In this document: one piece after another, positions 1 to 64,000 of the stretch
Layout of the letters: each line of letters begins with the position of its first letter
How positions within the stretch are numbered: position 1 is the first letter of the stretch
Assembly: GCA_951406725.2 (NCBI GenBank)
Contig: OX597816.1
Location: forward strand, 98,394,001 to 98,458,000
Direction: 5' to 3'
DNA length: 64,000 nucleotides
Origin: Octopus vulgaris
Taxonomy: Eukaryota
The notes under the pieces: generated by a model
Database searches by the model: none
Told to the model about the DNA's origin: nothing
The model's input: only the letters and a program-made list of their open reading frames with translations
Translations under genes and position numbers: made by a program

Positions 1-16
1 TGTATATATATAATAG

Positions 17-266
17 AAGGCCAGCATTCGCCCATGCATAGAAGCCTCCCCTCTCCACATCACTGGTGTTATCCAAGGCAAAGGCAAAGGCCAATACAGC
101 TTGACACCAGTGATGTTGCAACTCATTTCTACAGCTGAGTTAACTGGAGCAACGTGAAATAAAGTGTCTTGCTCAAGAACACAACACGCAACCCAGTCCG
201 GGAATCGAACTCACAAGCTCGCGGTCGTAAGCTCGACGCTCTAAACATTGAACTATGCGCCTTCAC
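17..266 (-). mobile_element. tRNA-derived SINE (family A)
   Basis: Minus strand reads GGCGCATAGTTCAATGTTTAGAGC (A-box-like), GTGAGTTCGATTCCC (B-box), then TTGAGCAAGACACTTTATTTCACGTTGCTCCAG core shared with the copy at 43786. Confidence 0.85.
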
Positions 267-278
267 ACACAGACACAC

Positions 279-320
<42 letters not shown>

Positions 321-465
321 TCATATTCAAGGAATGGATAACGATAAAATAAAACGTTATCAGCCACTAAGTATATCTAAAACCCTAGAAAAAGTTGGTG
401 AACAACAGGAGGCTGGAAATCACAGTTATTTCGGCTGCTAGAAAAAACACCCATCTTCTTCGATA

Positions 466-543
<78 letters not shown>

Positions 544-645
544 TCGGGGTGAGTACTTGATAATTATAAGCACCTGTGTATACCGTTTGGTGGTGTAGGT
601 GGTGGAGTAAATTGATCAAAATAAAAACATGATGCGAAGGATTCA

Positions 646-723
646 GCGGTACATATGTTTCGGGCCTTTATTAGACAGATTTATAACAATGCATAATGTA
701 TGTCTGTGGCCTTCTTCAGCCGC
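646..723 (-). ncRNA. Type I hammerhead ribozyme (left-arm copy)
   Basis: Reverse complement of the 1032-1109 motif. Confidence 0.75.
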
Positions 724-1031
724 GCACAACAGCTTCCACAAGGACATGTGTTACATCAAAAATTCTTGGTTGGGGATGCAAATCCTCTCATTCGCGTACG
801 ACATAATTCGGCAGCAGCATAGAATTGAAGCGTCCATCTCTTTCTTCTCTCTTCACACACATCCAAGGCTGTTTGACAGATTCTATTTGACAGATTCTAC
901 ATTGAGAGAAGAAAGAGATGGACGCTTCAATTCTATGCTGCTGCCGAATTATGTCGTACGCGAATGAGAGGATTTGCATCCCCAACCAAGAATTTTTGAT
1001 GTAACACATGTCCTTGTGGAAGCTGTTGTGC

Positions 1032-1109
1032 GCGGCTGAAGAAGGCCACAGACATACATTATGCATTGTTATAAATCTGTCTAATAAAGGCCCGAAACAT
1101 ATGTACCGC
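1032..1109 (+). ncRNA. Type I hammerhead ribozyme, minimal palindromic helix III
   Basis: GCGG-CUGAAGA-A-GGCC...GGCC-C-GAAA-C-AUAU-GUA/CCGC; stem I GCGG:CCGC, stem II GGCC:GGCC plus ACAGA:UCUGU; predicted cut after 1105. Confidence 0.78.
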
Positions 1110-1136
1110 TGAATCCTTCGCATCATGTTTTTATTT

Positions 1137-1174
<38 letters not shown>

Positions 1175-1620
1175 ATTCAATTTCCTAGCATTCACTTTGT
1201 CGTTCACTTTACTGTGTCAAACACATTTATGCATGTACCTAATGGGACGATACTTGCCAGCGTTGCTGAAATAATATAAGGAGTAGGGTTTCATAAATTA
1301 TATATTTTGACAATGATTTTCTTTTAAAGGCGCAATGAAAAAATTGTATTATATGCGATACAATATGCATTACAACATTCTCTTTGTTCATTTATTCATA
1401 TATACATACATTCCTTTCTCCAATCATACATATATACATATATGTTTGCATACATGGATACATAGATATATACCATACATAATGCACACGCACAAACATA
1501 CGAATTTCTCCTGGCTGATGACTAAAGTTGTACCTATATAAATTTTACGACGGCTGTTTCGGGAGAAAATGATACTTTATTATGTGTGTGTGTGTGTGTG
1601 TGTATAGATGGACAGAAAGT

Positions 1621-1655
<35 letters not shown>

Positions 1656-1835
1656 AAAGGGCTTAGTAAAATAAATTACTTCGCCGCATACTGAACTCAT
1701 TAGAAATAGCAGCTAAAAAACTTTTTAAAGCTATTTCTAATACTTAAAGAAAATCTCTCTCATATATAGCGTTTGCTTAATTTAACTCACAAAAGTTTGG
1801 GGTAAGGACATTAAAAATCAAATGCTAAGGTTATT

Positions 1836-1887
1836 TGAGTACGTACGTTTCAAGATTAGTCAAAACAACATTTCTCTCTTCAGCTCA
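1836..1887 (-). ncRNA. Type I hammerhead ribozyme copy 1
   Basis: Minus strand: UGAG-CUGAAGA-GAGA...UCUU-GAAA-C-GUAC-GUA/CUCA. Confidence 0.82.
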
Positions 1888-2378
1888 TAAATTCTTGGTT
1901 TGGATTTGGAAACACTGAAAGTAAGAACATACCCTTTCGAAGATCCGCTCTTAACTAACAGTGCCAGCAAACCCAAATAAGCAAGTGAATCATTTCTGTT
2001 CTCCCTTTCCACCAGCGTGGGTTAAAATCATCAAACGCTATGCTTATTTCGGTAAAATCCGAAGCAATAATTAGAGGGAGATTAATTATAATTTCAACAA
2101 TTGAGGGTAAAATTAATTAATTATTAATCAATTTCACCAAGTGTTCAGTATGCAAAGGGACCATTTAAGGCGAATTCAAATTATTACATTATATAAAAGG
2201 GCTTAGTAAAATAAATTACTTCGCCGCATACTGAACTCATTAGAAATAGCAGCTAAAAAAACTTTTTTTAAAGCTATTTCTAATACTTAAAGAAAATCTC
2301 TCTCATATATAGCGTTTCCTTAATTTAACTCACAAAAGTTTGGGGTAAGGACATTAAAAATCAAATGCTAAGGTTATT

Positions 2379-2430
2379 TGAGTACGTACGTTTCAAGATT
2401 AGTCAAAACAACATTTCTCTCTTCAGCTCA
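2379..2430 (-). ncRNA. Type I hammerhead ribozyme copy 2
   Basis: Same motif, 543 nt from copy 1. Confidence 0.82.
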
Positions 2431-2434
2431 TAAA

Positions 2435-2486
2435 TGAGCTGAAGAGAGAAATGTTGTTTTGACTAATCTTGAAACGTACGTACTCA
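2435..2486 (+). ncRNA. Type I hammerhead ribozyme copy 3
   Basis: TGAG CTGAAGA GAGA...TCTT GAAA C GTAC GTA CTCA; predicted cut after 2482. Confidence 0.82.
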
Positions 2487-2978
2487 AATAACCTTAGCAT
2501 TTGATTTTTAATGTCCTTACCCCCAAACTTTTGTGAGTTAAATTAAGCAAACGCTATATATGAGAGAGATTTTCTTTAAGTATTAGAAATAGCTTTAAAA
2601 AAGTTTTTTAGCTGCTATTTCTAATGAGTTCAGTATGCGGCGAAGTAATTTATTTTACTAAGCCCTTTTATATAATGTAATAATTTGAATTCGCCTTAAA
2701 TGGTCCCTTTGCATACTGAACACTTGGTGAAATTGATTAATAATTAATTAATTTTACCCTCAATTGTTGAAATTATAATTAATCTCCCTCTAATTATTGC
2801 TTCGGATTTTACCGAAATAAGCATAGCGTTTGATGATTTTAACCCACGCTGGTGGAAAGGGGAGAACAGAAATGATTCACTTGCTTATTTGGGTTTGCTG
2901 GCACTGTTAGTTAAGAGCGGATCTTCGAAAGGGTATGTTCTTACTTTCAGTGTTTCCAAATCCAAACCAAGGAATTTA

Positions 2979-3030
2979 TGAGCTGAAGAGAGAAATGCTG
3001 TTTTGACTAATCTTGAAACGTACGTACTCA
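2979..3030 (+). ncRNA. Type I hammerhead ribozyme copy 4
   Basis: Same motif; predicted cut after 3026, 544 nt from copy 3. Confidence 0.82.
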
Positions 3031-3311
3031 AATAACCTTAGCATTTGATTTTTAATGTCCTTACCCCCAAACTTTTGTGAGTTAAATTAAGCAAACGCTA
3101 TATATGAGAGAGATTTTCTTTAAGTATTAGAAATAGCTTTAAAAAAGTTTTTTAGCTGCTATTTCTAATGAGTTCAGTATGCGGCGAAGTAATTTATTTT
3201 ACTAAGCCCTTTTATATAATGTAATAATTTGAATTCGCCTTAAATGGTCCCTTTGCATACTGAACACTTGGTGAAATTGATTAATAATTAATTAATTTTA
3301 CCCTCAATTGT

Positions 3312-3366
<55 letters not shown>

Positions 3367-3796
3367 ATATATATACTGAGAGAGAGAGAGAACGAGATAG
3401 GTAGACAGACAAACAAAGAGACAGTCAGGTAGATAGATAGGTAAACAGATAGATATAGATATAGATTATAGAGATAATTATTGTTTCGATGAGTGAGCAT
3501 CTGAAAATATGTGGAAACGGCAGTTTTAAGATTCTAAAAATACCCAAAAGTGATCCAAAGTACCAGAATGGAATTAACTAGCAATGGAATTAAGTAGGTT
3601 TTATATTTTATAAACTTAAACTAATCGTATACTATACATTTACAAACGCTTTAAAAATCTTGATGACAAAATATTGTCTCAGGTTAACCAAATCAGTTTA
3701 CCACTGATTACTATCGTTTGTAACGTCTTTATTGCTATTGCTGAAAGAAGTCGTAAAATTGAAATAAGTTCATTTAACTAACCAACATACGGCACA

Positions 3797-3837
<41 letters not shown>

Positions 3838-4905
3838 ACACATCCAAGGCTGTTTGACAGATTCTATTTTCTTCGACTGGCTAACACGACAACTGAACAA
3901 AAATATCGTTAGCTTCACAACTTTTGGATCTCTCATATATGTCAACCATCGTAGAGAAACACCTCTTTCTTTTTCATTTCTTCTTACGTCTTTCTTTCTG
4001 TCTTCTTTTTTCTCTCTAACCAAGCTTCCAAAAATCGCTCGCACACATATATACACATGCACATATAGACATAGATTTATACACACATAAATACATTCGA
4101 AATAAAGTATATCTCAAAAACTCCCAAAACATCCTCTTTCCAAAGCCGAAGGAAACAGACCGAATTCCATATATTTTCAAGTATCACACATATATATCAA
4201 AGTTATGATTTTTGTATAAATATACCACTAATGATGCATCTCTCAAAAGAAATGAGAGCGCAAATTAAATAATCTTTATCCAAATCATGACTATTTTTAC
4301 TTAATATATAAAATCTGTACAGCACTTCATTCAAACAATCTAATGTGCATATCTATGCATGCACCCATCCATTAGTCCATACATATATGCGTACACATAC
4401 ACATTGACACATTTATGCATATATATTACACCTCGTGTGTATAGGTAGTTGTACGACTGTTAGTGTTTAGTTTAAAGTACTACGTAATCATAATCTTGTC
4501 TGGTTTATGCTATTAGTGTAGTGAGTCGTATTACAATTATGATGTTCAGACTAAGCGTAAGAGCAATTACGATAATCACATGTTAGTATCATTTGTTCCC
4601 ACCAACGTTTCCCATTTTGATTCGTTGGGACGCTACATTGAATAATCCGAGAGCAGCTGTTCAAAGTGCATATAGACGCTTAACAACAATAGATAATTGG
4701 TGGGCACTATATCCCTTTATGAACAAATTTCTCTTGAGAATTTTTCTCTGTAATATAATGCAAAATAGTGGATCCCGAAGATTTGCTGTGGTTAAGAGTC
4801 CAATTGTCCTTGCAACATCCAGTATATAGTTCCAAACAAACATACGCGATCGGGAATCGTACGTAGGAACAAGGGATATAAACTTTTGTTTTATGTAATT
4901 CTATA

Positions 4906-4950
<45 letters not shown>

Positions 4951-4974
4951 GAGAGAGCAAGAAAGGGAGATATG

Positions 4975-5026
<52 letters not shown>

Positions 5027-5095
5027 AGATAGATATGCGTACGAGAATCTTTCTGTGTGGATATATGTGTATAAATATGGATTTTATATATATGT

Positions 5096-5146
<51 letters not shown>

Positions 5147-7099
5147 TACATATACACACGCATATGCACGCTGCACACGCACTTACACTCGCTGAAATAT
5201 AGTTTCGTATTTATATATCACAACGTAAAGACAACTTACTTTGATGTGAATATTGATTGCCTCATAATGTGATAGGTTTACATTGTCAGAAATATATTTG
5301 TTAAGATGTAGCTGTTATTGTTCATTGACCAAAAGAAAACATGGAATCAAATTGACAATAATTGAAAGAAAATTATGACTCACCACCATATATTATTTCG
5401 CTGTGTTTCAACGAACAACTTTGCTTTTGTTAAACAGAAATATGTGATTAATGGCCTTCCGTAATCGATAACAATTCATGATTGATTACTACTTCAATGT
5501 ACGTATATTTTGATATATTCATGGCATTCTCTCGTATTGTTTCATTTATTACTTTTTTTTTGTTAATCTAAAATGATACACGTTTGAATTGTATAAATAT
5601 ATTGATGGCTTCCATTTTCTTGTCTTTACTTATTATTACGTTCAAGAGACATCATTTTCAATCACTGTCACTTTGAAGTTTTTCATATTCATTATGACAA
5701 CTGTCCAACTACATAGACATACCGACATATTTTTACATCAATTTACTTTCTATGTATTTAAAAGAAACTTTTATATTTTACCTTTTTTCTGTTTTACTGA
5801 ATCTCAATGTATTTATGGCCAACTGCACATGATGAAGTGATTGCTATGCAATGCGGGTATGAACTAGCCACAATAGAAAATAATTCCTTCCTGACACCTG
5901 GTGAAGCAATTTTATTCCTTTTAAATCATATATCCTACGTAGATTGGCACGGCTATTGTGAAATTCCGTTTCTTCCCCTTCATATTTGATTTATTTTATT
6001 CTTAGCACATGCTTGTTTATGATTTTTAGACTACCGTTAGGAAACCTTAGTGTCACTTGATTACTGATGTTAAAATCAGTATTCTACACACACAATTTAC
6101 ATGACCTGCAACATTATTGTCACCAGAAAGCATTTATTTCATTTACGAAGAGAAAATACTTAGCCCCAAATCAGTCACTGTTATACCTAGGAATTTAACG
6201 CCACACGATTGCAATTAGGCTTTTCAAATTTAGACAGTTATATTGCAATTTTATATAACGAAAATAGATTCTCGGCGAATTGAATTCGCTGTTTCAAATT
6301 ACATGAAATGAATCGTCTTAATATTGTCTTACGTACTTCTGAAACTGAACTAGGTTATCATGCGTGACAGTTTGATATATTCAGTGAAATCTCCGTTACA
6401 GGTAACTAAAACAGTATCTTGAACAACGTACGACCGGTGGATTCAGCAATTACTGAACAAAATCCATTGCTCTATAGGCTAAAGGCTACCATGATCATAT
6501 AGATTTATTTATTTTGTTACATCAAAAGATACAAGGTTCCCTGATTTTATGCATGATTTTCCAGTTACATAATTTCCAATACTATACACGACATTTTCTA
6601 AGAGGTCTCATGTAATTTGATATTCTACATTTCACTGACTAAGCCGACTAAGCTTATATGTTATCTGTCGAAACAACAATTTGCTTTGTTTTTTTTTTCT
6701 GATGTTCAGTGAATCCAAAGGATAATATTACGTTTGACATCATTGTCATTCTGTAAATGAACGCAAATTGTTTGAACAGCTCTTTGACACCTTGCAATTG
6801 TAGCCTAGCAGCAATTTACCTCTTGCTATATGACATAGACTAATTCTTGCTATATAACAGAGACTACTATGAGAGGCCACATTAGAGCGGGCTGTCCTCT
6901 ACCACCCGAGAAGAATAAAGTGAAACACGAGAGCGAGAAGGAAATTACAACTTCACCACCGACGAAAACCAGTACCAGCGTCGAGGAGGAAAAAGTGAGC
7001 GAGGAAAGGAACAGATGAGAAGTGGCTGGGGAGAAAAGAAGAAAGAGAAGAGAAAATTACACGTTGTAAATGATGACCCCCATCCCACAACTATCCGAG

Positions 7100-7394
7100 A
7101 TTAAAGGATTGTGAGGAAGACTGAGTGGTGGGTCAAGAACAGGCAAGCTATTTTGCAGAACGGGTAAACTATTTTGAGATTTTAAAGAAATATAATACAG
7201 ACATTTTGTTTAAAAGTGGAAATTAGCTTTTGCAAATGGTGATGATAATGGTGTTGTAAAATAGTGTCTTATAAAAGATGCATTAACAGTTTCAATGAGG
7301 TCAAACGACTTCATTTCACCTTTCATTATATTTAATTCATCCTTCTGCTGTCCCCTCTATGTACAGCTTTCGTGGTCAATTTCATAAAATAAAG
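7100..7394 (+). mobile_element. Diverged 3' UTR of the Tx1/L1-like LINE family
   Basis: TGTCCCCTCTATGTACAGCTTTCGTGGTCAATTTCATAAAATAAAG resembles TGTCCCATCTATGTACGGCTTCCATAGCCAATTTATGAAATAAAG ending at 8974; 5' boundary approximate. Confidence 0.55.
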
Positions 7395-7559
7395 AATCTT
7401 GCTTCCGGTTGAAGACTTCGGTCGTGCTTTTTTTTCTTGTGCTCTATTAGTTGGCATTTTATTGTAAACTATTATTGTTGAATATTGTTATTGTAAACTG
7501 TTGCCAGTTTGCAGATTTTGTTGGACTATATATTTCTCGGAATTCTGGGGAATACCGGG

Positions 7560-8974
7560 AAATTTGGCTCTGCATCCCAAATTGTGGCAGCGAGAACAGC
7601 CTTGGACCGGCACCTCAAAACCACACATGAGGGATGCAGGGTTCGGGCTAAAGTACGTACATTAGGCCGCGAAGGAATTAATGTTGCTGGGTGAGCCTGT
7701 ACGGTAGAGACCCAGCGTGGCAACGATTCCATAATCAAGTCTTTCATTGACGAAAATGAACGTTTATTAAAAGGACAGGAGGAGATATGTGAGGCGCTTT
7801 ACAAGCACTTCGCTGAGTTGTCCGGGAGGTGCGGGACGCTAGACCATGGTGAGACCCCACGGACTTCTTGGCTGGTGGCCCGCATCCCTCGGTGCGAGAA
7901 GCTGAGTGCTGTGAGGGGGCAATTAGAGCTGCGGAGTTGATCGAGATGCTATCCGAGTGCCCCGATGACAAGTCACTGTCTCTTCATTGTCTACCCTATG
8001 AGTTTTACAAAAGTATGCCAAACGAAGACCTAGGGTGGGGGATAGGCAACAGAAAACCGTCAGGCACTCCAGCTACTCTCTCCGGGCGGGCAATACAGGC
8101 AAAAGGCGTCCCACTGCGGATTGCTATAGCGGGTTAGCGGAATTTATGTCAGACGATGTCCCGGGGAAGTCCATGGCCTTCGATTGAAATCAGTTGATCA
8201 ACTCTTCGGGAGAACATTCTGGCAAGGTTATATGGAAAATTACCACAAATCCCTAGCTTGGCAGTGGTATTGTTCGACTTTGAGTGTTCGAGACAAGTTG
8301 TCAAGGCACGGAAGTGCCGTCTCGCCGAGATGCCCGAGGTGCGGGCGAGACAGAGAAACTGCCTTGCATACCGTCATGGAGTGTCCGGAATTATCGGGAC
8401 TGACAGCTTTTGTTGAGCAGCTGTTGTCAACAATGGGAAGATTACAGCTATCGGTTGAGTCTATTATCAAGATTTGTGCCACCCACTTCCCTTAGCAGGG
8501 AGAGGAAGGGTTGTTTTTTCTGCGTAGTAGCCATACTGAAAGAAACAATATGGAAGAGGTGTATAAGAGGTAGAGTGACGAGTACCTTAGTCTCCGGCCA
8601 GAGGTTAGGTGAGTTCCTTAGTTACCACCGCGATAGCTGGAGAAGAGGTACAGGCTGGAGAGAAGATGGAAGCAAGTAGGGAACAAGCTACGAGTACCTA
8701 GAACCAGGTAAGTGGGTCCAGAAGGAAAAGTAAAGGTTCAAAACTGGCGGTGGATGTCTTTCCTGCAGGCACACATTACAAAATTTGCAATGATTATCAA
8801 GTTTATATTGAAATTTTGAAAAGGAAAACAAGATATAATTTTTAACAGCATGACATTTACATTTTATCATTCGACTGTTTCATTCGTAATAAGCCACTTC
8901 TTCAACTTCTATGTCTGGCTCTCCTTGTTTGTCCCATCTATGTACGGCTTCCATAGCCAATTTATGAAATAAAG
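7560..8974 (+). mobile_element. Decayed, internally deleted Tx1/L1-clade LINE (ORF2 remnants + 3' UTR)
   Basis: CEGAIRAAELIEML...KSLSLHCLPYEFY resembles the pre-RT KSPGxDGLPxEFY motif; C-terminal zinc knuckle CPRCGRDRETALHTVMECP; ends AATAAAG. Confidence 0.8.
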
Positions 8975-9340
8975 GAGCTTGCTTCCTAGCCACACGTGTC
9001 ACCTTAGGCGAGTATCTCCTACTTTAAACTCAAGCCAGAACCTCGTGAGTGGATTCGGTAGATTCGGTAGATGGCGACTGAAAGAAGCTCGCCATATATA
9101 TACGTGAGTGTATATGTTTATGTGTGTCTGTGCTTGCCCCCCCCCCTAAAAACTATCACTTGACAATCAATGTTAGTATGTTTACGTCTCCGAAACTTAG
9201 CTGTTCGGCAAAATAGACCTATAAAATAAGTACTAGGCTTACAGAGAATAAGTCCTAGAATTGATTTGTTCGACTAAAGGCGGTACTCCTACACGGCTGC
9301 AGTCAAATGACTGAAAAAATAAGAGAATAAAAGTAAAAAT
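8975..9340 (+). mobile_element. SINE family B (5'-truncated by LINE)
   Basis: GCTTGCTTCC...GTGAGTGGATTCGGTAG...AATAAGTACTAGGCTTACA...CAGTCAAATGACTGAAA, shared with 19215, 35407, 40010. Confidence 0.8.
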
Positions 9341-10393
9341 ATCTACATACATACGTATATACATTCATATTCATACCAATAATAATTCGAGTGCTAGGTT
9401 TTGTTAGTAAATGCTTAAAGGAAAATTTGGATAAAGTGGATTTTCAGAAAGAGAAATCGACCGGCTAAATCGTACATTACAAGTGCAAGTTGTGAGTGGA
9501 ACAGTAAAAATATGCACGACATTTCTCAAGTTCCAAATATGAATTTATCACTGTTAACTACGTACCAAAAATTGAGCCTTGTGTGTTTGTAGAAGACTTA
9601 TAATAATTAAAAAATAGAATTGACAGACATACATACATTCAGACACATGTATACATGCATACATACATATATACGTACATATATTAAAGGACAGAAAGAA
9701 AGAGATAAATGGTTTCATATATATACATAACAAGTGCCAAAACTAATGAAACCGTATTTACGTCTTGAATTGTCATCAACTTCTACCATCCTAAATATAG
9801 ACCGCATGTTCAGTTTCATTCCGTCTTTCTGTCTGTTTTCCCTTTTTACTTTCCTTTCACTTTTTTCTTCCTCTCAGCAAGCCTCCAGAAATTCACTATA
9901 CAGAGGTACTTACACGTACATACAAACATACATACACACATTTATACACTTACATACAGATTGAAAATAACAAAAAAGATTCTCCACCACATTCAACTCC
10001 AGAATTCTTCAACTAGCTCACATGTAAACAAAACATAGTTTTTCAGGAAATATAGGATTTCTGAGGCTTCTCAGAAAACAGATGAGGGCACTAAATAAAT
10101 GATTAACCATAATCTGTAAATCACTTCAAACAATGTAATAAATACATACATAAATATATATGTGTACGTGCGTGTGCATGTGTGTGCCCATGTGTGTGTG
10201 TTTGTGTGTGCGAGTGAATGCGTTCGTGTGTGTGTGTGTATGTTTGTCTGTGACAAGGCATTGGCTTAGTGGTTAGAGTATTGCGTTTACGATCCTTAAA
10301 AGAATGAAAGAATAACAGAATATGTGTATACCTATATGTGTGTGTGTATATATATATTTATATTCATATATGCTTACATACATTTGTATATAT

Positions 10394-10483
<90 letters not shown>

Positions 10484-11603
10484 ACATATATATGTATACA
10501 TAATTTGAAAGATATTCTCACAAGACAAGGGATATGAAAGAAGTAAGGAATGCGTTTTTCGTCTTGCAGTTAATTACACTAAGGGATTTTATTACAACGA
10601 AATAATTTTAAAATGCAATAATCTGCATTGAAAAATATGTTATCATAATCAAATTTATTAAAACCGCCTTATTATGTATTCGAAGATGTATCTTGTCTAA
10701 AACTCATTACTACAATCAAATCATTTCAAGATTATGTATTCCAAATAAAAAATTTTACATTCAAATTACTTGAAATTATATTATTAAGCACTCAAAGGCC
10801 CATAAGAACAAAAATACATTATAAAATATTCCAGAATTCCTAAATATACGCCGCTTTCCCTTCCTATAAACATTCCTTGTAATATATGTGTCTAAGGACC
10901 TGTTTTTTGTCTTCATTTAGCATTTACCGCTCTAACCAGAAGCAGTCTCGATATATAATGGGAAAAGATATATGAAGTACTGTTAGACACGTTACAGAAC
11001 CCCTATTTTGTAGAGCCGTAAACCATTGTACTTTAGGTATTCAAAATCATATGGGAAGTCTATTTAATGAATATGTAACAACTAATATAATTGTTAGAAA
11101 TTAGTTCATGAATTAAATTGTAATATCTTAAATTGAAAAAAAAAAAACGTTTCTTTATTGTGCAAAGGTTCAATCTGCAAAATATATGATACAAGACAGA
11201 ATGAATAGAGAAACTTAAATGAATCCAAATCGAACGCCTTTACACAAGATCATTGCAATGAATATGTTATATAAAGAAAGAGAACCGGTTAGTAATTTTT
11301 GTAGTTTGGAAAAGTTAATTGTGTATTTTTGTAATTATGTGATTTAGAGTGGGAAATAATGTTGATATTAAATTAGAAAATCTATCTGAATATAAAAAGT
11401 GTGATTTCGAATAAGTTATCTTCAATTGATTTGACTCTACTAATGTCTGGTTATGGTATGATTCATATTTTGCGGTGTATTATGATGTACATTCATAAAT
11501 ATTATATTTTGAAGAGGTTTGTCATAACGTACTTTGTAATAAATTAACTGCATTGAAAACAGAGTGGCAGATTTCTTATTGGCATAAAGATATATATATA
11601 TTT

Positions 11604-11638
11604 TTTTCCTTGTATATAATTGTATGTATATGTATATA

Positions 11639-11722
<84 letters not shown>

Positions 11723-11763
11723 TATATACATATACATATACATACAATTATATACAAGGAAAA
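11604..11763. repeat. Short palindrome centred on a (TA)n tract
   Basis: TTTTCCTTGTATATAATTGTATGTATATG...(TA)n...CATATACATACAATTATATACAAGGAAAA. Confidence 0.85.
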
Positions 11764-13556
11764 TTTTATTCTTTCTCCCATATACATAAAATACAAACGC
11801 ACATATGCATGGTGATTTGTCAGAACATTTGCTGGAATGTATTATTTCTCCTATTGTTGTGACTGAATTTAAATCACGGCGAGCGTAGCTCTACCATTTA
11901 CTGATCAGTGATCAATAAACTGCATCAAGCAACAGCAGTGGCTGTCAGAAATAGTAAGCATAATATAATATGCCTTACGTAATCAATTCTGAGATTTTCG
12001 CCGTGATTGTAACTACTTCGACTTTAGTAATGGCTTGATCTTTCGGTCAAGACTTTGGTTGCAGAATTTTACTGCAGGTAACATTTTTTTTTAGTTTTTA
12101 TAGGAATGTGTCCAATTATCATTTGTACGTTATGAGTCGGTCATTTCTGTGATTTGTTTAGGGAGAGTGTTGAAATATACATAGGGACGTAGGAACTAAG
12201 ACAGTTGTATAACATAATTTTTAATGTGCTGTGGGCTCAATTTGTGTAAGGTGTAATTTAAAACTTCATATTAGCAATATTTTGACGATCGATGGCTCTT
12301 TAGATTTATGAGTAACAAAATCTCAAGATTTCTATACATACGTATGAAACTAGTTTTGTCCAGGGGCTTTCTTATACATACTTATAGTTTTAAGTTATTA
12401 TTTATTCGTTAAAAAGGTAAACTAAGTTAGCAGCATTTGATTGGATGCCAGTGATACGATGGAATGTTGTCATATATTCAACAATTCCACTATCACACGC
12501 AAGAAATGTGACGCATGCATTTGCTCACACGCAAATCTCTGTGATATTTTTATGTGTTCACTATTATATATTAGCAGAACTTGGCGAAATAACACAGATT
12601 TTGAAACACATACTTGCCGAACATAAATTAGATATGCGTCAACATTATATATTTTTTACTGATTGTTATCTTTCAATATCTATCAATGTTTTTTCCTTTA
12701 ATATTCTAAGCTATAATGTTTGACACTTTATCAAATATGATGGCACGAACAGAACTTTTCTAACGTTTTCAGATCTGAAGTAAATTTTATATAAACAAGA
12801 TAGTGGCATATTTTCTGGGAATAAATAATGCTTTAATGTTACGGAAATAAATATTTATATCTCGTTCCTGATAATGCGATGAATATATGCTATCCTTGGC
12901 AATTTTTCTTACGAAGGAGGCAAAAAGGTTGTCAATGATAATTCTTTATAAATAGGTAAGTAAAGATTTCAGTCGCGAAAATCAATGACATGAGAGTTAA
13001 TTCACAGCAGTGAATTACAGGTGTTTCAGCTGACCAACAGATACAAAATTATCTATTCATATATATGTACAATAATGGTATTAACAGATTGTACACAAAT
13101 GAAGCTCTACTTGTGATGTCGCGGTACCTATCTTCAGAGATAATTTTTCTAACATTCGAAAATACTCTATTTCCAAATATAAAGCACACTGTGACAGGAG
13201 TCAGAAAAAAAGAGCAGATCAGGCATTTGGAAAGGGTATAAACTAATGAAAACACTTAAGAAATAAAAGGGAAATAAAAATAATAACAGTAATTGAGGTA
13301 GTCAGCGGAGAGATATAATGAAGAACGATGAAGGAGTGTGATTGAGATGGAAAAAAGAAAGCAGAGAGATAGACAGAGTATTTAAAGTAGAAAGACGATA
13401 AACGTTCATGTAAATGATATTAAGGCGACGCAGGAGAACGTATCGTAACTCGCGCTATGCGATTGTGCGTTGGAGTTGAATATCAAATAGAAATATTTAA
13501 AGAAGAGACAGGAAACGTCAGCAGGTCACATGCTGAGCTTTCCTCAAAATACTTAC

Positions 13557-13752
13557 TTGCACAGTTCATAGTTCATTCCATGAAGTAGAATAATTCAGCT
13601 TTTTGGCAAATGCCTATAATGTTCAGAGGATAGTATACGCCCTGTGCAAATCCTTCCACCACATGACAAAAGCTTCAGGCACATGCAACATTTGATTTTT
13701 TTAAACATCTTTACTAGCATTATTATATGTTGTATACTATGGATGATCGTAG
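13557..13752 (-). other. Possible non-coding or 5' UTR exon
   Basis: Minus strand: polypyrimidine TTTGTTTTTTTCAG acceptor and GTAAGT donor around 196 bp of non-repetitive-looking sequence; stops in all three frames. Confidence 0.25.
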
Positions 13753-13893
13753 CTGAAAAAAACAAAGCGTAATAAAAAATAAAAAACACGATTGCAGCAA
13801 TGTATATATCAGTGTTTAATAAAAGCACCTGTCAATGCCATGTTTCTGCAAAAGTTTGTAGAACTGCAGAACTGAAAAACTACATTCAGGCTA

Positions 13894-13944
<51 letters not shown>

Positions 13945-14649
13945 AATGTAGCAATCAGGTGATAGCTTTCTTCCAAATAGAGTTTAAGCCATCATTTACG
14001 CTATACAATTAACGTTATGAACTGTAAATTAAATGACAGCATTTACAAATATCTCGGATTTTATGTAATGTACTGGTCCTTACTGTGCATGTGCATCAAA
14101 CTTGATTTCAACTTTTAAAAAATGCACAAAATATACGAGGATTAGTTGAGACCCTAGTTTTGTGAACAAAGCTACGTGTGAGTATATAAAATCTACTGGG
14201 AAAAGGCTTTTATGAAATATAGTCGGTATCCACCAGATTAGGATATATCTTTGCTCACCTGTTGCAAACATATCTTTATAAAACAACTGAAATATTATAA
14301 GATCTCCCTCTTTCTCTGTTTCTTTCTCTCTCTCACTCATCAATTTCGATTCGGGAACATTCCGATGATCGACCGCCTTATTGAATTACCGCGGAAAATA
14401 GCTAACAAATCCACAGAAATTTTCGAGCAGGTTGTGCATGAAGCTCTTTGACAAATACGGGCCATGCTAAGTCGAGTCCATTTTGTAGGCGAACATGCAC
14501 TTTCGACCTACCCATCTTAATTCACATTACATTGGCCAGCTCGAGCTTTTAGTAAAATCATTTGCTCAAAAGACTCAGTGGAAGTGAACCCGACATCTGA
14601 GAGTTGTAAATTAAACTTATTAACCCCTGAAGAATGTGGGCAATACCAA

Positions 14650-14891
14650 ACGAAATATATATATTTTCTCTACCCACAAGGGGCTAAACACAGAGAGGAC
14701 AAACAAGGACAGACAAATGGAATAAGTCGATTACATCGACACCAGTGCGTAATTGGTACTTAATTTATCGACCCCGAAAGTATGAAAGGCAAAGTCGACC
14801 TCGGCGGAATTTGAACACAGAACGTAACGGCAGACGAAATACCACTAAGCATTTCGCCCGGCGTGCTAACGTCTCTACCAGCTCATCGCCC
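14650..14891 (-). mobile_element. SINE family C
   Basis: GGCGATGAGCTGGTAGAGACGTTAGCACGCCGGGCGAAATGCTTAG...GTTCAAATTCCGCCGAGGTCGACTTTGCCTTTCAT...TAAGTACCA. Confidence 0.85.
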
Positions 14892-15476
14892 TATAATATC
14901 TTAATATATGGCAAACATCAGAACGGAGAGATGATTAACATGAAGAGAAGTATAATTAATCATTCTATAATTTTTTTGCTGCATATAAAGTGCATGATTT
15001 AAACGAAATCATAACACATTAGTCTATGTATATAATACTGTGTTTCCGATTTCAAGCTTAATCGTCGGGAAATTTCATTTTCTTCAAACTGGCCTCAATG
15101 AAAACACAATCAAGAAGATACAGCAACCATTTTGATTAATAAACAATAGCTTGTTTTAATTTCAAATCCTATGAGCTACCTTATTCCAGTTAATTCATTG
15201 GAATAATACCAATGAGCTGCTAGAGAGTCTTAGTCCCGTTTCATCCACGAAAATATTTTGTCGTATGCACATGTTACCATAACCGTAGTTGAGAAGTCAA
15301 TGACTATATTTGTAATTTGCCAAATGAATTGATCTGAGTTAAAATCTGGCTGAATTCGTCTTCACTGCTTACTCTTCCTAGTTGAATAAAATATGTTTCA
15401 ATACAGTACAAATGAGGGAATGGCCTTTCTGTATAAACCGCTAGTTATTTTAGGAAGTACTATTCTCGCCTAAGTG

Positions 15477-16120
15477 AGGTGGTGAGCTGACAGAATCGTT
15501 AGCACGGCGGAGAAAATGCTTAGCGTTCTTTCGTCCGTCTTTACGTGTTTAAGTTTGGAGCTGCAATTCAGCCGAGGTTGACTTTGCCTTTCATCCTTCG
15601 GGATCGATAAAATATGTACCAGTTGAATACTGAGATTGATGTTATCAACTTATCCCCAACCAACAAACTTGCTGGTCTTGTGCTAAAATTTGAAAAAATT
15701 ATTATGGTGTGTGTGAAGGCGGCGATATGGCAAAATCATTAGCACACTGAGCAAAATACATAACGGAATCTCTTGCGTTATGATATCAACTATCGCTGAG
15801 GCCGACTTTGCGTTTCATTATTTCGGTGTCTATAAAATAAATATCAGTTGCACACTAGAGGCGACGTAATCGACTCAACCCCTCCTCCGAAGTTGCTGGC
15901 CTTGTACGAAAATTTGAAACTAGTGTTATCGAGCACATTAAGATCGTTAGCTTGCAGACTCGATAACGCACCAGGCAAAATGCGTTGGAACATTTCATCC
16001 ATCCATATCGTTGGTTTTCGTTTCTGGATGGCTGAAATAAGTACCAGTTTAGCATTAGCGTTAATGTAACGGACTGGACCTTCCCACAAATCTCTGGTCT
16101 TGTGCCTATAATAGAATGGA
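15477..16120 (+). mobile_element. Three head-to-tail SINE family C copies (~15477-15697, 15717-15920, 15940-16120)
   Basis: Repeated GAATCGTTAGCAC...AAATGCTTAG...GACTTTGCCTTTCAT...ATAA..GTACCAGTT...CTTGT motifs. Confidence 0.8.
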
Positions 16121-16236
16121 TATTGAAGCAATGTCTTAAGCACCATGCAGTATCTAATTATGCATGTTTTAATTTCAGTAGACCGCAGTCGTCTTAATCA
16201 TCAATCATGAGTGATGTCATTTCTGATATAGTTATA

Positions 16237-16397
16237 AGGCCTGAAATTTTGAGGGAGTGGTCTAGTTGATTACATCGAACACACTGCTTAAATGGTACTT
16301 CTTTCATAGGCGGAATTTAAACTTAAAATATATAGATGGATAAAATGCCACTAAGCAATTTTCCGGCACGTTAAGAAATCTACCAGCTTGTCGCCTT
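16237..16397 (-). mobile_element. SINE family C (decayed)
   Basis: Minus strand GGCGACAAGCTGGTAGATTTCTTAACGTGCCGGAAAATTGCTTAGTGGCATTT. Confidence 0.65.
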
Positions 16398-18689
16398 CAT
16401 CATTCGTGAATAATAATAATAAAAAAATTATATTCAACGATTTATTCGAATTTAATCTATCCAAATCTTTATCTTGTTGGGTTATGTTATCAGTCATTAT
16501 TATCGTTAAAGTTGGTGGCCTGTAAAGCGAATTGGTAGATTTTTAGAGAAAAAAAAGTACGATATTTGTTATTTTTATTGTGAAATTAAATTAATTCTTC
16601 GATCCTTAATTTCATCAGTTAGTTATAGAAATTGTGTTAAAACATGTTCTTTAGACAATTTACAAAATCACGGTATGTTTTAAGAAAGTGCTCTGATGCG
16701 TTAGGAATTTGCTGGACTTCGTAACTTTAACAAAATTTGTCACGTTACTTCACATAAAATACAAATCCCTCATGATGTTGCCCGCTCATCATTGAGCAAA
16801 AAGTCTCTAATGACAATATCACCGCCGTGTCTCCCTTGAAACTGCACTGTTTTTCATTACTGATTAGTAAATCGCTTACTGTACATAACAGCTTTCTTCA
16901 GAGTCTTATGGGCAGAGTATATTTCGTAAAAGAAAACACTTTATCAAAATGTTTATTCAAAAGTAAATTATCACTCCAAATATACATATTCTTATCTCTC
17001 TTCACTATTTTCTCTAGATTATTTTAATTGAACATTATCGTTTCCGCCATCATCACTACAAATATCTATATCACTAGCAATATCTACTCAATGGCAAAAA
17101 AACTCAAGATCACTGTACCTCTCTTATTCAGCTTGATTCATCACAAATAGAATTATTCTTTTCGTGAATTTATAAAATCTAAAAATGTGACAGATTTTGC
17201 TTAACACTTGAAATTCCTTATCCTCGTTCTTCACTTTAAAATTATAATAGTATGAGCTCTTCAAGGAACTTTACATAATATTATAAATTGAATACCTCGG
17301 AAAGCACTATGATGTTTAGAGATAACAATTACACGTTTGTTAAATTAGCGATTCACTTAAGAATTTAAATCACTTAATTTTCAATTTAATTTCATTCGTC
17401 AATTTAAACGTATTATTTATATCACAATGTTATTCTAAGCTTCCGAGATTTAATCTGTATATCTCTTTCATCCTTAAGAAAATCCTCGCAAATATATCTA
17501 ACGACATTTCAATTAAGAAAAGCTTACTTAGTATAATTAATAGATCACGCAGCGTAGGTTAAGAACCTTTATTTGGCATTTCGTACGATGTTTCTGTAAT
17601 CCAAATTTGGTAACATATAATAGCCATTCAATTAATTGACACTGCTGATCATTCAGTGGTAATGTAAATGTTAGTGATTTAATAAATCCTGTATGGCGTT
17701 TTTCCAATCCATTCTGGGAATACGGAAAATTCTAATGCCTTTGACGTCGCTGTCGCTAACAACATTCTCGAGTAACACAATATGTTCATTAACTGGAACG
17801 ATAAAGAAATTGCTTTGTGGAGAAATAGTCAAAGAATGCTAGCAGTTTGGAAAGCGTAATATTTGAGATACTATGACATGTCATACCCAGTCTAATATTT
17901 AGACTATATTGTGTCGATAGAACTGAAGGTCACACATTAAATTTACAACACAAAGGCAGATTCAAAACTGCATGTTAATAATGTAAAATAAATGACTTGA
18001 TACACCCACTGAATTATTATACCAGTCAGCAGAAACAGAGTATTGAAAGTTCAAATATTCGCCTGGTATTATAACGTTCCTTCTCCTTTCATATGATCAC
18101 ATTAGAAATAAGATTCTTAATTATATGGATTAGTATTACACAGCACCAAAGTAGAGAACGCAAATGAGATTATCAAGTATTGCACTTGAAATACTGTTTT
18201 ACATTTAAATCTATCTTTTTAAAACCTTTCTTCAATCACAAAATTGTTAATTTTTTGCGCTAGCTTTTGCGGAGGAAACTGGAATATTTTCTATTAGATA
18301 TTATCAGGTTGAAAAGGAAAATTGCATAGCGTTCATTCAAATAAACATACACATGGCAACGTCGCAACATGCCAACACATACACATATTCATACGCACAT
18401 ATGTTTTCCCCTTTTAATCGGTAGAAGTCACAAAGTAACTGAAAGGCCGGGTATCATTCAATATGACAATGTTTTAGTTACTTCAAAATCTTGGGGACTA
18501 ATTTTAATTATACTGACCATTAACTGTTTCTGAAATGTCCAAAATGCTTTAGAATTGGAAGACCATGTAAAGAAGGGGCCTTTGCAAGAATTTTTCATGT
18601 TGAGAAATATAACAATTATTTTAATTGCATTGATATATACATACACATACACATACACACACATATATATTCATATAGACATAAAGGTA

Positions 18690-19095
18690 TACATGGACTT
18701 GTTATGAAAGGTATCTTAAATTGTTAGAACAATTCCATCAAAAATGCCTTCATCGTATTTTAAACATTAAATGGAGTTCTTTTACTCCAAATACAGATGT
18801 CCTTGCATCTGCAGGCATCACCTTAATTAACGCTATGATTTTGAGGAACCAAATGAGATGGTGTAGCCGTATTGATCGGATGTCGGATGAACGCATGCCG
18901 AAACAGCTGTTTTATGGTGAGCTTGCAGAGGGGAAATTTTGTCGACGTAAACCTAAGGGAAAAGGTTTGAGCATGGCATAAGGACTACTATGAAGTCACT
19001 TGCAATGGAACCAAAAGATATAGAAACCCTTGCTTCGGATCGAGTTTGATGGCGAAGCCATGGAAAACGAACCTCGACCAAATATTCTGCCTATA
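18690..19095 (+). mobile_element. RTE-clade LINE 3' fragment
   Basis: LEQFHQKCLHRILNIKW...LRNQMRWCSRIDRMSDERMPKQLFYGEL, typical RTE/BovB-like C-terminus. Confidence 0.88.
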
Positions 19096-19124
19096 TGACT
19101 GCGCATGTACACACGCACACACAC

Positions 19125-19183
<59 letters not shown>

Positions 19184-19214
19184 GCTCACACACACATATA
19201 TATATATATATATG

Positions 19215-19324
19215 CACAAGCGTGACTGCGTGGTACGAAGCTTGCTTCCCAACCGCATGTTTCCGGGCTCATTCCCACTGCATGCCATATTGGTCAGGTG
19301 TCCTCTACTATACCCTTCGGCTAA

Positions 19325-19365
<41 letters not shown>

Positions 19366-19580
19366 TATAAATATATATTTTTTTGTTACACTGTAACCAC
19401 TAGACAACCGGTGTTAGTGTGTTTAATTGCCCGTAATTTAGTAGTTTGCCAAAAGGACCGGTAGAATACGTACCAGGCTTTAAAAAATTAAGTACTGGAG
19501 TCCATTTATTCGACTAAATATTGGAGGCGGTGCCCCAGGTCGGCCCCAGTCTAATGGCTGAAGCAGGTAAAATGCTATAA
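19215..19580 (+). mobile_element. SINE family B
   Basis: GTGGTACGAAGCTTGCTTCCCAACC...CCCACTGCATG...CGACTAA...GGCGGTGCCCCAG. Confidence 0.75.
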
Positions 19581-19634
19581 AATACTCTCTCTCTCTATAT
19601 ATATATGCATATATATATGTACACATATAAAGTA

Positions 19635-20090
19635 CATATATGGGTACAGGACGTTACCTACCGTAAAGAACATGAAGTAAGAAAACAAACGAGTTAAATA
19701 CGCAAACGATTAGAGAAAGAAAATGGAAAACAGGAGAAGTAACACAAAGAGCAACCCTTCATCAATTTTACTCCTCATTTCGATCATTCAACGACAACAT
19801 GAATCTTCAAAGACAGTTGCTCTCATAACGTCCACAACTTCCACAACTTTGACCATCCATAAATCCAACATTTTATTTTGGAAGTTATGTGAGCAACTGG
19901 TTTCGAAGACTCATATTGTCGTGGAATGATTGAAATGAGGAGTAGATAGGCAGCCAACAACTGATGAAGGGCCGTTCTTTGTGTTACTTTTCCTGTTTTC
20001 CATCTTTTACTCCCGTTGTGTGCGTATTTAACTCGTTTCTTTTCCTACTTCATAATGTTTACAGTTGGTGAGGTCCTGTACCCATATATG
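19635..20090. mobile_element. Diverged foldback element (~210-bp inverted arms) between TA-rich tracts
   Basis: CATATATGGGTACAGGAC...GAGTTAAATACGCA...GGAAAACAGG vs CCTGTTTTCC...TGCGTATTTAACTC...GTCCTGTACCCATATATG; CTGATGA at ~19961. Confidence 0.8.
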
Positions 20091-20095
20091 CACAC

Positions 20096-20137
<42 letters not shown>

Positions 20138-20159
20138 ATGTGTGTGTGTGAGTGTGTGT

Positions 20160-20192
<33 letters not shown>

Positions 20193-20654
20193 TGTGACGT
20201 AGCACTCTGCACAAGTTCGTGGTTATCTACACTCACTAAGTGAAGAGCAAAAGGATTCCAAGTCAGCTGGACAAGGAAGCATAGTATATCATATCGGATA
20301 AAACTTATGTATTTCAAACTTTTAAATAAAAAATAATACGAACTTCCCTTTCAATTGTAATTGTACCAATGCATTTCTAACGACATCCCATGCATTTGAT
20401 TATGTGTGAAAAATTTCATTATATGCCTATGACCGACTGACGCTTTATCAAGAATGTTGTAAATCGTTTCATTCTACGCTATGGAATGAATATCTATTCG
20501 GTGTTTCTTTATACAGGGTTGAAAAAGAAAAATGAAGAGAAAAATTATAAGGGAGAAATATTGGTAACAATAACATCAGCAGCAACTGCAACAACAACAA
20601 CGACGACGACCAAAACAACAACAACAGCAATAACAACAGCAATAACAATAATAA

Positions 20655-21396
20655 CTAGCTGGACCCGTGAAACTTTCACGGAAAATATAATAATTATAAA
20701 CATCTGTAAATAGTGACATCATTTAATAACTATCGAATAATTACGTATAAACAGGATCCTCGGTAGTTGTACGAAATACAAAAAATGTAAGCATCTTTAA
20801 ACACTGACCATGTTTAAGTAATTAAGTATAAGTTTTGTTATTTTTGTGTTATACAACTAATGATCAAAATTTTTTATACAATGTAATTTGATATTATATA
20901 AATCGATAGTTGATATACATAGACATTACACAATGATCATTTCCACATCCGCAGGCGGTGTGAGCGTTGATTTTTCTTTTTAACTCGTACCGCCTGTAGT
21001 CCAGGATATTTGAGCAGTGACGTCTTTTGTTTTTAACTGGTACGACCTGTATGTAGTCAGTGATTTCCTGTCTCTCTCTGTGGGTTTTCCTTTTATGCTA
21101 ACAATGTTGTGTCGAAAAGGAAACGTTTTCTAGCGTTTTCCGAATGACGATCTGAGAATGATGGTCTGAGAACTGTTTCATTCTCTTTCACTATTATTCT
21201 CCATCCACATCTCCCTTAGACTTTTGAGAAGTAACAGTGATATCCACAGCTATTTGCTGAGAGAAAGATAGAGAGAGAGAGAGAGAGGCAGACAGAATAA
21301 CTGTCAAATAGATTGATAGATACAGAGAGAGTGAAATAAGTAGATAGGTGGATAGGATTCAGGGAATTATATATATATATATATATATATATTGAT

Positions 21397-21459
<63 letters not shown>

Positions 21460-22213
21460 GAGGGAGAGAGAGATGCAACATTTCTTTCTGCAATTTACAT
21501 ATTTTCAACTGCTTTATCATATATCGTCGAAAAGGAAATGTTTCCCAGTGTTTAGTCTATGACGATATGAGAATGGTTTTTATTGTCTTTCGCTATTCTG
21601 TATCCACTCTCTTCCTTCACTCAATTTATCTGTCTCACTCTTTCTCTCTTCCGCTCTCTCTCTCTTTTCCACTAATTCCTCTCTCCCTCCTCTGTGTCTC
21701 CTTGACTGCCACCCATCCGTCTGCGTTTATAGTGTTATCTACCCTCACTATTTCCCCCTCCTTTCCTCTTTCTCTCCTTTATGTCTCCTTGCCTCTCACG
21801 CATCTTCATGCCGTATGAAAATTGAAAGTAACATCCAATATTTGCTGTGGTAATTTATCCCCGACTTAACAAAGTGTCGATGTATCTACTTTTCTTTCAA
21901 TGCATGTATCTGCCTCCTGTGAAAATACTGGTAAACATTCTAAAACTCAAAACGAACGCCACCTTCCTTTCAGTTATCAATCACTCACTCTCTCTCTATC
22001 TCTGCCACTGTCACTCCATCTCTGACACTCATCTCTCGCGCTTTGGCACTCAATTCAACTATACCTCCGCTGCTTAACATCTTGTATTTGTTATTTTCTT
22101 TGTACCTCTCCTTTCAACTGTAGAGAAGTAACATTAATATCCACAGCTATTTGCAGACAAAGGACGAGAGAGAATGTGTGAGAAAAATAGGCAGACAAAC
22201 AAAATAAATGTCT

Positions 22214-22255
<42 letters not shown>

Positions 22256-22879
22256 CAGACAGATAGATAGGTAGGTAGGTAGGTAGGTAGGTAGGTAGGT
22301 AGGTAGTTTGGTAGGTAGGTAGGTAGCTAGCTAGCTAGATATCTAGATAGGCAACATTTATTTTTGCAATGTCCATACTTTATCATTAATCGTCAAAAGC
22401 GAAAGTTTTCCAGCGTTGTATCTATGACTAGCAGTATCGCCCGGCGTTGCTCGGGTTTGTAAGGGAAATAATTATAAAGCATTTTTAGATAGTTATAGCC
22501 AAAAAATAGCAAAAAAATGGGAAAAAATGATAGTAATTTTTTTTGAGAGTTAAAAAGGTCGAGTTGCATCCCCTAGACAGTCTGTGGTTTGTGTTTCTGA
22601 TTCTCGACCCCATGTCGAATTTATCGATTTTTTTCAGAACTGGGGGAACTTTCCAAAATTTTCGCTGCGTTAGTTTTGAATTATGACATTGGGCTATGTG
22701 TGTGTCAAGTTTCATCAGAATCGGTTGAAAGCCGTGGTTAGGGTGAGGGTACAACCTAACAGACACACAGACACGCAGACAGACAAACTGCCGTTTATAT
22801 AGAGAGAGATGATATGAGAACGGTTTTATTGTCTATCATTCCTTCATTCAATCTCGCTCACTCTCCCCACTCTCTCCAC

Positions 22880-22910
<31 letters not shown>

Positions 22911-23170
22911 CCCTCCATCACCTCTCCCTTCTATGAGTTTCCCTGCCTCTCACTCTTCCTCCTGCGTTCAACGCATTTTCTTTCTGTTACCTGACAGCGC
23001 TATGAATCTCCTCTCACATTCCCTGTCTGTCCCTCCTCTTTGTCGTTTTGCCTCTTACTTCAGCTCCACCTCTAACAACTTTTATTTCTCTCTTTTTTTA
23101 ACCGCTTCCTTTGAAGTAAGCGTGATACACACTACAGGTACGTACGTATGTATTCATATTTTAGCATATT
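20655..23170 (-). mobile_element. Probable large non-autonomous Helitron-like element with internal repeats
   Basis: CTAG terminus at 20655 with hairpin CCGTGAAACTTTCACGG; internal repeats GAAGTAACA..ATATCCACAGCTATTTGC (21228, 22125) and GTCGAAAAGGAAA; far boundary uncertain. Confidence 0.45.
22428..22809 (-). mobile_element. Non-autonomous Helitron
   Basis: Minus strand 5' TC...; 3' hairpin CCCGAGCAACGCCGGG then CTAG; inserted between A and T with no TSD. Confidence 0.8.
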
Positions 23171-23252
23171 GATATTTCGGATGATGATAATAATAATGAT
23201 GATAATAATACTACTAATAATAATGATAGTAATAATGAAAATAACAACAACG

Positions 23253-23329
<77 letters not shown>

Positions 23330-23333
<4 letters not shown>

Positions 23334-23937
23334 GTGAACGAAATTCTGAAATCCATCCGAAGAAAAAACATCCCAGAAACGGAAAACTTGATCAAGGTAG
23401 CATGTATTATGGTAGAGAGAATGTGGGTGTTGGAGTCAAGAAAAAGAAATATAATAGGAGTAACAAAAGAAAGGATTCATAGTGTAAAAGAAGAATACAG
23501 GTGTGGTTAGATATTCTCTCGAAAGATATTTTTGTGTGCGACCGAAAAGGGAATTGGATGATTAAAAGCGGAAAAATACAGGACAGAGAGCAAGAAGGGT
23601 CTGAAATTGGTAAGGAAGGAACTGAAACAGTGTCCCATTGCAAAGAAAGCACAGATGGCAAGATACAACCAAAGAATGGCTACGAGCAGAATAGGTTATT
23701 CAGAGTAGATCAGAAGAGATTCTACAAAGAAATCACTGGAGAGTGTACACATGAAAAGTTTATACCAGATAACATTGAAAGTCAAATGTTTTTGAGTGAC
23801 TATGGAGCAAAGACAAGGAATACAAGAAGGAAGCTGAATGGGTGCAAGAACTGAAACAAACAGGAGTCTGTCCAAAACAGGCAGAACTAGTCATTTCAGC
23901 TAGGGATGTGGAGGAAATTAGCAAACAATTAGGCAAA
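23330..23937 (+). mobile_element. Decayed R4/Dong-like LINE internal fragment between (TAA)n and (TTA)n tracts
   Basis: YEQNRLFRVDQKRFYKEI resembles the pre-RT region of R4/Dong-like elements; frameshifted. Confidence 0.65.
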
Positions 23938-24862
<925 letters not shown>

Positions 24863-24878
24863 AATTTATTATTATTAA

Positions 24879-24974
<96 letters not shown>

Positions 24975-26049
24975 TATTATTATTATTATTATTATTATCA
25001 TTATTATTATTATTATTATTATTATTTTACATTTTGAACTCCAAGTACACAGGCAATCTTTCCCGATTCCCAGTGTTTCCCTGAGAACGTCGTCGCTCTT
25101 GCCCAATTTTAATCTCCTCTAAAACTCCAACTTGGAACTTTCCCAACCGCATTACCCGACAGACAGAGGGCAGTGAGTGCTTGTGTATATTCCCTGCGCT
25201 AGGCACCTGATCTAGGACTGTTGCTCTGCTAATGAGACGGGCTGGGGAAAATCCTGTCTGAGAAATTGGGGGCCACATCTGCTGCAAGGAAGCAGCCAAT
25301 CTCAATTTATTACAAATCACATCGCACTCATGTGTACACGACACATTTGCATACAACAACTAATCCAATTAGGCAGACACTTAGATGCCCTCTTTATTTA
25401 AACAAACTTGCTTTGCCACTTTGTTAATGAGCAGCCATTGACAACTTTTCTTCCGATCTTAATAAATCACGTGTAATTCGTAAAGTACACCTCCTGTAAT
25501 AATATCAGTTATAAACAAACATCGAATACTGAGATCGACAGTGATGTATTACTTATGAGTTCACACTATATTTCCAAGGACAGTGCAGTTCCGTATAGCC
25601 GATCTATAGATTTGAGTTTGCTCCCATGCATTAGTCGTAAAATGTTTCCCTCAGTAAATTTGATTCTCGATCTAACTTCGTTAAGTATACTACAAATCGA
25701 TTTCTATAAAAAGGAACTTAGAAAATTCAATGAATGAAAGTTAAAAGTATAATCCTTATATATTAACGAACATATTTAAAATCTAATACAAAAGTCACGA
25801 ACATCATATATGTATAAAATTAAAATGATCTGAAAATTCAATGCGTGATGTTCTGAACATACTATAGAGAAAATACATTCTGCTTAAGCACGAATAATAC
25901 TGTGGTTGATGCCGTTGTTGTCTAGCCCATGTAAACTCTGATCGATCAAGCAAAATCAACTCAAAATTTCCAGCTGTGGCAATCATGTCTTTTATTTTCG
26001 ATGTGTATATGAGGCAACGTTATCTAATTCAAACTCCCAACATTACAAG

Positions 26050-26520
26050 TGACGGATCTAATCGAAATGCGATGCAACACATCTTGTGAGACGGCCGAAA
26101 ATCTATTAACAAAGTCACACGTCTTTTTGATGTTTTTCCTGTCCGAGTTCATTTCGTCTATCTGTCTGGATGTTTTATTCTCGCCTGTTGCTTTCTTGTT
26201 CCATTTTTTTTATTTATATATACATATAACGGCGTACGTACACATATATAATACTCTTAGCTTAAATTTTTGGGGCCATCCAGATTTGAACAGTCTCAAG
26301 TGTAACCGGTCGAAATTGTAAGGATAATCTGGAAACTTGACTGGTGAGAGAAGACCGCAAATGACCCATTCTCGTTTTATTCTGTTCGTCAACTTGTTGT
26401 TTTTCCTTCAGTCTTCGTATCATGAATGTGTCCGGATGTTTTATTTTCGTCTGTTGCGTTCTTCTTCCATTTTAATTTATTTATATATACATATAGCAGC
26501 GTACGTACACTTTTGCTCAC
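26050..26520 (+). repeat. Diverged tandem duplication (~270 bp) of a dispersed repeat also at 40570-40860
   Basis: TGTC.GGATGTTTTATT...TTTATTTATATATACATATA..GCGTACGTACAC twice; CTCTTAGCTTA...CAGATT.GAACA...GAAATTG shared with ~40630-40700. Confidence 0.65.
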
Positions 26521-26669
26521 CTTACATGTGTGTATGCGTGTATGTGTGCATGTTAGTGTGTGTGTGCATATTTATATATATATAAGTCGGTCAGTTATCC
26601 ATAAGAATGACAACAAGCGCAAGCTAAAAGGAATTTTTTGAGCAGTTATATTTTATATAGTTATGTCGT

Positions 26670-27030
26670 ATGTTGTTGCTTATGACAGTGCAGAAATGTA
26701 CCATTGGTTTCACGTCTACTATTGCACATAACAACATAGGCAACATGACAGACCTGATGGCTAGAAGAACATATATTCTTTACTAATGGAGGTAAAAATA
26801 CAATCTTGGTCAAGTGGTCCTGAAAAATGGCGTAGCTGACATGGTGGAATCCTTTGCTAAGAGTAGTGCATTTATTACAATCAGAGATCATAACTGAACT
26901 TTGCCTGGATCCCAAGTGCCTACTGGTTAAACCTGTGAAATCGGAAGTCGGGATGGTGAGCAAATATATATTTAGAAACCAGGGAAACCAAAGTAGAAGA
27001 AGTCTGAACCCGGAACCATGTGGTGGGGAT
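26670..27030 (+). mobile_element. Penelope-like element (Naiad-like) RT N-terminal relic
   Basis: AFITIRDH...PKCLLVKPVKSEVGMVSKYIF resembles the PLE pattern AFITLKDHK...CRLINPAKSEIGxVSK; frameshifted. Confidence 0.7.
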
Positions 27031-27910
27031 GCAAACGTAGTACACAACTGCACTGTATATCTCACAATGCATACTCTATATAAGACAGCAATGAGATACT
27101 GAGTATCTGAAATTGTGTGTTTGCATTTTGAAGAATATACATTTCAAGATAGCAATTCTTGCATTATGAATTTGATTAAAGTTTTATAAAATAGGTGTTA
27201 CATAAATCATTTTGTTATAATATTTCTGTTATAAAAATCTGACGTAGTTCCAATATCAAGGACATATTGTTCTTTCTTTACATTTTTTTTTTGTTTTTGC
27301 TGTACTGTATGGAATATAACTCAAGTTTAAAGATATAGCTGTATTCATTTCTCTTTATTGCTGAACACACTTCAAACGACTCGAAAGACGGTGCAAAATA
27401 ATAACAGCATCTAAATGTTTATATCTAATTTATTACTCCATGATGAATTGATTTATTCCATTGAGATCGAAACATCAAAACGGAATGTATAGCGAATTGT
27501 TAACATCACTCAGCATTTATATTCAACATGCAGTTTAGGGAGAAACAATCTGTGTTTTAGTGATCAAATGCTAAAGAAGCAGATAATGGAGGAGTAAGTT
27601 AAAATTTAAAGAAATACATTTAATTTTGAAATAACGTATAATACATAAATTATAAAGATATTTAAAGATTAACAGTAGTATTTGTTTGTAGGATATGCAT
27701 TTTAGTAGCTCAAATAACTTTCAACGACGGACCAGATCAGCATTCTTTGTGGTTTATTCCAAATGCTTCATATGAATCTCATACAATTTATTGCACTAAG
27801 CGTACGTTTGTAATGTTAAGCGGTGAATCTCAAGATGGAGCTCATGAAAAACTACAGTGATTAAATGGAAAAAAGCAACGATGCTCAAAGTATTTTGTCA
27901 AGCAATTATG

Positions 27911-28002
<92 letters not shown>

Positions 28003-28149
28003 TTATAAGCATGCATATCATTACGTAAGCGCAAAATATATACGCTTATAATCTTGAATATATGGACACAAACATACGTATCCACTTGTAATACTAACAC
28101 CAGCAAGAATACGCTAAATAAATATAGAAGTGATTAAACTCTTCCATAA

Positions 28150-29250
28150 CAGATATCTACTGATACACAAACAGTAGAAGAAAAATGTAACGTAACTCCG
28201 TTTCATACACTTTACCATAGGAATATGAAAACAAACAGCGCTAAAACTTTCTTTGATATACTAATGAAAAAATGTCCAACTTAAAGTAAACACCATAGTA
28301 ACTTAAACTGATATATAGTGAAATTCTTGTTCTCCAGGAGATCTAACTTAGCTGATAACATTGACTACTCTAATCTAACAAAAATTAAAGAATTCATGGA
28401 ATGTAGAATTGTTGCTGGCAGAATAAAAAGACATAGTTTACTATATAAAAGGAATCTACCTGTGTTTAAAAATCCTGCTACTGAGTCTTTGACAAATGAT
28501 CTAAGGAATAAAGATAGGAAACTGAGGTAAAGTCCTTTACTACACAGTCTAATAGTAAAGGTATTAAATAGACAAGTTCTAATTTCAGACATGTTAACGC
28601 TAAGTATTCTAAATATACATGCTATGCATTTGAAGAATGAAATCGGAACTTTACATGGCCCAGGATTTCCCATTTTGTATAGGAAAAGCCATGATGAGAA
28701 TAAGAATAGCATTAAATCTGAACGTAATGATACTAATACTAAAATCAACATGGCTGGAAACAATTTAAATAGTTTATCAAGCCAACTAATACTTCAATGA
28801 GCTAACACGTTTCCTGTAACTGTTAAGCAGATATATTTAATATCCGTTTGAAAGTGGTTGCCTTATGAGTGTTGTAATCTACAAAGATAATACCATTATT
28901 TCAAATAGTATTGAATATTATATTGGCTCTCCATCGAAGCTCTTAAATGCTGTTGTAATATGCATAATCACGCACACGATATCAGAATATATAACAAGTT
29001 TGAAGTCTAGAATTACCAATATCAAACCAGAATGGAATGTTATAGGCATGGCTAGAGTCTAAAAAATCTGTTTTTCACTATTGAAGGACTTAAGATACTT
29101 CTATCAATCAGATAATTTATTGGACGATTGACTGTATAATCTTATGCAAGCCTAGAATTTCCAGACGTGTTGATGCCAATAAAACATGTGCTAAATAAAA
29201 CTTATGACAATGCATCAGTTACAAATGCATAATCATATTTCAAAAATTGT
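28150..29250 (+). mobile_element. Penelope-like element (Naiad-like) relic: RT C-terminus, linker, GIY-YIG endonuclease
   Basis: NMKTNSAKTFFDILMKKCP..VKFLFSRRSNL; CNC..PFESGCLMSVVIYK..EYYIGS (GIY-YIG); TSL..ITNIKPEWNVI; many stops. Confidence 0.75.
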
Positions 29251-30004
29251 GAAAACGTGATTCAATGGAAATGGTTGTTAATGTTATGCTTGTTTTAACT
29301 TCGGACCTTTATGTTTGTAGTGCATAATATTCTCATTCGTACAAATTTGTATGGACATGGATATAAATACTTCCAAGGACCTTGTTTGTTAAAGTCCTTT
29401 CGTCGCTATTCACGATTTCATTAACATATATCTATAAAGTATAAGAAAGTATCTATATACATGCACGCACACACATATACACACGTACATACACGCACAC
29501 AATTACATACAAACGTGCATACACACAAGTACACAGGTGCATAGGCGCACAAACACACACGTGCATAAGCACACGCACACACACAGAGGAACGCACTTAC
29601 ACCTCCGCACACACAACCCCAACTTTTATGCCGACACATACACATATATGCACGCATATTCACATACACACACGCGCGCACACTCACACACGCACATTGT
29701 ACACAAACACACATACATACACGCACGCACACACACTACACAAAAAGTGCACTCACAACGTAGAACACATACACTCCCTTCATAGTGTCAGTCAAACCCC
29801 TTTCTACTGACCATCCCATCTACGCACTTGCGAAGAAACACAGAACTACACGAAAGTCTACCACTTCTATTACTATAGCTGCTGAATTATTCCTACAATA
29901 CTAAGAGACGCAAAGTTCACTCACACATACACATATAAACAGTTCATACCACACACACATACACTGTTACCGCCACATCTGGTCATTTCAAAATGTAAGT
30001 ACAT

Positions 30005-30190
30005 GTGGGTATTGGCCATTTGTTCTTGTCTTCTTTTTCTCTTGAACTTCCCTCTGTCTCCTGTTCTTGAAGAGCTTTGCTCGTAACGTAAAAATAACTT
30101 TCTTTCCTTCCTTGATTATCTGTTAATACTTTGCATGTACGACGTACCTGTGTTGTTGCTTTTTTTTCGTTTTTTTTTAAAATTAATTAA
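30005..30190 (+). mobile_element. U-rich PLE-type 3' tail with degenerate hammerhead-like remnant
   Basis: TTGAAGAGCTTTGCTCGTAACGTA; downstream part similar to 61533-61633. Confidence 0.4.
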
Positions 30191-30583
30191 CTAGTATTAT
30201 CACCCGGCGTTGCTCGGGTTTGTAAGGGAAATAACTATATAAGCATTTTTAGAGATGTAAATTATAATAGCCATCTCAATATGGCTAACCACAAAGGGGG
30301 CGGTGTTACTGTAGCTTTTTACGTTCTGAGATTTAATAATACATTTTTAGAGAGTTACTTCCCTTATATATGCCAAAAATGCATTAAAAATGGGGAAAAT
30401 TTATGGTAATTTTTTTTTTAATCGTAGACTCCTCGTAGTCGCGCGCTAATACCCAGAAGGGCTCGATATGAATCACGACTATAAGATACCCGCTTTTGGT
30501 TAAACTGCACCGCAAAATGTGGGAGTAGTTAGGAATCTAAATCGTAGGAGACAGACAGCACACAACCTCACTTTTATATATAA

Positions 30584-30586
<3 letters not shown>
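30191..30586 (-). mobile_element. Non-autonomous Helitron (same 3' end as 22428)
   Basis: Minus strand 5' TCTTTATATATAAAAG; 3' hairpin CCCGAGCAACGCCGGG + CTAG; A|T insertion. Confidence 0.8.
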
Positions 30587-30630
<44 letters not shown>

Positions 30631-30636
30631 TATATA

Positions 30637-30908
<272 letters not shown>

Positions 30909-31244
30909 TAAGAGAAAAAGAATGAGACCTCGATATTACAGAAATAGAGGATTAATTATATATGTTATAATGTAGAACAAATACTAAAAGTTTGTCGTTA
31001 TAGTACTCGGATTTTCTCAACTTCGGAGCGAAGAACTACGATACATTTCTTGTCGGTTATTAATGGAAACAGACGCTATGAAAAACCGTTACATAATAGG
31101 CAAACAACTCTAATAGATGAAAAAGGAAATAACGAAAAGAGATAACGAATACACGCAACCATATTTTTCACAATACATAGACATAAACCTCTTGCATTCA
31201 CAGTTACAGAAACATGCATACGTACATGTACACTCCCACAAACG

Positions 31245-31357
31245 TTCCACCCACTCCACCACAGTGTTTAAGAATTTAGTTAAGAATATTAGTAGAAGAA
31301 TTTATGGCCTCTCTACCAATATAAACATATTTAATAAAGCTACTCCACTATATCACA

Positions 31358-31360
<3 letters not shown>
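31245..31360 (+). mobile_element. PLE (Naiad-like) RT C-terminal fragment
   Basis: STHSTTVFKNLVKNISRRIYGLSTNINIFNKATPLY resembles SNHPPxxxKNLxxxISRRIxxLSxxxxIFNKAAPLY. Confidence 0.75.
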
Positions 31361-32308
<948 letters not shown>

Positions 32309-35300
32309 TATATGTATGTACATATATATAATATACGCAAGACTGTATAGATATGTGTATTGTATATACATGATCCCAGTTCAAAAGCATGGACATTGAT
32401 GCTAATTACCTGCTAAATCCTAAATATAGGCAATACAACATACGATGTTCGACTATTCTTCAAGTGTCTATGAAATCCGATATCTAGCATTCTTTCCAAT
32501 GCCTAAAGAACCGTCTAATAGAGACCAGATTACTTGCTCTCTTCTCACCTATGATAACGACAAATTTTGTCCCATTTATACCTCAGCATCTAAGTAAATT
32601 CTTTGACTTATTTTGGCGCAGTAGTTAAGAAATATTTAAACCATACACGGTGCGCTGTTCATGATTAGTTTTAAATGTCCTTTAAATATATTTCTCACGA
32701 TCTGCTAATTTCTTTACAAGGCTTTTCTTCTATAACGGATTTTATAGTTCATGATTTTGGATTATGATAACGCTTAAAAAGTGTAAGTTAACGGTTTTAT
32801 ATATATTTGTTTTTTATCTTTCTCCCAGTTTCTCTTTATTTCTGTCTCTGTATATATGTAACATAGTATCTATATATAGATGTGATTGTGCGGGTGTGTT
32901 TGTGTGTGTATGCAATTAATTATAAATGCATATATGTCTGCAATTTCCTGTATATTTGTATATCTGCTCATGTTGTATCGGATCACAAAGTATTTGGACA
33001 GAAGTTTCTTTCGTAATGTTTCAAACCTCATAACTTCAACATTGTAACTTTCCAGGGTCCGAGATCCCATCATAAATCAGTTGATTTTAGCATTATATAT
33101 GATGACTATGTAGCAGTAAAATTATTCCAAAGATAGACTCTGGTTCATGCATTGCGAAAATATGATCATGTTTAGCCATTAGAATTTACATAACACATCG
33201 TGAAAATATCATCAGAGCCCTTATGTTAAATGCTATGTCCTCTTTCAAACGCCAAAATAATGCCTAGTCCCAACATCAATAATATGAAAGACCAATAGAA
33301 ATCCTTAAATACAATGATGGTTATTATTAACAACAATCTACAGGTTTCATGGAGAGTCGTTACTAAATAGTATTTAAATCCACTTTAGTACAAGAAATAC
33401 AAAGATAAATAAATGAATACACTAACTTTTAGGCAATAATATTTATCACAAATATTGGCAAACATTATCTCATAACATTTTAAGTACAATAAAATATACC
33501 AAAATGATGTTTTTCCTGTTTTTGTAATTGCTTGCGACATGTTTATCTCGCCTGAAGTTTTAGTTTTATAGTTGTCAATAAGCACTGTTCCATATAATAT
33601 GCTGAATTAGCTTAAGTTTATAGAGTAAAACTACACACAGAGACGTAGACAGAAACTAGTACAACCGCTAATATCTATAAACTATATTACCAATATTAAA
33701 ATGGATTTCTTTTAAATACATAAATATGAAGTGGCTACCATCTAAGAGGCATTATAACCACTCCCAATAACTGTACTCCTCTAATAAAAACGGTTCTTAA
33801 CTAAGCCTACTTAACATATGTCATTTAAGTTTGACAGAATTATTTTGTGCATTTCTATACCTATGGAAAAACAACATTCTTTTATAATGCAGACACCATA
33901 TTAACAGTTTGTTTCAGATATACTTTACTTTGAATTTTACCCATTATATGCCTTACCTGCATCACTTCATATATACATTCGCATTCTGAGATTGCGAAAC
34001 CGCAAGTAATGCAAGCCCCCACCAAAATATTCAAATACTCGCGTGTTCGCATCTGTAGTTTACGTATGCGTACATGTATATGTTTGTGTATTTACTGGGT
34101 AGCTGATTACGCCGATGATGGCATGTTATCGCAATACGTCAGGTTAAATTTTCTAGTTAATTTACTTGTATAAGCTAACAATACAATCTCATCGCCTTAT
34201 ATTATGACCGCAAAAGTAACCTTACTTATGCGTCACTACTTCCGGGAGAAGGAGACATTTCCTTCTGAAATATACCATCTAAATCGAGTGAAATAATCTA
34301 CTATATTTCTATTATGTTTCCACGTGTAAGCATGTATATAATTTAAATTATAAAACACAAAATTCTCCACTAAATATGAACTGACACATTGCTATGAAAT
34401 AAAGTACTATGGGCAATTGGGTAAGCAGTTCTCTGTGAGCTGTTGGCAGAGAGCGTTTAGCCTCGTGTAACAGTAATCGTATTGTGGGATATAAAACCCT
34501 TCATAAAACAGATTTTTACTGTTCGCTTTCATTTTTAAGTACGCCTCACATGAATGAAGTGCTGTTAACGACGTAAAAACTGGTGGAATATATTCATAGT
34601 TGTCTCCTCTCGAAATAGTAGTTATCAGATTTTCTAAATACGAATAAAAATTTATTTCCCCCGAACTTGCTTTCCTAAGTGTTTTGATATTTTCAATTTT
34701 TAGCAGTCATTGACGATGGCATCTATGTTTTAATAACTTATCAATATAGCAGACGAATTTCAGTTCATTGAAACTTTCTTATCACTCGTTTTTTTTTTCT
34801 GGGGGATTATATTTTTCGATACTTTAATAATTGTAATTTATACCATTAAGCTTTTGTACTAAGTCTCTCATCCCATTGTGTGTTGTTTTCCAATTGAATA
34901 ATTTTATTAATTCCCTTCTATATGCAAAAATCTATAACCACTTACGGATATAGATTTGATGCAGATTACTGAGGAGTCTATGTTTTGCTGTTGACTAAAC
35001 TATCTGAATGTAATAGGCGTCTCTTAACTTGTATGTTCACAAATATTAGATGTTGCTCATTTCATTATCTTGAAGTTAGCGTCTCCCTTTTTCAACGCTT
35101 CTAACAATTTTAGTGATGTTACACTTAACTCCTCCTACAAAGAATCACAAATATAAACATTGTCGCAAGTAGGTACATGTTAACACACAGACGATTCGAT
35201 CAGAATCTACTCCATTCCTTAACTCTTATATTCTTCTCCGCATACTCGGCAACCCTGGGAGTTGTTTCTTTCATATTTACAACGGATTGTTTGAAGCTAA

Positions 35301-35329
35301 CTTTCTTCCAACACCGAGATCCTTGGATG

Positions 35330-35381
<52 letters not shown>

Positions 35382-35406
35382 GTATATGTATATGTATATG
35401 TATATG

Positions 35407-35567
35407 CAGGTGTGGACGTGTGGTAAGAAACTTGCTTCTCAACCTAGGCGTTCCGGATTCAGTTCCACTGCGTGGTACCTTTGACATGTGTCTTCTGCTA
35501 TAGACTCGGGCCAACCAAAGCCTTGTTGGTGGCTTTGGGAGGCAGAAACTGAAAGAAGCCTGTCGTG

Positions 35568-35603
<36 letters not shown>

Positions 35604-35870
35604 GACATACATACATATACATATGTACGTGTGTGTGTGTGTGTTAGCGAACGAGAAAGAGAAAGATTGAGAAAGCGAGTGTGTGTGTGTCTTTGTATCG
35701 GTGTTTGTCTACGCCACCATCACAACCACTACTACTAGACTAAGTACTATGTTTAAGAAATAAATTCTACCATCGATTTGGTCAATTTAAAAAAAAAGAA
35801 CTGCAAAGTCGTGCTCCAGTATGGCCGCACACAAATGACTGTAACAGGTAATAGAATAAAAGGATAAAAG
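35407..35870 (+). mobile_element. SINE family B
   Basis: GTGTGGTAAGAAACTTGCTTCTCAACC...CCACTGCGTGGTACC...GAAACTGAAAGAAGCC...ATGACTG. Confidence 0.8.
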
Positions 35871-35960
35871 AACATATAGTTTGTCTTTCCGTTAAGGTAA
35901 GATCAACAAAAAGAACTGTCGGATGTGAGATGAATATTGTTTGACGTACACAATACTTGT

Positions 35961-36155
35961 AAGGCGACGTGCTTGCAGAAACGTTAGCTCGCCGGACGAA
36001 ATGCTTAGAAGTCTGTCTTTACGTTCTGAGTTCAAATTCTGCCTTTCATTCTTTCGGAGCCCATAAATTAAGTACCAGTTGCGTACTGGGTTCGATCTAA
36101 TTGACTGGTCCTCTCTTCAGACATTTCGGGCCGTGTGCCTAGAGTAGAAAAGCAT
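35961..36155 (+). mobile_element. SINE family C
   Basis: GGCGACGTGCTTGCAGAAACGTTAGC...GAGTTCAAATTC...AATTAAGTACCAGTTG. Confidence 0.8.
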
Positions 36156-36551
36156 ATGAGCTACTTATAATTTCTTTCGTCGCAGATTTTTTTAGAAAGG
36201 TTTAAAAAACACGTTGATGTCCTGACACAACAGTTACTATGATTCTTCACCAAGTAACTTTGTAGTTTTGTGGTTGAAAGGGAGATAACCCTAATTCTCT
36301 TTCTATATTTCCTTTCATTTTGCGTTTTCTTCACCCTTCCATTTTATCTAGCCCCCCCCCCCCCGCTTCTCGTTTTGTCTGGTGACTTTTCTTGTTCTAT
36401 TCTCCTGATTTGTGACTTGTATGAGTCATATGCTAGCGATTGCTTGGAAACACTAAGTGTGTTATTAAAAAGCTTTCTAGGCCAAATCTCTAATGTATGA
36501 CACTATCAATAGCGCATAACGATATACAGTTTACATTACATGACGTGTGTG

Positions 36552-36613
<62 letters not shown>

Positions 36614-36699
36614 GTGATGTGATAGTAGTCTCTCGAATTTCTAAAAAAGACACTTCCGCACTTTCTTATTTGTTTTTAGTGAACAACCTGCACATATGA

Positions 36700-36918
36700 T
36701 TTGTTTGTATTGCGGTGAATTAGCCTGCTTCTCATAAACAAATCGACGTTTCCTGAACAAGGGCACGATGTATCACACGTCCGTTGGGAAAGTAATCGCA
36801 GAGCAACGTGAGATGAATTGTTTTGCTCAAGATCATAACTCACTATCAGATCCACGAATTGAAAGCAAAATCTGGTGATCGTGAGTGAATCACCTGCTCA
36901 CCAGGCCAAGCACCCTCA
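36700..36918 (-). mobile_element. Decayed SINE (family A-like)
   Basis: GAGCAACGTGAGATGAATTGTTTTGCTCAAGA resembles the family A core in reverse. Confidence 0.55.
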
Positions 36919-37222
36919 CATATATACACACACATGCACGCATACACACACATGCACATGTATGTATGCATTTTTGTATTTATGTATGTGTATTAATGCA
37001 TTAAATAAATAGCATGACAAGGGAAGAGTCACAACTGTTCATTTGCCGTTGCATTAATTTCACAGAAAGTTCTCCAATCTCTTAACCCTTAATTCTGAAG
37101 TATACGTATATTGAGTTCTAACAACTGATTATTAGTATCGCTGTATCTAAGTCAAGCATAATGTATATCTATACGTATGATATATTTGTTTGTAGGTAGA
37201 TTTGATAGTGATATATACACAC

Positions 37223-37296
<74 letters not shown>

Positions 37297-37489
37297 GTAC
37301 ATATGTATGTGTGTGTGAGTGCGTGCGTACGTTCCAAATGATGTAAACACAATTTAAGTACTGATATCTTAATTTTCATTTCTTTTGGGATTTATCTCAT
37401 TAGAAAAAATAATGGGAACAAGACTACTAGCTTAATAATGTAAATTGCGGTTTTTGTTTGTTTTTTTTTTAAATTCCTTCTTGAAGTTT

Positions 37490-37706
37490 GAAAACGCACT
37501 CGAATTTCAAAGTGAGATTGGGAGGGAGTTTCACCAGATCGACCTATGCAACTTACCCCCACTCGAGTAAGAGATAAATTTGAAGCAGGTGGAAATATGA
37601 AAGGTAAAGTAGACCGCGGTGGAATTTGAAATAGGAAAGTAAAGTCGGAGGAAATGCTGCTAAGCATTTAGTCCGGAGCGCTAACATTCTACTATCTCAT
37701 TGCCTT
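37490..37706 (-). mobile_element. SINE family C
   Basis: Minus strand GGCAATGAGATAGTAGAATGTTAGCGCTCCGGACTAAATGCTTAGC...TTCAAATTCCACCGCGGTCTACTTTACCTTTCAT. Confidence 0.75.
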
Positions 37707-37899
37707 ATAAAATAAATAAATATTTCATGTTGTTTTTAATACATTTTGAAAAATATTCTAATAAACACTGACTTTATAATCAATCACTCTGTCTTTACAT
37801 TTTTGCACTCACATACGTACTGACACACATTTACTTATATTCTTATGTCTGAGATAATTTAAGTGGCTCTTTGTATCACCTTTCACACTGTGAAGGACG

Positions 37900-39200
37900 T
37901 ACCAAGCAAATATATCATGTTTTGCTAAACCGTTGTCTCGTGTCTTTATTCTTGACATCAGCTATCGACATTAGATTTCCATCGGGAATCCTGAAATAGT
38001 TTGTTGCTTTTGTTGTCAGTTTGTTCCCAGTTTACGGAATCTATATATTGGTCATATTTTTATTAACTTTACGTTAAATACAAAAATTCCATCAGAATAG
38101 AGAGAAATCTGGCGAAGATAAATGTTATCAACGTTTTGTTGTAAATCCTTGTTATAAATGCATTGTCGTTCGTAGAAAAATTAAGATAATTTCGTGACTA
38201 AGGTAACCGCCAGGAGCAATTATGTTTGCAATTTATTTACTTGAATTTAAATTTGAAATCACATCTGCCACCTGAAGTTTATACAGAAGTTTACTAGCTT
38301 TTGTAGTTTTTGATGCATTAGTAATACGATGTTTTGGCTCTTTGTTTTGGTCGTATTCTGATTGATGAGTTACTTCATAAAGTTTTTATCTATTCTTTAT
38401 CCCTGGTGTCTATGATTTGTGTAATATGATGAATGCTTACTTTATTTGTATAGCTGGTGGTATGTGTTATATTTTCTATATCGTCATTAAATGTTTCAAC
38501 AAGCATTTGCTGTATTCTTTCTCCATGTTTTATAGAGTAGTATGTAGATTCTCGTCTGTGTGGGGATCTTATAACTAATAATTTTATGTGTGGAAAATTT
38601 CCATTAAAATATAAACGTTTATTCATTTTCTAATATATGAAGCCTTAATTTGACGAATAACACTTCTTACTCTCGGAATCAGTGGTATTTTGTTTTCTTC
38701 ATTTAGACGAGGAGAGAAATTCTGTGTACACGAGTGTGACAAAATCTATACGTCGACTAATCACCATATGGTTTCCATCAAAATTAAATTACAGAAAATC
38801 ATGTGCAGCATTTTTCACTCGTTGAAAGTATTTCTATTTGAACAGTTGCTTGTGTGTTTGGAAAATTGTGAATTCTCTTATAACGACTGAAATCTTTCTT
38901 CATATTGACTAGGAGCTTCTGCACGATCTTCATTTGCTGCCGAACCGATTCCATAGTCGAAGGTGTAGTTAGATACTTGTTCCTGTAGCAATACAGTCAT
39001 GTGAACAATAAGTAAGTAAACAAGTTGTGATGATTTCTTTCTCGCCATATGGAGCTGATATAGTACAGCGGTGTTTTTTCTGACATAGTCCTTATTTCGT
39101 CTCCAGTATCTCATCATTTATCCTGGAATATTGAATTCTAGTTCGACTGCAGAGTTTGTGTTTTATCCAACATAATTACTTTAAGATTGAATTTCACATC
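37900..39200 (-). mobile_element. Possible highly decayed PLE
   Basis: Scattered weak motifs (KDYVR, FNFDGNH, LYFNGNFPHIK, QYI); no continuous frame. Confidence 0.3.
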
Positions 39201-39647
39201 GTTGCAATACCTCTTTCTCTTCTTCCACATGATGTTGGTATAGCTTTGCAGTTTATAAACAGATGACGAATGATGATTACATTTTATTGAATCACACTGA
39301 ACGCAAACGTAACGTGTAAAGACTAATTAGGTTAACTTTTTATTGCACTTCAGTTGCTATAATTAATATTAAATTAAACTATCAGTCAATCGCCGCAGAT
39401 GCAAATTTTGCCACTTGTACCCATACTGAAGCAGAAACGTCAAGCCAATCATCTTAATTCTTTTAAAAGGAACATTGTTTGTAGTCATACAGTTGATATA
39501 CCTTGTACTTGCTTTACTTAATAACATCGAGCACTGATCCAACACCAGCCAATATATGTTTAGATCATCCCATAATGAAACAGGAGGGATGCTAACCTTA
39601 ATATTTACATACTTTTTCATGTTAGTCCTCTCTATTATTATGTCTAA

Positions 39648-40380
39648 GAGGTTGGGCTGGTAGAATCGTTAGCACATCAGGCAAAATATTTAGCCACATT
39701 TCATCCGTCTTTACACTCTGAGTTCAAATATCGCCTAGATCGACTTTGCCTTTCATTATTTCAGATTCGATAAAATAAGTGCCAGTTGAACACTAGAGTC
39801 AACTGAACCACCTTCGCCGAAATCGCTGCACTTGTGCCAATGACTAAGCCCAGCTGACAGAAACATTAGCACGCCGAACGAGGTGCTCAGTGGCAATTCT
39901 TCCAGCTTTACGTTATGAGTTCATATCCCGATTTTGTCTATATTTATTTAAGGGCCCTATAAAATATGTACTAGTTGAGCACTAAACTCGATGTTATCGA
40001 TTGACCTGTCCACATTGTTCTGGGTTCAGTCCCACTGCGTGGCACCTTAGACAAGTGTCTTCTACTATAGCCTCGGACCGACCAAAGCCTTGTGAGTGGA
40101 TTTGGTAGACAGAAACTAAAAGAAGCCCATATATGTATGTGTGTGTGTGTATTTGCGTGAGTGTGTGTTTTTTTCCCCCAACATCGCTTGACAACCGATG
40201 CTGGTGTGTTTATGTCCCCGTAACTTAGCGGTTCGGCAAAAGATACAGATAGAATAAGTACTAGACTTACAAATAATAAGTCCCGGGATCGATTTGCTCG
40301 ACTAAATGCGGTGCTCCAGCGTGGACACAGTCAAATGACTGAAACAAGTAAAAGGTTAAAAGAGTAAAAGAGTAAAAAAG
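39648..40380 (+). mobile_element. SINE cluster: two family C copies then family B
   Basis: GCTGGTAGAATCGTTAGCAC (39657), GCTGACAGAAACATTAGCAC (39853), family B body 40010-40380 ending AAAAGAGTAAAAGAG. Confidence 0.82.
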
Positions 40381-40856
40381 AGGAACAGTTAGTTAATAAG
40401 ACAAAATGCTATAGAAGCCTGATGCAAACACGGACGCTGAAACAGAAAATTTTAATTGCCAAGAGACATTTTGCCACATGACAATGTAGCTTACTATTAA
40501 TCTATCCTTCTATCTATATATATGTTGTTATGTCTTGTTATTTGCATTTGTATTTGTGTAACATTACTCCGTTTTTTTCCGTCCTTGTTTTCGTATACAA
40601 TCGCTGCTTACTTCCAAGAAATCTAATGCTCTTAGCTTAGTTTTTCCTGGGGGCTGGTCAGATTGGAACAATCACGAGTATAACCAGCGGAAATTGCACA
40701 GATAATCCGGAACGTGACTGAGGAAAGAAAACATCGAATGACCCGCCCATGTTTTTCCTTTTGCCTCATATATCATCTGTCTGGATGTTTTGTTGTCCTT
40801 TTTTTATCATCAAGCTGTCTGGATGTTTTGCGTTCTTGTCCCATATTTTGTATTCC

Positions 40857-40918
<62 letters not shown>

Positions 40919-40919
40919 A

Positions 40920-41691
40920 TATGTTGTGAATTTATGGAAAGAAACCCCATAAAACTCAACAATCTAGTTAAAAATGTAGAAGGGGAGTTGTTAAGATATA
41001 GAAGAGAATTTCAATTCATGAACACGATCGTTCCGTACAGAGATATATGAATAATGCAAATTCATAATTGGATTGAATTAAATTAAATTAATTAAATGAA
41101 TTAATTATATATCAATGTACTATACAGTGTAAGAAGTATAAACAAAGCTTTTGCAAAAACTTGAGAAAGGAAATAGCAAAATAGAATCTAGAAGATTTGT
41201 ATTTATTCTTATGAGAAAAGGAGAGATGTGAATCCAGTTAGGTGTTAACTATAACTAAAGAATATGACGGTTATTTGAAAATATAAGTAAAAATGGTTTC
41301 AGAGACGTTCCCTCTATAGATGAGCAAGGAGATTAGAAATGTTAACTCCAAATAAGTTACGTAGGGCAAAAATTGCATGGAAATCTCCAGTTGAAAAGCA
41401 TAGCTATATTTGAATTAAGATATCAAGTGACAATTAAAAACATTAATTAGTGCGGTGTATATTTTAAAAAAAATTATACATCAAAATTAAGTTAATCTAG
41501 AGGAGATTCATTTTTTAATTAATTTAATTCAATTCAATTCAATCAGGAATTTGCATTATTCTTATATCTCTATACGGAACGATCGTCTGCATGAATTAAA
41601 ATTCTCTTGTATATTTTAACAACTTCTCTTCTCGAATTTTTAACTAAATTGTTGAGTTTTATGTGATTTCTTTCCATAAATTCACAACATA
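40920..41691. mobile_element. Diverged foldback/MITE-like element, ~178-bp inverted arms next to (TA)n
   Basis: TATGTTGTGAATTTATGGAAAGAAA...ACGATCGTTCCGTA vs TACGGAACGATCGT...TTTCTTTCCATAAATTCACAACATA. Confidence 0.85.
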
Positions 41692-41900
41692 ATATATACA
41701 AATATTATTTTCTTATTCGCAAATTTACACCTATAAAATTACTGCAGAATATGAGAAATCAATATTAGAAATCCTTTTTGAAAACCTCCAAATTAATGGA
41801 CGAATCTAAATACAAACTTTTTACACACGCACACACACACAGACACAGTCCCCCCCTATATATATATATATATGTATAAATATGTATATATATATATATT

Positions 41901-41955
<55 letters not shown>

Positions 41956-42003
41956 AATAAGACAAGATAGAAAATGCTACAATAATGTTATCAGGAAGAA
42001 GAT

Positions 42004-42049
42004 TTTACTACCGGTTTCATTCTTAGCGACTATTTCATCGCAGAGTAAA
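42004..42049 (-). ncRNA. Degenerate hammerhead in PLE 3' UTR
   Basis: UUUAC-UCUGCGAUGA-AAU...AU-GAAA-C-CG-GUA/GUAAA; core disrupted. Confidence 0.55.
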
Positions 42050-42267
42050 GCATGAAAAAAAAATTAAATTGTGGAGAAATTAAATGAAATGATTTTTAAA
42101 AATATTACCATAGTTTTCAGCCTTCTTATGCCTGTCTCTTTCTCTTATTTTCTCTTGTGAGGGCTTGGTAGCAAGCAGCAGGTACTTACAGTCCAAATAT
42201 TTTTATACGAGTTCTTGGTTGTGAGTGTTTAACCAGCAATTGTAGCTGAGGAACGAAGTGGCGAAGG

Positions 42268-42329
42268 AGAAGAAGATAAAGAAGAAGAAGAAGAAGAAGA
42301 AGAAGAAGAAGAAGAAGAAGAAGAAGAAG

Positions 42330-42360
<31 letters not shown>

Positions 42361-42370
42361 CGAAGAAGAA
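42268..42370. repeat. (GAA)n microsatellite
   Basis: Direct reading. Confidence 0.95.
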
Positions 42371-43231
42371 AACTGCTAGAGTGGTATGACAGTAGCAGGA
42401 TATTGATGGAATCCGCTTAAATGGTCAAGTAACATAAAATTGTCATGTTGTGGTTGTAATAGTAGTGATTGGAATAGTTCTGAATAAATTCATGGGTAGT
42501 GGCTGTTCTAATTATATTGTTTTTAATATTTGCGTGGGCGTTATTCTAAGGCCCTTGTAACTGTGTCATTTGTGGTGGACGCATTCAAAAGGAGTGTTAA
42601 AATATGACTCTTTTCTAATGCGCTGACTACAGGTTGCACCATCTCTAAATTTGTAGAGGGGGAAAATTCTGAAGCTGGGTTGTTAGTGCCGCAAATGTCG
42701 ATGTGTTCGCTGAATGCTATTTTTATGTATTCCTGAATTTTGATCTGGGATCTATGTAGAGCCATCCTTTGATGTAGACTGTTTTAATTTGGCCTATGTA
42801 TTGCTCTCGACAGCCAGAGCAGGTTAATACACATATTACGTTCTCTGAAGCACATGGTAAGTTTTTTTAACTGTAAAACGTTGACCCTGAATTAGGTTAA
42901 CGCATATACCACAGTTAGATCTACCGCATATTTTTTTACTAACGGATTTAGTGTGGTTGTCGAGCGTACTTGGGTTTGTATTAGGAGACTTTTCATAGAT
43001 TTGTGTTGTGTTTTACCCTTTATGATGGTATGCATTTCTAAGATTAAATTCATTCTGTGGTCCCATTTTAGTTGGGTAATATTCTGGAGGATGGTGTCGA
43101 AGGATGAGTACATATATGCACTCATGGCTTTTGCTTCAGCTTTTTTTCCATGGGCGCATGTAGGCATTTCATTTATTTCTATTCGTATTTGTTTCAATCA
43201 TTAGACTGCCTTTACTCGAAGAAATTGACCC

Positions 43232-43545
43232 AGGATTCATTCTTTGGAAGCCTAGTACATATTCTATCTATCCCTTTGGCCGAACCGGTAAGTTACAGAG
43301 ACGTAAACACACCAACAACGGTTGTGAATCGATGGTGGGGGACAAACCCAGACCCACAAACACACAAATATATACATATATATATACCACGGTCTTCTTT
43401 CAGTTTCTGCCTATCAAATCGACTCACAAGGATTTGTTCGGCTTGCGGCTATAGCAGAAAGCATTTGTCCAAGATGCCACGCAGTAGTACTGAACCCACA
43501 ACCATGTGATTGGAAAGTAAGCATTTTACCACACACTCACGCATG
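43232..43545 (-). mobile_element. SINE family B
   Basis: Reverse of GTGGTAAAATGCTTACTTTCCAATCAC...GGGTTCAGTACTACTGCGTGGCATCTTGGACAA...GAAACTGAAAGAAG. Confidence 0.8.
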
Positions 43546-43782
43546 AGTTTAAATAGCAGGACCCAGATTCGCACTCTTAAGGATCGATTGAACCACACAC
43601 ACACATACATAAACATATATGTGTGTGTTTGTATTGGCCAGTTGTCCATTAACGAGAAAAAGGAACACTATAAAAGAAATTTTGAGCTGTTATACGTATA
43701 TGTATTGGAGAGGCATATCCTTACTTGTGGTATTTAGTACCATTCAGAACATCATCATTAATTTCACGTTTACTATTCCTCT

Positions 43783-44093
43783 AGTGATGGCGCGTGGCTT
43801 AGTGGTTAGGGCATTCGACTGACGATTGTAAGGTCGTGAGTTCGATTCCCGGCGATGCGTTGTGTCCTTGAGCAAGACACTTTATTTCACGTTGCTCCAG
43901 TATGAGTTGTACCTGTATTTCAAAGGGCCGGCCTTGACACACTCTGTGTCACGCTGAATCTCCCTGAGAACTACGTTAAGGGTACTCGTGTCTGTGGATT
44001 GCTCAGTCACTTGCACGTTAATTCCACGAGCAACCTGTTCCGTTGATCGCATCAGCTGGGACCCTCGTCGTTGTAACCAACGGAGTGCTCCTA
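43783..44093 (+). mobile_element. Full-length tRNA-derived SINE (family A-like head) with 12-bp TSD
   Basis: A-box TGGCTTAGTGG, B-box GAGTTCGATTCCC, TTGAGCAAGACAC core; TSD TACTATTCCTCT at 43771-43782 and 44094-44105. Confidence 0.92.
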
Positions 44094-44159
44094 TACTATT
44101 CCTCTGGAAATATAGAAAGGACACATTCTCTTTACTGCTGAAGGTAATTGTACTATCAT

Positions 44160-45370
44160 GGTTAGTTCCGTAGTGAAACGAAAAACGTAAGAAATTGCTT
44201 TTTGAGAGACAAAGAAGAGTAACCTCTACTTACGTAATTCAAGCTAATGAACGATGACATAAGAAAGGTATTCCCTCTTTTATTATGGCGTAATAACTGT
44301 GAAATAATTTCATGTTTTAAGGCAAACCATAATAGAGGCAGAGCAAGTTTCATCCAATTCGATATAGTGGACTTTTACTCATCCACATTGAGAGGGCACA
44401 TATTTTCGAAAAACATTTGCAGGCGTTACACATAGGGCTAAACAAGCAATAATACGCGCCAGCAAAATACCCGCTATTCAACAAAAAAACTGACTCTGAA
44501 TGCTCGAACACACCCAGTACAGAGAAAGGAACAGATTCACTAAATTAACTCCCTTGTTCAAGGATTCGGTCGGCCTTTGCTTTTAAGGTTGCATATGTGA
44601 CCAACTTTAACATAGTTATAGTGTTACCACTGATCTGGGCATCGGTCCATACAAGCTCGATGGCTAAACTATATCAAAGGCTTTCCTATATCAACATAGT
44701 CTCTTGCCATTCGCTTATAGTCTTTAAAACCTTGTGAAGTGTGCCAAGAAAAAGATTTTGAATCTATCCACCAAAAAGTACATTATTTCCATGAATCTCT
44801 GTCAGCCAGCTGATTTAAGTACCGCATCACCTAAATGCCGGGATATAGCACCTCCAAAAGAAAACGACGCCCTTATGTCTTATCAGTTTCGCTACCTTTC
44901 TATCTCATCGTCAAAATCTGCGTGAGAAGGGCCTTCCTTAAATTAGTAGACAAGCAATCCACACATTTCTATCCACATGGTCCTGTTCGATTGTGCATCT
45001 AGTGTAAAAAACATATTAGTGAACGCTCCCCAAGGACGTGCAGTGGCAGGATGCCTATGTAGGTTTAGAAGTGGGGGATGTGCGAATAGCAAAAACAATA
45101 CTGAGACCCTGTTCTACGATGCAGAGATGGTGTCCAAAATTATCAGCAGTAATCGTGGCAAGAGCGACATATATCACACACGGAAATATGTTAGAGATAC
45201 GGATAGCCAATTTAAAACCAGGCCAAATAGCCACAGGTCTTCTTTTAGCATACCAAAGGGGAGCAACGTTTTAATATTAGTCAGTTATATATGGCGACAA
45301 GTAGAGGAGTGAGGGTCGTATAAATCGGACCAAATTCTGCTGGAACAACCCGCGTTATATGCGAGTGTTA
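44160..45370 (+). mobile_element. Penelope-like element (Naiad-like) relic: RT to GIY-YIG
   Basis: WRNNCEIISCFK..ASFIQFDIVDFYSS (RT motif A); YINIVSCHSLIVFKTL; CLCR..TETLFYDA..RKYVRDTDSQFKTRPNSHRSSF..LVSYIW. Confidence 0.8.
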
Positions 45371-45822
45371 GTGGTGGTGGTGGTAAAATGATTCTAAAAT
45401 TTCATAAAATCCGGGCGTTTTTTTAATACAATCATGACAGAATATATCCTCATGACAGAAATCCATTTGGGAAACGTGATCCCTCCCGTTTTGACATAGA
45501 GACCTGAGAAAATGTACGGAGGAAAAGCTGATCCACATCGGCCAAAGCTGAACTTGTACAACATATATTTAAATAGCTGGAAGTAGCTTTTACGTCTTGA
45601 CATTTTTCCGTACCAAACTCATAAAAACTACAAACTTACCTCCGTCAATAAATACATTATGCGCGTCCAGTCAACATGCCAGAGGCGTTGTCTATATTGC
45701 CCAATTGGAGACGCATAGCCAATGGTAAATTTCTGATTGTTTATATGACATAACCAAGGATATTATAGTTGAGTACACAGCGCATACAAACACACACATA
45801 TGCACACGTACACATCCATATA

Positions 45823-45866
<44 letters not shown>

Positions 45867-45920
45867 CGCATAAATACATAAATACACACACATACATATG
45901 TATACCTAAACATACATCTA

Positions 45921-45966
<46 letters not shown>

Positions 45967-46392
45967 TGCACACACGTTCACATACACACACGCACATACA
46001 CACACGCACAAACACACACACACATATACTTACATATGCATATCTACAATCACGCATGGGTTATTATCTGAATGTTTTCACCAATACCTAAATTGGGTGA
46101 ATTATTGATGCTGCAATCGACTCAAAATCATATATGTGTATCTCATATAAGTTGAGGCGTCAGAGAAGCTTGTATCAAAAGTAAGTCCTGTAAGATCCAA
46201 GTTAGGATTTACTGAAAATGGCCTGCTTTACATTAATCGATCTCATACAATTACTTAACTACTTGAGAAAAAATATCAACTGGTCATAGAATGCAATCAT
46301 GAGTGTCAGACCTGCAAGAATTAACAAAAACATGTACTACTGTTAAATTTATTTCATCTATTACTTTTTTACTTTAGACACACACACACACG

Positions 46393-46435
<43 letters not shown>

Positions 46436-46576
46436 ACACACACATATATATATATACATATGTTTTTTATGTAAATGGGTATTTGTATTTGTATTTGTTT
46501 GTTGATATGTGTATACACAATAAAATCTGTATGTATACGCAGACACATACACACACACATATATAAATATATATAA

Positions 46577-46627
<51 letters not shown>

Positions 46628-47675
46628 AACGGGTACTTGTGCGCTTCTGTATGACTGTTTGTATGTACGTATCTTTCTGTGTGTGTATATATGTGCTTGC
46701 ATGCTTGTTTACGTATTATGCTTTCTACCCTTTGCATACGGCTAGATAATTGTAGGAAGTGTTGTTATCGATCCATAGGAGCGTGAACCTGTGTCCGCTG
46801 TTTAAACACAAAATTCTTTGTTTATATATCTATGCATATAAGTATTTATCTGTGTGTATTGAGTAAATACTTCCACAAAAATACCACGATTTGTCATTCC
46901 ATCCGCTTATCGTTTTTGTTATACAACTTGTATAAAGTAGCAGCTTGAACTTATCCCATTATATAATCCCTTAACTATCAATAGATATGTATCACTACTT
47001 CTGTCCGACGCCGATACTTTCATATGAAATATATTGGAATTTTGTATTACTCTTTCACATGTAAACTTATACAATTTTAATTATTAAAAAAGATTACCCT
47101 TGATAAATTAGATTCTTACTTTTCATTTTTCTTTAGATATACTCTGAAATATAAATATTGGTGTTCATTTGATACTGAAATATATTAGATTGGTATTGGT
47201 TGATCTATTTCCTAAATCAGTTTCTGCGAATTTGCATGTGATCCTCACACAAATGAAGTATTACTGACGACATACTGACGCGTAAATAAGGAAAATATTT
47301 TCTTAGTTGTTGCCTTTTCTACAAAATATTATTAGATTTTTCTTTATATGTAAATATATTTTCAAGCAAAAAACATTTTAGTCTCTTAAAATTTTGTCAT
47401 CTTTACTTCAGGAATTATTAGGAATAGCCTGCTTTAATAATTTTTCTAACTATGAAACGAATTTCAATTTATTAAGAATTTCAATAATTTATCTAATATA
47501 TATGTTGGGTAACTTACTGATACTCTCATCTGTTCAAAATCAACCGTTCGTAACTCGCATGTTTTGAAGTACTATTCGAATTAGGTTAGCATTTACTGTG
47601 AATGGCATACATCAGATCGATTATCTGGCAGGATTGTTTAGATCTAACAACAAAAGTAGGCAATGTCGTAAAAGT

Positions 47676-47735
<60 letters not shown>

Positions 47736-47762
47736 ACGTATATATATATATATATATATATG

Positions 47763-48884
47763 TCAGGTTGAGTAAAAATTAAGCAACATTTTTGAAACAT
47801 GAAATTCATTACAGCATATTTCAACAATGCGTACCATTACAATAGTTACAAGATTGATTATTCATGTAACATGAAAATCTGGAGTTCTGAAGCTGATAAA
47901 CTCTTTGAACGCACTTTCAGCATCGGTTTGATTTTTTAACTCCTTCTCTCGCAGGAAACAATCGAGGTGATTGAAAATGTAATAGCTGGTAGAAGAAAGG
48001 TTTGAGGAATATGCTTTTCCATTAACCAGTCTGGGATGGAGGAGTTGGAAATTTTCGTTCATTTTGCCAATTTCATGGCAATATGATTTTCAGTGATGGC
48101 TTTTCCGTTTTTTTAAGAGGTTATAGTGAATGGGTCCAGCAGCACACCACCAAACAGTTATTATAAGCTTCTTCTTGAAGAGCTCGGGTTTAGGGAAGGT
48201 TTTCGGTGCTTCATTTTGGTCCAACCACTGCGGAGAAAGTTTTTTTTTATTATTGTACAGAATCTACTTTTCATCGCAAGTTACAATACGTGGAGAAATG
48301 GATCGGTCTGTTTACGGAGAAGAAGCGTCGAACAAATTCATATCTACGCATTTTCTGATTTTCAGTCGAATCTTGTGGTACCTATTTGTCGAGCTGTTTT
48401 GATTTTGCGATCGCATGCAAATGATTGCAGGCGGACTTCTGGCTCACTTGAACTTCTTTTGACAGTTCTCTGGTGGTTTTATGTGGATCTTTCTATACGA
48501 CTGTCTTTAATTGACCGTCATCGATGACAGATGGACGTCTACTAATTTACGATTTTCGAGGCTCAGGTTTACACAGCGAAATCGTTTAAACCATATCTGA
48601 GTTGACCACTCACTGGTCATATCTTCACCAAACGTTTCGTTGATATCGCAAGCGGTTTCAGCTGCTTTACGTCCTTTATTGAAGTGAATATCAAAATTGT
48701 TCGAATATTGCACTTTGACAGATCTATTTCAAATGACTGTAACGGCAGTGAAAATAAATTAATTTTAATTTACTGATGCATTTCGCCAAGTCTAAGTCTC
48801 TATTATCATACAATTTCAAAAAATTTTCAAAAATAATTCACAACTCTGCGAAAGTCCAGCGTTGATTACTTTTTACTCAACCTG

Positions 48885-48885
<1 letters not shown>
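47763..48885 (-). mobile_element. Mariner transposon relic with ~25-bp TIRs, inserted in (TA)n
   Basis: TIRs TCAGGTTGAGTAAAAA.TAA.CAAC at both ends; HTH-like AAETACDINETFGE..WFKRFR; YSSNLSSTSYYIFNHLDCFL resembles YSPDLSPTDYHFF. Confidence 0.92.
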
Positions 48886-48938
<53 letters not shown>

Positions 48939-49181
48939 AATATAAAATGAGGGTGAGAAGTTAGATATTAATTTATTTAACATCGATTTCACACCAGTGG
49001 TCTTGCATATAAAAAAACTGAAGGTTCAGTAAAATTGTATTATATATATATTAGTGGGAAACCACTATGTGGACACCCTTATGCTAGAGATAGGTCCACT
49101 AAGAAATGTTCTCAACAAAAATTTTGCAAAACAACCGAAACGTAACCGAGCAAGACAGAAGAAAAGACAAATATGGATTAT

Positions 49182-49253
49182 TCGCATACATGTTTCACTA
49201 TTACCATATTACGTAATTTTACTTACATAAATGTCCGTAGATCATCGGTGCGA
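49182..49253 (-). ncRNA. Type I hammerhead, variant core
   Basis: UCGCA-CCGAUGA-UCUA...UAGU-GAAA-C-AU-GUA/UGCGA. Confidence 0.65.
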
Positions 49254-49929
49254 CCGTCCAGATGAATATCATTTGCAGGACTGCATACTAGGACGTCCGC
49301 ACAAAGTCAGATTTGTAATCAGTTCTACCCATAACACTCGTGGTTATTATTTCAAATGTGCTCGTTTTGGCGCGCTAAATTACCGGAAAGACTGATGCTT
49401 CAGATAACACTTTACTGCAGTGGCTTTTGCCGGTTAGAGAACGTATTAATTTAAATTTAAAATGAGGGTGAGAAATTAGATATTAATTTAATTAACATTG
49501 ATTTCACGCCAGTGGTCTAGCATATAAAAAACTGAAGGTTCAGTAAAATTGTATTATATAAAATTGTATTATATTTCTTAGTGGTAAGACCATTGCGGAT
49601 CTATTTTTTGCGTAAGGGTGTCCACATAGTGATTTCCCTCTAATATGTATATAATAAATTTTTACTGAACAATTCATTTTTTTATATGCTAGACCACTGG
49701 TGTGAAATCAATGTTAATTAAATTAATATCTAATTTCTCACCCTCATTTTAAATTTAAATTTAAATTAATACGTTCTCTAACCGTCATCAGTCTTTCTGG
49801 TAATTTAGCGCGCCAAAACGAGGACATTTGAAATAATAACCACGAGTTTTATGGGTAGAACTGTTTACAGATCTGACTTTGTGCGGACGTCCTAGTATAC
49901 AGTCCTGCAAATTATATTCACCTGGATGG

Positions 49930-50001
49930 TCACACCTATGATCTACGGATATTTATGTAAGTAAAATTACGTAATATGGTAATAGTGAAACATGTATGTG
50001 A
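49930..50001 (+). ncRNA. Type I hammerhead, degenerate core
   Basis: UCACA-CCUAUGA-UCUA...UAGU-GAAA-C-AU-GUA/UGUGA. Confidence 0.55.
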
Positions 50002-50199
50002 ATAATCCATATTTTTATTGTCTTTTCATTTGTCTTGCTCGATTACGTTTTTGTTGTTTTGCTAAATTTTTCGTGAGAACATATCTTAGTGGTAAGACAA
50101 TAGTGGATCTATTTCTAGCATAAGGGTGTCCACATAGTGGTTTCCTTCTAATATATATATATATATATGCATATAAGGTGTTTCTTCAAGTTCTTTCTC

Positions 50200-50335
50200 T
50201 CAAATCAACTCAGAAGGCTTTGGTCGGTCCGAGGCTATAGCAGATGACACTTGTTCAAGGAGGCAAGCAGGGAAGTTAAATCCGGAACCATATAGTTGGG
50301 AAGCGAGCATATATACCACGCAGCACAGCACGCCG
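50200..50335 (-). mobile_element. SINE family B 5' part
   Basis: Reverse of GTGGTATATATGCTCGCTTCCCAAC...TATAGCCTCGGACCGACCAAAGCC. Confidence 0.75.
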
Positions 50336-50384
50336 TGTATGCATGTATATGTATATATAGATGTGTGTCTGTGAGAGTGAGTGT

Positions 50385-50460
<76 letters not shown>

Positions 50461-51714
50461 TGTTGTATTTCGGTATGGTAATTTAATTTTTTTCTTTGAC
50501 AAATAATCAGAGGCACTACATATTTTTTCTTCACTCATTTATTACTGTTCTTCTTTAATTATTGTTTTAATAAACGTTTGAAGAAAAAATATAGTGCGTG
50601 TGTTGATATTGAAAAAAATAGAAAGAAATGACCATCCCGAAATACAACGATATCTGTTTGAACAAACGATTTCATATCAGGAATCTTTCAAAACGAATCT
50701 TGATATAAAAATGTATCTTGATATTTTTGAGCCTTTATATACGTGTAGTTATATGAGGATCTATTTCATTGAATGATACATAATTATTTCATAAAAAATT
50801 CTCACCAAAATAACCTATATGAGTTGTATATAAAAGACAAAGAGTATTACTATATACAACTTGCTTTTATCGGCATCGATACTTGAAAACGCATATATGT
50901 AAGCATACGTTTGAAAATATATATAATTATGCTTTTGCCAATCAAATAAGGCAATTTGGTATCTGAACTGAAAAGTGTAAAACCCATGAACAAATAACAA
51001 ATGTTAGCTGCACCGATGTTCTTCCGTTCCGTCAATCCCCCGCCCTTGATTAGCTATTTTCTCTGGCCCCGACACAACGAAAGTCTAATTTGACTTCGGT
51101 TGGACGAGGAGCCAATGTCCGGAGAACGAAAACAATTATTGCATGGACCCAGAGCAAGGCTCTAACTAAGCTGAAAATTAGTCGCCTGTTACGAGCACTG
51201 ATTTGAAGTTTGCTAGAGGTATTTGGCAGTGATACCATATAAAACCTTTAGATATTCATTCAGTGAACGCCAATGGTTGTATGTTATACGCAACCATCCA
51301 TAGTGAAGCGAAGAGATTTCAAAGAAAAATCAATTCAAACCAAAATTTTCCTCGTTCAAAGAAGAATTCAGCGCATGTACATGTAAATACATTTTATATG
51401 GATATTAGCAATAACATGCATTATACACCGAGACAAATGCCATTATATAGGCGGAAGACATGAATAAACACAAAGCATATAACTATATATCGGCTATGAA
51501 ACCCAGTATCTAGTTCGGTATTATCTTTAAAAGTTCGCTCAAAGAAATAATTGGTGGAATTGTCATTCAACATCGCATGGTTTTGCATAGGGAGTATTGA
51601 TAACTGTGGCCTGAAAGTCTTGTCAACACCTGTAAATATTGCTTTAATTTTCTATTTCAGATTGCTGACATTCATGTCACCCCCTGTAATGATTGTTTTA
51701 ATTTTCTGTTTCAG

Positions 51715-52565
51715 ATGGCTAACACTAGCTCCTACAGTTTGGAAGAGAGGTTGATTGCAAGTGTATGGGCTGGGCACATGATCGTGTGCATTCTAGCCAT
51801 AACATGAGGATGTGCGTCAGGACTAAGCTATAATGACAGGGACAAAAGACGTGTGGCATATGGAAAGTTTCTTGATGTGTTTCCGACAATCCAGATGAAT
51901 CTGCAATTAACCATAGTGGCCAGGCTAGGAATATTTATTTCCGGAGGAAAGAAAATCCGCACGATTACGAAGAACCGGAGCACAACAACGTGCATGTGAT
52001 AATTTGGGACGCTATAGTGAGTAAGCACTTATAGTAGCAGGTTTCTTCGAGGGCTCTTGCCTTATTAAGGAAGTCGTTTGTTCACAGATCCAGAGGTTGA
52101 ATAAGGATTTGAATGATTGTTGGTTTCACCAAGATGTTGCCCTACCCCAGTATGCCATCAATGTCAGGGAATACGTGAATGAAGTTTTTCGGTAGAGATA
52201 GATGTTTCGAGGATCACAACATCTTCGAACACCTCTCGATTGGTCTCCCAGACAGAAGTCCAGACCTCAGGTCCTGCGACAACTCTCTGTAGGGTATAAT
52301 CAGGGAAAGAGTTTCACAAGTGCGATACCAGAATGCCCAACAGTAGAAGGACACTGTTTCAAGAGCCTTTACAACAATCACCAAAGCACAGCTTCGTAAA
52401 ACATCACACATTGTGCCACGAAAATGATGGTATTCAAACAGACCATTTCGATGTGTGGCAGTGTCATTGTCATTAAAAATGATTAGAGTAAAACACAGTA
52501 CATATGTTTGATACTATATTGTTATTCTATTGTTCTTATTACTTTTCGGCTTTAGGACCACCCTG
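51715..52565 (+). mobile_element. Tc1/mariner-superfamily (rosa/maT-like) transposase relic
   Basis: YSLEERLIASVW; WFHQDVALPQYAINVREYVNEVF..RGS..DWSP.SPDLRSCD resembles WFQQDGAP..WPPRSPDLxPCD; terminal GGACCACCCTG+TA; left TIR not found. Confidence 0.8.
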
Positions 52566-53047
52566 TATATAATTAGATCTGTTTCGGTGAGAATTGGTAT
52601 TAGCCGTGAGTAACTAAATAGCACCATCTGGAAAAGGTATTTAATGATATTTAATATTATAATTATTCTTTGGGCACTATTGTCCGGGGTGAGTGGTTTA
52701 TCTGGAATTTGTTGAAGAGAACCATTTAAGAACCGTTTGAATGTTATGTGAGTATTTTATTCTCATACGTTAAAAAGAACGTGACGGTTGAGGTGAAATA
52801 GTTTATGTTCGTGCTGTGATGTGACGTGAGAATGATTTTGGTATAGGGTGAATGGCACGGGGACCAGAATTTGGGTGAATTTTGAAGCTGAGACCAGCAC
52901 AGTTAGGCAATAGTTTTGGGATGTCTTCCACATCATACAAACGATGTAGCGTTCATTGAAGACAATACAGTTTGTGTTTCTGAAGCCGATCCCAACAATC
53001 AAGATGTTCTCCTTTTTCTTTCTTTCTTTCCCCCCCCTCTCTGCATT

Positions 53048-53123
<76 letters not shown>

Positions 53124-53500
53124 TATACATACATACATACATACATACATACATTCATATATAATATATATGTAAATGTGAGTTGCATAAATATATATAT
53201 GTGTGTGTTTGTGTGTGCGTGAGTATGTGTGTGTTCGTATACATATGTATATAAGTGTGTGTCAGTGTACACTTTCAAAGAAGTAAAGTGAGTGTACACC
53301 CGTTCCCTCTATGGTTTTACTTAACACAATTAACTCTTTATTTGGTTTGTGTAGAAAACTGTACGTCATTTATGTTGTTTTATTTTCAATAGCATCTCAC
53401 ACTATACATTCAAATATACACTCACATCTACGTAAACACTGCACACAGACACATATTCATTTATATACATACACACATATATAAATACATAAATACATAC

Positions 53501-53563
<63 letters not shown>

Positions 53564-53963
53564 CATATATGGGTATGGCAGTGTATGAACAGCATTAAAT
53601 ATATGCATAGCTATTGTATCATTTATAGTTAATATAGCATCAAAGACATTCTCTCTTGTTGAACAGCGGTTTCCCTTTCGACAAAAATAGCGTGTCTCTG
53701 AAAGTGAATGCCATATCTTTCCTTCCTTCACCAACAAACTCAACCGACGTATTGTTGTGCTGCTCTTGCTATTTTGTCCATTTGCATGCCACCCACTCTG
53801 CATCACTCATTGTGTTTGTGCGTAACAATTGATTCTTTACACTTTAGGTTCTCTACATCACCGTTAATCCGTTCTTCTGTCTCCTTAATTGCCTATTGTT
53901 TTTATTTATTGTTCACACAGACACATACACACATGCACACACATATTTGTATATATGTGTATA

Positions 53964-54006
<43 letters not shown>

Positions 54007-55279
54007 TAATGTACGTGAGTATATCTATATATGCATGTATATATGAATATACATACATGCATAGATACATACATATAAATTTGTGTATTACTGTATGTAC
54101 ATAAATGTAAGTACATTTGTTTGTTTATAACTTAATGTAATTTCTAGCGCTACACTGCGGATCTTCAATCGATTTGCATACAGAACACAATATGCATTAC
54201 CTCAATTTTCTCCTATTTTATGCATTGTTTTTTTTTATTATTGCTCTTTTTGCATTTGTAGCTCATTTCTTTAATCTTCTAAAGGAAAGGAAATATTCAT
54301 GTATAAGTAAATTGAAATAGACTCAACTCCTGAAAATTACACGTGTAGTTAACGAATAGAGATCCCTTGGAGGAATATTCCCTTTCTTTAATCCCCTGTG
54401 AAAATGTTAAAAATGTTTATGTATAAGTAAATGGGAAAAAAAATATCATTCGAACAATGAAGATTATTCCTGTTATATGAATATAAGAAAATACAAATAC
54501 CTTCTAGGAATATTTACATTAGCATTTTCGCTTTGAATTCTCTAATGTGAAGGAGACATCCAAGCAGGAGTTAACTGAAAATAACACCTGAGCACCTTAG
54601 AGTATCAATGCCATTAATAAATACAAGCTGCATCTAGGAGTATTTAAAAGCGTAAATCTTCACTCGGCCCTAATAATTTTATTTTAACGAAACTTACGGA
54701 CAATATTAACTAGATTGTTCTCTAACACGTATGTTCCGCATGATTAACACAGATTTTTGCAGTAAATTAAAAGAAATGTGATTATTCACGGCATCGATCT
54801 ATGTTTATTCTTTTCAGACAAATGTATTGCTTGCGCCCAACTCACGGAGCATTTAGCATCTTATTCAGTGTACCATTCAGCGAACATGGTCGAAAATCAA
54901 TGATATACATAAGTTGCAATGAATTTGGTGAACAGATCTAGATATTTCCAGGACTACAATAATGCACAATTATATTTAAAATTTAAAAGATGCTTTATAT
55001 TTAAAATTTAAAAGATGCTTTTTCAGTCACATTTAGTAAATGTAGTTCTTACCAAGAGGAAGTGACGTCATTTGACTATCATTTGGTGCTTCGATCTTGA
55101 ATCCCAATACACTCTTTTTGGTGGATCAGCAGTAGCGTTCAAATCATTATTCATCATATCCTCTTCGTTTCCAGCTTAACCCACCTCCCCTGCTCCATAA
55201 CCATTAACGGTTTCTGTCTGCTACCTCTTCCATCCTTCACCCTCTTACCTTTCACATTTTCCTCTTATTCCGCTAGTTC

Positions 55280-56075
55280 TAAGCATTCTCCTTACAAACT
55301 GGACAGGAGATCATCTATAGTCAACCTCGATGCGGAAAATCCATGATTGCCATCCCTTCTCCTAGCAATCCTGAAAAAGTTACTGATAGTCGGCAGGCTT
55401 CCATTCAAAAGCTTCAAGTCACTCGTTTTCCCTTTGTATTGCAAGCTGGATCAAATTTATACGCCCCTGATCCCATTGTTGCTTTTTAGAATTTTTATCG
55501 GCAGCTATTGTATGGAGGTTCATTCCTACGATGAAGAGAATGATGGAAAACTGTGCTTTCAGTTACGAGTCCCATTCCCAGTTTTAGCCAATGGTTATAA
55601 ATTGGGATCTTTTGAAGCACAACTGGTTGTCTCTGCTTTTGATGTGCAGAGGAACATGTTAGTAATCACAGGCTGTATATGAGGAATTGGTCCGTACGCA
55701 CATGCCTAAAGTAGCCAGACTATTAACAGCTTCTCTTTGATTGCTTTCTTTTTTTTGTGGTAATGGTGACCTCTCGGATTATTTGATTGACAACTCCGAT
55801 ATCTGTGTTCCAATGTCCGGAGAAAACTCACTCTCACGTTTCTAGATATAGGTCTCTATGTCTCTATTTTCGGTTCATGTAGGAGGTCATATTTTTGGCC
55901 AACACTGAAAAGAATATTTCACCTTCAACTCCTAGGATTGAAGTTGTTCTTAATATCTTCATGGCTTATTTTTCTTTCGTTGTTACAAAACACATTTCCG
56001 TCTTCTTCCAGCTCAATGAAATGATTTCCTTTTTATAAATCTTCCGGAACAGAGTCTACAATCTCCGGAGGAGAT
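55280..56075 (-). mobile_element. HERO/NeSL-like (R2 group) LINE RT relic
   Basis: LRTTSILGVEGEIFFSVLAKNMTSYM; NQIIREV; IVWL..ACAYGPIPH (WLDLxNAYGSIPH-like); HWLKLGMGLVT..SIILFIVGMN. Confidence 0.78.
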
Positions 56076-57949
56076 TATTATATGTGTGGTAGAATGTATA
56101 ATTATATTACATAATAGAATACTATATCATATAATACAATAATATATGATATCATGCAATATTATGTAATACAATAAGTTATCCCATTGGGATACAGTGA
56201 GTTGCTCACATGCAATCACATGAGAGAAGCAGAGCAGCTCCAGCACAAAAAGCAGAGAAAATAACTCAAGTAAAAAGAACGGAACGAATATTATGAACAT
56301 AAGGACAATGAACATTAGCGATTTTATTTGAAAATCGCACGATTTGTTTTCTGTATTCACTATATTTCATTAAGTTGGAAAATAATACAGCTGCATTTTG
56401 TAGGTAAAAATGCTCGGCTGAGACTTTCTTATTCCGTCATATCAATGAGATTTATATTTAGTATAACTTAATTTGCTATTGCTTTATATGAATTGATCCC
56501 TCTTAGTACATGGATTGCGTAGATATACGATACATCCCTAAGGAGATTATAACGTCTGAAACATGTTTCAACAGTTGACTGTAGACAAATGAGTTCCACT
56601 CATCATTGCATTCGCTAAATTATTAAAACGAATATTTCTCATCTTTATTATTTAAGTTAACAGCTATCATTGTTAGTCATTAAACATCCTTAAAGTGCAT
56701 TTATCTCAATGATTTAAAGAGATGATCATCTCCATTGAAAGTGATTTCCCAAGTCATTTTATGTTTCATGCAGCAGAGATTACATCATTTGTAATTCGTA
56801 TCCCTCTTTAGGCTGATGCACACACATACAAAACACATGGACACACGCGCACTCCCTGTACAACTCATAAATGCACTCACATTCACGCATGTATAGATAT
56901 AAATGTGGGGTTACATGTTTGTGTTTGTGTTAATATTATGTGTTTCTGATTGTGTCCGCTGGCGTTTGTTTGAAAGTGTGTTTGCGTGTGTGTTTGTGCG
57001 TGCGCGTGCGTGCGTGTGCATGCGTGCGTGTGTGTTTGTGTTGTCCGCTTCTTCATATGAACTGAACGTGTGTGCGAGACGCCTGTCATGTGGATATGTC
57101 GGTTTTATAAATATACGTTTACTTTTGCTTCAGTTTTATTCTTATTTCTTTAGATTTCCATTTCTGTTCTTAGTCTTTCAGCATTTTTGCACTGATGTTA
57201 ATGAAGCATTTATTTTATTTTCTTTCTTTCTTTCTTTCTTTTATTTATTTATTTATTTCTGTCTGTCTGTCTTTATTTATTTATTTCAAATGAAGCATTG
57301 ATCCTGATACAGCAAAAAACTATTAATATCAACAGAGATAGACATATACAAATAGGAAAAAATATATACATCTAACCTCAAAATACATATGCACACCGAG
57401 GAATAGTTTCAGGCCAAGTCACACTTATATACTTACGCGCATACATACCTACGTATAGACGTATATATATATATAAAGACACACATACATACACATGAGA
57501 AATGAATGTGTATATATTTGTGCGTGCCTGCGTTTGTACGTATGTATGCGACACTAAATGTGCTCCTGCGTGCATACAAACATCTGTAAATAGACGTTGA
57601 TATCTAATAATATATCATAATTTAAAAAGAAGAAACATTCATGCCAAATTCATGAACCGATACACGCATGTTTTGTGTGTGTGTGTGTGTGTGTGAGCGA
57701 AAGGCAGACAGACGGACGGACGGAGACGGAGAGTGTGTCTAATGATACACTCATACTCATACAAATTGAGAGAACCTGACTGACAGGAAGTGATAGAGAT
57801 AAATGAATAAATAAAAAGCTCGCTATACAGGTAAATAGATAGATAGATAGATAGATAGATACATACATACATACATACATACATACATAAAGAGATCGAT
57901 AGATAGCTACAAATACTTTCATGTGAAGAAAACGAATCAAATACCATTT

Positions 57950-58325
57950 TATAATATGGCCAGAACCCTCATCTTCAGGTTATACGCTCGTATGGCATAT
58001 GGAAGCTGAGACAGGACGATAGAATGAGTGAAAATACAAGAAAAGTCGAGAAGAAAGTAGATGTCAAAGGTGGAAGGCTGCAAACGCAGTTATAATATTG
58101 ACGGTATTGCTCGAATATTTCTTTACTGGCAGATAGGGATGTGATCCTGTTAAGATACGCTATGATGGATTTTAGGACAGATGGGGAGTGATTGGCAGAA
58201 AAGTGAACAGAGTTAAGGTTTTTACCGGGTTTTTACGGGAAGATTGTGCTGTTTTGTAAATTTAGTGTAACATCTAGGAAATTAAGTATTTTGATACTGT
58301 AACTAAAAGCTACGCACAGACCTAG
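57950..58325 (-). mobile_element. PLE (Naiad-like) RT C-terminal fragment
   Basis: KILNFLDVTLNLQNSTIFP*KP..VHFSANHSPSVLKSII..RITSLSASKEIF; CCTGAAGA lies downstream at ~57973-57980. Confidence 0.78.
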
Positions 58326-58349
58326 AATTTAAAAAGAAAAAATATCTGA

Positions 58350-59000
58350 TTCAAAAGCAAAATCCTTATTCAACCACATGTGTCCAATTTTGTCCTATTA
58401 CCTGTCGCTATCTTTGAGGCAACTTCATGATCCCATCCTTCCATAACTTAGCATATATTTGGGTTAGAAACTGGACGAAGTAGTTCTTCTAGCCTTCTTA
58501 AGAAGTGAAGTTCTCTAGAGGATTTTGTAGGGATCGAAATAAATGGTAATTCGAAGTTGCAATGTTAAGGTCTAACAATATCCTGAAGGCAGGCGCTATC
58601 CTTTCGATCTTCCAATTCTGGGCATTTTTAATCGTTAGCCTTTTTTAATTGCTGTAATTGATAACAGTAATTCTCTAAATTCAATGTCAGATTTTGTAGA
58701 AGGAGGTCGTAATATATATCTGTTTCCAATCAAATAGGTAGAGAATATCACCTTCGGGTACTGGCCAGTTTTTGGAGGCACTAACAGTTTTTCCTGTCGT
58801 TTACAAGACATTTAACAATGCACGATGTTAAAATCTTTCCCCTTTTCTTTACTTGTGATCTTTTTTTCAAAAATGGGTTGTTTTGCAGCGTTTAAACAAG
58901 AAGACAGTACGGTCCGTATCTGTTGAGTCATGAAGCACCCATATAGTAATAGGTGGGATTTGAGCATTGGTGTGAGAGTGACATTATGAATAAAATTTGA
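58350..59000 (-). mobile_element. Decayed mariner transposase
   Basis: KITSKEK (ITGDEKW-like); FDWKQIYYDLLLQN..NYCYQLQQL; IATSNYHLFRSLQN. Confidence 0.8.
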
Positions 59001-59432
59001 GGGACTTAATACATGATACAATCTTAAATTACGCCACTATAAATCATATTTTCTATTTAATATTCATTTAATATTAATGGTAATCTCTTGTAATTAACGA
59101 AAACTTCTTAAGGAATTTCCTATGTCACGAACTTTGCGAAGAAGTTCACCTTTCCTCATCTCTGGATCCGTGCTTTATTATTTTACCTTAAATAGCGTCG
59201 TTATGATGTTCCTTGGCAGATTTCTCAGGAAGTTCATTTAGTAGTATATCAAACTAAGAATCCTGCTTCACTCTTTTACGTTACTACAAGGTGGACAAAA
59301 TGGGGATCTAGCTAAGATTAGTAAGATTCTCAGGCCAAAGGCATACACACAAGCACACGCACAAACAAACAGACATTCACACACACACACACACACACAC
59401 ACGCATACACACACATACACACGTACACACAT

Positions 59433-59690
59433 AAGGCCAGGCTTGGCTGTGTCGTTAAGACGTTTGCTTCCCAACCACATAATTCTGAGTTCAGTTTGAA
59501 ATCTTTGCACAATACCATCAATTTAAAGGTGGGGTGCGTTGATTGTATCAACTCAGTGCCAAGCTGGTACCTCGAAAGAATGAATGTCAAAGTCGACTTC
59601 GGCGCAATTTGAACTCAGAACGTAAATACGGACGATAAGCCGGTAAGCATTTTTCCCGATGTGCTAACGAATCTGCCACTTTTCCGCTTT
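59433..59690. mobile_element. SINE B head (+) joined to SINE C (-)
   Basis: GGCTGTGTCGTTAAGACGTTTGCTTCCCAACCAC; then AAAGTCGACTTCGGCGCAATTTGAACTCAGAACG..GCTAACGAATCTGCCA. Confidence 0.7.
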
Positions 59691-60779
59691 ACACTGTTCT
59701 ATTAATTAACAATATGCGTAGTGTCCTCTGTTAATAACACCATAATTGGAAAGAATTACAATGCGCTCAGACGTTTCAGTTTTACAAATAATGCAGATTA
59801 TCCAACACACCTGCTTTGGGTCTTAAACAACACAGGAAAATATACACATATCTTAAACTGAATATAAAACTCCTTCCGATATCATTTTCAGATATGATCT
59901 GCGACAAATTCCTACCTGTTACAACTACTAGAAAAGTACTTCTCATTTCTAACCAGGCCATCAACTAATTATCAGCGAAACAAACATTTCTAGTTTTTCA
60001 CTTTACAATAATGCGATCACAACCACTGATACGCACATATTTTCAACATAACAATTATAGATACAGGTAAAAACACATGCAAGGCAACATAAAATTATGC
60101 AGCCACTGCCTCACATCAGAAGTGCAACTCAGTATCAAACAATAAAACAAATAATAAGAAAATAAACCATAAAAAAGAAAAAAATATATATATTGACATA
60201 ATTTTATATAGAACGTGGACTACAAAGAAACGGTACTACGCAATTTAAAGTAATTATCAGCAACATTCAGACAATATTTCTAGTCACATTCGTAAGCTCA
60301 ATAATACGATCTTAATCCAATACCAGCGACATATTTGTGAAATAGGAAACATATGTAAGTGCAATTACCACTACAATGCATTTGTTGAAAATAATCAACG
60401 AAAAGACAAACGATGAAAAACAGATATGAAAAAAATAATCAACAGATACTTATTTGGATCTGGATTTCAACACAAGCTTCTTTCTATCATACGCACGAAA
60501 TGCAATAGCACAAAAGACACCGGCTTGGGTAACATCACAATCATACAGCTGAAACATGGAATCTGAATTAAATAGATCTTCCCAATATTTAATTAAGTCA
60601 TCCCTCTGAAATTTACAGAATCTAGAAGATCGGTAAAAAAGCGTGAAGATATTAAAACCAAACAAAAAACGCCTCAAAGTAACACGATATATAAATTTGG
60701 TTCTCCTTTACTCAGTACACTCTGAAATATTCAAGATAAGTCGGTTAAGATTTGGTCTCACTAAACTATCATTCGTATT

Positions 60780-60982
60780 CGAGTTGGCAGAACCGTTAGC
60801 ATGCTGGGGAAAATAATTAGCGGCATTTCGTTAGTTTTCACGTTCAAATTCCGCCGAAGTCGATTTTGTTTTCAATCATTTCGTAGTCGACAAAATAAGT
60901 ACAAGTCGAGCACTGGTGCCCAGGTAAGCGATTTGACCTCTTCCCAAAAGTTGCTGACCTTGTACCAAAATTTGAAACCGTT
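60780..60982 (+). mobile_element. SINE family C
   Basis: GAGTTGGCAGAACCGTTAGCA...GTTCAAATTCCGCCGAAGTCGA...AATAAGTAC. Confidence 0.8.
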
Positions 60983-61390
60983 ATTCTCCAGAAGTAGATC
61001 GACAAGTGCATCAAATTCAGGATGGAAAAAGAAAACAGAAACCCAGGATACAAAACAACAGTGTCGGATAACTGCAACCAAATGTCACTTTCAAAAACAT
61101 TAATCAAACTTGCATAAAGTACACAAAATTTAGCTTTAAAAATGAATGGTAAAAGTTAAAAAACCAAAAGAGCTTAGCGGATTCAGACAGACTTCACATG
61201 TGAAATAGAAAAACAGAAAGAAAAAATACGAACTTTAGTTTGTCTTTGGCGAAAGTTTTAACAAAAGTTTATTTCACGTTCTCTGATGTAACTCAATGCG
61301 TTGATAACTATGTGTTGTACATTATTAAATCAATACATTACTTGTTGCAATGGAATGAAAATCACACGCAAAACACATGCAAATGCTCCT

Positions 61391-61703
<313 letters not shown>

Positions 61704-62349
61704 TCCAAATTGAAGGTGTAGAGCAGGTAAAATCCTGGTTACATATGTTACCTAGCTAGTAATAATTGCTCAAGGAGTAATGCTCAGCTAGCTACTCACC
61801 AGGCCGAAGTTACATTAATTGTATGAAAGTTATTGTGTTATTATGGAATCCCAATTAAATACACACGCACACACACACATTTATGTATATATAAAATATT
61901 CCAACGTCAACTAACGAAAAATGACGTAACGAAATAGGGAGAAGTCTCCACCTTTTATTTTACTTTCTATAAATGTAAATATACCTGCGTGTGTGTGTAT
62001 GTGTATGTGTGTGTGAGTGCGTGTGTGTTTGCCTATCTGCCTGTCTGTATGTAAGTGTGTCCGTCTTTGTGTGCATGCCTAAGCACATGAATGTCAATGC
62101 ATATATGTGTGTGTGTGCGCGCGCGATTGTTTATGCTTGTGTGTGGTGGTGGTGGTGGTGGGCGGGATACTTGTATTTAAATATTTTCGGTAAATAGGAG
62201 AATATTATACTGAATAAACTTTTGTATCTAATTTTGAAATGTAAACAAAAATGTATTTCGCTTGTTCTGGAACTGAAACCGGGGAGAAACAAAATTTTCA
62301 CATACACATGCATTCACCGAATGCTTACCAAACACATTACTCAGATGTC

Positions 62350-62392
<43 letters not shown>

Positions 62393-62538
62393 GTATACTC
62401 ACATGTATAAATGCACACATACACTCATGTGTATATCTATGTATTTATATTATACATATATACATATTTCGTTTCTGTATTTAGTTTGCAAAGATTATTT
62501 ATGTGAATTTGTATGTTGAAGCATATCTTAATGTGTCT

Positions 62539-62737
62539 GGGGAGAGTCATTCTCATTTAGCGCTTTATTCTGTAACACACACGCCGGTTCGATTTCCCCT
62601 CATTCACTTATTCATTTTTTTCTAACGAAAATAATATGCAAGATTGGACGAAAATTTAAGAAAAATTAAATAAATGAGTGGAAATCGAACTGGTGAGCGT
62701 GTTAATTAATAAAGCCCGAAAAGAGAATGACTTTCCC
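62539..62737. repeat. Small diverged foldback (~85-bp arms) next to (TA)n
   Basis: GGGAGAGTCATTCTC..CTTTATT..TAACAC..CCGGTTCGATTTCC vs GGAAATCGAACTGG..GTGTTA..AATAAAG..GAGAATGACTTTCCC. Confidence 0.8.
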
Positions 62738-62772
62738 GAAAATATATATATATATGTGTGTATGTGTGTGTG

Positions 62773-62843
<71 letters not shown>

Positions 62844-63213
62844 GCGTGTATGTATATATATATATATTTACATTTACACGCACACACACATACACACACT
62901 GAAGCACGTACACAAATACACACAAACACACGCACGACAAAAAATATTGAGTGAAATGTATAGAGAAATCTGTGTGCAAGCGTATAAAATAACCTTAACA
63001 TGCAATTCAAAGGTCTTCATAACAATTCTATATAAAGGGTGCACGTGTCCATTTTATTTTCAGGCTCTTACACTTTCATTTAGTGGGTAGTTACTTTTCA
63101 TGGTTATACAAATCCATGATCAGCAGATCATCTCCGAAACTGACGGATGAACCAACACACATTTAGACAGACACACGCGCGCGCAGAATGTGTGTGTGTA
63201 AATATAAATATAA

Positions 63214-63271
<58 letters not shown>

Positions 63272-63276
63272 ATCTA

Positions 63277-63330
<54 letters not shown>

Positions 63331-64000
63331 AACACATATATATGTACATAAACATATATATATATAGTTAAATAGATAGATAGATGATAGATAGGAAGAT
63401 AAATAAATAGATATTTGTTTCTATACATAAGCATGTATGTATGTAAATGTGTATGCATTTATGTATGTATGTATATCGTTTGAGTGTGTGTCATATGAAT
63501 GCATTACGAGTTATAGATAGAGATCGAAGACTGTGAAGAGATAAACATAGATATGGATGACGTTCGTGTGTGTGTGTATGTGTGTGTGTCAGTGTGCATA
63601 TTTGTGTGTGTGTGCATGTGTCTTTATGCAATTGTATTATTCGTGTCTGTATATTTGAGCATGTGTGTATGCGTATGTTTGTGCATGCTCACACGCGTAT
63701 ACGTCTGTGTTTTATACACACGTGTACGACAACTTAGTCTCTGACACTTCCTATATCTGTCTTTCTCTCCTCTTCTCACTCTGTGCATGTCATTACCAGC
63801 TGACTGCAAATTTTCTTTCACTAAAGCAACAAGAAGAAATTAACAAGTTATAGAAAAATCTGATGGGTACGTACATCTAATGTAAATATTAGGGAAACTA
63901 TTCCTCTGGAATCTGACACTAACTTATATAGTAAAACACCCTAACGACTCTATTCTTCTCCGAAATACCACACAGAGTAGTTTTCTTTCAAATTCTGCCT

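Follow-up and report, generated by a model that had tools for sequence, protein, structure and literature searches.

Head-to-head insertion of a 5'-truncated Penelope-like element in Octopus vulgaris, with a probable origin in priming at two internal sites of one RNA

A foldback between two (TA)n tracts

We analysed a 64,000-nucleotide stretch of the Octopus vulgaris genome (assembly GCA_951406725.2, contig OX597816.1, positions 98,394,001 to 98,458,000), called the window below, and all coordinates are positions in it. At 466-1172 there is a foldback that sits between two (TA)n tracts. Its parts, together with the host sequence that recurs at its centre, are the following, where PLE stands for Penelope-like element and pLTR for its pseudo-LTR.

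466..538, no strand: (TA)n target tract, left flank
539..614, - strand: PLE 'tail', 76 bp between two inferred priming sites
615..851, - strand: left (tailed) arm, pLTR / 3' end of the element
646..723, - strand: left-arm type I hammerhead motif, with its cut predicted after 650
852..893, + strand: junction filler, 42 nt
894..1140, + strand: right (untailed) arm, ending at priming site 1
1032..1109, + strand: type I hammerhead motif of the right arm, A.C at 10.1/11.1, predicted cut after 1105
1141..1172, no strand: (AT)n target tract, right flank
3835..3869, + strand: host donor of the filler, 2,981 bp away

As the earlier note on this DNA had described them, the inverted arms 615-851 and 904-1140 are exact complements, pairing from 615/1140 to 851/904 over 237 bp with zero mismatch, and the roughly 75 bp that it had seen as extra on the left arm are 76 bp of element-derived sequence (539-614). 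The arms are separated by a spacer of 52 nt (852-903), and two of its features had been missed: element sequence is also present at 894-903, and 854-888 is identical to host DNA at 3835-3869. The right arm starts exactly at a truncation hotspot of the family, the A of TCATTC (the inferred transcription start), and the left arm is truncated 10 nt short of this hotspot. The filler consists of TT, then the host-identical 854-888, then a re-copied GACAG, and the junction contains a 14-mer duplication (872-885/886-899). GATTCTA at 893-899 is compatible both with the host donor and with an arm start carrying an extra G. A 29-mer of the donor occurs at only two places in the 2.8-Gb genome, the donor itself and the filler. 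The left boundary of the insertion is ambiguous by 4 nt because TATA at 535-538 also fits the native read-through of the element; in full-length copies the equivalent of the tail continues into the 5' UTR and the ATG. Outside the foldback, window 1-262 is a dispersed repeat, SINE-like by appearance, and the flank left of the insertion matches the flank of another copy (L103) at 83% over 202 bp.

The arms derive from the 3' end of an autonomous PLE

The genome contains 1,464 candidate places for the arm, the best of them at 99-100% identity, and longer copies lead from the arm through a 2-kb 3' UTR into an RT-endonuclease ORF. Rebuilding of the full unit from genomic copies was possible in this way, the arm copies running on into a PLE ORF of 836 aa that is intact in four fetched copies (L035-L038). 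Full-length copies read pLTR, hammerhead, tail, 5' UTR and ATG, and 539-614 is therefore the PLE tail; copies L036 and L122 have a pLTR-tail-ORF-pLTR arrangement, and inverted copies are present as well. The foldback is thus a 5'-truncated, head-to-head insertion of a young Hydra-clade PLE into (TA)n. Its identity as a PLE fragment is near certain, and the Hydra-clade assignment is suggested by motifs. The earlier note had proposed the recent insertion of a second hammerhead family, distinct from a neighbour 500 bp away. The insertion is indeed recent, with arms 100% identical and best copies at 99-100%, and it is distinct from the neighbour, the best cross-match being only 19 nt (E 0.005), but it is not a free-standing hammerhead element: the unit is the 3' end (pseudo-LTR) of an autonomous PLE.

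The structural model of the 836-aa protein (pLDDT 86) has telomerase RT (TERT) as its top Foldseek match (E 5e-9); a single ORF with a telomerase-like RT is the hallmark of PLEs. Pfam detected neither RT nor GIY-YIG in this protein, and Pfam and PDB sequence searches gave the ORF no name; a weak Pfam match to Desmo_N was below the cut-off and was rejected. GIY-YIG scored above the cut-off in two of five homologues scanned. The ORF has a C-terminal endonuclease signature, with YIG at 730 and VIY upstream, and read by eye its GIY-YIG core has only one Cys. YRDD is present; DKT replaces DKG (ADKT in 97 of 120 homologues) and GxKF/Y is absent. CxCX5C, CxxC and CxH are found at 696, 793 and 823, with no CCHH, and RWA is found at 39, RW[KR] being present in 113 of 120 homologues. 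The insertion into (TA)n is a Hydra-clade trait. The comparison with published Hydra proteins was made by eye only.

Three further observations concern the proteins of this and related families. The L037 ORF has two low-confidence N/T/R-rich inserts (residues 491-544 and 637-691), which recall the N-rich inserts of rotifer PLEs (PMC3846280). Open frames near 980 aa occur in a sister family that is Hydra-like and shares 50-58% identity. Coding remnants of related PLE RTs, at 39-43% identity, lie elsewhere in the window at 58089-58322 (- strand) and 44259-44384 (+ strand).

The hammerhead motif

A hammerhead motif on each strand, as claimed before, was confirmed on the + strand (1032-1109) with its mirror on the - strand (646-723). 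On the + strand, stem I pairs GCGG (1032-1035) with CCGC (1106-1109) and is followed by the core CUGAAGA (1036-1042). Stem II pairs GGCC (1044-1047) with GGCC (1089-1092), A1043 facing C1093, and is extended by ACAGA:UCUGU (1048-1052/1076-1080). GAAA follows at 1094-1097, helix III is the palindrome ACAUAUGU at 1097-1104, and the cut is predicted after A1105. A long stem II and loop separate the core halves by 51 nt. The motif has the type I core CUGANGA / GAAA / NUH and three helices, with A.C in place of the G10.1-C11.1 pair. The minimum-energy fold of 1031-1111 is the hammerhead (-13.2 kcal/mol); the RNA 1025-1115, which the earlier note had put forward for a cleavage assay, has a predicted fold other than the hammerhead and a stability no better than that of shuffles (z +0.93). 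Rfam gave no match in the window at gathering thresholds.

Exact patterns matched 1,221 copies of the 5' half of the hammerhead and 1,916 copies of the 3' half genome-wide, with zero matches in controls, and the genome therefore holds at least 1,900 hammerhead copies of this PLE family. A looser core pattern, whose gap limit leaves out the window family, gave 8,698 matches in the genome versus 268 in the control, from many families and often as opposite-strand pairs. Among 30 of these hits that we inspected, helix III was palindromic in 24, and 21 were unpaired at 10.1/11.1, five of them with A.C. The A.C mismatch at the base of stem II is thus present, as the earlier note had it, but is not peculiar to this motif. 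The extra ACAGA:UCUGU helix belongs to the predicted fold, but by eye it is out of register in a subfamily at 84%.

A check across relatives found covariation in stems I and III: changes in stem I are compensated, and the helix III palindromes differ from one another. The apposition at 10.1/11.1 in relatives is A.A (84% protein identity), G.U (75%), and G-C or G.U (50-58%). A register with a bulged A, which would restore G10.1-C11.1, was set aside because A.C, A.A, G.U and G-C occupy one aligned position, so that relatives vary a single apposition. C11.1 is found in 98 of the first 100 family copies listed, a uniformity that reflects the youth of the family and not selection. In published Hydra hammerheads, read by eye, U.U is frequent at the foot of stem II (PMC8557442). 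Our literature search returned nothing specific on octopus PLE hammerheads or on the 10.1/11.1 mismatch.

The two hammerheads at the locus are one motif copied twice, both on the sense strand of the element, and the presence of a hammerhead on both strands is a by-product of the inversion. A transcript spanning the locus would carry one sense hammerhead, likely buried in the 237-bp hairpin. The motif is an ordinary PLE hammerhead, which by prediction is weak by itself and depends on a dimer or on the protein. The genome holds such motifs by the thousand, and a hammerhead of this kind, with a long loop and an A.C base, is missed by Rfam and by descriptors built for short loops.

One tail per insertion

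Exactly one arm was tailed in 68 of the 69 inverted insertions, and none had two tails. These include head-to-head pairs, all 53 of them one-tailed (52 by motif, L101 by alignment), made up of 26 from chromosome C1, a further 7 and 15, 4 ORF hits, and the window insertion. The 26 and the 7 came from hammerhead-half pattern matches and the 15 from arm similarity matches; the chromosome C1 set covers 26 of the 28 pairs of this kind, without two whose width is about 10 kb. Pairs picked by their 5' end were one-tailed in 13 of 14 cases, L155 being without a tail. Among 20 apparent single-arm copies, two proved to have a short inverted partner, with one tail each, and the other 18 were tailed in 6 cases and untailed in 12. 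From these 18 single copies, an independent choice of ends would predict about 44-50% one-tailed pairs. A convergent pair with two tails (L080) was excluded from the pair counts as two insertions. Sister families and the neighbour family present the same one-tail asymmetry. Published accounts of PLEs describe the tail as optional or as often present at one end (PMC8557442, PMC3846280); we found no printed count of tail coupling in a search that did not cover older subscription papers, and Fig. S2 of Frangieh et al. may bear on the point.

Some ends of individual copies are recorded here as they were seen. In L011, L012, L029, L044, L077, L090 and L098 the end of the tail is separated from (TA)n by a run of (CT)n, which may reflect compound-microsatellite targets or telomerase-like stuttering at initiation. 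Among the untailed arms of L075, L109, L029, L041 and L155, some stop within helix III, a few nt short of the predicted cut, or in loop II; such ends could be due to priming on cleaved RNA, or merely to TA microhomology. L037 (3637-8056) is a unit-length copy in direct orientation, with priming site 1 at both ends, a terminal redundancy of about 10 nt and the tail at its 5' end, which suggests a tandem or circular template.

Two arms apparently from one source, probably joined at the target

The tail does not go with the longer arm: in 51 pairs (L040 and L101 were left out of this count, their tails having been missed by the script) the tailed arm was longer in 24, the untailed arm in 24, and the two were equal in 3. 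Both arms exceed 1 kb in eight pairs. Within insertions the arms differ by 147 changes in 23,863 bp, compared with about 944 expected from other copies, in the 48 of 53 pairs with a full self-alignment (L029, L075, L081, L097 and L109 were left out). In all 14 scored pairs that share more than 400 nt, no other copy was as close. The two arms of an insertion thus appear to come from one source copy, with gene conversion as a caveat.

The 53 junctions comprise 30 with overlaps of 1-8 nt, 10 blunt and 13 with filler. Overlap exceeds the random expectation, under which 55% would be without it (p 1e-4), and the junctions look like end-joining. The window junction has the longest filler in the set. 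Among the five fillers of at least 7 nt, it alone comes from outside the element, the other four copying element sequence within about 30 nt. The filler stretch 865-884 was without coverage in 4 of 4 other runs, which carries no evidential weight. On the simplest reading, the free end of the right cDNA primed on the donor, slipped once, copied the donor, and joined the left cDNA at the target. Templated copying before microhomology joining is typical of Pol theta. Host DNA taken from next to the target is part of this junction, which therefore did not form somewhere else beforehand.

A truncation hotspot and candidate start site

Genome-wide, 70 copies have a non-native base before the equivalent of A894, versus 12 at the next position, and 29 of 30 hotspot truncations checked are genuine. 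The base before the hotspot is G in 35 of the 70, about 20% being expected (p 2e-8). When 16 of the G cases were checked, 8 were clean by reading and 8, that of the window included, were explicable by the partner arm or the donor. An extra G from copying of the cap occurs in other retroelements, and our literature search found no paper on a cap-derived extra G. In full copies TATTTA lies about 30 nt upstream of the A of TCATTC; we take TCATTC to be Inr-like and TATTTA to be TATA-like.

These results suggest that the hotspot is likely the capped 5' end of the RNA, that is, the transcription start. A pause site is an alternative, since a small hairpin (-7.3 kcal/mol) coincides with the hotspot. 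Counted from the putative start, the hammerhead extends from +143 to +212 and the ATG is near +411. If the hotspot is the start, the template of the window insertion was an uncleaved RNA copied from its 5' end, in keeping with the in vitro system of Frangieh et al. The upstream copy of L122 stops short of the hotspot.

Proposed mechanism and its alternatives

Reading wholly from finished insertions, we consider it probable that reverse transcription was primed by both target ends, each using a different internal site on one and the same element RNA. The RT-endonuclease, possibly as a dimer, would cut both strands of (TA)n. Priming by one target 3' end would then take place about 35-45 nt beyond the hammerhead cut site, and priming by the other about 111 nt beyond it; because both priming sites lie past the cut site, the template would be uncleaved at the hammerhead. 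In the window insertion, the untailed cDNA may have run off the capped 5' end of the RNA (894, extra G), and the tailed cDNA would have halted 10 nt before that end. Microhomology end-joining would link the two free cDNA ends at the target, after one of these ends had copied 35 nt of nearby host DNA in a Pol theta-like manner.

A more general form of this proposal, to which we give an even chance, is that a single event of obligatorily asymmetric twin priming produces both the inverted repeats and the tails of PLEs. One uncleaved RNA would be bound by a dimeric telomerase-like RT whose two active sites sit at fixed positions 76 nt apart; each site would extend one target end, and the host would join the cDNAs. 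Against twin priming on one RNA, pairs with both arms longer than 1 kb need strand displacement or a tandem or circular template; gene conversion between arms could equally make them alike, and the tailless pair of L155 goes against a strict tail rule. We found no printed twin-priming model for PLEs, and Evgen'ev and Arkhipova 2005 and Arkhipova 2006 and 2017 may hold a similar one.

The best-surviving alternative, which we regard as unlikely, is self-priming by fold-back, whether on an antisense template or on the first cDNA, after which the endonuclease would trim the hairpin and leave one tail. Self-priming on an antisense template has been proposed (PMC3846280), as has an endonuclease-mediated resolution for the tail (PMC8557442). 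Fold-back accounts directly for identical arms and a single tail, and several junctions cluster at a quasi-palindrome. However, a fold-back copy cannot exceed its template at the inner end, and in 24 of 51 pairs it is the untailed arm that is longer, by as much as several kb; the model would call for both cut polarities in equal measure. The overlap at most junctions is only 0-4 nt, and the host DNA from beside the target in the window junction argues against a pre-formed fold-back.

Twin priming could also take place on two RNAs from the same source, joined in an asymmetric complex, for example through the palindromic helix III. The 8 nt of this helix form a perfect palindrome (duplex -7.0 kcal/mol), its palindromy is kept while its sequence changes across families (24 of 30 hits), and long-arm pairs would be explained without strand displacement. 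We nevertheless think this improbable: many source copies exist, yet arms from different sources were found in 0 of the 14 long pairs scored, and two RNAs by themselves leave the constant difference of start sites unexplained.

It is very improbable that the foldback is a free-standing, viroid-like unit with a working ribozyme per polarity, or a chimera of the assembly. Exact palindromes can be artefacts of long reads, but an artefact would not yield the tail rule, host filler or a cap-like G, and the neighbour and sister families show an equal asymmetry. Against a free-standing unit, the arms continue into the PLE ORF, and there is no fixed foldback unit because arm lengths and junctions vary among copies. 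A non-LTR retrozyme, that is, non-coding tandem hammerhead units, was rejected as a candidate, the arms continuing into a coding element. The least credible reading, already disfavoured, is that of two independent insertions in one (TA)n tract later homogenised by gene conversion: the family does target (TA)n and one convergent two-tail pair exists (L080), but there is no TA tract between the arms, the junctions have short overlaps, and one tail is present in 68 of 69 insertions.

What the copies add to the known anatomy

Inverted truncated pLTRs, each with a hammerhead and with an optional tail, are an already described anatomy of PLEs; the family itself is new. Both Craig et al. 2021 (PMC8557442) and Frangieh et al. 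2024 (PMC11167929) describe the origin of the inverted and tail structures as an open question. The value of the present case is in the population of copies, which sets firm constraints: a single tail per insertion, arm lengths without bias, a common source for both arms, joining at the target and a candidate capped start. Such copy statistics separate twin priming from fold-back models and make an open mechanism testable in vitro. If the proposal is true, the family records asymmetric twin priming at scale, and its intact ORFs can serve reconstitution.

Comparison with known systems

In twin priming by LINE-1, both target ends prime first-strand cDNA and the ends are joined by microhomology; the second priming occurs upstream, at a site that varies, and there is no overlap between the arms. 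In the window family, by contrast, both priming sites are fixed and both arms copy the same region.

The window motif is like the minimal PLE hammerheads of Cervera and de la Pena 2014 (PMC4209133), which are of type I with a short stem I and a palindromic helix III. Those have G10.1-C11.1 after an extra base, whereas the window motif has A.C and core halves 51 nt apart. In the same work, truncated PLEs carry opposite-strand hammerhead pairs 100-700 bp apart, and cleavage in vitro is low (PMC4209133). Animal non-LTR retrozymes are described as PLE-related, non-coding tandem units with a type I hammerhead (bioRxiv 10.64898/2026.07.22.740005); unlike them, the window foldback comes from the end of an element that is autonomous. 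The description of retrozymes suits the neighbour at 1650-3313 better than the foldback. Each arm of this neighbour consists of two tandem units of 544 bp, the arms stand head to head and overlap by 2 nt, and the right arm is about 92 nt longer, the one-tail asymmetry again; it is a retrozyme-like PLE derivative.

The Hydra clade is characterised by a C-terminal endonuclease, DKT, CxCX5C, CxxC and CxH, absence of GxKF/Y, and (TA)n targets (Craig et al. 2021, PMC8557442). With this clade, which includes Hydra-1_Obim and Penelope-13_HM, the window family shares those motifs, the (TA)n targets and a pLTR hammerhead, and Penelope-13_HM also has a 5'-truncated inverted copy like the window element. 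The hammerhead of Hydra-1_Obim differs from that of the window family. By eye, the protein of the window family follows the published Hydra alignment but is clearly divergent and is not that of Hydra-1_Obim. Further differences are RWA in place of the Hydra RWK, a unit of about 4.4 kb with a 2-kb 3' UTR where Hydra elements are generally below 3 kb, and a tail of 76 nt where 30-40 is usual (PMC8557442).

The closest biochemical parallel is Poseidon PAc of Anolis, a member of another clade than the window element. In vitro it cuts and extends both strands and uses uncleaved RNA, two internal RT start sites bracket the tail, the target is AT-rich, and a dimer is predicted (Frangieh et al. 2024, PMC11167929). 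Its main text does not report a coupling of the two start sites within one insertion. Unlike Poseidon PAc, the window family has an ORF that starts about 200 nt after the hammerhead cut site, and its ends often share 2-4 nt with (TA)n.

Follow-up and report, generated by a model that had tools for sequence, protein, structure and literature searches.

A candidate non-coding hammerhead retrozyme family of Octopus vulgaris with the two-armed insertion layout of Penelope-like elements

The available data suggest that an inverted array at positions 1648-3313 of a stretch of contig OX597816.1 from Octopus vulgaris (64,000 nucleotides, hereafter the window) is a non-autonomous, non-coding element of the non-LTR retrozyme type, its mobilisation probably being due to a Penelope-like protein (RT + GIY-YIG) that acts in trans. 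This reading is built on the way in which the copies end. In 53 of 55 two-armed insertions, one outer end lies at a unit site termed A and the other at a second site, B; A/A or B/B outer ends occur in 0/55. If the arms chose their sites independently at equal odds, A+B in 53/53 would have a probability of 0.5^53 = 1e-16. The layout is recognisable as the inverted-arm-plus-tail signature of Penelope-like elements (PLEs), with a tail of about 97 nt instead of 30-40 nt.

At the window locus, a 544-nt unit is present in two arms that are 99% alike, the units being 99-100% alike. The first-pass annotation had described a non-coding unit of about 543 nt, repeated about 1.45 times on the minus and 1.6 times on the plus strand between (TA)n tracts on both outer sides, and this description was borne out: the span contains no ORF of at least 100 aa, and its head-to-tail units carry no RT + GIY-YIG ORF of the kind that marks an autonomous PLE. 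Likewise, the four motifs composed of TGAG, CTGAAGA, stem II, GAAAC, GTAC, GTA and CTCA, with predicted cuts between the last two that lie 544 (plus strand) and 543 nt (minus strand) apart, were found again. Of the extent first given, 1648-3312, the left end stands and the right end is corrected by one position. The features are as follows.

1621-1647, no strand: left remnant of the (TA)n target, the (TA)n tract spanning 1621-1655
1648-2431, minus strand: A-type arm without tail; about 1.45 units long, with the 3' end at unit position 243 (TTTTATATAAT) and a 5' truncation at the junction
2432-2434, no strand: head-to-head junction, unit position 541 joined to unit position 1, with 2-nt microhomology
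2434-3313, plus strand: B-type arm carrying the tail; about 1.6 units long, with the 3' end at unit position 336
2435-2486, plus strand: type I hammerhead motif, predicted cut after 2482, without the upstream distal strand of helix I
2979-3030, plus strand: type I hammerhead motif, predicted cut after 3026
2379-2430, minus strand: type I hammerhead motif, predicted cut after 2383
1836-1887, minus strand: type I hammerhead motif, predicted cut after 1840
2483-3026, plus strand: cut-to-cut monomer of 544 nt, highly structured by predicted fold
3155-3309, plus strand: conserved structured core with both start sites A and B; further copies at 2611-2765 (plus) and 2099-2253 (minus)
3221-3313, plus strand: "tail", the stretch between start sites A and B, at the right end only
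2888-2966, plus strand: long rod-like hairpin upstream of the hammerhead (approximate coordinates, from alignment columns 420-516)
3314-3375, no strand: right remnant of the (TA)n target, the whole (TA)n tract on this side

Both ends of the locus, looked at for a target-site duplication, lie inside (TA)n. GC content is 0.31 over 2001-4000, and the element has no LTR-type organisation. The arms do meet at 2432-2433, as first described, but the "2-nt loop" proposed there is a microhomology junction, with an overlap of 2 nt, of two independently 5'-truncated arms. Since inner ends at other loci are spread evenly over the unit, the near-perfect centre of the palindrome is a coincidence of this locus. 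That near-perfect symmetry, together with the small homopolymer differences between the two arms, is what could speak for a satellite or foldback DNA repeat, or for fold-back errors of assembly. Such an origin is nevertheless very improbable and largely refuted: the flanks are unique and non-mirrored, fixed unequal ends recur at more than 50 dispersed loci, junctions vary, and the repeat is also present in independent sequencing runs. Elsewhere in the window, the structured core survives as an old, degenerate relic at 31511-31720, part of it matched by nhmmer (E 0.009). A 214-aa frame lies at 24221-24865 (minus strand); we take it to resemble the C-terminal end of a non-LTR retrotransposon, with a zinc knuckle and a restriction-like endonuclease.

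The element is present in many copies, as the idea of a young element predicted. In the animal's own genome (2.8 Gb), 235 matches of up to 100% identity were found (the best 40 of 1063 candidates being scored), as well as 251 exact matches to a 26-nt unit pattern. The hammerhead pattern gave 410 exact matches, and the same pattern read backwards gave 0. Judged from these sequences, the hammerhead element is a recently active, dispersed multi-copy family. In the fetched loci, 128 cut-to-cut units of 543-565 nt were collected; unit length is 543-547 nt, with subfamilies of 553-565 nt at 83-85% identity. Part of the unit was also found in 20 of the 24 sequencing runs listed, always as contigs, the RNA origin of these runs being a guess; contigs of four of these runs were compared with the unit, and joints in them that go back 544 nt are compatible with tandem DNA as well as with circles. 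One contig, of run X1, starts exactly at 3027, one base past the predicted cut. It was rejected as evidence of cleavage because position 3026 is polymorphic (GTA/GTT), which breaks assembly graphs, and a contig of run X15 starts there too.

The end rule was established on 77 parsed regions of this family, the window included; the regions fetched were 39 chosen by full-unit match, 37 by hammerhead pattern and one of a sister family. Of the 77, 54 hold the 55 two-armed head-to-head insertions, and 23 are one-armed, masked or otherwise irregular. The 55 adjacent pairs comprise 49 simple A+B pairs (sister locus L137 among them) and six others; the count of 53/55 is made without L137 and with L035, a B+A locus whose short A arm was added back by hand. 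Four of the six have A and B outer ends with internal rearrangements (L044, L068, L106 and L119, the last showing an inner A/A adjacency inside a duplicated block), and L104 and L133 have one non-canonical end each. Both arms of L119 carry the same chimeric block, made of an A end, (TA)n, about 11 nt that match the right flank, and a jump into the unit. At L103 and L126, the arms lie tail-to-tail, 300-450 nt apart.

A ends peak at unit position 243 (range 234-257) and B ends at 340/344 (332-348). The distance between A and B, which corresponds to the tail, is about 97-101 nt and is outside the 30-40 nt of PLEs. It had been noticed before that the arms stop at different phases of the unit; this is correct, and what had been missed is that the two phases are fixed and complementary across the family, in the manner of a PLE tail. 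Three traits of PLE-mobilised sequences are found here: an inverted, head-to-head, 5'-truncated arm (55 insertions in 77 regions), a one-sided tail (53/55) and a (TA)n microsatellite target, 124 of 128 family 3' ends running into a TA repeat within 4 nt. Sites A and B are both TA-rich, which suggests microhomology with the target. Given these constant, complementary phases, the back-to-back layout is read as an insertion product, and not as the design for self-processing from either strand that had been proposed. A transcript reading through the locus would fold 1648-2431 onto about 2434-3220 and would bury all four motifs; judging from the sequence, the two inner motifs lack the upstream distal strand of helix I.

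Arm comparisons bear on the template. The substitution distance is 0.26% within arms, 0.25% between the arms of a locus (140/55262 sites) and 2.3% between loci, for pairs of at least 91% identity and with L119 left out. The two arms of one locus are thus read as sharing a template. The partner arm is strictly the closest in only 22/39 loci because near-identical subfamily members exist. Among 41 of the 49 simple pairs (identity of at least 90%), inner (5') ends are spread evenly over the unit and junction overlaps are mostly 0-5 nt. The predicted cut site is crossed by 67/82 arms, and a single inner end (1/82) lies within 5 nt of it. An enrichment of 5' ends at the cut site was accordingly rejected, and a cleaved linear monomer is not the template. 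Arm lengths within pairs are not correlated (rho -0.14, p 0.40).

In the same set of 41 pairs, 32 are nested and nine are not (six clearly, three marginally), so that neither arm is contained in the other. For instance, L117 has an A arm without 247-340 and a B arm without 371-86; across pairs, either arm can be the longer one. These nine pairs argue against a simple fold-back, in which the target-primed cDNA of the same class of element would fold back and prime itself, for example on an antisense template, an endonuclease then resolving the hairpin at a second site. We consider this route unlikely, even though it would accommodate the 32 nested pairs, the single haplotype shared by the arms of a locus and the several junctions found in self-complementary stretches, and self-priming was proposed for Penelope (PMC3846280). 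Arm sharing, crossing of the cut site and non-nesting taken together fit priming from both ends of the break on an uncleaved multimer or circle.

Each motif has the catalytic core CUGANGA, GAAA and NUH with helices I-III of a type I hammerhead. Helix III consists of 2 bp and a palindromic tetraloop. The earlier description as a type I hammerhead with palindromic helix III holds; "minimal" does not strictly apply, helix I having a distal AAGG/CCUU stem. The Rfam cmscan proposed in the first-pass annotation matched no hammerhead family, be it over 1200-3800 (E<=1) or over 2960-3060 (E<=10), and returned only miRNA-hairpin and snoRNA noise. The G10.1-C11.1 pair at the base of helix II is not kept (G.U in the window copy; U.U, A.A, A-U and C.U elsewhere); a U.U base is found in an axolotl motif that cleaves (PMC7229834). 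As a monomer, the hammerhead fold is predicted at -0.9 kcal/mol versus -6.6 for the MFE, while the two helix III halves form a duplex of -11.8 kcal/mol, which by these calculations would be compatible with cleavage as a dimer. The absent G10.1-C11.1 pair and the marginal monomer fold would count against ribozyme activity. Eight of nine predicted Xenopus retrozymes failed to cleave in vitro (bioRxiv 10.64898/2026.07.22.740005).

The cut-to-cut monomer at 2483-3026 has an MFE of -152.7 kcal/mol (z -6.95; 0/100 shuffles as stable). In an alignment of 12 related units, two-sided changes occur at 9 of 151 consensus pairs, which is modest evidence as the units are kin. An 11-bp stem closes the loop that contains site A, and a 15-bp hairpin precedes site B. 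The core is common to both sister families at about 70%, and in the stem an A-U pair is exchanged for G-C. The sister family has a unit of about 580-590 nt (1764 candidates) and a third group a 559-nt unit in L199 (863 pattern matches). Across the three families, hammerheads covary in helices I, II and III: helix I is UGAG/CUCA, CCCAUG/CAUGGG or AUUAUA/UAUAAU and helix II AGA/UCU, GAA/UUC or GGA/UCC, the AAU/UAA internal loop of helix II being kept. In the third family, U3-A8 stands in place of C3-G8, a variant known in PLE motifs (PMC4209133). Sister-family loci picked by their B region have an inverted A partner in 29/60, A/A being invisible in such a set; no terminal B/B was found among those 60.

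Arrays can be long. The longest, L054, has at least 12.8 identical units, and 23 of 27 arms of at least 1600 nt show no recurrent minority substitution. The other four long arms carry roughly periodic variants, with periods of 2, 2, 3 and 4 units (L045, L052, L063 and L065); these are expected from oligomeric circles and also from duplication at the DNA level. Three one-armed arrays of C24 that lie within 115 kb (L058, L059 and L066) have an identical 5' junction and flank and differ in unit number; they are likely to have arisen by segmental duplication, with a change in array length at the level of DNA. One may therefore ask whether the hammerheads are mere passengers of a PLE-mobilised element, the templates being linear read-through multimers and the arrays growing by DNA-level duplication. 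Inner ends that ignore the cut site, the weak monomer fold and the capacity of unequal crossing-over to yield periodic variants all agree with this idea, as does the fact that PAc inserts uncleaved RNA and that its hammerhead needs protein (PMC11167929). It is improbable in our opinion: the core is invariant, the stems covary across families at 70-85% identity, including the change from C3-G8 to U3-A8, and the L054 array needs a generator since 5' truncation only shortens.

In favour of a retrozyme, the sequence combines tandem type I motifs, absence of coding capacity, low GC, dispersion and a self-paired monomer. The proposal that a young non-autonomous element was copied from a circular or multimeric RNA is supported by the copy number and by the end and template counts. 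How might such an RNA be inserted? The RNA, a circle or an uncleaved multimer, would be bound through its structured core. The PLE protein, probably as a dimer, would open a (TA)n tract on both strands. Reverse transcription would then start from each DNA end on the same RNA, at A from one end and at B from the other, with the aid of TA-rich microhomology. The two cDNAs would run through the hammerhead sites, stop at random and join by microhomology, which would yield an inverted duplication with a one-sided tail. The probable role of the hammerheads is to process multimeric transcripts into monomers or oligomers; these would circularise, new multimers arising by rolling-circle copying. Within the PLE-mobilisation model, a circular template appears reasonably probable. 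A further step, which we put forward tentatively, is to regard these elements as circular parasites of PLEs, the two halves of the complex priming at A and B from opposite ends of the (TA)n break on the same circular or oligomeric-circular RNA, copied in a rolling-circle manner. If true, obligately asymmetric A/B priming alone would explain the tandems, the inverted pLTRs and the one-sided tail of PLEs, and the covarying core of about 170 nt found in at least three families would be a candidate portable recognition signal. The start sites of PAc show no strand preference in vitro (PMC11167929), which counts against the PLE-mobilisation model, as do the one-armed or irregular regions, the long tail and the lack of a Rfam hammerhead match described above.

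A search for the partner found no autonomous PLE with the core at 30 GIY-YIG (PF01541) loci (30 of 150 scored, out of 6136 candidates), either by blastn or with a three-family nhmmer profile. Two core matches among the GIY-YIG loci (L077, L096) were rejected as PLE ends, being separate sister-family insertions, and PLE fragments near third-family cores (L181, L187) were rejected as partners, also as separate insertions. The genome contains many GIY-YIG PLE copies, including one abundant family with intact 781-aa frames (RVT_1 + GIY-YIG) and a Zn-finger-like linker, which is classed from its sequence as Neptune-like by the definition in PMC8557442. Its target is (TA)n, and 3 of the 9 3' ends listed show a tail of about 35 nt; the family was rejected as partner, its 3' end being unrelated to the core and its tail short. 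Neptune-like copies at L076, L198 (C16:20.83 Mb) and relatives contain a tentative U3-A8 hammerhead-like motif in the pLTR. At L096 (reverse strand, about 2720-2980), the A arm of a third-family retrozyme is nested in (TA)n at a Neptune-like 3' end, in the same orientation.

The window contains a second, unrelated hammerhead element at 540-1140, two-armed in (TA)n, with motifs at 1036-1105 (plus strand) and 719-650 (minus strand). It belongs to a very young family (1787 candidates, the best 40 scored being 99-100% identical). Inverted partners listed end at query position 240-253 in 11/13 cases and at 321 in none, and the tail is about 70-80 nt. Three copies have in common more than 1 kb of non-coding sequence on the upstream side, where 1.4 kb gave no match to a PLE protein. 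An exact 35-nt copy of its junction sequence lies at 3835-3869.

The origin of tandem and inverted structures of PLEs and of their tail is called open (PMC8557442, PMC11167929), and PLE mobilisation of animal retrozymes has so far been based on co-occurrence and pLTR similarity (bioRxiv 10.64898/2026.07.22.740005, PMC7229834). In the present family, dozens of nearly identical copies made of retrozyme-like units bear the insertion signature of PLEs. What the family adds is a set of rules that can be counted, namely A+B pairing, non-nested arms and periodic variants, together with a small and defined RNA as substrate for work in vitro. In the open literature searched, we found no cephalopod description, no two-armed retrozyme arrays, no tail of about 97 nt and no counted A+B rule.

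Metazoan non-LTR retrozymes (Cervera & de la Pena, 2020, PMC7229834; Li et al., 2026) are, like the element described here, non-coding AT-rich tandem units. They share with it a type I hammerhead with a short palindromic helix III, a highly self-paired monomer and coexistence with PLEs. Their circRNAs are known, with PLEs as candidate drivers (PMC7229834), and retrozymes have been related to pLTRs and read as non-autonomous PLEs (bioRxiv 10.64898/2026.07.22.740005). The unit here measures 544-565 nt, which is larger than the range in PMC7229834 (150-450 bp) and inside that of bioRxiv 10.64898/2026.07.22.740005 (51-972 bp). The word "inverted" does not occur in the main text of PMC7229834, and the consulted portion of bioRxiv 10.64898/2026.07.22.740005 contains no two-armed or tail architecture.

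PLE insertions have an inverted pLTR and a one-sided tail of 30-40 nt (PMC3846280, PMC8557442). EN+ PLEs share with the present family the head-to-head inverted 5'-truncated arm, the extension at one end, partial tandems and (TA)n targeting (PMC3846280, PMC8557442), as well as a hammerhead upstream of two internal start sites (PMC11167929). In PAc, the tail is delimited by two adjacent internal sites at which RT starts; both strands are cleaved and then extended, the substrate is uncleaved RNA, and the protein is predicted to be a dimer (PMC11167929). Unlike EN+ PLEs, the element here has no ORF, its tail is about 97 instead of 30-40 nt, and both arms can be multimers. Moreover, A+B pairing is near-obligate here, whereas the PLE papers use the words "optionally" or "often at only one end" (PMC3846280, PMC8557442). 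Inverted Penelope copies give rise to siRNAs (PMC3681739). Chlamys MRC1 is likewise a non-autonomous PLE derivative with multicopy head-to-tail insertions; Chlamys elements differ in that they are algal, have 3' ends resembling those of an autonomous family and mostly lack hammerheads (PMC8557442).

Finally, twin priming of L1 also involves both target ends priming on one RNA, with cDNAs joined head-to-head by microhomology. In that process, the internal position at which the second primer anneals varies, and there is mostly no overlap between the two parts. In the octopus family, by contrast, this position is fixed and each arm duplicates the other.

Follow-up and report, generated by a model that had tools for sequence, protein, structure and literature searches.

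A two-armed inverted element lies at 48933-50161 of the window, the whole stretch of 64,000 nucleotides of Octopus vulgaris DNA analysed here. Each arm holds a hammerhead-like motif, and stem I of the two motifs differs by a pair of changes that preserves its pairing. How was such an element written into the genome, and does the paired difference record selection on an RNA stem? A sequence-only reading of the locus had taken it for an older multimer whose arms were permuted by reverse transcription around a circle, and had left two explanations for the stem, covariation or a pair of CpG-type transitions.

Results

Architecture of the locus

The interval 48933-50161 represents a single insertion, hosted in (TA)n, with two arms arranged head-to-head; it belongs to a dispersed, non-coding family whose unit is 542 nt long. 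Its features, of which the two tracts and the junction were read directly from the sequence, are the following.

48885..48932, no strand: (TA)n tract, left portion of the target
48933..49560, minus strand: left arm, about 1.2 units, with its 3' end (site B, phase 117) at 48933 and its truncated 5' end (phase 4) at 49560
49182..49253, minus strand: hammerhead-like motif (type I) of the family type, predicted cleavage after GTA at 49187
49399..49430, minus strand: 32-33-bp segment, normal in the family and absent from the right arm
49545..49574, plus strand: junction of both truncated 5' ends with a 15-bp tandem duplication, the mapped arms lying 12 nt apart
49573..50161, plus strand: right arm, about 1.15 units, with its truncated 5' end (phase 471) at 49573 and its 3' end (site A, phase 9) at about 50152-50161 in (TA)n
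49930..50001, plus strand: decayed hammerhead-like motif with TCACA/TGTGA as stem I and a broken core (CCTATGA)
50148..50169, no strand: (TA)n tract, right portion of the target

Several points of the initial description hold. The arms are inverted (49159-49397 and 49786-50024 are 93% complementary, 48933-49097 and 49597-49761 87%), each is longer than one unit (direct repeats within the arms are spaced by 515 and 508 nt, and the two arms occupy 656 and 623 aligned positions on the 542-nt unit), and they begin at different phases, with truncated 5' ends at 4 on the left and 471 on the right. Both outer ends are 3' ends entering (TA)n, the truncated 5' ends meet centrally, and the end pairing is B on the left and A on the right. 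Any target-site duplication is masked and none can be read, because (TA)n flanks both ends of the insertion.

Other points had to be revised. The unit, first estimated at about 510 nt, is 542 nt in the family, deletions having shortened both arms. What had been described as an insertion of about 33 bp in the left arm has the reverse polarity: 31 of the 33 family segments that span the place retain the 32-33-bp segment, which is missing from the right arm of the locus, partly missing in L014 and otherwise always there, and therefore the right arm carries a deletion. As for its age, the insertion can be called older in a relative sense only, its arms being 93.3% identical (447 of 479 ungapped columns) as against 97-99% for the element at 1645-3321. 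The latter is a younger inverted multimer of an unrelated unit, likewise in (TA)n; homology between it and the arms of 48933-50161 was sought and none was found. In itself, the locus is a dead, ordinary, decayed copy of a known kind of element.

Two further repeats adjoin the target. An element with terminal inverted repeats of about 25 bp between TA runs (47761-48884) abuts the left (TA)n tract, and its minus-strand reading frames are broken; we take them to resemble mariner transposase. On the other side, a common dispersed repeat at 50150-50330, probably a SINE, abuts the right (TA)n and is about 70-80% like 43367-43535, 35431-35590 and 40035-40138. Repeats of this type also adjoin several other insertions of the 542-nt family.

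A dispersed non-coding family

Searching the 2.8-Gb assembly with the unit gave 81 matches among the best 40 of 3352 candidates, which is a lower bound, and an exact motif pattern found at least 61 sites in the genome. A pattern with the canonical core found at least 22 sites, 15 in the 542-nt family; the other seven are unrelated to it and were rejected as members. From 82 fetched loci, seven without a family match and 19 repeat fetches or near-identical duplicates were dropped, leaving 56 insertions. These had been picked by unit similarity or motif, and the distributions of length and of 5' ends are therefore biased in favour of long, motif-bearing copies.

The unit is 34% GC, and the longest stop-to-stop frame within the element is 65 aa, which leaves it no protein-coding capacity. 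Neither frames nor tblastn revealed an ORF for reverse transcriptase (RT) and GIY-YIG in the element, and tblastn matches of Penelope-like element (PLE) proteins at family loci fall outside the unit. Arms diverge from the family majority by 2.4-6.7%. Two complete motifs, 539-541 nt apart, were verified in two of the 56 insertions (L075 and L003), and the locus has one motif per arm. A shared non-unit extension was sought at the family ends, where only neighbouring common repeats appeared. A U1/U2-type internal promoter was considered and rejected, since a matrix built from nine snRNA upstream regions did not set the unit apart from shuffled sequence, its score being reached by 69 and 65 of 200 shuffles. 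Related sequence is present in DNA runs labelled as three organisms; family pieces also occur in contigs of four presumed-RNA runs, contigs that are uninformative on transcription, strand and circles. One locus is of another form: L039:445-1586 (G000:C6, about 127.09 Mb) holds 8.5 near-identical copies of a 134-bp family piece containing just the hammerhead-like motif.

The hammerhead-like motif and a canonical sister family

Read on the strand with the fixed 3' ends, the motif opens with stem I and the CCGAUGA core, followed by a stem II domain of 45 nt, then GAAA, helix III (palindromic, ACAUGU) and stem I'. In the left arm of the locus, stem I is TCGCA/TGCGA, the core CCGATGA (U4C) and helix III ACATGT. 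In the modelled structure stems I and II and helix III pair and the core is single-stranded, a predicted type I hammerhead fold in each unit; this minimal, dimer-type architecture is that described for PLE hammerheads (PMC4209133). On the hammerhead strand the folding of natural monomers is better than that of shuffled sequence (25 shuffles each), with z scores of -5.1 and -4.0; on the opposite strand the scores are -1.5 and -3.5. An Rfam scan of the window at the gathering threshold returned no match.

The sequence-only reading had expected a CUGANGA core in the family consensus. The hammerhead fold is indeed conserved, but the literal core is not the consensus of the 31 arms: 25 have CCGAUGA (U4C) and three have CUGANGA, at a CpG site, where it is probably due to decay. 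The right arm does show CUGAUGA on its opposite strand, but this was rejected: the deletion junction creates it, and the family lacks it.

A sister family (L124-L136) has a unit of 545-547 nt that is 64% identical to the 542-nt unit, with copies 94-98% alike. It carries a canonical CUGAUGA hammerhead at the same position and ends at homologous A and B sites. Stem I is compensatory between the two (AUGCA:UGCAU in the sister, UCGCA:UGCGA in the 542-nt family), and so is stem II (GCC:GGC and CUA:UAG, respectively). It is in this comparison, of two lineages only, that the stems appear to covary in earnest.

Two fixed 3' ends, one on each arm

The 56 insertions provide 81 outer 3' ends, of which 35 lie at site A (phase about 9) and 25 at site B (phase 110-128), with four just past A, five at phase 515-525 and 12 elsewhere. 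Sixty ends out of 81 thus fall on two sites about 110 nt apart, and 21 fall off them, whereas the 5' ends (n = 93) are scattered over the unit. Plotting the phases, a check that the sequence-only reading had itself put forward, therefore speaks against the free permutation it assumed: the 3' ends are fixed, and scatter is found at the 5' ends.

The two sites are distributed between arms in a regular way. Among 25 two-armed insertions, 11 are A/B, two near-A/B, one A/near-A and none B/B, the remainder including an end of the "other" class. In the strict cases A and B were mixed in 11 out of 11 (binomial p = 0.001). BLAST end mapping missed some short arms, and L012 and L015, which appear to be A/B, are outside this count. 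A narrow literature search, confined to the main texts of open papers, found no description of such a two-arm rule for retrozymes. Of the 81 stretches of 20 nt that lie beyond the 3' ends, 37 are TA-rich, versus 67 of 1120 in the background; TA-rich 5' flanks also occur (10 of 31). No 5' end out of 93 piles up at the predicted cleavage site in this motif-selected sample, a result not counted as evidence because the sample was selected for intact motifs.

Thirteen of the 21 simple junctions show an overlap of 1-6 nt between the arms, and the two 5' ends lie within 15 nt of each other in phase at only one of the 21, which fits two independent cDNAs. The inverted second arm could instead come from fold-back self-priming on one template, as in the model proposed for rotifer Penelope elements (PMC3846280), and the near-palindromic junctions of L012 and L063 would suit this. 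Such an origin is unlikely, given that the phases of the two 5' ends differ by more than 15 nt at the other 20 simple junctions, including that of the present locus (4 versus 471), and that both outer ends are fixed 3' sites.

Could the layout have arisen at the DNA level, a satellite-like repeat having been duplicated locally in inverted form, or be an assembly artefact? Among the listed pieces of three DNA runs no contig spans the whole locus, which would fit such an explanation. However, 25 dispersed insertions share the layout, with its A/B rule, the arms of the locus are 7% diverged and have separate deletions, and ends A and B enter (TA)n in public DNA-run contigs too (loose ends 49041, 49452 and 49653). 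We give this explanation hardly any credence. The family combines 5' truncation, fixed 3' ends, an inverted truncated partner and a tail on one arm, and in these respects matches a PLE-mobilised non-autonomous element.

The stem I difference is best read as decay

Stem I is, as first described, TCGCA:TGCGA at 49249-49253/49182-49186 (minus strand) and TCACA:TGTGA at 49930-49934/49997-50001 (plus strand). Free rolling-circle reverse transcription from arbitrary starts would produce permuted arms, and the paired change would then be selected covariation. Arms longer than one unit with different starting phases suit this scheme, as does the enrichment of the double change A321/T388 in the family (8/6/4/45, Fisher p = 0.0003). 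The enrichment, however, is due to a subfamily of seven insertions linked to C345 and T166. When these are set aside the counts become 1/6/3/45 (p = 0.43), the one being the right arm of the locus, which lacks C345. Elsewhere in the family, the double change thus has the pattern of a single inherited event.

The arms of the locus share six deviations from the family majority, two of them found in no other insertion; over the family, 17.6% of deviations are shared between passes or arms of one insertion, versus 4.5% between insertions. The six shared deviations therefore point to one template lineage, with the stem I difference arising later. Both altered bases are in CpG dinucleotides, and in the family transitions affect 7.3% of CpG versus 3.4% of other C/G sites, a decay about twice as fast. 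Covariation between the arms is rejected in view of the shared private variants and the subfamily-driven excess, and ordinary decay after insertion at this locus is the most likely source of the change: two CpG-type transitions, the second explanation offered at the outset, is the best reading here. With the two fixed 3' sites, these sharing and subfamily counts largely refute free rolling-circle copying with selected covariation, which we consider very improbable. What survives of copying around a circle is a template of more than one unit, circle or tandem, with 18 segments exceeding one unit and the longest reaching 887 nt; free circular permutation is not supported.

Candidate Penelope-like partners in the genome

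ORFs with RT and GIY-YIG are abundant in the genome (148 scored matches), and one PLE, L116 (1815-4980), is likewise arranged head-to-head within (TA)n and carries a CCGAAGA core. No homology to the unit was found at the termini of 40 PLE loci, taken from the top GIY-YIG matches (6136 candidates).

PLE termini carry variant hammerhead cores of their own. In L116 and L117 the core is CCGAAGA; L090, L092, L093, L096, L101 and L107 have a U3-A8 core, and their GAAACAUGUA helix III is that of the 542-nt family. PLE ORF fragments lie in the fetched 1.5-kb flanks of five of the 56 insertions (L003, L006, L025, L033 and L055), with microsatellites in between, an uncontrolled count; three of the five fragments are of one L110-like PLE family.

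Discussion

Writing of the insertion

We think it probable that the locus is a decayed insertion of a 542-nt hammerhead-bearing family, written in trans by a Penelope-like RT/GIY-YIG endonuclease primed on both cut strands. The enzyme would nick both strands within the TA tract, and the strands would prime at different internal positions of the RNA, one at site A and its counterpart at site B, which lies about 110 nt further downstream. Because the template contained more than one unit, the cDNAs would each continue past one, and the two truncated cDNAs would be joined head-to-head, often via 1-6 nt of microhomology. Each arm would have decayed by 4-5% once inserted, and we assign to this later phase the deletion and the broken core of the right arm as well as both CpG transitions in stem I.

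That the two target strands were both primed, one at A and the other at B, is inferred from the pattern of ends and from the precedent of Poseidon in the anole, whose enzyme, a predicted dimer, is reported to cleave and extend both strands, two internal RNA start sites defining the tail (PMC11167929). PLE insertions have been described with an inverted 5'-truncated copy, a tail at one end and a (TA)n bias (PMC8557442, PMC3846280), and retrozymes have been proposed to be non-autonomous PLE derivatives (10.64898/2026.07.22.740005). Against a Penelope-type reading stand the lack of homology between the unit and the 40 sampled PLE loci, the A-B distance of about 110 nt, longer than the published tail of 30-40 nt, the 21 of 81 3' ends found off A and B, and the TA-rich sequence at 10 of 31 5' flanks.

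Circle or tandem template

A circular monomer released by hammerhead cleavage has, in our estimate, about an even chance of being the template, and an uncut tandem transcript is a serious possibility at somewhat below even. Related animal elements are reported to produce circles (PMC7229834). The U4C change weighs against a circle, as it lowers cleavage in vitro, and it is tolerated naturally in a viroid (PMC3088659). That viroid evidently went on multiplying with the core substitution seen here, but the putative hammerhead of the 542-nt family is minimal, of type I, and sits in an animal genomic repeat.

PLE mobilisation may instead have relied throughout on linear tandem transcripts left uncut and drawn from a few source loci, with no part for circles and with a U4C hammerhead that is weak or vestigial. 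We regard this as possible while leaning against it. In the anole, PLE cleavage is reported as dispensable and uncut RNA as the main template (PMC11167929), no cleavage was reported in 8 of 9 Xenopus dimers (10.64898/2026.07.22.740005), and CCGAUGA is the core of most arms of the 542-nt family. Moreover, L005:1300-2042 has an arm whose two passes have a private variant in common and yet differ at both overlapping subfamily-diagnostic sites (345 and 388), one of which is only 3 nt from the truncated end. A single circle does not explain this discordance without extra mutations, which argues for an uncut tandem transcript. On the other hand, arrays reaching two full units are absent from the 56 insertions, although 18 segments exceed one unit; natural monomers fold well; private variants are common to the passes of one arm (four in an arm of L003); and the stems are conserved, with compensation relative to the sister family.

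A more specific proposal, to which we give not quite an even chance, is that one small RNA circle is copied by a PLE dimer from two fixed internal starts, one per target strand, which would make an asymmetric A/B palindrome of every complete insertion, and that the family reached hundreds of copies with a weakened U4C hammerhead, its sister keeping the canonical core. If this is true, the two families would be a natural pair for testing whether the spread of retrozymes needs cleavage and circles.

Relation to known elements

The 542-nt family appears to work like a PLE pLTR insertion and, judged from its sequence, would be classed best with the metazoan non-LTR retrozymes. Like those described by Cervera and de la Pena (2020, PMC7229834) and by Li, Clavereau and Pollet (2026, 10.64898/2026.07.22.740005), it is non-coding and low in GC (34%), has a single type I hammerhead-like motif whose helix III is short and palindromic, and exists as dispersed monomers and partial tandems in a genome with PLEs. 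Its unit is within the 51-972-bp range of Li et al. (10.64898/2026.07.22.740005) and longer than the coral, mussel and axolotl examples given in these sources. Unlike the elements portrayed there, its copies are mostly of 1-1.6 units rather than long arrays. It also differs by its fixed A/B ends, its U4C core and its two-armed inverted insertions, the word "inverted" occurring 0 times in the main text of PMC7229834.

With endonuclease-positive PLEs and their pLTR insertions, as they are presented in PMC8557442, PMC3846280 and PMC11167929, the family shares 5' truncation, partial tandems and an adjacent inverted truncated copy, as well as AT-rich or (TA)n targets, a hammerhead upstream of the 3' ends and an additional 3' segment that only one arm carries. 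It differs from them in being a 542-nt family without an ORF, without homology to the sampled pLTRs, and with an extra segment of about 110 nt instead of 30-40 nt.

The 542-nt family would thus be a further, older example of animal retrozymes with a Penelope insertion footprint. Its countable rule, A on one arm and B on the other, supports the proposed partnership of retrozymes with PLEs, and the U4C family, its canonical sister and the discordant passes of L005 together bear on whether the template of such elements is a circle or an uncut tandem RNA.
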